Part shown: piece after piece, positions 1 through 26,326 of the stretch | Layout of the letters: every line of letters starts with the position of its first letter | Numbering within the stretch: the first letter of the stretch is position 1 | Virus record (IMG/VR): IMGVR_UViG_3300037751_000123 | Location: 1 to 26,326 of that record | From: a virus | Lineage: Duplodnaviria > Caudoviricetes | Direction: 5' to 3' (one strand) | DNA length: 26,326 nt | Notes under the pieces: generated by a model | The model's input: the letters and a program-made list of their open reading frames with translations, nothing else | What the model was told of the DNA's origin: nothing | The model's database searches: none | Program-made: the position numbers and the translations under genes

Positions 1-915
1 TTCCTTGCCGCGACGACTACGACCGGCGGCGGGTTTCTCCTCCTCAGGCTCTGCTCGCCTCCGGCTGCCACGCGCAGGCTTTTCCTCTTCCGGTTCCGGT
101 TCCGGCTCTGGCTCTGGCTCTGGCTCCCGACGACGGCCACGGGCGGGGGCTTCTTCCTTCTCGACGTGCCCCCGCTTACCGACAGGCTTTTCCTCGGCCT
201 CCGGCTCCAAGTCCATGAACAACGCCTCCAGCTTCTTGTAGTCCATGATGTTCAAGGCAAGGTCGAGGTCCAGGGCGTCAGCAACTACGTCGTCGCCGTA
301 GGCATCCCGTTCCTCGAAATCAACGCGAGTGCATTCCAGGAACGTGGTCTTCCCCATCTTCTTCTCGCCAAACCGTGCCTTGATGGTGAAGCCACCGTCG
401 AGATCAAATACCGACTGGAAGCGATCCTCGGCCTCGATCTCTTCATAGAGGATGTTGGCGAAGAGGTGTGGACTCATGTCAAACACCTGGACACCTGCGT
501 CCTCGTCGTTAAGGTCGATGATGTTGAAGGTAATGCGGTCCTTAGCCCGGAGTTCGTCGAGCTCCTCCTTGTCGGCGTTGGGGTCCTTGAACAACTCCGC
601 CCGCCGCTCACAGATCGGGCACTTTTTACCAACGCTGGCCGGGCAAGCAACGGTCTTGTTGTCGGCACCGACTCCGAAATGGATCTTGTAGACGAGCTGC
701 TGAAACAACTCGCCGGGCAGGATGCCCTTGGGGTGACGTTCAATGCTGACCTCGTAGGGAATGATGTCGATCAGGTTGACGCCTTTCTTCGGCTTCCAGA
801 ACTTGAGTTCGCCGACATCCAAGGCACCTCCGCGCCCCTTCTGTTCCAGCTGTTCCTTACCGGCGCCAACGGCACCGCGCAAGCTGCTGTACTTGCTTTT
901 ATCCTTTTTTGCCAT
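1..915 (-). CDS. T4 gp32-like single-stranded DNA-binding protein (runs off the left edge)
   Basis: Not in the ORF track; translated by hand from ATG at 915 with GAGGAG upstream: MAKKDKSKY...KFWKPKKGVNLIDIIPY...KIHFGVG...ACPASVGKKCPICE (His/Cys zinc motif as in gp32), then a charged low-complexity tail (EPEPEPEPEPEEEKPARG). Frame open to position 1. Confidence 0.8.
   Translation of the reverse strand, partial: MAKKDKSKYSSLRGAVGAGKEQLEQKGRGGALDVGELKFWKPKKGVNLIDIIPYEVSIERHPKGILPGELFQQLVYKIHFGVGADNKTVACPASVGKKCPICERRAELFKDPNADKEELDELRAKDRITFNIIDLNDEDAGVQVFDMSPHLFANILYEEIEAEDRFQSVFDLDGGFTIKARFGEKKMGKTTFLECTRVDFEERDAYGDDVVADALDLDLALNIMDYKKLEALFMDLEPEAEEKPVGKRGHVEKEEAPARGRRREPEPEPEPEPEPEEEKPARGSRRRAEPEEEKPAAGRSRRGKE
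88..127. repeat. Imperfect 6-bp tandem repeat encoding (EP)n in the SSB tail
   Basis: ttccggttccggttccggctctggctctggctctggctcc, read as GAG CCA / GAA CCG on the minus strand. Confidence 0.8.
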
Positions 916-1075
916 GAATAATTCTCCTCATATAATCGAGTTTGGTGGAGAAGACAGCGGAAGCCGCTGCCTTGAAAATCAGATACACGGAGCCAACTGC
1001 CATCAACACCCAGAACCAATATACGCCGACGGCCACGAGGAAGTCAGGCCATGCAATAGATAAGTTTATTTCCAT
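899..1075 (-). CDS. Small membrane protein (58 aa)
   Basis: Hand translation MEINLSIAWPDFLVAVGVYWFWVLMAVGSVYLIFKAAASAVFSTKLDYMRRIIHGKKG; its start overlaps the upstream stop (TGATG); one hydrophobic segment. Confidence 0.6.
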   Translation of the reverse strand: MEINLSIAWPDFLVAVGVYWFWVLMAVGSVYLIFKAAASAVFSTKLDYMRRIIHGKKG

Positions 1076-1614
1076 CAAGTCCTCCTGGTACGACGTGGAG
1101 TTGCTGCGGTTGTAGCGGCTTCAATCCGCTGTTTCTTCCGATCCCGCCACTCAGTGGAGAGGTTACGGGGCACCGAGGGAGCCGCGAAGTATTCCTGCTG
1201 GAGGAGCTGGGTAAGCACCTCAATCATCTTCTTGCGCTGAAAGGCGATGTGGTCGGCGGCAGATTTAGCGAGGTCACGGTTGTATTCCGACTCGATCATG
1301 TCCTGCTTCGCCTGCTGGTATTCGGAGTCGCCACGGTAGTAGGCCTCGATGGTGGAAGCCGTTGCTTTGATACCCTTACCCAGCAGCTTCTCTGGGTCTT
1401 CCGTAACATCCCGCACCAGTTGGGAGCGTAGCGTCTTCACCCGCTCATGGGCCTTCTTTGCGACGCGATCATACTGAGCGGCGGCGCGGCTGTACTGCAT
1501 CGCCAGGTTGGTTTGCTCCAGGGCAGCGATGTCAAGCTGGTCGGGGTCGATGTGCATGTCGTCTTCAAAATTCAGGCCAAATTCATTTTCATCAATTGTC
1601 ATTAGCTTCTCCAT
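1075..1614 (-). CDS. UvsY-like recombination mediator protein
   Basis: Helical protein with DMHIDPDQLDIAALEQ...Y and ATASTIEAYYRGDSEYQ patterns resembling T4 UvsY-like proteins; lies next to the gp32-like SSB. Confidence 0.6.
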   Translation of the reverse strand: MEKLMTIDENEFGLNFEDDMHIDPDQLDIAALEQTNLAMQYSRAAAQYDRVAKKAHERVKTLRSQLVRDVTEDPEKLLGKGIKATASTIEAYYRGDSEYQQAKQDMIESEYNRDLAKSAADHIAFQRKKMIEVLTQLLQQEYFAAPSVPRNLSTEWRDRKKQRIEAATTAATPRRTRRT

Positions 1615-1633
1615 TGGTTTGGTTTCAAAATAA

Positions 1634-1803
1634 TTGCTGGTGTGACAGGATTCGAACCTGCAATCACTTGAGTTTAGCCAGTTTCAGAGCCGCAAGTGCT
1701 ATCTCACACCTTACGCTGATTCCCGCTGCGTCTACCAATGACAACTTCCTGAGACATATTGTTACTCAGGGGAATAGTTGCCAATTCCGCCACACACCAG
1801 CAA
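1634..1803 (-). ncRNA. tRNA-like RNA with a D-loop insertion and an expanded anticodon/variable region
   Basis: Minus strand: acceptor-like stem TGGTGTG/CACACCA (extendable to 11 bp), Leu-type D arm TGGCGGAATTGG...TAGACGC split by 46 nt, canonical T arm GCAGG-TTCGAAT-CCTGT. No canonical anticodon arm and no encoded CCA at the expected position. Confidence 0.65.
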
Positions 1804-1900
1804 ACTGTTTATCGTCAGAGGTGCCGGGCTTTCCCCGGCTGTTTCATAAGGCACCTCCACCAGATAGTGAACTGAAATATAAAATCACTCTACATACTAT

Positions 1901-1931
1901 ATTATACCGGAAACCCCCGGTTTCGTTTTGG
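1901..1931 (-). promoter_or_regulatory. Phage-specific promoter motif, copy 1
   Basis: CCAAAACGAAACC-GGGGGTTT-CCGGTATAAT; intergenic, upstream of the tRNA-like RNA, uvsY-like and ssb genes; same architecture at 12890 and 16711. Confidence 0.75.
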
Positions 1932-1952
1932 TCAGACTTTATTTATTTTATA

Positions 1953-3800
1953 TCAGAGCTTCACGGCCTCGTAACAAGCGAACGTCAGCCCAGGCTTTCC
2001 GGTGTTGTAAAATGGCTCCCGGAAAGCCTCCATCACCAGGAACACGCGGGGATTGTCCTCTTTCAGCAACACGGAATTCATGTAGCCAAGCACCGCGTAT
2101 CGCACGGACTCCGCCTCCTGGGCCGGTTGGATGGAGCGAAGCAAAGCCGACACCTTCACCCACTTCTCGCCCTTGATCAACGCCCGGCAGAGGTCAATGA
2201 CTTGGGCTTCCTCCCCTGCGGCTTGTTCACACGCCGCCAGCAGCTTCTGTGCGGGGAGATCAATCACCTTGTCGAGGATCACCAGCGCCGCCCGAACGTG
2301 ACCGAGGGAGTTCTGGTGGATGAGTTGGTATGCCTCCTCCGGGAAATCCGCGACACCCTCCTCAGTTACGATCCGCTTGAGAAGCCGCGTCATCTGCTTC
2401 TCGGAGAGCGGTGCCACGTTGAACTGCATGCAGCGGCTTTTAATGGTTTTCAGCAGCTTCTCGGGGTCCGTGGTGCAGAGGATGAAATAGACGTGGGGCG
2501 GCGTATCCTCCAGGATTTTGAGGAGGGCGTTCTGAGCCGGTCCCAAGTAGCTATGGGCTTCGTCAAGTAACCACACCCGTACCGGCCCACCGATGGGGCG
2601 AAGCCGCGCCTGAATCCTGATCTCCCGGATGGCGTCGATGCCCCGCTCCCCACCGGCATCAATCTCCCGGAAGTCAATGTCTGCACATCCCAGGTGGTTT
2701 GCTACGATTCGTCCCAGCGTTGTTTTGCCGCAATTATGATGGAACACCCCGCCCATCCAATAATTGTTATAAATGGGCACGTGAAAATCATAATATTTTT
2801 CCTTGGCAATTTCAGTAATTTGTTTTATATAGGTATATGTGGTTATGGGTTCGCCGCAACCGGAGTCATTATTTAAAACAGGAGGAAGAGATGCCGAAAG
2901 GAATTTATGAAAGGAAGAAACGCAATCCGAAGCTGACCCCTGAAAATGATTTAGAGATAAGGGCAGATTACAATGGGGGCATGGGGATGAAACCCCTTTC
3001 GAAGAAATTTTCTGCTGGTTTAAACCAGATTCGCAAGTCACTGGAGAGAACTGTTCCTGGGGAGAACCGGGAACATCGAAAGGGCCTGCCGAGGGAGAAG
3101 AACCCAGCGTGGAAAGGGGGCCGGATAATTGATTTCGATGGGTATGTTCTTCTCCTGTTCCCTGAACACCCGGATTCAAATTCACAAGGTTACATCCGGG
3201 AACACCGTCTTGTAATGGAGAAGCTGATTGGCCGTCGGTTGCTCCGGCGAGAAGTTGTCCACCACAAGAATGGCAATAAGCAGGATAATTCTCCTGAGAA
3301 CTTGTTGTTATTTTCAAGCAATGGGGTGCATCTTGGGGTTGATCTTCTTGGCAAAAAACCGAATTGGACCGAAGACGGACTTCTTCGTATCCGTTCTCGA
3401 TCAATTCCTTTAATGAGAGGTATTGTCCAGTGTCCAAAAGGAACCGGTGCCCGTACGTCACGAAGAAAACGGATTCTGGAGTTTCTACACGAAACATCCG
3501 ATCTTCAGAATACTGGACTGGAGGCAGGGCTTGAGCTACCACCGGGATACCAGCGGAATTCAAAGAAATAACATGGAACGGCTTTGCAGATAAAAATCTA
3601 TCTTCAATGGAGATACTGCTGCGATCTGTTGGATCATAGAGCACGGTATCTCCATGAAGACAACCACTGCTGCCGGTGAACAGCATAGCATGGGGGATAT
3701 CAGTCTTTCTCGCCAGCACGGTTTTGAGGGCGTCTACGGTGCTGCGGTTTCCCTCGACCTCGTTCAGGGTCTTGGGGCGGTAATCAAGATGCAGAGACAT
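1953..3800 (-). CDS. dnaX: DNA polymerase III gamma/tau-like clamp loader subunit containing an intein
   Basis: ATG at 3800 with AGGAG RBS. N-terminal YRPKTLNEVEG, Walker A GSSG|CGKTT (interrupted), EIDAGGERGIDAIR, Walker B LLDEAH, AQNALLKILED, and TIKSRC (SRC motif). About 305 aa after splicing. Confidence 0.92.
   Translation of the reverse strand: MSLHLDYRPKTLNEVEGNRSTVDALKTVLARKTDIPHAMLFTGSSGCLHGDTVLYDPTDRSSISIEDRFLSAKPFHVISLNSAGIPVVAQALPPVQYSEDRMFRVETPESVFFVTYGHRFLLDTGQYLSLKELIENGYEEVRLRSNSVFCQEDQPQDAPHCLKITTSSQENYPAYCHSCGGQLLAGATDGQSASPLQDGVPGCNLVNLNPGVQGTGEEHTHRNQLSGPLSTLGSSPSAGPFDVPGSPQEQFSPVTCESGLNQQKISSKGVSSPCPHCNLPLSLNHFQGSASDCVSSFHKFLSASLPPVLNNDSGCGEPITTYTYIKQITEIAKEKYYDFHVPIYNNYWMGGVFHHNCGKTTLGRIVANHLGCADIDFREIDAGGERGIDAIREIRIQARLRPIGGPVRVWLLDEAHSYLGPAQNALLKILEDTPPHVYFILCTTDPEKLLKTIKSRCMQFNVAPLSEKQMTRLLKRIVTEEGVADFPEEAYQLIHQNSLGHVRAALVILDKVIDLPAQKLLAACEQAAGEEAQVIDLCRALIKGEKWVKVSALLRSIQPAQEAESVRYAVLGYMNSVLLKEDNPRVFLVMEAFREPFYNTGKPGLTFACYEAVKL
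2733..3662 (-). mobile_element. Intein (310 aa) in the DnaX Walker A motif
   Basis: Begins CLHGDT (block A), has FFVTYGHRFL (block B TxxH), ends YYDFHVPIYNNYWMGGVFHHN followed by +1 Cys. Removing it restores GSSGCGKTT. Visibly more AT-rich than the exteins. Confidence 0.93.
2891..3571 (+). CDS. HNH homing endonuclease encoded antisense within the intein
   Basis: GGAGG at 2881-2885 then ATG at 2891. N-terminal HTH-like segment (LEIRADYNGGMGMKPLSKKF), NPAWKGGR motif, and HNH core GYIREHRLVMEKLIGRRLLRREVVHHKNGNKQDNSPENL. Confidence 0.88.
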   Translation: MPKGIYERKKRNPKLTPENDLEIRADYNGGMGMKPLSKKFSAGLNQIRKSLERTVPGENREHRKGLPREKNPAWKGGRIIDFDGYVLLLFPEHPDSNSQGYIREHRLVMEKLIGRRLLRREVVHHKNGNKQDNSPENLLLFSSNGVHLGVDLLGKKPNWTEDGLLRIRSRSIPLMRGIVQCPKGTGARTSRRKRILEFLHETSDLQNTGLEAGLELPPGYQRNSKK

Positions 3801-3924
3801 CGATGTTCTCCTTTCGTTTGGTTTCTTGTACGGCATAGCATTCCTCGCAAAGATAAATCCCGTCTATCAACACGACGGCACTCCTCTCTGGGTGGTATTC
3901 GCACCGCCTATTTGTTTTCAGCAT
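3784..3924 (-). CDS. Small zinc-finger-like protein (46 aa)
   Basis: MLKTNRRCEYHPERSAVVLIDGIYLCEECYAVQETKRKENIDVSAS: CxxH...CxxC pattern; fills the gap between the polymerase and dnaX genes with overlaps at both ends. Confidence 0.5.
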   Translation of the reverse strand: MLKTNRRCEYHPERSAVVLIDGIYLCEECYAVQETKRKENIDVSAS

Positions 3925-5383
3925 AATCCTTGTCCCCACATACCGGACACGCCCAACCAAGCGCGGCCCCTGTCTCTTTGTCCTTGAGTTGCTGACGCCA
4001 TACCGCGCCACATCCAGGACAGGCTTTCCCACGCTTAACCTCTTTCTTGAGGAACCAGGAGCCGTTCAGCGGAGACGCTTCAATCTCCACCTCCAGCGGC
4101 ACGATGATCCATTCCCACTGCGACGGCACCCAGGAACACATCACCCGCCGCACCGTCGCCATGACGTGGTTGTATTCGTCCTTGTGGACTTCCAGCACCA
4201 TGGAATCGTGGATCTGGCCAATCAACCCGCTTCGCCACCCCTCTGCCTTGGAGATCCGTGTGACTTCGATGATAGCTTTCAGGAGGCAGTGGAACGACGC
4301 GCCTTGGATGGGGTAGTTGATGACCTGATTTCTCCGCATCAACCCCTGGAAGCGGAAGCCAGTCAAGCAATCCGCATATCCGTTTTTCACATAAGCTTTG
4401 TAGTGCTTCTCCTTCCACTCCCCGTAGACCCCGAAACGATTGCTCCAGAAGTCGTTTTCAACCTCTTTGATATGGGACTCGAATTGGGAGTAATTTTTGA
4501 TGCCAGCGGACGCCAGGTGCTTCTTGAGGGGAACCCCTGCCCTAGTGGTGAGGTTCATCTGGTCGATGGCATCCCAGAGGTCTTTCGCCACCTGGCCGTA
4601 ATAGCTGCCGTAAAACTCCGGGAACACATACTTGTTCTTGGCGCAATACCGGGTGTTCTTGTTCCACTGCTCCATATCCAGCGCATAGCACTGCATCGCC
4701 ATGTCGCGGTGCATGTCCTTGGACTTGTCCAGGATATAGGTGAGCATGGTGGGGTCTTTGTGATAACACGCAGCCCCCCTTACCTCGATGCCGCTGAAAT
4801 CTGCCTCCGCAATCAAGAAATCCGGGCGGGGAACAAACGCCCGCCGCACCGTCTTCTGGAAGAATGGGTCACGGGTGGGCTGGTTCTGAAAATTTGGGTT
4901 CTGAGAGCTGCTCCGATAGGTCTGCACGGTGTTGAGGTTGAAGGAGGGACGCAGCACGCCGCCTACTTGCTCCCGTAACAGGTTGTCGATGTAGGTGTTC
5001 TTGATCTTCTGAAGGCCGCGCAACTCTAGCAACCCCTGTGCCATGGGGCTGTCGATGCCACCTAACGCCAGCTTGTCGGTACTATCCTCACCGCTGCCCG
5101 TCTGGCTGGTGGAGACATATCCGAGGCGGGTGAAGAGCATGTCGGCGAGTTGAGTGTCTGATCCCAGGTTGAATTTCCCTCGGTAGATGCTGCGCCACTG
5201 CTTGACCTCGGCGTCATCCATCAGCTTCTCAGTGAGCCGGATGATCTTGCGTTCCAGGTGCTGGCTCTGGTTGCGGCAGTACTCGACGTCAACCAGCATG
5301 CCCCGCTGCTCGGCGGCGGCTAACGCCAGGGTGCCGTCATGGAGGAGCTGATAGGCTTCCCGTGAGATTGGAGAGGGGATCAT
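3908..5383 (-). CDS. polA: Family A DNA polymerase, polymerase domain, with C-terminal zinc ribbon
   Basis: TYRSSSQNPNFQNQP, motif A EADFSGIEVR, motif B RYCAKNKYVFPEFYG, NYPIQG, motif C QIHDSM, C-terminal CPGC...CPVC. Likely start is ATG 5383, 1 nt after the upstream stop. Confidence 0.92.
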   Translation of the reverse strand: MIPSPISREAYQLLHDGTLALAAAEQRGMLVDVEYCRNQSQHLERKIIRLTEKLMDDAEVKQWRSIYRGKFNLGSDTQLADMLFTRLGYVSTSQTGSGEDSTDKLALGGIDSPMAQGLLELRGLQKIKNTYIDNLLREQVGGVLRPSFNLNTVQTYRSSSQNPNFQNQPTRDPFFQKTVRRAFVPRPDFLIAEADFSGIEVRGAACYHKDPTMLTYILDKSKDMHRDMAMQCYALDMEQWNKNTRYCAKNKYVFPEFYGSYYGQVAKDLWDAIDQMNLTTRAGVPLKKHLASAGIKNYSQFESHIKEVENDFWSNRFGVYGEWKEKHYKAYVKNGYADCLTGFRFQGLMRRNQVINYPIQGASFHCLLKAIIEVTRISKAEGWRSGLIGQIHDSMVLEVHKDEYNHVMATVRRVMCSWVPSQWEWIIVPLEVEIEASPLNGSWFLKKEVKRGKACPGCGAVWRQQLKDKETGAALGWACPVCGDKDYAENK

Positions 5384-5384
5384 A

Positions 5385-5585
5385 TCACCCCTTCTCCGTG
5401 ACCCGCTCCCACACCCGCTCCAGCACTTCAATCTGCTTGGGAGATATGGACGCAGTGTTTGCAAGTTGAACGCCGACGGAATCAATGAAAACGATTTCCC
5501 ACTCCGTGAGCTGGCTGCACCGCTGCTCACAATCATGGATCATCGTCAGGTATTCGTCCGTCCAGTGTGGTTTCTTCTCTGTCAC
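5385..5585 (-). CDS. Small hypothetical phage protein (66 aa) between the two polymerase halves
   Basis: LTEWEIVFIDS...ISPKQIEVL pattern seen in small phage proteins; GTGA overlap with the upstream gene. Confidence 0.65.
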   Translation of the reverse strand: MTEKKPHWTDEYLTMIHDCEQRCSQLTEWEIVFIDSVGVQLANTASISPKQIEVLERVWERVTEKG

Positions 5586-6805
5586 TTCGTCGCCTCCATT
5601 TGCATCATCGCAATTTGATGTTCGTATATTGAATCCAAGCCCCCATACAACAACAAGTCATACGGCTCTATTTCGTCGATGTGGTTGAAAGAGTTGCCGC
5701 CGTTGTCATCGGATTGCAGCAGGTGGGAGACGTGCTCATTCCAGGGCAGCACGCCGAGGTGCAGATACGCCAGTACCTTAACTGAGGTGATGTCGGGGCG
5801 GTTGTCCATGACATGCCCGGCCAGCATCGTATCCCACGCCCACCCCTGCGGCTTGATGTCCAGCACCGCCGTAGAGGCGTTGTCTTCATATTTGATGTTT
5901 GAGGCGATCTTACCAATGGCTTCATCAATCAGTATCTTACGGAATGCCGCCAGCCCCTCCGCGTTAACATCCTTCCACATCCACGCCCCAGCCTCAACCC
6001 CGTTGAACGACATCGAGCAGGAGACAATGCGGTGGCCCTCGGCGTGTAGCTTGATGCCGGTGGTCTCATAGTCAAACGCCAGGTATCGGGGACGCAATGC
6101 CAGGATTCTCCCCAGGTATTCCGTGACCCGGCGTGGGGTATCAAGGATCTCGACGCCCTTCCGTTCATCCTCCCACGTCGGTAGCACGTCGCCCAACCGG
6201 CACAAGGCCCTGGAGACGTCGTCCCGCCATATCTTCAGCAGCACCGGCTCCTTGCTCATCTTGTGAATATAGGAAGGATGGAAGGTAGGGCAAACCCAAG
6301 CCCCTAGCTCCCGGTCGGGGATATTCCAGCCGCGCCACTTGTGGATGCCGCCAAGGTTCTTCTTCCAGCGGCCCAGCATCAGTGACTTCACGGCGGCGCC
6401 ACCGAGGAGGATAATCAGGTGGGGCTTCCGCGCCTCGATCTCTTTCCAGACCATGGGGTGACACCAACCTATTTGGGCATCGGTGGGCATCTCCTGGTCT
6501 TTTGGCAACCTGCAATTCACGGCGTTCATCTTCCAACAATCCACGTCGAGATCGATGCCGTGCCGTCGAAGCTCTCCCCGGAGCAAGGCACTGGCTTCCC
6601 CGACCCCGACTTCGCCCTGGGCGTCCTCCTTGTGGCTGGGGCATTCCGCCAAGATAAAGATGCGTTTGGCGCCGCCCCCGGTGACACCCATGCGAGGCGT
6701 CCGACACTGCTTGTGGAGACCGCAGGCGCCGCATCCGGTGATGGTGGTGGTGCGACTGGCTACTTGGGCGGCAGCCGCTGTGAGTTTGAAGAAACCTTGG
6801 CTCAT
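5582..6805 (-). CDS. Uracil-DNA glycosylase-like (family 4) domain fused to a 3'-5' proofreading exonuclease (N-terminal half of an SPO1-type polymerase)
   Basis: CGACGL, ILAECP, NAVNCR, IGWC and TFHPSY (UDG-4 Fe-S cysteines and HPS motif), then Exo I AFDYETTG, Exo II NIKYED, WDTMLAGH and Exo III YGGLD. ATGA overlap at 6802-6805. Confidence 0.88.
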   Translation of the reverse strand: MSQGFFKLTAAAAQVASRTTTITGCGACGLHKQCRTPRMGVTGGGAKRIFILAECPSHKEDAQGEVGVGEASALLRGELRRHGIDLDVDCWKMNAVNCRLPKDQEMPTDAQIGWCHPMVWKEIEARKPHLIILLGGAAVKSLMLGRWKKNLGGIHKWRGWNIPDRELGAWVCPTFHPSYIHKMSKEPVLLKIWRDDVSRALCRLGDVLPTWEDERKGVEILDTPRRVTEYLGRILALRPRYLAFDYETTGIKLHAEGHRIVSCSMSFNGVEAGAWMWKDVNAEGLAAFRKILIDEAIGKIASNIKYEDNASTAVLDIKPQGWAWDTMLAGHVMDNRPDITSVKVLAYLHLGVLPWNEHVSHLLQSDDNGGNSFNHIDEIEPYDLLLYGGLDSIYEHQIAMMQMEATK

Positions 6806-7518
6806 CTTTCCATCATCCGTGTCATCAATCTTTTGAAGGCTTCTGCCATACATTGGGGGACTTGTCCGTTTCCAATGGCTTTAAGTCTGTCCACTTCTGA
6901 GGCCATCCCATTAACCACTCGACCCACGTCGGGTTCGGTGGACCACCAACCATTTCTGCTGGGGTGGGTAGTCTGTCGGCCCCTTCTAACCATTTTTTGC
7001 TTCGCTGACTCATAGATGCGGTTGGAGTCGATAGCCAACACCCACATTCTTTCGCGCTCATGTGGTGCCCCCACCTCCGCCGCTGATAGCACACCCCATT
7101 CCGCATCATACCCCATCTCGGCCAAGTCTCCGAGAACAACGGATAGACCACGTTGAGTGAGGAGCGGGCTGTTTTCCACAAATGCAAATGGGGGTCGTAC
7201 TTCGCCAATAATCCTGGCCATTTCTTTCCAGAGCCCTGAGCACTCTCCGCTGATTCCGGCACCTTTCCCGGCGGCGCTGATGTCTTGGCAAGGAAACCCG
7301 CCAGAAACCACGTCAACAATTTCCCGCCAAGGTCTGCCGTCAAAGGTGCAAACATCATCCCAAATTGGGAAGGGCGGGAGAAGGCCGTCATTTTGTCTGG
7401 CGGCAAGAACGCTTGCGGCATAGGGTTCCCATTCAACAGCACAGACAGTCTGCCATCCGAGCAACTGCCCGCCTTGTATTCCTCCACCAGCGCCCGCGAA
7501 TAAAGCCAGCTCATTCAT
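6802..7518 (-). CDS. C5-cytosine DNA methyltransferase, alpha-like chain
   Basis: Motif I LFAGAGG, IV GGFPCQDIS, VI FVENSP, VIII PHERERMW and X RLKAIGNGQVP; very short variable region and no motif IX. Confidence 0.92.
   Translation of the reverse strand: MNELALFAGAGGGIQGGQLLGWQTVCAVEWEPYAASVLAARQNDGLLPPFPIWDDVCTFDGRPWREIVDVVSGGFPCQDISAAGKGAGISGECSGLWKEMARIIGEVRPPFAFVENSPLLTQRGLSVVLGDLAEMGYDAEWGVLSAAEVGAPHERERMWVLAIDSNRIYESAKQKMVRRGRQTTHPSRNGWWSTEPDVGRVVNGMASEVDRLKAIGNGQVPQCMAEAFKRLMTRMMER
6825..7514 (-). CDS. Nested alternative-frame ORF, probable methyltransferase beta subunit carrying motif IX
   Basis: 229 codons open in a second frame; ATG lies 4 nt after the alpha ATG (ATGAATGAGC); C-terminal GGPPNPTWVEWLMGWPQKWT resembles motif IX (L.P.E.E.LMGFP..WT). 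Confidence 0.7.
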   Translation of the reverse strand: MSWLYSRALVEEYKAGSCSDGRLSVLLNGNPMPQAFLPPDKMTAFSRPSQFGMMFAPLTADLGGKLLTWFLAGFLAKTSAPPGKVPESAESAQGSGKKWPGLLAKYDPHLHLWKTARSSLNVVYPLFSETWPRWGMMRNGVCYQRRRWGHHMSAKECGCWLSTPTASMSQRSKKWLEGADRLPTPAEMVGGPPNPTWVEWLMGWPQKWTDLKPLETDKSPNVWQKPSKD

Positions 7519-7527
7519 TTATCCCCC

Positions 7528-8568
7528 TCACTTGACTTCCAACGCCACGACGTGGGTGAAATTCGCGGTGGTGAACTTGATGCGATCCACGCTGATCTCC
7601 GCATCTTTTGAGACGCTGAAAATCGCCTGGAGGTGGGCGGGATGCACGGAGAACTTGACGCCGTCGCTCCCCAGCCACTTCGTCCGGCAGCTCTCCTCGT
7701 ACCAGCCATAGTCACCTTCACCCCGCACCGTCATCAACCCCTTGTCGGTGATCTCGACGCCCACCAAGTTGTCGCCGGATGTGGCTCCGCTCAAGAACAC
7801 CCCGGCGCGATCCAGCATCTCGGCCAGCGCCACCGGGAACTCCAGCTCACCGATCTTCTCGATGTCCAGATGCGCGGTAAGGTCTGGGTAGTCACCGGCA
7901 GAGGTACGGCAAGAAAACACGACGTCGTTGGCGTCGATGAAATGCGCCCAGCCGCCGTCCACATCGAAATCCGTGGGGGCGAACCGGACCAGGGCAGTGA
8001 CAGCATCAATGGGAAGCAACAACCCTTCCTTGCCGAAATCCCCGCCCTTCCCCCAATCCCACCGGGTGATCTTGTTGTTGTCCGTGGACTCCGCGAAGTC
8101 ATCGGTGATATGGACGGTGGTCAGGATCGGGTAGGTGAGGTCGCGGGCGACCGACGGCATGCAAGCTTTCAGCCCGTCGATGAAATCCTTGGGCAGCGGC
8201 GTCCAAGACTCCGGTATCTTGATTTCATCCACCGGCAGTGTGATTTCGGCGGAGAGCTTGATGCCGGCCTTGCTCTTGCCGCACCGCAGCTTCAACTCGT
8301 TGCCCCCGGCCTCCAGCTCCACTTCGTCGCCGCTGAACTTGGCAAGGATGGCGAGTAGTTCCTTTGCGGGTACGGCGCCGGAGACCTCGAAGCCATCCGC
8401 CAGCGGGGCGTGGACAGCGATCTCATCGTTGAAGGTGATGACTTGGCCACCTATGAAAACGAAGTAGGTTGATTGTTCTATAATTTCGCGGGCGGCAAGC
8501 CCCGGCTTCACCGCATTGAGTTGTTTCAGCAGTGCGTCACGATTGATTTTCAATTCTGTGCCCTCCAT
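7528..8568 (-). CDS. dnaN: DNA sliding clamp (DNA polymerase III beta-like)
   Basis: 346 aa; LKINRDALLKQLNAV start, GAVPAKELLAIL, ESTDNNKI, GDYPDL: divergent three-domain beta-clamp pattern; located near dnaX. Confidence 0.8.
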   Translation of the reverse strand: MEGTELKINRDALLKQLNAVKPGLAAREIIEQSTYFVFIGGQVITFNDEIAVHAPLADGFEVSGAVPAKELLAILAKFSGDEVELEAGGNELKLRCGKSKAGIKLSAEITLPVDEIKIPESWTPLPKDFIDGLKACMPSVARDLTYPILTTVHITDDFAESTDNNKITRWDWGKGGDFGKEGLLLPIDAVTALVRFAPTDFDVDGGWAHFIDANDVVFSCRTSAGDYPDLTAHLDIEKIGELEFPVALAEMLDRAGVFLSGATSGDNLVGVEITDKGLMTVRGEGDYGWYEESCRTKWLGSDGVKFSVHPAHLQAIFSVSKDAEISVDRIKFTTANFTHVVALEVK

Positions 8569-8861
8569 TTCGTGGTGTAGTCGGCGTCAACGGGATAGTT
8601 GACAGCATTGATTTCAATCTTCTCATGGGCGGCGGCAACAAGGTCGATGCCATTGTCATCCGCCAGATAGGTGAGGATGATAAAGACATCGGCAAGCTCC
8701 TCTTTCAGCCGCTGTTTATCCGGGGCCTTCCCCCACTCGAATAGCTCTGCAACCTCCCCGGCCTCAATCTGTAACTTGTGAGAGAGTGCCAGCCCGGAAT
8801 GGAATTGTTTCCAATTCCTGGCGTCCCGGAAATTCAATAGGGCTTCAATCAATCGTTGCAT
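8550..8861 (-). CDS. MazG-like nucleotide pyrophosphohydrolase
   Basis: FRDARNWKQFHS, EAGEVAELFEW, EELADV, KIEINAVNYP. Confidence 0.88.
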   Translation of the reverse strand: MQRLIEALLNFRDARNWKQFHSGLALSHKLQIEAGEVAELFEWGKAPDKQRLKEELADVFIILTYLADDNGIDLVAAAHEKIEINAVNYPVDADYTTKWRAQN

Positions 8862-10105
8862 GTTGTCCTCTTTCTAGGAACAGCCGTAGAAACGGCCTTC
8901 TTTTCTTTCTTCAGCTTCAAGTATTTGCCGTAGGCTTCACTTTTTGGTTGAGTCAGGCCCAGCCCCTTGCACCACCAGTCATTTCTGAGCAACACTTTAC
9001 ACAACCGCCGCCAGCTTGGTGCCCAGTACTGATCTTCAAGAATTTTAGGGGCTTCATCTGGGATACCATCAACATATCCGCGCCTCTTCCACCCGCGAAT
9101 AAACCCCGTGAATCGCTCGATGTAATGTTCCCTTGTCACCTGAGGCATTGTGGACAAAAGGAGGTTGCAGAAGCTCTTCCAAGTGTGTCCCTCAGGCTTG
9201 ATAATTTTGTTGTAACCGTTGATGTTCCCGGTCTCATTGATGTACAGAGTGCCGCTGTTCACCCCATTTACACGGGCCACAACTTTATACCATGTCTCCG
9301 GCTCCAAGATGTGGTACAACCACAGCCCCCGGCGCTGATCGTCGCCATAGGGTTGACATAGGCGCTGTTGGCTAGGCTTTACCCCAGCCTGGTGCATTAG
9401 ATCGTAAATCTTGTTGTGCTCACGATCCGGGAATTTTGCATGATACGTCCAGATATCCGCAGTCTTCCAGTCATAGATTGGGTACACATTGAAGACCCCA
9501 TCAACAACTTTTGTTGTCCAACGTTTATCTTGAAACGTCTCTTTGTCGTTTATTGCTATTGTTCTGAAACGGTTTAGACTCTCATCGGCCCTGATTCCAA
9601 TAAAAGCGGCGGTATCTTTCCCACCACTGAACCACTCCGCAAATAAGATAATGAACTCCTCAAACTCCATGCGGGGCTGAAAGAACGGAAAGAAATCAAT
9701 GTCTTTTATCACGTTGTCGTGCTTTGGAAAGGGACGGACCCAATCAAGTTCCCGTTCTTTATCCCAGCAGGTCCAAGATGGCTCAAAATTACTGACGGCA
9801 TTTCGCAGGGCAATTGGGAGGCATATCCAGTAGACATCCACGTTGTCGGCGTACCGCCTGAACATCTCCGAGGCATGTTCGGATGTGTGCTGATATTGCG
9901 CCTCAAAATCAATAAGCATCACAGCAACTTTCCGCCCTCGTTTTATCGCCTCATCCATTACAAGATGGAACATGACGGAGCTGTCTTTACCTCCTGAGAA
10001 ACTGATAAAGATCTTCTCGAAGTTATCAAATGTAAAGGCAACCCGCTCCCGCGCTGCCGTCAGAACATCAATACCAATGTAATTTTTTGTTTTCATAGGA
10101 TTCAA
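8849..10105 (-). CDS. ibrA: IbrA/YbdN-like PAPS reductase family (PP-loop) protein
   Basis: SFSGGKDS PP-loop, GIRADESLNR, YPIYDW, QRLCQPYGDDQRRGL, C-terminal PSWRRLCKVLLRND. Start may be ATG 10096. Confidence 0.88.
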   Translation of the reverse strand: MNPMKTKNYIGIDVLTAARERVAFTFDNFEKIFISFSGGKDSSVMFHLVMDEAIKRGRKVAVMLIDFEAQYQHTSEHASEMFRRYADNVDVYWICLPIALRNAVSNFEPSWTCWDKERELDWVRPFPKHDNVIKDIDFFPFFQPRMEFEEFIILFAEWFSGGKDTAAFIGIRADESLNRFRTIAINDKETFQDKRWTTKVVDGVFNVYPIYDWKTADIWTYHAKFPDREHNKIYDLMHQAGVKPSQQRLCQPYGDDQRRGLWLYHILEPETWYKVVARVNGVNSGTLYINETGNINGYNKIIKPEGHTWKSFCNLLLSTMPQVTREHYIERFTGFIRGWKRRGYVDGIPDEAPKILEDQYWAPSWRRLCKVLLRNDWWCKGLGLTQPKSEAYGKYLKLKKEKKAVSTAVPRKRTTCND

Positions 10106-10524
10106 TAAATATTGGCTTCTGTTTTTGACTGCACGTCTTCCATTGCCAATGTGGGGTGGCCATTCCGTTTAAACCAGACATTCATATATTTTAACGCCAT
10201 AGCATCAGCAGCCCCCTTCTGTTCCTCGGTGAGCAGATTATAGCCGCCTCTAAAACAGGCCGGGATTCCATTGTGGATGCAAACAGAGGCTTGGCCAAGC
10301 CAGGCGATACGGTTCATATTTGGATTGGTTAAGTAGTGCTCGCAAGAACAACGCCATTCAGAAATCACCCGTTTCAATGCGGATTCAAATAGTGACAAGT
10401 CGATAAGAAAATCACGGTAGAATTCTTCCGCCTCAGTTGTCGTCATGCCACCTGGTGGACGCTTCCCGTAGAACCCGGCGGGGAAACATTCCCACTTGTC
10501 CCATGTGTGGTAAATCCGTTCCAT
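10102..10524 (-). CDS. Hypothetical protein between ibrB and ibrA
   Basis: MERIYHTWDKWECFPAGFY...SCEHYLTNPNMNRIAWLGQA; overlaps both neighbours; purine-rich RBS. Confidence 0.75.
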   Translation of the reverse strand: MERIYHTWDKWECFPAGFYGKRPPGGMTTTEAEEFYRDFLIDLSLFESALKRVISEWRCSCEHYLTNPNMNRIAWLGQASVCIHNGIPACFRGGYNLLTEEQKGAADAMALKYMNVWFKRNGHPTLAMEDVQSKTEANIY

Positions 10525-11216
10525 CACACATCCCCCTCTTCAAGGATGCTGAAATCATCCTCGTTGAATATCTCGGCATCCCAGGCTTCACTGAAATCAT
10601 TGTCGGCGAAAACCTCAACCAAACCGGAGACCTGACAGAGCCGCAAGACCTCATCGGGATCCATGCCCAACTCTTTGCAGATACGATTGTCAGACCAATT
10701 CCGCTTTTTAAGCTCGATGACGATGTCAGACATGGAGTCAATTTTATGTTTGCCCCTGGCCCGATTATGCCGAATCGTAGAAGCAATTCGATCATTCCGG
10801 TTTTCCCTATCCTGTTTTATAAAAACAACAGGCAGATAACCGTGCAGCCGCATCTTTACCTTAGCGCTTTCCTTACCGACTCGATTTCGATGAAAACCAT
10901 CAATTACTTCGATGTGATCTTCATGAGGCCATGTTACAATTGGCTGGGTATAGCCATCAGAAAGGATGGAGTGCTCAAGTAACTCCATTTCAGGCGGCGC
11001 CACTGCATTCGGGTTGTAATCGTTGGCTTGCACCCGATCATTGATGACCCATTGAACACAATCAATAGGCTCATCTTTAAACGGTGAGGTCTCAGATAAC
11101 ACCAAACGGACTTTATTCAAGACATCAACTTGATCGTTGATGTGCAACGTCCTTAATTTATCAGTCAATTCGGTTGCAACATCAATTATTGACTGCTTGT
11201 ATTCAGCTTTATTCAC
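10524..11216 (-). CDS. ibrB: IbrB/YbdM-like ParB/Srx-domain protein
   Basis: ANDYNPNAVAPPEMELL, DGYTQPIV, IDGFHR, STIRHNRARGKH and a C-terminal HTH (ICKELGMDPDEVLRL). Confidence 0.9.
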   Translation of the reverse strand: MNKAEYKQSIIDVATELTDKLRTLHINDQVDVLNKVRLVLSETSPFKDEPIDCVQWVINDRVQANDYNPNAVAPPEMELLEHSILSDGYTQPIVTWPHEDHIEVIDGFHRNRVGKESAKVKMRLHGYLPVVFIKQDRENRNDRIASTIRHNRARGKHKIDSMSDIVIELKKRNWSDNRICKELGMDPDEVLRLCQVSGLVEVFADNDFSEAWDAEIFNEDDFSILEEGDV

Positions 11217-12132
11217 CGTAAAGCCCCTCTGCGTCTCTGTGTTGTCTGGGAGTGGTTACAATCCCGAAACCAGGCCGCTTATTCCTGATTTTATCGAGTT
11301 CAAAGTCAGCGAATGGTACCTTGTCCATGATTCCATTCTTGGACTTCAACCAATACGAACGGAACCGTTGCAACTCGTATTCAGTCCACCCCGCCTTAGT
11401 GTTGATGAATTCGTTTTTATGGGAGGCACCAAGCGGCTGATACCGCATCGGGTAGATTTCATTGGCGCCCATTTTACGCAGGCGCTCGGCGCGATACAGG
11501 GCGTCCGCCGGGGTATCCGTGAATCCGTACAGCATTAGCACTGAAATGCGCTTCAAGCCGTTCCTATGGGCCGTTTTGATGGCCTCCTGTAGATGGCCTT
11601 CCTTATCCGTGGAATCGAAGGCGAAGCGCACGTCATGCACCTTCAGCTCGGCTATTCTTGCCGCCCGCTCCTGCGTGAATAGCCGAGCCTCCAGCCCTTG
11701 ATTGAACTCCACGTATGGAAGCGGCTTCAACGCATCAACGACGCGATTAAAATGCCGTTTCGACGACGCCAGGAAGTTGTTGTCGCAGATGATGGGGCGC
11801 GGGATGAAGTTTGCGATCTCCCGAAACTCCCCCTCAATCTTGGGCACCGCGCAGAATGCACAGTTGTTGACGCATCCGCGTGTCGTGAACGTCGCCAATG
11901 GATTGTGGAAGGTGACGGGTTCGCACCAATCAATAGTCTTTTCAACTGGAGCGATCCCGGCCAATCGATCCTGGGCGAGGATAGCGCCGGGACCACCAAC
12001 CACCACCGGCTTCTTCTGCTTGCCGATGAATGCAATGGCCTCATCAATGAGCCAAGTAAATGGCACCGATAGATACACGGTGCCATTTACTTCCCATGAG
12101 GCAATGGTTTTACGCCATGGATTGATTGACAT
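11209..12132 (-). CDS. Radical SAM protein
   Basis: TTRGCVNNCAFCAVP (CxxxCxxC), DNNFLA, FNQGLEARL, RFAFD; short N-terminal VVVGGPG segment. Confidence 0.88.
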   Translation of the reverse strand: MSINPWRKTIASWEVNGTVYLSVPFTWLIDEAIAFIGKQKKPVVVGGPGAILAQDRLAGIAPVEKTIDWCEPVTFHNPLATFTTRGCVNNCAFCAVPKIEGEFREIANFIPRPIICDNNFLASSKRHFNRVVDALKPLPYVEFNQGLEARLFTQERAARIAELKVHDVRFAFDSTDKEGHLQEAIKTAHRNGLKRISVLMLYGFTDTPADALYRAERLRKMGANEIYPMRYQPLGASHKNEFINTKAGWTEYELQRFRSYWLKSKNGIMDKVPFADFELDKIRNKRPGFGIVTTPRQHRDAEGLYGE

Positions 12133-12810
12133 TTACTTGGTCCAGCGAAAGTTCTTGCCATCCTTGGCTACGACGCCGAGAATCTGGAGGGAGGGGACAA
12201 CGTAGCCAAACATGTAGTTGGCGACGTTCATGTTGTCGGTGCCGCCGTTCTTCATGAACAGTTTATTGGATTCCGCAACAATGGACTCCCTGGTGGTACC
12301 GGAGGACGCTTTCAGAGCGTCCAGGAGGGCATGGCTGCGGGTGTAGGTGTCTTCTTTTACTGCGGATTCCTTTTTGGCCGGTGCGGCTTCCTTCTCATGG
12401 ACTGGCGGCTGGCGCTTCTCACCAGTGGCCTTTTCCTTCTTCGCCGGGGCTTCCTTCTTGGCAGCAGCGGCTTTTTTCGCCAAAGTATCCTTCTGGACGG
12501 CAGCCTTTTCACGCTGGGTGGGGGTAAGTTTGGCCCATTCAATCTCGATGCCGATGGCGGCGAGCGTGGCCTTGCTGTCGTCGCTGAACTGATCCTTGCC
12601 GTCGATGTTTTCGGCGTCCGCCTTGATCTGCGCGGTGATCTCATCGGCGCTCATCTCGGAGAAATCGACCTCTTCGCCGGGGAACAATAACGTGTTCATT
12701 TCCTCGCCGAGTGTCAGCAACTCCTCCTGGGTGACGATGGGTTCCGCTGCCTTCTTCGGGGTGGCCTTGGGGGTTGCTTTCTTTGCTGCCGCTTCTTTCT
12801 TGGTTGCCAT
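12133..12810 (-). CDS. Lys/Ala-rich protein, possibly DNA-binding
   Basis: Strong GAGGAG RBS before ATG 12810 (MATKKEAAAKKATPKATPKK), directly downstream of promoter copy 2; in frame with the upstream ORF starting at 13104. Confidence 0.7.
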   Translation of the reverse strand: MATKKEAAAKKATPKATPKKAAEPIVTQEELLTLGEEMNTLLFPGEEVDFSEMSADEITAQIKADAENIDGKDQFSDDSKATLAAIGIEIEWAKLTPTQREKAAVQKDTLAKKAAAAKKEAPAKKEKATGEKRQPPVHEKEAAPAKKESAVKEDTYTRSHALLDALKASSGTTRESIVAESNKLFMKNGGTDNMNVANYMFGYVVPSLQILGVVAKDGKNFRWTK

Positions 12811-13104
12811 GGTGGTGCTCCTCTTGGTTTTTGTGACGGCGGAAACGCTGTCTGCGTTCTCAGTCCCGATGTTTTCCCGGCTTTGTATTATTATACCGGG
12901 AACTAGTGGTTTCGTTTTGGTGGAGGCTGCATTTTCTTTATTTGTGAGTACCGCTTCAAGCTGTTCCAACCGCTCAGCGTGTTTTGTAAGCTTTGAGAGT
13001 ATCGTGCAGCCCTCTTTATGGGATACCGGATCAACGGTCATATAGGTTTTCTTGCCAGTTTTAATTGACTTCACAACAACATGGTACAATTTAAGATTCT
13101 TCAT
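12811..13104 (-). CDS. Small early-type ORF lacking its own stop (reads in frame into 12810)
   Basis: ATGA overlap with the 13101-13283 ORF; MKNLKLYHVVVKSIKTGKKTYMT...; no stop before 12133. Confidence 0.45.
12890..12920 (-). promoter_or_regulatory. Phage-specific promoter motif, copy 2
   Basis: CCAAAACGAAACC-ACTAGTTC-CCGGTATAAT, about 80 nt upstream of ATG 12810. Confidence 0.75.
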
Positions 13105-13283
13105 TTGCTTGTCCTTGCCAGAATTTCAACATTTACTGGTTTGGAACTCGTTTTTACACACCCACATTGACGAGCCTGGCGCTGGATCTTTGCAACGGCT
13201 TGTTTGAGGGTGCAGGCGGTCGCTGTTCCTTCGAACGGGTAGGGGGTGGCGGGGAGTGTAATTTTGTAGGTTGTAAGAATCAT
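13101..13283 (-). CDS. Hypothetical protein (60 aa)
   Basis: GAGGAG RBS within a conserved leader; downstream of the AT-rich tract at ~13330-13395. Confidence 0.6.
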   Translation of the reverse strand: MILTTYKITLPATPYPFEGTATACTLKQAVAKIQRQARQCGCVKTSSKPVNVEILARTSK

Positions 13284-13324
13284 GATCAGCTCCTCTCGGT
13301 TTTATGATCTGGGCTTGATTGCCC
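13281..13324 (-). repeat. Conserved 5' leader, copy 1 (copy 2 at 24303-24349)
   Basis: GGGC..GCCC hairpin followed by GATCATAAAACC..AGAGGAGCTGATCATG at both loci. Confidence 0.7.
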
Positions 13325-13423
13325 CCTTAGAAATCAGCTTACTTTATTTTGATTGAGAATAAAACTAAAAAATTCAATAAAATTAAAAATAATTTGACTT
13401 CCCAACTCCGCCATGGATTGCCG

Positions 13424-14992
13424 TCAGAAATAGCTACCAAGCACAGGTTGCCCTGTCGCCAAAGATTGCAGCACCGTCACCGCCCGCGTCGTATCGAAAT
13501 CATCCTCCCGGAGGAACATCGTCCCGATCCGCATCACGCCCTTCTTCTTCTCCGCCGCCTCCTGATTCAAAGTGATGACCCCGGTGACATGGCTGTACTT
13601 CCGCTTATCTTCGCTGAAGTTGGACTCGTTGATCATCTTCTGGCTATAGGATGCCGCGTCTGCTTGGGTAGCAGTAACCACCAAGCAGTTTCGGGTTTGG
13701 CTAAGTTTCCGCAGCGCCTTCCAGGTTTCATTCTGCTGGTGCCTGAAATCCTTCCTGCCGTCCTCTGGCGCAAGAATGTCAGCGTAGTCGATCAAGATGA
13801 CATCCGGGACGAAGCCATCCTTTGCCTCCCAGAGCGCCAGCGCGTTGTCGATGCCCTGGACGTTGATGGAGGAGTTGGGGTAGCAGTCCAGATAGAATTG
13901 CCGCTCCCGCATCACCTTGTCTGCGAACTCCTTGCCAGCTTTCACGGCGTCCCGCCAATCCAGCGGCTCCACCGCCTTACGCTCCCGATGCCAACACGCG
14001 CCGACGAACTTGTTCTTCAAGACGCGATCCCTGGCGCAGTAGGCGCAGGGCGTCCAATCCGGGCGTTCCTTGTACTCTTGGAAGACCGTGTGTTTGGAGT
14101 CGCGCCCCGCTGTCTTCACTAGGTCGCCTTCTCCCTCCCGCTCCACGAGGTCGCAGCTTCCGTCTTGGTTGCGCACACAATCAACGACTGGGACTAGGAT
14201 GTCGCCGCAGTACTTCTTGCGGTGGCTGCGGTGGGTGTGCATGATGTGGTAGCGCACCGTCATCTGGGGTTTCGTCATGTCGCCGACCGCAAACCACGCC
14301 ACATTCACCCGCGCCATCGCTGCCCGTTTACTGAGATACATCATAATCCAGCTCTTGCCACGCTTCTCAGGCGCCATGATTGCCAGAAATCCATCCCGCA
14401 CAAAGAGATCATTGAGCGCCTCTCCCAGCGCACCAGGCAGGCGGAACAACGGTTCATTGGATTGTGTAAACGCCTCCTGGATGGCCTCCTCATTGGTGAA
14501 TGGGTTGATGTGCTGGCCGTTCTCCCGCGCTGGCGTCCGATACTGTGCCAGCGTCAACTCCGCCTGATCCACGTCCCGGTTGGCGAGGGCGTTGTTGATG
14601 TCTTCCTTGAGGATCTCCAGGGCACGCCGCCGGAAATACGTCTCTGTGGTCCGCGCCACATATTCGGTGCTGCGCTTCTCCCCGCGCTCGTATTCCTCGC
14701 TGAGTGACTCCAGGAACTGCCCGATGATATCAACTTGGTCGTCATCGAGTTCTCCCGCCCTCTCCTTGGCGTGGTACAGCTCCTCGATCTGCCTGCCCGG
14801 CGCCTCCTCGTATTGGTCCCAGTAGTCGAGGCACCACTGCGCCACGGTCTTTGCAAACGGTGCCTTGAAATACTCCAGTTTGGTGATTGGTCTGATCTGG
14901 CGGAGGAACTGGATGTCGATAATCATCCCAGTGACTGCTTGCCGTTCCTCGCCTGCTTTCTCCAGCTTGGTGATGCCTTTGACTCTCGACAT
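13424..14992 (-). CDS. dnaB: DnaB-like replicative helicase
   Basis: Walker A variant MAPEKRGKS, ILIDYADIL, VVTATQAD, FSEDKRK; helical N-terminal domain; Cys-rich insertion. Confidence 0.82.
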   Translation of the reverse strand: MSRVKGITKLEKAGEERQAVTGMIIDIQFLRQIRPITKLEYFKAPFAKTVAQWCLDYWDQYEEAPGRQIEELYHAKERAGELDDDQVDIIGQFLESLSEEYERGEKRSTEYVARTTETYFRRRALEILKEDINNALANRDVDQAELTLAQYRTPARENGQHINPFTNEEAIQEAFTQSNEPLFRLPGALGEALNDLFVRDGFLAIMAPEKRGKSWIMMYLSKRAAMARVNVAWFAVGDMTKPQMTVRYHIMHTHRSHRKKYCGDILVPVVDCVRNQDGSCDLVEREGEGDLVKTAGRDSKHTVFQEYKERPDWTPCAYCARDRVLKNKFVGACWHRERKAVEPLDWRDAVKAGKEFADKVMRERQFYLDCYPNSSINVQGIDNALALWEAKDGFVPDVILIDYADILAPEDGRKDFRHQQNETWKALRKLSQTRNCLVVTATQADAASYSQKMINESNFSEDKRKYSHVTGVITLNQEAAEKKKGVMRIGTMFLREDDFDTTRAVTVLQSLATGQPVLGSYF

Positions 14993-15004
14993 GCGGACCG
15001 CTCC

Positions 15005-15454
15005 TTATGATTGGCGGTCGTTTTCGTCGGGGTCAATAGGGTCTTTTGATGGAGCAAAAGGGCCAAGCCCTTTCTTATTGATATGTTCTTTCAATGATTC
15101 CAGATGCTTTTCGTGTCGCATCGCCACCCCTGCTTCATACCGTATTTCCACCAGCAACGCATAAAGCAAGATGTTGTAGTTGATGTCGTCGCCGATTTTC
15201 TCAAGCAGCTTATCGGATGCCGGGACACTAGCCCCACCCACCACATCCCGGCAGATATCCTCAATGGAAACCTCGTGCTTGAGCTTCATCCCAGTCAAGG
15301 CTTCGATGGGGTGAATGCCCCGTCGTCTCGCCGCCGCCTTAAAGTTATGGAGGCGGTCCCTACCTTTCCCGTATTCCGCCCCTTTCACCACAAGGGTTTG
15401 CCAGCAGTGGTCCGCAAGTTCTTTGGCGGCGTGTTCAAAATCTTTCTGGTCCAT
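15005..15454 (-). CDS. All-alpha nucleotide-modification-associated protein (DUF1599/MazG-fold-like)
   Basis: KGAEYG...DRLHNFK...MKLKH...EKIGDDINYNILL pattern; AAGGAGG upstream of ATG 15454. Confidence 0.55.
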   Translation of the reverse strand: MDQKDFEHAAKELADHCWQTLVVKGAEYGKGRDRLHNFKAAARRRGIHPIEALTGMKLKHEVSIEDICRDVVGGASVPASDKLLEKIGDDINYNILLYALLVEIRYEAGVAMRHEKHLESLKEHINKKGLGPFAPSKDPIDPDENDRQS

Positions 15455-15476
15455 ATCGAAATCATCCTCCTTGGTT

Positions 15477-15659
15477 TTATTTGACTTCCCCGCAAACCTC
15501 TTCCACAATCCGTTGATAACAATCGGCGCCCCTGCAAGTAGTTGCCCTATTCTCTACGACAACCACCTGCTCGATAGTAGTGCATCCCGGCGGCGCGTAG
15601 ACCTCAATCCCTGGGGAACTGCAAGCCGTCAGGAATATGAGGAGCAGGGCTGGTTTCAT
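15477..15659 (-). CDS. Small lipoprotein (60 aa)
   Basis: MKPALLLIFLTAC: signal peptide with LTAC lipobox; ATGA overlap with the upstream gene. Confidence 0.6.
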   Translation of the reverse strand: MKPALLLIFLTACSSPGIEVYAPPGCTTIEQVVVVENRATTCRGADCYQRIVEEVCGEVK

Positions 15660-15907
15660 TTGTTTGCCCGGACATTCCACTTTTTCTTATCAAACCACTG
15701 CCCACCTATGATACAATTTGCCCCGCCTGGATGGTACACTTTCCCTTTGTGTCCAGCATGATCAGGCATAACATGTATCCCACAAAAAGGGCAAGGCAAC
15801 AAGTTCGACGGGGGACCCTGCGGCGGTGATGGGGCGGCACACTCAGCATGCGGCCCACGCTTCCCACAATCACATTGATCGTATTCCGGTATCACCATCT
15901 CCCTCAC
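15656..15907 (-). CDS. Small Cys-rich protein with a Lar-like LLPCPFCG motif
   Basis: LLPCPFCG and C-terminal WNVRA resemble Lar-family zinc ribbons; coupled to both neighbours. Confidence 0.5.
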   Translation of the reverse strand: MREMVIPEYDQCDCGKRGPHAECAAPSPPQGPPSNLLPCPFCGIHVMPDHAGHKGKVYHPGGANCIIGGQWFDKKKWNVRANK

Positions 15908-17316
15908 CTCAACCCATTGGTTTCAACGTTAACGCCGCCCAAGCAATCCCGCTCCACCCAGGCCACGAACTCCTGCATGACGTCGCTGTCCTTTTTGATG
16001 ACCCGGATCGGCATGGTGGGCCAGTTCCTCGCCTTAATCTTCAACCAATCCCCGAACCAGTTGAGGATGTGGGTGCCGTGCGGGATGCGGTCCCTGGCTT
16101 CTTCATCCCAGGTGTCCCACCAATTCCAGACGGTATCTACTACCTTCCTCACGTCACGACGGGACGGGACATCTAATACAGTTTCGGAAATGGCGGTCAA
16201 GACTGTCTCAATATCTGCTTTAGTGATCTCGTCTTCTGCTTCTTCTTGTCTGTCTTCCTGAATTTTTTTGAGGATATCAGGCGGCAATACCATGACTCTA
16301 AGCGCCTGACTAGTTCCTTTCATCTTGTTGTAGAGTAATCCCAGTAGCCCCAAACTTTTCACCCAACTTTTATCTTCAGGCCAATATCCTTCAACATAAA
16401 GCAGTGCCAGCGAATCAAGAACTCCACGAACCTGCGCCGGGGATAACTGGCGACTCAGATACTTGGGAGGGATATGCCGATCCTTCATCCACTTCGGGTC
16501 CACTGTCTTATTCTGGAATAGTGTCCCGTTGGCCAACTTACGGATCGCGGCGGCACAGTCCTTGTAAACTTGAGTGGAGGGGTTCTTGTGAGGAGCTGCC
16601 CCTTTAAGCCCGTTCCAATATTCCACGAACGGATCAGTTTTCACTGATTTGGTTGCAGGAGCGGGCGGCGGAACTAATGTGGCTCGCTTCCTTGTTCTTG
16701 GTGTTGTATTATTATACTGGGATGGGGTGGTTTCGTTTTGGATGGGTTGCTTATTTATTTCAGAGAGATCATTTTGAGGGGTTTCGTTTTGAGAAACCCC
16801 AGTAGATATATCTTTAGATATATTATTTACTTCTTTATTATTTACTTCTTTATTTGCACCCATTGGATTCAATGCCTGCATAAGACCCATTGGATTCAAT
16901 GCCTCCGAAGGGTTCTCAGTGAAGCACTCATGCCATTTAAAATGATAGCTGTTGTTTCGATGGAGCAACCTATCTTTCCCGGTTGGGTGTTCCCGCCTGA
17001 TAAATCCGTTTTCTTCCAGCCGACGCAAGGCCACCTGTACCACGCTAACGGAAGCGCCAACTTCTCCAGCCAATACTTCTTGTTTCGGATAGCACTTTCC
17101 ATCTTCCCCGGCATACTGTACCAGCCGTGCCCAGACTATTTTCTCAGTGAAGCTCATTACAGATATGGGCAAACGCATGATGCTGTTCGGGATGAAAGCC
17201 CCTATGAATTTGCGGTGGGGAATAAAATCGTCGCCGATTTCAAGTGGCCGGTTGTTGCGGTCTCTTTTGGGGGCATATTTTGCAGGATCAATAGAGAAGC
17301 GGGATGGTTTACGCAT
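15904..17316 (-). CDS. Replication-initiator-like protein with N-terminal winged HTH
   Basis: EKIVWARLVQYAGEDGKCYPKQEVLAGEVGASVSVVQVALRRLEENGFI...NSY, followed by a repeat-rich linker as in lambda O-type initiators. Confidence 0.75.
   Translation of the reverse strand: MRKPSRFSIDPAKYAPKRDRNNRPLEIGDDFIPHRKFIGAFIPNSIMRLPISVMSFTEKIVWARLVQYAGEDGKCYPKQEVLAGEVGASVSVVQVALRRLEENGFIRREHPTGKDRLLHRNNSYHFKWHECFTENPSEALNPMGLMQALNPMGANKEVNNKEVNNISKDISTGVSQNETPQNDLSEINKQPIQNETTPSQYNNTTPRTRKRATLVPPPAPATKSVKTDPFVEYWNGLKGAAPHKNPSTQVYKDCAAAIRKLANGTLFQNKTVDPKWMKDRHIPPKYLSRQLSPAQVRGVLDSLALLYVEGYWPEDKSWVKSLGLLGLLYNKMKGTSQALRVMVLPPDILKKIQEDRQEEAEDEITKADIETVLTAISETVLDVPSRRDVRKVVDTVWNWWDTWDEEARDRIPHGTHILNWFGDWLKIKARNWPTMPIRVIKKDSDVMQEFVAWVERDCLGGVNVETNGLR
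16711..16741 (-). promoter_or_regulatory. Phage-specific promoter motif, copy 3 (intragenic)
   Basis: CCAAAACGAAACC-ACCCCATC-CCAGTATAAT; shares the downstream AATACAA with copy 2. Confidence 0.7.
16778..16904. repeat. Iteron-like and AT-rich repeats, candidate replication origin
   Basis: ACCCATTGGATTCAATGCCT x2 (16858-16877, 16885-16904), TATTATTTACTTCTT x2 (16821-16850), inverted repeat GGGGTTTC/GAAACCCC (16778-16800). Confidence 0.6.
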
Positions 17317-17722
17317 TCAACTTCTCCTTCCACTTCTTCTCAACAAGTTGGAACTTATCTTGCATAGATGCATTCCATTCATATAATTTGAATGGGTATT
17401 GCCCAAGTATTCCGGCATCAATTAACACCTCAAGACAACCACCCACAGATATTTCATCTAATCCAGTGCGATTTTCAATGAAGTCACTCAGCCGAAAGAA
17501 ATTCACTTGCTTACTTGTGGGGGGCTGGCTATTGAGTTCTAATTCAATTTCACATAACGTGACGTACACCACGAGGAGCGTTCTCCCCATGCTGATGTTT
17601 TCATTTTTGAAAAGTTGGCGGAAAAAGTATAAAATTTTTGGATCAATAAAAATGTAAGGGAATTTTCTGGATTGGAATTCAGCGGTGGTGGTCTTGGAAT
17701 TACGTTTGCGTGGGATTGTCAT
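17309..17722 (-). CDS. Hypothetical protein, possibly HTH
   Basis: GGGAGG RBS; IENRTGLDEISVGGCLEVLIDAGIL is HTH-like; overlaps the initiator start. Confidence 0.6.
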   Translation of the reverse strand: MTIPRKRNSKTTTAEFQSRKFPYIFIDPKILYFFRQLFKNENISMGRTLLVVYVTLCEIELELNSQPPTSKQVNFFRLSDFIENRTGLDEISVGGCLEVLIDAGILGQYPFKLYEWNASMQDKFQLVEKKWKEKLNA

Positions 17723-17750
17723 GGCGGGCCTCCCTTAGAAGAGTTATGTG

Positions 17751-17833
17751 AAGAGAAGGGGGGTGGTCCTAAGATGGATTGCTTTGCAGCAACCCGACCA
17801 CCCCCTGTGTTACCGGCGCCCCGGCCTTCTCCC
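17751..17833 (-). ncRNA. Structured 5' leader upstream of the initiator operon
   Basis: Nested stems GGGAGAAG/CTTCTCTT, GCCGG/CCGGT, GGGGGTGGTC/GACCACCCCC and GGGTTGCT-GCAA-AGCAATCC, just downstream of a TATAAT at ~17848-17853. Confidence 0.5.
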
Positions 17834-17907
17834 GTTAAAACGTCCTCATTATAATTTATTCGCCGCTAAAAATAAAGAGGAATATTTTCTACAATGATTC
17901 CGGGCAG

Positions 17908-18129
17908 TTAGTTGTTGCCGGTATGAGGCCCAACCTTGCTCGCCCTCTTCATTGCGTTGCTCCTCGACTCCCTCCCCACCCGCTTCTGGCAGAGCTTGCA
18001 ATAGATGCGGGGCACCCCATTCCCACTCCAGAACATCCGTACCTCGTGGGTAACCTCGCAGAACGGACAAATACATGCCACCAGTGGATCATCATTCGAC
18101 ATCAAGCCTTCCTCCTCTACTTTATACAC
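17908..18129 (-). CDS. Small zinc-binding hypothetical protein
   Basis: CICPFC...IYCKLC; overlaps the upstream ORF. Confidence 0.55.
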   Translation of the reverse strand: MYKVEEEGLMSNDDPLVACICPFCEVTHEVRMFWSGNGVPRIYCKLCQKRVGRESRSNAMKRASKVGPHTGNN

Positions 18130-18407
18130 TCCCTGCCGCCATTATTTGCAGCACTGTGGTCAATCAACCGGCCAAGGGCTGCCCCCAGGTTTGAGAGCGC
18201 GGCAACCTGCTCGTTTTCTACAGCGTTTGCTGCCTTGATGGCGCGGTCGGTAAGTTGGTTCGCCAGCGCCCACGCCGTGTCGTAGTCAAGTTGTAGCGTC
18301 ACCTCGGAGACCTTTATCCTTGTGGTCTTCGTACACTCGACCGCGCCGTTTATGTCTCCCTTCCAGCCACTCATAATCGGCGGCCGTACAACTGTTTGCT
18401 CGCTCAT
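18117..18407 (-). CDS. Hypothetical protein
   Basis: GGAGG RBS; ATGA overlap with the primase stop. Confidence 0.6.
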   Translation of the reverse strand: MSEQTVVRPPIMSGWKGDINGAVECTKTTRIKVSEVTLQLDYDTAWALANQLTDRAIKAANAVENEQVAALSNLGAALGRLIDHSAANNGGRECIK

Positions 18408-19327
18408 TTCTTCCTCCCAATCAGATCAAACATCAATTTATCGGCATCCCATTGCGATAATTCGCCGGGGTCACCGCCCTCAATCTCTACGATCTGCACC
18501 ACGATAGCCGGGTTCAGGTTCTTCAAGCAGAACCCCAACGTCTCCGCCTGCCGTATCGCCTGCGGGTCGCTATCAAAAACCAGCACCACCTCTTTGTAAC
18601 CCGCCAGCAACCGGAGCTGGGCGGTGGTATAGCTGATTCCGAATGTCGCCACCGCCCCCGGCCCCAGCCGCCAGGCGTCCGCGATGCCCTCAACCACTAC
18701 CACCCTGGAGCCAGTGACCAGCCAGGAGCCGTACAGGCACTCCTTGTGATCTCTGGTTTCATCTTCCTTGCGACAAGCCTTGTATCGCAGCTCCGCCTTG
18801 CCGGTGTAGTCACGGCCTTGAAAGCTCACCATTCTGCCGTCGTGGTAGATGGGGGCGATGACGCGGAATTTGTAGGCGCCTGTCGGCCCGGTGAATTGCA
18901 GCCCCCACGTCTCAGTCAGCGCCACCGGATCGAACCCCCTGCCGACGAGGTAATCCACCGCCTTTTTCGGTGGCGTCTCGACAACTCCAGCAGGCCACTT
19001 CACTGAGCCGCGTTTCTTGGGGGTTGCAATCGTCTGTAACGCGGTTTTAGGGCCGCTCCCGTACCTTTCCCTTATCTGGGATAAAAGCGCGGGAGAGACG
19101 CCTACAAGAGCCTTTAACACGTCCCCCAGTTTTTTACGCCCGCACCGCCAGCAATTCCATGACCCCGTGTTGACGTTGACGCCGAGGTGATAATCCTTTT
19201 CACCGGGGCAGAACGGGCAGTGGATCTGAATCCAGCCGGGGGAGCAATGGCTGTTGCCAGCGGTGCGGAAATCGACGCGGTGGTCCTGGAAGAACTTGAG
19301 GGCGTCGAATACTTGCCGGGGTTTCAT
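18404..19327 (-). CDS. dnaG: DNA primase (zinc finger + TOPRIM)
   Basis: HCPFC...HLG...WNCWRCG, SFQGR, VVVEGIADA, VFDSD, GDPG; ATG 19327 overlaps the upstream stop. Confidence 0.88.
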   Translation of the reverse strand: MKPRQVFDALKFFQDHRVDFRTAGNSHCSPGWIQIHCPFCPGEKDYHLGVNVNTGSWNCWRCGRKKLGDVLKALVGVSPALLSQIRERYGSGPKTALQTIATPKKRGSVKWPAGVVETPPKKAVDYLVGRGFDPVALTETWGLQFTGPTGAYKFRVIAPIYHDGRMVSFQGRDYTGKAELRYKACRKEDETRDHKECLYGSWLVTGSRVVVVEGIADAWRLGPGAVATFGISYTTAQLRLLAGYKEVVLVFDSDPQAIRQAETLGFCLKNLNPAIVVQIVEIEGGDPGELSQWDADKLMFDLIGRKK

Positions 19328-19575
19328 TTCCGCCAACTCAATCCAACGTACCCGTAGCCCATCTTCCGCTGCCTGCGCATTTCCAAGATGGCTTTCAGGA
19401 GTGACCCACCCTCCCACACTTTGCAAGAGCATGTTGTTTTCTTTTTTGATCGAGGGAACTTTTCCGATGGTTCGTACATATCCGCCACCGACCCTTTCCA
19501 AACAAAGACTGCCCACTTTTCATCGTCTTCAGCTACTTCCTGATGCTCTTCCGGGATTCCAACGTACTTACACAT
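19324..19575 (-). CDS. Hypothetical protein (83 aa)
   Basis: AAGGAG RBS before ATG 19575 (MCKYVGIPEE...). Confidence 0.55.
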   Translation of the reverse strand: MCKYVGIPEEHQEVAEDDEKWAVFVWKGSVADMYEPSEKFPRSKKKTTCSCKVWEGGSLLKAILEMRRQRKMGYGYVGLSWRK

Positions 19576-19604
19576 CGTGTTTTCTCCTTTTGATTGGTTG
19601 TGGT

Positions 19605-20180
19605 TTACTTCCGCATCTCCAACAATTCCTTGATGACCTGTTCCCGTAACGCCTTGTTCTCCTGCTCCAGCTGGGCGACCGTGGCTTTCAGCGCCTTGAT
19701 CTGGTTCTTCAACGTCTTGATCTGGAGTTCCTTGCCGTTTTCGATGGTGACGGGCACCCGCTTGCCGGGGAAGACTTTCGCGATGATGTAGTGGAAGCCG
19801 GGCATCGTCGCGTACTTGTTCTTGTGGGATTCCACGGCGGCGAGGACTTTCGGGCGCTCGTCCTCGGAGAGGTTTTTCAGCGCCACCATGTTTTCGTAGC
19901 CGTATTTCAGCAACAACTCCCGGCCCTCCTGGAGCTGGAGGATTGCCATGATGGACTGGTAGCGAAGCATAGTCCAGCCGGTGATCTGGCGCAAGATGAA
20001 GGAGAAGTTCGCAGCCTTCCACTCCTGGGCGTTGGTTTCGGTGCCGGAGTAGAAGGAGGCTTTCTTCCAGGGCTCTTTGGCTTTTATTCCCAGCATCAAT
20101 TCGAAGATTGCAATATCCCCTTCGTTGGCTTTGGATTTCAACTCTTGGACTAATTGGTTAATTGCTCTTAGGTTCTGCAT
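19605..20180 (-). CDS. Hypothetical protein with C-terminal coiled coil
   Basis: AAGGAGG RBS; heptad pattern LQIKTLKNQIKALKATVAQLEQEN. Confidence 0.7.
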   Translation of the reverse strand: MQNLRAINQLVQELKSKANEGDIAIFELMLGIKAKEPWKKASFYSGTETNAQEWKAANFSFILRQITGWTMLRYQSIMAILQLQEGRELLLKYGYENMVALKNLSEDERPKVLAAVESHKNKYATMPGFHYIIAKVFPGKRVPVTIENGKELQIKTLKNQIKALKATVAQLEQENKALREQVIKELLEMRK

Positions 20181-20770
20181 TGTTCGACCTCCTTGATTAT
20201 ATTGGCGAGGGACTGAACCCGCCTTGTTATTGAGCAGACTTCTGCTCTTGTATGAAGCCCTGCCCCTTTTTTGATCTCTGCTTCTTTTGTAGCATATTCA
20301 TATTGGCATTTTCGACTGCAAAATTGAGTAGGGCATTTTTTTGCTCTCTTATCAACAAGTGTACGCCCGCTCAAAGTGAAAACAAGGTCACAATTATCGC
20401 AGATGATCTCCTCTTTTTTGATTTGCCACTGAGACCTACATTTTCGGCTGCAAAAATGAGAACTGTGTCTATTTGTTGCTGCTGGGGCTCTATAAAACAC
20501 AATTTCACATTGGTCACATTTTACAGGCTGTTTTATGGTTCTGAATTTGTAAGTACACCTAATACTGCAAAAATGGTGGACGCCTCGGCTTGCTTTTGCT
20601 GGAGCCTTATATACTTTAGCCCCACATTGATCACATTTTATTGCAACGGGTTCTTTTCTTAGAGACATCACCCGACACTTTTGGCAACAAAAGTTGTTTT
20701 CTCTTATCCTAATCGGCTCTCTATAAAACAGAACCCCACACTGATCGCATTTCACATTCGGGGCTTTCAT
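20168..20770 (-). CDS. Protein with four tandem CxxC...FCSxxC zinc-finger repeats
   Basis: Four units such as VKCDQC...HFCSRKC; AT-rich relative to neighbours; no nuclease motif seen. Confidence 0.7.
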   Translation of the reverse strand: MKAPNVKCDQCGVLFYREPIRIRENNFCCQKCRVMSLRKEPVAIKCDQCGAKVYKAPAKASRGVHHFCSIRCTYKFRTIKQPVKCDQCEIVFYRAPAATNRHSSHFCSRKCRSQWQIKKEEIICDNCDLVFTLSGRTLVDKRAKKCPTQFCSRKCQYEYATKEAEIKKGAGLHTRAEVCSITRRVQSLANIIKEVEQCRT

Positions 20771-21072
20771 TTCCGCACTCTTATTCTGGGAATGAGTTTG
20801 ACCGGGAAATCATAAAAGACTGTTTTCTTGCCTGGTTCAATGAAAATAGATTCCGATGGCTCCTCTGCTTTAATAGACAGCAACCCACTTTTGCAGGCGT
20901 GGTGGCACTCCTCCCCGCAGCTCACCCGATGGCACAGTACGTTATCCACCCACTGCCGTTTGGTCTTGGCGTCCTGGAATTGTTTCGGGCAGTATGGCGG
21001 CGGGTTCTCCCGGTGGCCGCCCCAGTTTCCGGTGGCCCCGGTGCAGTCGTTGGCGTCATATGGTCGGCTCAT
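20767..21072 (-). CDS. Hypothetical Cys-containing protein
   Basis: ATGA-coupled on both sides; GGGAG RBS. Confidence 0.55.
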   Translation of the reverse strand: MSRPYDANDCTGATGNWGGHRENPPPYCPKQFQDAKTKRQWVDNVLCHRVSCGEECHHACKSGLLSIKAEEPSESIFIEPGKKTVFYDFPVKLIPRIRVRK

Positions 21073-22793
21073 TGTTCTCTCCCTTCGTTGCGCTTCACCA
21101 CGGCAGCCAGTAAAGCAGTTATCAGTTCTTCATCCTGGGCTTCTCGCCCATCCACGACCTGTGCCAGTACTTGCAACTTGGCATCCAGCAACGCCGCGTT
21201 GTCTTCCTCAATGGTACCAGCCGCCACCAGATACCAAGACGTCACTGAATCCTCTTGCCCGATACGGTGGACGCGATCCTCTGCCTGCGCCATATCCCCT
21301 GGCGTGTCCCACAGTTCCAGGAATGCCGTGTTGGAAGCCGCTGTCAACGTCAACCCTTCCTTCGCGGCTTTGCTCCCCAGGAACAACCGGCAGTCGGGGT
21401 CATCCTGGAACATATCCTGCTGCGCCTGCCGACTCCCTTTGGTCGTCCCGGTGACTTCCGCGATCTTTGTGATCTTGCCAAACCGCTCCCGGATGGCATC
21501 GGCGACGAAGTGGTGGTGGACGAAAACCACCAGCTTCTCCCCGGACTCCAGGAAGTCCTCAATCCAGCGACATGCGGCGTCAAGTTTAGCACGGACGGCG
21601 GCTTGTTTCAACGCAATGATTTTGGAGATAGCCAGCAACTTGTCATCGGCTTCCGCCTCCGCAAGCTCCCGCTCCTCCCGTAGATATTCCCGCATGTACT
21701 TGGCTTCAACAGCCAGCGGCACCACGGCGCGGACCTTGGCGGGCAGCTCCTTCAGCACCTCAGATTTCAGCCGCCGGATCATCACGGTTTTGGTGAGGAC
21801 GTCGTGGAGTTCGGCTTGATTGGAGGCCCCTTTGAACTCCCAGCCGAACCCATTGTGTCGCGCCCCGCAGTACCGCTTCCCGAACTTGAAGAAATTGCGG
21901 AACTGGTGGGGAACCAGCGTATTCAGGACCGGAAAGAACTCAGCGGGCCGGTTGACGATAGGGGTGCCGGTGAGACATATGGCATTGGGGGTGGCTTTCA
22001 TCAGCTTGGCACCACCCAATCCCCGCCCGCACTTTGGGTTACGCAGCATGTGAGCTTCGTCGGCGATCGTAACCTTGGCCCCTTTCCCGATCAACCAATC
22101 CACCCACCCCGTGTTCTCAACCTCTTTGCGCTTCTTGACGCCATCCTCTCTTACTGTGGTTTCAATTTTGTTGCCGAGGATGTCGTAGTTGAGGACGTAG
22201 ATGGGGCCAGCGGGGTTCTTCTTGCCAGTGTGCTGAATGGTAAATGCAGCAGTCTTCCCCGGTTTCCCACTCAAGATGATGCTGGTTTCATCTGCCATCC
22301 ACTCCGCGATCTTTGCCGCCCACATCTCCTTGACGGCGTGGGGGCAGAGGATAACGGCGGGCCGCACATCCTTGTGGAGCTGGAGCCATGCGATGCCCTG
22401 GGCAGTCTTTCCGAGGCCCATGTCATCAGCAAGTAAGGCACGGCCATGGAAGCCATCAATTCTGGCGACTCCCTCTGCCTGGAAGGGGTGCAACGTGCAT
22501 TTGAGACCGGGGATTGTCTTATGGATTTTCTCAACCGGCGCGGGTTCGTGGGTCTTCGCCCAGGCAGTGAGTTCCGGGCAGAGTGTGAAGCCGTTGCGTT
22601 TCAAGGCATCCGCCATGGACAGGCTGGGAGGAGCGGACCACATCTTGTCTTCACTATGCCAGCGCCGGTCCTCAAAAGTCTTGACCAGCACAACCATTTC
22701 AGAGTTGTAGTCGAATCGGATTTCAACGACACCGCTTATGAGTTCTGCCTTTCGCATCGGGCCGCTCGCTTTCGCTTTGTTGGCGGGGTTCAT
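21069..22793 (-). CDS. SNF2-family helicase with N-terminal HARP-like domain
   Basis: IRFDYNSEMVVLVK...RRWHSEDKMW (HARP-like), LADDMGLGKT, DEAH, LTGTP, EGLTLTAA, QAEDRVHRIGQ. Confidence 0.92.
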   Translation of the reverse strand: MNPANKAKASGPMRKAELISGVVEIRFDYNSEMVVLVKTFEDRRWHSEDKMWSAPPSLSMADALKRNGFTLCPELTAWAKTHEPAPVEKIHKTIPGLKCTLHPFQAEGVARIDGFHGRALLADDMGLGKTAQGIAWLQLHKDVRPAVILCPHAVKEMWAAKIAEWMADETSIILSGKPGKTAAFTIQHTGKKNPAGPIYVLNYDILGNKIETTVREDGVKKRKEVENTGWVDWLIGKGAKVTIADEAHMLRNPKCGRGLGGAKLMKATPNAICLTGTPIVNRPAEFFPVLNTLVPHQFRNFFKFGKRYCGARHNGFGWEFKGASNQAELHDVLTKTVMIRRLKSEVLKELPAKVRAVVPLAVEAKYMREYLREERELAEAEADDKLLAISKIIALKQAAVRAKLDAACRWIEDFLESGEKLVVFVHHHFVADAIRERFGKITKIAEVTGTTKGSRQAQQDMFQDDPDCRLFLGSKAAKEGLTLTAASNTAFLELWDTPGDMAQAEDRVHRIGQEDSVTSWYLVAAGTIEEDNAALLDAKLQVLAQVVDGREAQDEELITALLAAVVKRNEGREQ

Positions 22794-22836
22794 ATCGGTT
22801 TCCTTTACGCTTGTTTCTACTTATTTTTCTAGGATT

Positions 22837-23379
22837 TTACGCTAATGCCTGACGAATTTCAGTGAACCCCCGCCACATCTTCCAGTCGCTCCACCCAGCC
22901 GCCTTGAGCAGTCGCCGCAGGTTCCCCACCATGTGCTTCCGGCAACCCCGCGCCCCATCCATGACGTCTTCGGGGGCAGCGATAACCATGGCGGCAATTT
23001 CCCTGGCCTCCGGGGATAGGTGGTGGAGGACATCATAGAACTCTAGGATGGCGACGGGATCAACCCCACCTTCTACCGCCCCCACTTCTTCATCTATCCC
23101 TTCCGTTTTCGACATCACCCATCGCCACCCTTTTGGTTGTGTTGGAACGAAATCTCTATCGTAGCTCCTCGGCAGCTCCTCGGCGAGCATCTCATGTTGC
23201 AACACCAGGTAGAGGAACGACGAGAATTTACCCCTGGCGGCGTCGTAGCGGCCCAAGGCTTCATAAAACAACACGATCCCACGCCCCTCCAAGTCTTCCC
23301 ACTCCACGGCGGGGCATTGCTTGTGCTTCTGGTGGGCGATCTTGCGGATCATGTTGCGGTGGTTGTTGATGTCAAACAT
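22837..23379 (-). CDS. Phage sigma-70-family-like factor
   Basis: Region 2 pattern MIRKIA...EDLEGRGIVLFYEALGRYDAARGKFSSFLY and a diverged region 4 start LHHLSPEAREIA. Confidence 0.72.
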   Translation of the reverse strand: MFDINNHRNMIRKIAHQKHKQCPAVEWEDLEGRGIVLFYEALGRYDAARGKFSSFLYLVLQHEMLAEELPRSYDRDFVPTQPKGWRWVMSKTEGIDEEVGAVEGGVDPVAILEFYDVLHHLSPEAREIAAMVIAAPEDVMDGARGCRKHMVGNLRRLLKAAGWSDWKMWRGFTEIRQALA

Positions 23380-23380
23380 T

Positions 23381-23470
23381 TTAACCCCTCGCCATCAGTT
23401 CAAGGATTACACAGACAAATACTGCCATTATTACCCCCATAATTACCGCCCCAATCGGTTCTCTCCACAT
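23381..23470 (-). CDS. Tiny membrane peptide (29 aa)
   Basis: Hand translation MWREPIGAVIMGVIMAVFVCVILELMARG; GGAGG upstream; TGATG coupling; stop 1 nt before the sigma ATG. Confidence 0.5.
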   Translation of the reverse strand: MWREPIGAVIMGVIMAVFVCVILELMARG

Positions 23471-23652
23471 CACTTTTCCTCCTTCATGTGTTTTGGTGCT
23501 CGGTATACGAGGTGGCATCCAGGGCAGCTATCAGACCACGCCCCGACAATCATCTTGGCGCCGCAGATCGGGCAATAGCCGCTGGCCACTCGCCCCGGCT
23601 CCAGCGGAGACACGCGGGTTCTGGTTCGTATTCGCTTCCGGTGGATAACCAT
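23470..23652 (-). CDS. Small zinc-ribbon protein
   Basis: CPICG...CPGC; starts 1 nt after the upstream stop. Confidence 0.55.
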   Translation of the reverse strand: MVIHRKRIRTRTRVSPLEPGRVASGYCPICGAKMIVGAWSDSCPGCHLVYRAPKHMKEEK

Positions 23653-23653
23653 G

Positions 23654-23848
23654 TCAACGCCTTCTCACAGAGGATAAAGGCACTTCCCATCGCTCCTTAT
23701 ATTTGGTGGAGCTGACTACCGCCATTTCCCCATAGCGCTCCTCAAGTAGACACGCCACCTCTTTGGTTCTGTGGGGAGATGGGGCCATAACAGGCCGCTG
23801 TTCCGGCAAAGGCCTGCATAGTAAATGATTTGCAGTAAAGATATCCAT
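23654..23848 (-). CDS. Hypothetical protein
   Basis: GAGGAGG RBS before ATG 23848 (MDIFTAN...). Confidence 0.5.
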   Translation of the reverse strand: MDIFTANHLLCRPLPEQRPVMAPSPHRTKEVACLLEERYGEMAVVSSTKYKERWEVPLSSVRRR

Positions 23849-23859
23849 GTCGGTCCTCC

Positions 23860-24012
23860 TCACCCAAGTTCCTGCCGGATGTGTTCTTCCAGCACTTTTA
23901 TCTTACCGGGGATCTCCGGCTGTTGCTCTTTCTTCCGGCCAATAAGTTGTAGCGCGGCGCGGACGGTAATTGCTTTGGCGTTGACGGCGCGTATGATATC
24001 GAGTGGGGTCAT
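23860..24012 (-). CDS. Hypothetical protein (50 aa)
   Basis: Hand translation MTPLDIIRAVNAKAITVRAALQLIGRKKEQQPEIPGKIKVLEEHIRQELG; AAGGAG RBS. Confidence 0.55.
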   Translation of the reverse strand: MTPLDIIRAVNAKAITVRAALQLIGRKKEQQPEIPGKIKVLEEHIRQELG

Positions 24013-24031
24013 CGTGGTTCTCCTTGTGGGG

Positions 24032-24050
24032 AAAGGGGCCTTGCGACCCC
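24032..24050 (-). terminator. GNRA-capped hairpin, weak terminator or processing site
   Basis: GGGGTC-GCAA-GGCCCC followed by only TTT, just after the first early ORF. Confidence 0.35.
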
Positions 24051-24059
24051 GGTGGTTGG

Positions 24060-24305
24060 TTAGAAGAAATTATCGATGTTGACCATCACCTTACAGATGG
24101 CATGCTGGTAAAAAGTGTTCTTCCAACCGAAGTTGGCGCGGTATTTGTTGGGGACATATTCGCCGGTGGTGAATTTGCGGTAGCCGGGGCGGGTGGTGGA
24201 GAGGACTTTGCTGTCGTCGCCGACAATGATTTCAGTGGCGCGATTCATGTGAGCGGTACGGGCGATTTGGTTTGCGGTTTTGATTGCTTTCTTTGAGTTC
24301 TTCAT
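24060..24305 (-). CDS. First early gene, hypothetical (81 aa)
   Basis: GAGGAG RBS in conserved leader copy 2; ATG 24305 (MKNSKKAIK...). Confidence 0.65.
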   Translation of the reverse strand: MKNSKKAIKTANQIARTAHMNRATEIIVGDDSKVLSTTRPGYRKFTTGEYVPNKYRANFGWKNTFYQHAICKVMVNIDNFF

Positions 24306-24349
24306 GATCAGCTCCTCTAAAGGTTTTATGATCGGTGGGCTATATGCCC

Positions 24350-24565
24350 TTTTCTTACCCTCAGTATAATTGATTACGCTAAAAATAAAAAGAAAAAAAT
24401 ATAAAAAGTTAAAAATATTTATCTGTAAGCATTTCAAAAGGTTACGCCATGTCTCCCCTTAAAACCAGTAGACACCCCCAAAAATAATATATTATTTTAT
24501 CTGCAAACATACAGGAAACATCAACCTGAAACCCTTGGGCACCAACCGGAGCGAGACAAACAGAT
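24350..24565. promoter_or_regulatory. AT-rich divergent control region between the early/replication and packaging genes
   Basis: Strand switch; minus-strand TATACT at ~24363-24368 preceded by long T tracts. Confidence 0.55.
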
Positions 24566-25192
24566 ATGAATACATGTCCCTCTCCTCAGCATGTTAAGCG
24601 AAGACGCTCCGGTGGTGCCAGCCTCCCAACCAATGATATGAAATCCCCGACACCAAGAAAGAGAACAGCCCCCCATATACAATCCCGCGCCGAAGCAATA
24701 GAAGCTATCCGTCAGCAGTTAGTGGCCTCTAATCAGTTCTGGAAGGTACGATCAACTGCTGGACGTAAACCAATATTCCCCACCCCGGAAGCATTATGGC
24801 GGGCTTGCGTTGAGTATTTCGATTGGGTTGCGGCACATCCTCTACTTGAAGCCCAGGCGTTTGCGTATCAAGGTGAGATAACAGAGAACACCTTGCCTAA
24901 GATGAGGGCAATGACGATAGGGGGGTTATGCATCTTCCTTGACATCAGTCCAATGACATGGGGGGATTACAAGAACAATAAGGACGGTGTATTTACTTAT
25001 ATCTGTGGGCAGGTTGAGCAAGTAATAAGGGAGCAGAAGTTCACGGGAGCCGCTGCTGGCCTCCTGAATCACGCCATCATCGCAAGGGATCTCGGGCTGG
25101 TGGATAAGAAGGATTTGACAAGCGGTGGCGGGGCACTCCCCGCAGGCAGCAGCGTAGTAATAGTTCTTCCCGGCAAAGAGGCGATTGAATAG
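24566..25192 (+). CDS. terS: Terminase small subunit (P22 gp3-like)
   Basis: NQFWKVRSTAGRKPIF, LWRACVEYFDWV, KMRAMTIGGLCIFLDI, QKFTGAAAGLLNHAIIARDLGL; directly upstream of terL. True start may be ATG 24638. Confidence 0.88.
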   Translation: MNTCPSPQHVKRRRSGGASLPTNDMKSPTPRKRTAPHIQSRAEAIEAIRQQLVASNQFWKVRSTAGRKPIFPTPEALWRACVEYFDWVAAHPLLEAQAFAYQGEITENTLPKMRAMTIGGLCIFLDISPMTWGDYKNNKDGVFTYICGQVEQVIREQKFTGAAAGLLNHAIIARDLGLVDKKDLTSGGGALPAGSSVVIVLPGKEAIE

Positions 25193-26326
25193 TGACGGCC
25201 CCCATCCCACCCACTGTGACGAAAGTCACGCCGCAGCCCGGCCCGCAGACACAGTTCTTGAGCTGTAACGCGGATGTCGTGTTTTATGGCGGCAGCGCAG
25301 GTGGGGGCAAGTCCTATGCGTTATTGTTGGAACCCCTTTACCATTTCAGCAACCCCAAGTTCGGCGCCGTCATCTTCCGCCGCACCACGAAACAGATCAC
25401 CAACGAAGGCGGCCTCTGGGATGAAGCCTCTGAGCTATATGATGGCATCGGCGGTAAGCTGAACCAAGTGGATCTCACCTCTGTGTTCCCCTCCGGCATG
25501 AAAGTCACATTCGCCCATATGGAGCACGAGAAGCACCGGTTCGGTTGGCAGGGTGCGCAGATACCTTTGATTGGTTTCGATGAACTCACCCACTTCACCT
25601 GGAAACAGTTCATTTATATGTTGTCCAGGAACCGCTCGGTGTCTGGTGTCCCTGGCCGTATCAGGGGGACGTGCAACCCCGATCCTGATTCCTGGGTGCG
25701 CAACTTCATTGATTGGTGGATTGGCAGCGATGGCTACGTTATCCCGGAGCGGTCTGGAGTCATCCGCTGGTTTATTGTTGACGGCGAAGACATTATATGG
25801 GCGTCAACAAAGCAAGAGCTGCTTGATCGGAACCCCAACGCCCTCCCCAAGTCGTTCACATTTATCCGCTCCAGCGTATTCGACAATAAGATTCTGTTGG
25901 AGAAAGACCCCGGTTACCTCGCCAACCTCCACGCGTTGACTCGGGTGGAAAAGGCGCAGCTCCTCGACGGCAACTGGAACGTAAGGCCCACGGCAGGCAG
26001 TTACTTCAAGCGGTCGGATTTCGAGGTTGTAGACGCTGTCCCGGCTGGAGCCAAGCGGGTGAGGGCGTGGGACCTGGCGGCAACCAAACGGACAGAAACT
26101 CACGACCAGAAGGAAAAGAAGAGCAACGACCCCGACTACACGGCGGGCGTCAAGATTTCCAAGGTGGGGAACATCTATTATATCGAGCACGTCGAGCGGT
26201 TTCGCGAGGATGCCCCCGTGGTTGCCTCCCGCCTCAAGAACACCGCGACGCAGGACGGCGTAAGGACCAAGGTGAGGCTCCCCCAAGACCCAGGGCAGGC
26301 AGGTAAGAGCCAGGCCAAGAGCTTGA
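25192..26326 (+). CDS. terL: Terminase large subunit (runs off the right edge)
   Basis: Not in the ORF track; hand translation from GTG 25192: PQPGPQTQFL, Walker A YGGSAGGGKS, IFRRT, Walker B IGFDELTHF, TCNP, nuclease motif RAWDLAA, DPDYTAG, PQDPGQAGKSQ. Confidence 0.93.
   Translation, partial: MTAPIPPTVTKVTPQPGPQTQFLSCNADVVFYGGSAGGGKSYALLLEPLYHFSNPKFGAVIFRRTTKQITNEGGLWDEASELYDGIGGKLNQVDLTSVFPSGMKVTFAHMEHEKHRFGWQGAQIPLIGFDELTHFTWKQFIYMLSRNRSVSGVPGRIRGTCNPDPDSWVRNFIDWWIGSDGYVIPERSGVIRWFIVDGEDIIWASTKQELLDRNPNALPKSFTFIRSSVFDNKILLEKDPGYLANLHALTRVEKAQLLDGNWNVRPTAGSYFKRSDFEVVDAVPAGAKRVRAWDLAATKRTETHDQKEKKSNDPDYTAGVKISKVGNIYYIEHVERFREDAPVVASRLKNTATQDGVRTKVRLPQDPGQAGKSQAKSL

Follow-up and report, generated by a model that had tools for sequence, protein, structure and literature searches.

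The window analysed here, a 26,326-nucleotide stretch of viral DNA (Duplodnaviria; Caudoviricetes; IMG/VR record IMGVR_UViG_3300037751_000123), raises the question of whether a clamp-loader intein and an HNH endonuclease gene lying wholly inside it on the opposite strand make up one mobile element, and how such an arrangement came about and is kept. An earlier reading made from the letters alone (the sequence-only reading) had proposed a two-strand mobile element, formed when a free-standing HNH gene entered a mini-intein in reverse orientation.

A predicted DnaX intein enclosing an antisense HNH gene

The host gene and its insert occupy the minus strand:

1953..3836 (-): precursor of a DnaX-like clamp-loader ATPase, 627 aa from the ATG at 3836
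2733..3662 (-): 310-aa intein of exactly 930 bp, interrupting Walker A at GSSG/CGKTT
3363..3662 (-): N-terminal splicing region, about aa 1-100, with Cys1 and block-B TxxH
2850..3332 (-): intein linker, predicted disordered, stop-free
2733..2849 (-): C-terminal splicing region, about aa 272-310, with DFHVP and HHN, then Cys+1

In a Pfam profile search the host ORF matches PF13177 (E 3e-21) and PF00004 (E 3e-8), and the homologue P0126, which has no intein, begins at the second ATG (window position 3800). The junctions read FTGSSG/CLHGD...GGVFHHN/CGKTT, and the insert carries Cys1, block-B TYGH, block-F DFHVP, the terminal His-Asn and Cys+1; C1, T69, H72, H309 and N310 are invariant across 10 alleles. 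AlphaFold models residues 1-100 and about 272-297 with confidence, the best 31 fold matches are all intein/HINT domains, and the top one is NpuDnaB (Z 9.9, rmsd 4.1, 135 aligned), so that motifs and fold agree with the earlier description of intact splicing blocks at both ends. Judged by motifs and model, the insert at 2733-3662 is a class 1 intein whose two ends together form a HINT fold, and its splicing is predicted from the intact motifs and from a stop-free frame in an essential-type gene. The central segment of about 170 aa had been described as not protein-like, and the data bear this out: pLDDT is below 50 at residues 111-271, and the linker protein shows little conservation (28% identity across the HNH core), its frame nonetheless being kept open. 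The intein frame matches no endonuclease family in Pfam, which sets it apart from canonical bifunctional inteins. G+C content is 45% in the intein vs 59% in the C-extein. A split-intein locus of the type of Dassa et al. was considered and rejected, since there is a single 627-aa ORF and the nuclease is antisense.

The plus strand of the same DNA carries the following features:

2880..2885 (+): Shine-Dalgarno sequence AGGAGG of the HNH gene
2891..3571 (+): HNH endonuclease gene, 226 aa, antisense, entirely within the intein
2939..3052 (+): predicted DNA-binding HTH domain of three helices, aa 17-54
3083..3355 (+): HNH catalytic core, aa 65-155, best fold match I-HmuI
3371..3568 (+): tail of the HNH (aa 161-226), basic and helical in part, antisense to intein aa 31-97

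Profile searches, which the sequence-only reading had named as a check on both frames, gave a clear match for one of them: PF13392 (HNH_3) matches the plus-strand ORF at E 1e-8 (35.1 bits vs a cut-off of 24.8), and the match of PF14890 to the intein is weak, at E 9e-4 below its cut-off. Together with the AGGAGG and the HTH domain, this identifies 2891-3571 as the HNH gene that had been recognised by eye, whose end is, as had also been noted, the antisense of the N-terminal splicing domain. About 30 full-length homologues are found at 46-86% identity, H124, H125, N133, N137, N144 and H147 are invariant among 35 HNH homologues, and the HNH motif is unbroken in 67 of 69 relatives. A purine-rich ribosome-binding site precedes the HNH ATG at the same position in 14 of 15 DnaX alleles, L151 being without that ATG. 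The gene runs in the direction of the terminase genes and opposite to the replication genes.

I-HmuI (PDB 1u3e), an HNH homing endonuclease encoded in a phage group I intron, shares the Pfam family of the motif. It comes first among fold matches of the HNH core, with 80 residues aligned at Z 6.7 and rmsd 3.8, but HTH matches tie with it, and the structural evidence for the nuclease is modest. I-HmuI has its HTH at the C-terminus, whereas that of the window HNH is N-terminal and its C-terminal tail, searched as part of the HNH model, has no fold match. Foldseek gave no match for the HNH model at E<=0.001 (E 0.36), and a PDB sequence search matched the HTH part only. By analogy with the I-HmuI-like fold, the enzyme probably nicks DNA rather than cutting both strands.

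Both reading frames are under selection

Codon position 1 of the HNH faces position 1 of the intein, and positions 2 and 3 are crossed; this register is, as had been observed, not the codon-aligned one, and the other two antisense registers hold 13 and 4 stops. The sequence-only reading was also right that both frames are stop-free, but its estimate of roughly 10 expected stops, at 3/64 per codon, gives way to lower figures under synonymous-codon shuffling, the null that we preferred. Over the first 160 HNH codons of the window, the intein frame has 0 stops vs 5.7 expected (P 0.002) and the HNH frame 0 vs 6.1 (P 0.001); over the last 66 codons the HNH frame has 0 vs 2.2 (P 0.055). The depletion of intein-frame stops that had been suggested as a check extends across homologues, with 0 stops vs 88.7 expected in 15 DnaX alleles, which share ancestry and were chosen for a whole intein ORF, so that their counts are not independent trials. 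Intein-frame stops are present in L185 and in L066/L210.

Among the 15 DnaX alleles, identity at HNH codon positions 1, 2 and 3 is 0.67/0.76/0.40 over the core, and 0.58/0.40/0.73 in the intein-only stretch counted in the same way. Conservation over the core thus tracks the HNH amino acids and not merely the nucleotides. Fourfold-degenerate intein sites outside the overlap are saturated (0.30 identical), whereas those beneath the HNH tail are 0.49 and 0.64 identical; in a comparison set of 41 inteins whose HNH ends earlier, the values are 0.27/0.27/0.31. Where the HNH tail overlaps the splicing domain, selection therefore acts in both frames. The layout is held in place: any stop in the intein frame would abolish the clamp loader, and a frameshift would disrupt both genes. 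The locus offers a clean natural case of a long antisense overlap, part of it across a catalytic domain, with selection on both frames.

An antisense-intein family in phage genes

The layout is widespread. Among related HNH clusters, 77 of 87 lie antisense and in the same register within inteins of DnaX, terminase, helicase and SMC-like genes, and the family spans 22 extein groups. All 60 confidently delimited relatives start with Cys and end with His-Asn, followed by Ser, Cys or Thr, and 55 of them have the block-B TxxH. A search by intein pattern returned 35 loci, with an antisense HNH in 25 of the 25 full-size ones, the other 10 being mini-inteins; a single-protein intein query against viral contigs gave no match, and an alignment query was needed. 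The family also escapes annotation: the cultured phages PHS3, which infects Pseudoalteromonas marina, and Ymer (GenBank isolates) show the antisense layout without being annotated as such, the PHS3 terminase being listed as a truncated piece and the Ymer HNH omitted. No cultured phage matched the window DnaX intein, and none was found with a partial terminase-intein query. Because GTDB genomes yielded only 2 loci, both on contigs of one MAG, the family appears to be phage-borne within the sensitivity of the search. No RNA dataset was listed as holding the element, and we infer no habitat, since every run holds a small share.

A single origin of the layout is compatible with the data (AU p 0.275, not rejected). 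We tentatively propose, at somewhat less than even odds, that one ancient reverse-orientation HNH capture founded this large family, that it spread among the P-loop sites of about 20 phage gene groups with a promoter in the catalytic C-terminal strand of the intein, and that the clamp-loader branch gained a functional 66-residue DNA-binding tail by overprinting. In that branch the HNH was likely lengthened over the splicing domain, whose antisense would have supplied the basic tail. If true, this would be a dated, testable birth of a protein domain from the reverse strand of an enzyme, and one family would also give rise to mini-inteins by deletion and to split inteins by stop codons. The reverse-orientation capture put forward by the sequence-only reading thus survives as an old, family-wide event. 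A capture at the window locus itself, into a mini-intein, was rejected: the event is common to a family spread over many host genes, and the minis are deletion products.

Empty sites, mini-inteins and mobility

That a 310-aa intein splits the DnaX Walker A, as first read from the sequence, is confirmed by L224 and P0126, which are without exactly these 930 bp at GSSG/CGKTT. L224, from a phage of about 92% identity, has an uninterrupted site and differs from the window at 9/138 and 68/780 flanking bases; so close an empty allele suggests recent movement. The comparison of dnaX alleles with and without the intein, proposed earlier as a check, thus has an exact empty site on one side and, besides the window, 14 other filled DnaX-type alleles on the other. 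Of 48 extein relatives, 43 are empty, 2 hold the intein and 3 are ambiguous; the window extein is sister to the empty P0126, and a quick tree forces at least four gains or losses. One homologue search returned 119 empty proteins out of 120, which is not usable as a frequency because proteins as long as the precursor were excluded. Mini-inteins at the same DnaX site (L198, L200 and L201) still carry the rear of the HNH in antisense, and are therefore deletion products of full elements and not un-invaded precursors. P0204 was rejected as a further mini-intein, being a fragment of the gene of L027.

These observations, with an antisense HNH under selection and a shared register, support the two-strand mobile element of the sequence-only reading: intein and HNH would both be maintained by selection and mobile into empty P-loop sites. 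We consider it about 80% probable that the element works as follows: (i) on the minus strand, the DnaX precursor would splice out the 310-aa intein together with its disordered linker; (ii) on the plus strand, a promoter and ribosome-binding site of its own likely drive the separate, intact HTH-HNH gene; (iii) the HNH probably makes a nick in intein-less dnaX, at the codons for Walker A; and (iv) repair would then copy the whole 930-bp element into dnaX. Homing would take place during co-infection. Decay would mostly leave mini-inteins, through in-frame deletion, and in rare cases a split intein, through stop codons. The question is now testable, as the exact empty target (L224) and cultured phages with the layout exist.

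The HNH could instead be a hyperparasite of the intein, with its target in intein DNA, homing into HNH-less mini-inteins or swapping between inteins. The intein and HNH trees share only 11 of 66 splits (Mantel rho 0.33 overall), their deep congruence is weak (rho 0.13 across host families), the free-standing HNHs L068 and L101 fall among embedded ones in the HNH tree, and minis do occur at the same site. Yet these minis carry HNH remnants, the window and its nearest empty allele differ by exactly the intein, the trees track each other within host families (rho 0.59), and the DNA of the splicing domain itself contains both the HNH tail and the candidate promoter. On balance we regard a hyperparasite as improbable.

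Slightly less probable still is that the window HNH no longer homes, being either a recently silenced relic or the source of an antisense transcript that damps clamp-loader expression late in infection. The expression signals bear on this reading and on the preferred one alike:

2803..2831 (+): predicted sigma70-type promoter (TTGGCA, 17 nt, TATATA), in the C-terminal splicing strand of the intein
3889..3910 (+): terminator-like hairpin between dnaX and polA, which could end an antisense transcript

The best promoter match lies at a common offset in 13 of 15 alleles and reaches P<0.05 in 9 of 15, which favours the preferred reading. Part of this signal is explained by A+T richness, because the score on the control strand is also somewhat high (8.5 vs 7.7). 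The candidate was not called by a stricter standard promoter scan, and TATATA is a poor, non-canonical -10 box. Terminator-like hairpins are no more frequent than chance (1 found vs 1.6 expected), and the hairpin is also present in the empty allele. The weak -10 box, the decayed forms in the family (the lost start codon of L151 and the minis) and the orientation of the HNH with the terminase and against the replication genes would suit silencing or regulation; against this, the catalytic residues, the ribosome-binding site and all 226 codons are intact, the empty allele is close enough to suggest recent movement, and conservation follows the HNH protein. A reading of the plus-strand ORF as a shadow frame open by chance, or as the product of an inverted assembly, has a negligible probability despite several long shadow ORFs in the window, given its HNH_3 match and homologues, the third-position freedom in the HNH frame, and an identical layout in the 14 other DnaX-type alleles and the two GenBank isolates.

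Relation to known systems

Our preferred reading, a mobile intein with its nuclease gene on the other strand, has precedents. The sequence-only reading knew of no described example; however, antisense LAGLIDADG and Vsr-like nucleases in contiguous actinobacteriophage inteins are reported in the available part of Gosselin, Arsenault and Gogarten (bioRxiv 10.1101/2025.01.02.630785). The antisense layout is thus already known, and only its HNH version appears undescribed: our literature search found no report of an antisense HNH intein, and subscription journals or bioRxiv supplements could hold one. As far as that part of the preprint goes, both systems share a contiguous intein, a nuclease ORF on the opposite strand and an unstructured in-frame linker, and its authors likewise propose capture of a free-standing nuclease and show continued spread. 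The window intein shows the contiguous ORF with opposite-strand nuclease and the patchy extein distribution expected of such elements. Its nuclease is not of their antisense types, being HNH_3 only by Pfam and having an N-terminal HTH, whereas the HNH cases that they describe there are in frame. They call such layouts rare, and antisense nucleases have been thought exceptions; in the broad phage intein family described here they are the norm, over 22 extein groups.

Three further systems hide a nuclease gene in other ways, as far as the sections available describe them. The cyanobacterial dnaX intein has an out-of-frame LAGLIDADG in a '+2 ORF' (Phillips, DeSimone and Gogarten, bioRxiv 10.64898/2026.09.14.751524; Gorbalenya 1998 as cited there). 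It shares with ours the host-gene family, an overlapping nuclease frame of its own with Shine-Dalgarno motifs, frame-dependent selection, and empty, mini and full alleles side by side, but it is a LAGLIDADG in a cellular gene, whereas ours is an HNH on the opposite strand of a phage gene, at the Walker A site. The words antisense and HNH are absent from Phillips et al., although Gosselin et al. call the same dnaX element anti-sense. The ShiLan insertion of mycobacteriophage methylases (Arsenault et al. 2025, PMC11855218) likewise hides an HNH_3 gene out of frame while the host frame stays open. It lies on the same strand with no splicing domain, whereas here a complete intein encloses the HNH gene; the two HNHs are distantly related, with 35% identity across residues 36-141. 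In fractured genes (Dassa et al. 2009, PMC2677866), a split intein flanks a free-standing nuclease of GIY-YIG or Vsr-like type. Both arrangements belong to phage genes and set a nuclease, expressed or predicted to be expressed on its own, between the two intein halves, but fractured genes have three ORFs on one strand and a split intein, where ours has a contiguous intein and an antisense nuclease. Full, mini and split-looking forms together bear on how inteins gain and lose nucleases, and L210/L066, with linker stops, a C-half preceded by a ribosome-binding site and ATG, and the antisense HNH lying in between, looks like a bridge between antisense-HNH inteins and fractured genes.

An intein in DnaX with an HNH gene on the opposite strand

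The window is a linear virus record with a completeness of about 34%, in which the minus strand carries replication genes and the plus strand terminase genes. The locus comprises:

1953-3836, minus strand: DnaX-like clamp-loader ATPase (PF13177, PF00004)
2733-3662, minus strand: intein, 310 aa, splitting Walker A between GSSG and CGKTT
2891-3571, plus strand: HNH gene, 226 aa, AGGAGG upstream, HNH_3 match above cut-off
2803-2831, plus strand: sigma70-like site TTGGCA-17-TATATA in the intein C-terminal coding stretch (P 0.003 versus synonymous recoding)

The sequence-only reading proposed an intein splitting the DnaX Walker A motif, with a centre unlike protein, and a plus-strand HNH gene with a ribosome-binding site (RBS) and an HTH-like segment; each of these was borne out. 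The insert carries Cys1, TxxH, DFHVP, a terminal HHN and Cys+1. Of the profile searches it suggested for both frames, HNH_3 matched above cut-off, whereas the Pfam intein model stayed below (E 9e-4). A structural model of the intein, based on 10 alleles, has confident ends flanking a disordered stretch (111 to 271), and the 31 top-ranked fold matches to it are all HINT domains (best Z 9.9, rmsd 4.1, 135 aligned). In the HNH model, a three-helix HTH at the N-terminus is followed by a confidently predicted core and two less certain helices in the tail; the top fold match of the core is I-HmuI, at a modest Z of 6.7, and Foldseek with the HNH model gave no match at E<=0.001. H124, H125, N133, N137, N144 and H147 are invariant across 35 homologues.

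Selection on both strands

Selection was analysed in 15 alleles of the DnaX type that have the whole intein ORF, leaving out L177 (cut), L185 (linker stop) and L200 (mini-intein); the usual ATG is missing from L151, and L157 has a divergent extein. Across the HNH core, the three HNH codon positions show nucleotide identities of 0.67/0.76/0.40, and at the amino-acid level the HNH frame is 0.62 identical versus 0.28 for the intein frame; where only the intein is encoded, the pattern is reversed, at 0.58/0.40/0.73. Since the pattern favours HNH over the core and reverses outside it, the linker nucleotides are determined by HNH. The two open frames of the sequence-only reading, and the stop depletion it expected among homologues, held: the intein frame has 0 stops against 88.7 expected under synonymous shuffling (window alone, 0 against 5.7, P 0.002), and the HNH frame 0 against 67.5 plus 38.4 when intein codons are shuffled, although the summed counts overstate independence because the alleles are related and were picked as open. 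Fourfold sites outside the overlap are saturated (identity 0.30), so there was ample time for stops to arise.

The HNH end was also correctly read as antisense to the N-terminal splicing domain: HNH residues 161-226 lie opposite intein residues 31-97, block B included. All three codon positions are conserved under HNH 161-200 (0.76/0.68/0.74), and identity at fourfold-degenerate intein sites is 0.30 outside the tail but 0.49 and 0.64 beneath it. In 41 comparison inteins with an HNH that ends at intein residue 60 or later, fourfold identity is 0.27, 0.27 and 0.31, and the tail frame has 56 stops over residues 32-59, where the DnaX alleles have none. With a net charge of +5 to +18, the tail is basic; it is predicted to be a DNA-binding extension that arose by overprinting. 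Some other constraint at the nucleotide level is a possible explanation of the conserved overlap.

A purine-rich RBS precedes the HNH ATG in 14/15 DnaX alleles. The sigma70-like site recurs at the same offset in 13/15 and is better than synonymous recoding (P<0.05) in 9/15, and in 20/54 other family members. However, the control strand is also slightly raised (8.5 vs 7.7) and a stricter promoter scan did not call the window's site, so the evidence for this putative antisense promoter is moderate.

A family of antisense-HNH inteins

Loci were gathered by HNH similarity or an HNH-derived motif, plus intein-pattern searches; 188 of 223 had an HNH core and formed 87 clusters at 90% identity. In 77 of these the HNH lies antisense, in the window's register, inside an intein, a fraction that covers the closest relatives only (one HNH search supplied the best 80 of 528 matches); in another HNH search 1/9 matches was embedded. 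The 77 include 70 whole elements, 4 cut by contig ends, 1 mini-intein with a remnant and 2 with intein-frame stops. In the remaining 10 the HNH is free-standing, without an intein block in its vicinity, and 8 of these have stops in that register. Intein-pattern searching, partly independent of HNH as one of its two patterns sits under the HNH tail, gave 35 loci: 25 full-size, all with antisense HNH, and 10 minis.

Among 50 host proteins scanned were DnaX, several terminase large subunits, SF2, SNF2 and strawberry-notch helicases, and an SMC-like ATPase. By extein, the 69 whole elements that were analysed form 22 groups, nearly all inserted at a P-loop, and 67 of the elements keep the HNH motif; each of the 60 inteins with confident boundaries begins with Cys and ends in His-Asn followed by Ser, Cys or Thr. 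Two free-standing HNHs (L068:2302-2848 and L101:323-1028), with no intein blocks nearby, group among embedded ones and are candidate escapees or donor lineages.

A tblastn search of phage isolates led to two cultured phages whose terminase holds an unannotated intein, with an HNH inside it that runs antisense in the shared register, which contains 0 stops:

L273:1277-2176, PHS3 (Pseudoalteromonas phage, KX912252.1): terminase P-loop intein, antisense HNH inside
L272:1223-2086, Ymer (Pectobacterium phage, OP748252.2): terminase P-loop intein, antisense HNH inside

The PHS3 terminase annotation starts only after the intein; the Ymer HNH is unannotated, and the main text of the Ymer paper makes no mention of intein, HNH, endonuclease or homing. 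Seven further Ymer-type records carry the same HNH; nine records have this HNH subtype, and the layout was checked in two of them.

Mobility and decay

The sequence-only reading called for dnaX alleles with and without the intein, and both exist. In L224, a near-identical phage (97% amino-acid identity; flanking differences 9/138 and 68/780), the site is uninterrupted, so the element is exactly the 930-bp intein. One contig in sequencing run X2 joins across the intein, and one in X3 diverges from the window where the intein is inserted and continues as N-extein-like sequence. Among 48 extein relatives, 43 are empty, 2 carry an intein (one family member, one unrelated) and 3 have no clear call. 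A quick tree places the window's extein among empty alleles, with the empty homologue P0126 as its sister, and well-supported branches require at least 4 events (gains or losses). The intein has 45% G+C, the C-extein 59%.

Intein and HNH trees correlate within host groups (rho 0.59) more than across them (0.13) and have 11/66 splits in common. A single origin of the embedded HNHs is possible, as the AU test does not reject it (p 0.275; 39 versus 13 rows); the fixed register favours it.

Alongside the observed anatomy, dual selection, empty target and patchiness, we favour, with a probability of about 0.8, a two-strand mobile intein. The DnaX precursor would splice, removing the linker along with the intein; HNH, probably produced from its own antisense transcript, would nick intein-less alleles close to the Walker A codons in co-infected cells, and repair would copy the element in. 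The sequence-only reading had a free-standing HNH invading a mini-intein, and the same capture model is proposed by Gosselin et al. (bioRxiv 10.1101/2025.01.02.630785), but mini-inteins at the window's site retain HNH remnants and thus arose by deletion. That HNH is a hyperparasite of mini-inteins is unlikely. A silenced or mainly regulatory HNH copy is slightly less probable still. An artefact, given recurrence in cultured phages, is hardly credible.

L198, L200, L201, L207, L211 and L222 are mini-inteins with antisense HNH pieces, and the whole tail frame is still open in L198. L210:223-1293 (contig shared with L066) has three linker stops, an RBS and ATG just before the C-terminal splicing half, and an intact antisense HNH between the halves; it is a candidate natural split intein descended from this family. 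L185:270-1178 has one in-frame linker stop with no obvious restart and an intact HNH, reflecting either error or early decay. Upstream of 1501 in L239, this DnaX Walker A site is filled by another intein, which has a LAGLIDADG-like motif in frame (judged by eye); the site is thus contested by two unrelated elements.

Relation to known systems

The antisense-HNH intein is real and well supported, and the kind of layout is already described. The sequence-only reading knew of no described example; Gosselin et al. report antisense LAGLIDADG and Vsr-like nucleases in phage inteins, together with out-of-frame endonuclease VII and in-frame HNH, whereas here the antisense nuclease is HNH. The nuclease of a cyanobacterial dnaX intein is a LAGLIDADG that lies out of frame and is selected in its own right (Phillips et al., bioRxiv 10.64898/2026.09.14.751524), rather than an antisense HNH; an out-of-frame HNH occurs without an intein (Arsenault et al., PMC11855218), unlike the enclosed HNH here; and split inteins have same-strand nucleases between their halves (Dassa et al., PMC2677866), whereas ours is antisense within a contiguous intein. 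No report of an antisense-HNH intein was found in the open-access papers and preprint main texts searched. What appears new is (i) the HNH type, (ii) its widespread occurrence and (iii) the doubly selected overlap on the splicing domain. The out-of-frame HNH of ShiLan, in the methylase of phage Starcevich (L276, OR475289.1), is distantly related (35%), which means that HNHs of this group have become nested inside coding genes more than once.

Neighbouring genes

At 1630-1800 the minus strand has a tRNA-like stretch whose middle is unusually long; no tRNA was called there by ARAGORN. PolA is divided between two genes, one for the polymerase domain (3908-5536) and the other for a uracil-DNA-glycosylase fused with the 3'-5' exonuclease (5582-6853). 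A C5 cytosine methylase ORF (238 aa, 6802-7518) is overlapped by a same-strand 229-aa ORF (6825-7514) for which no Pfam match was found. PAPS-reductase/DUF3440, ParB-like and radical SAM genes cluster at 8849-12132, which we take to resemble the type found in phage DNA-modification loci.
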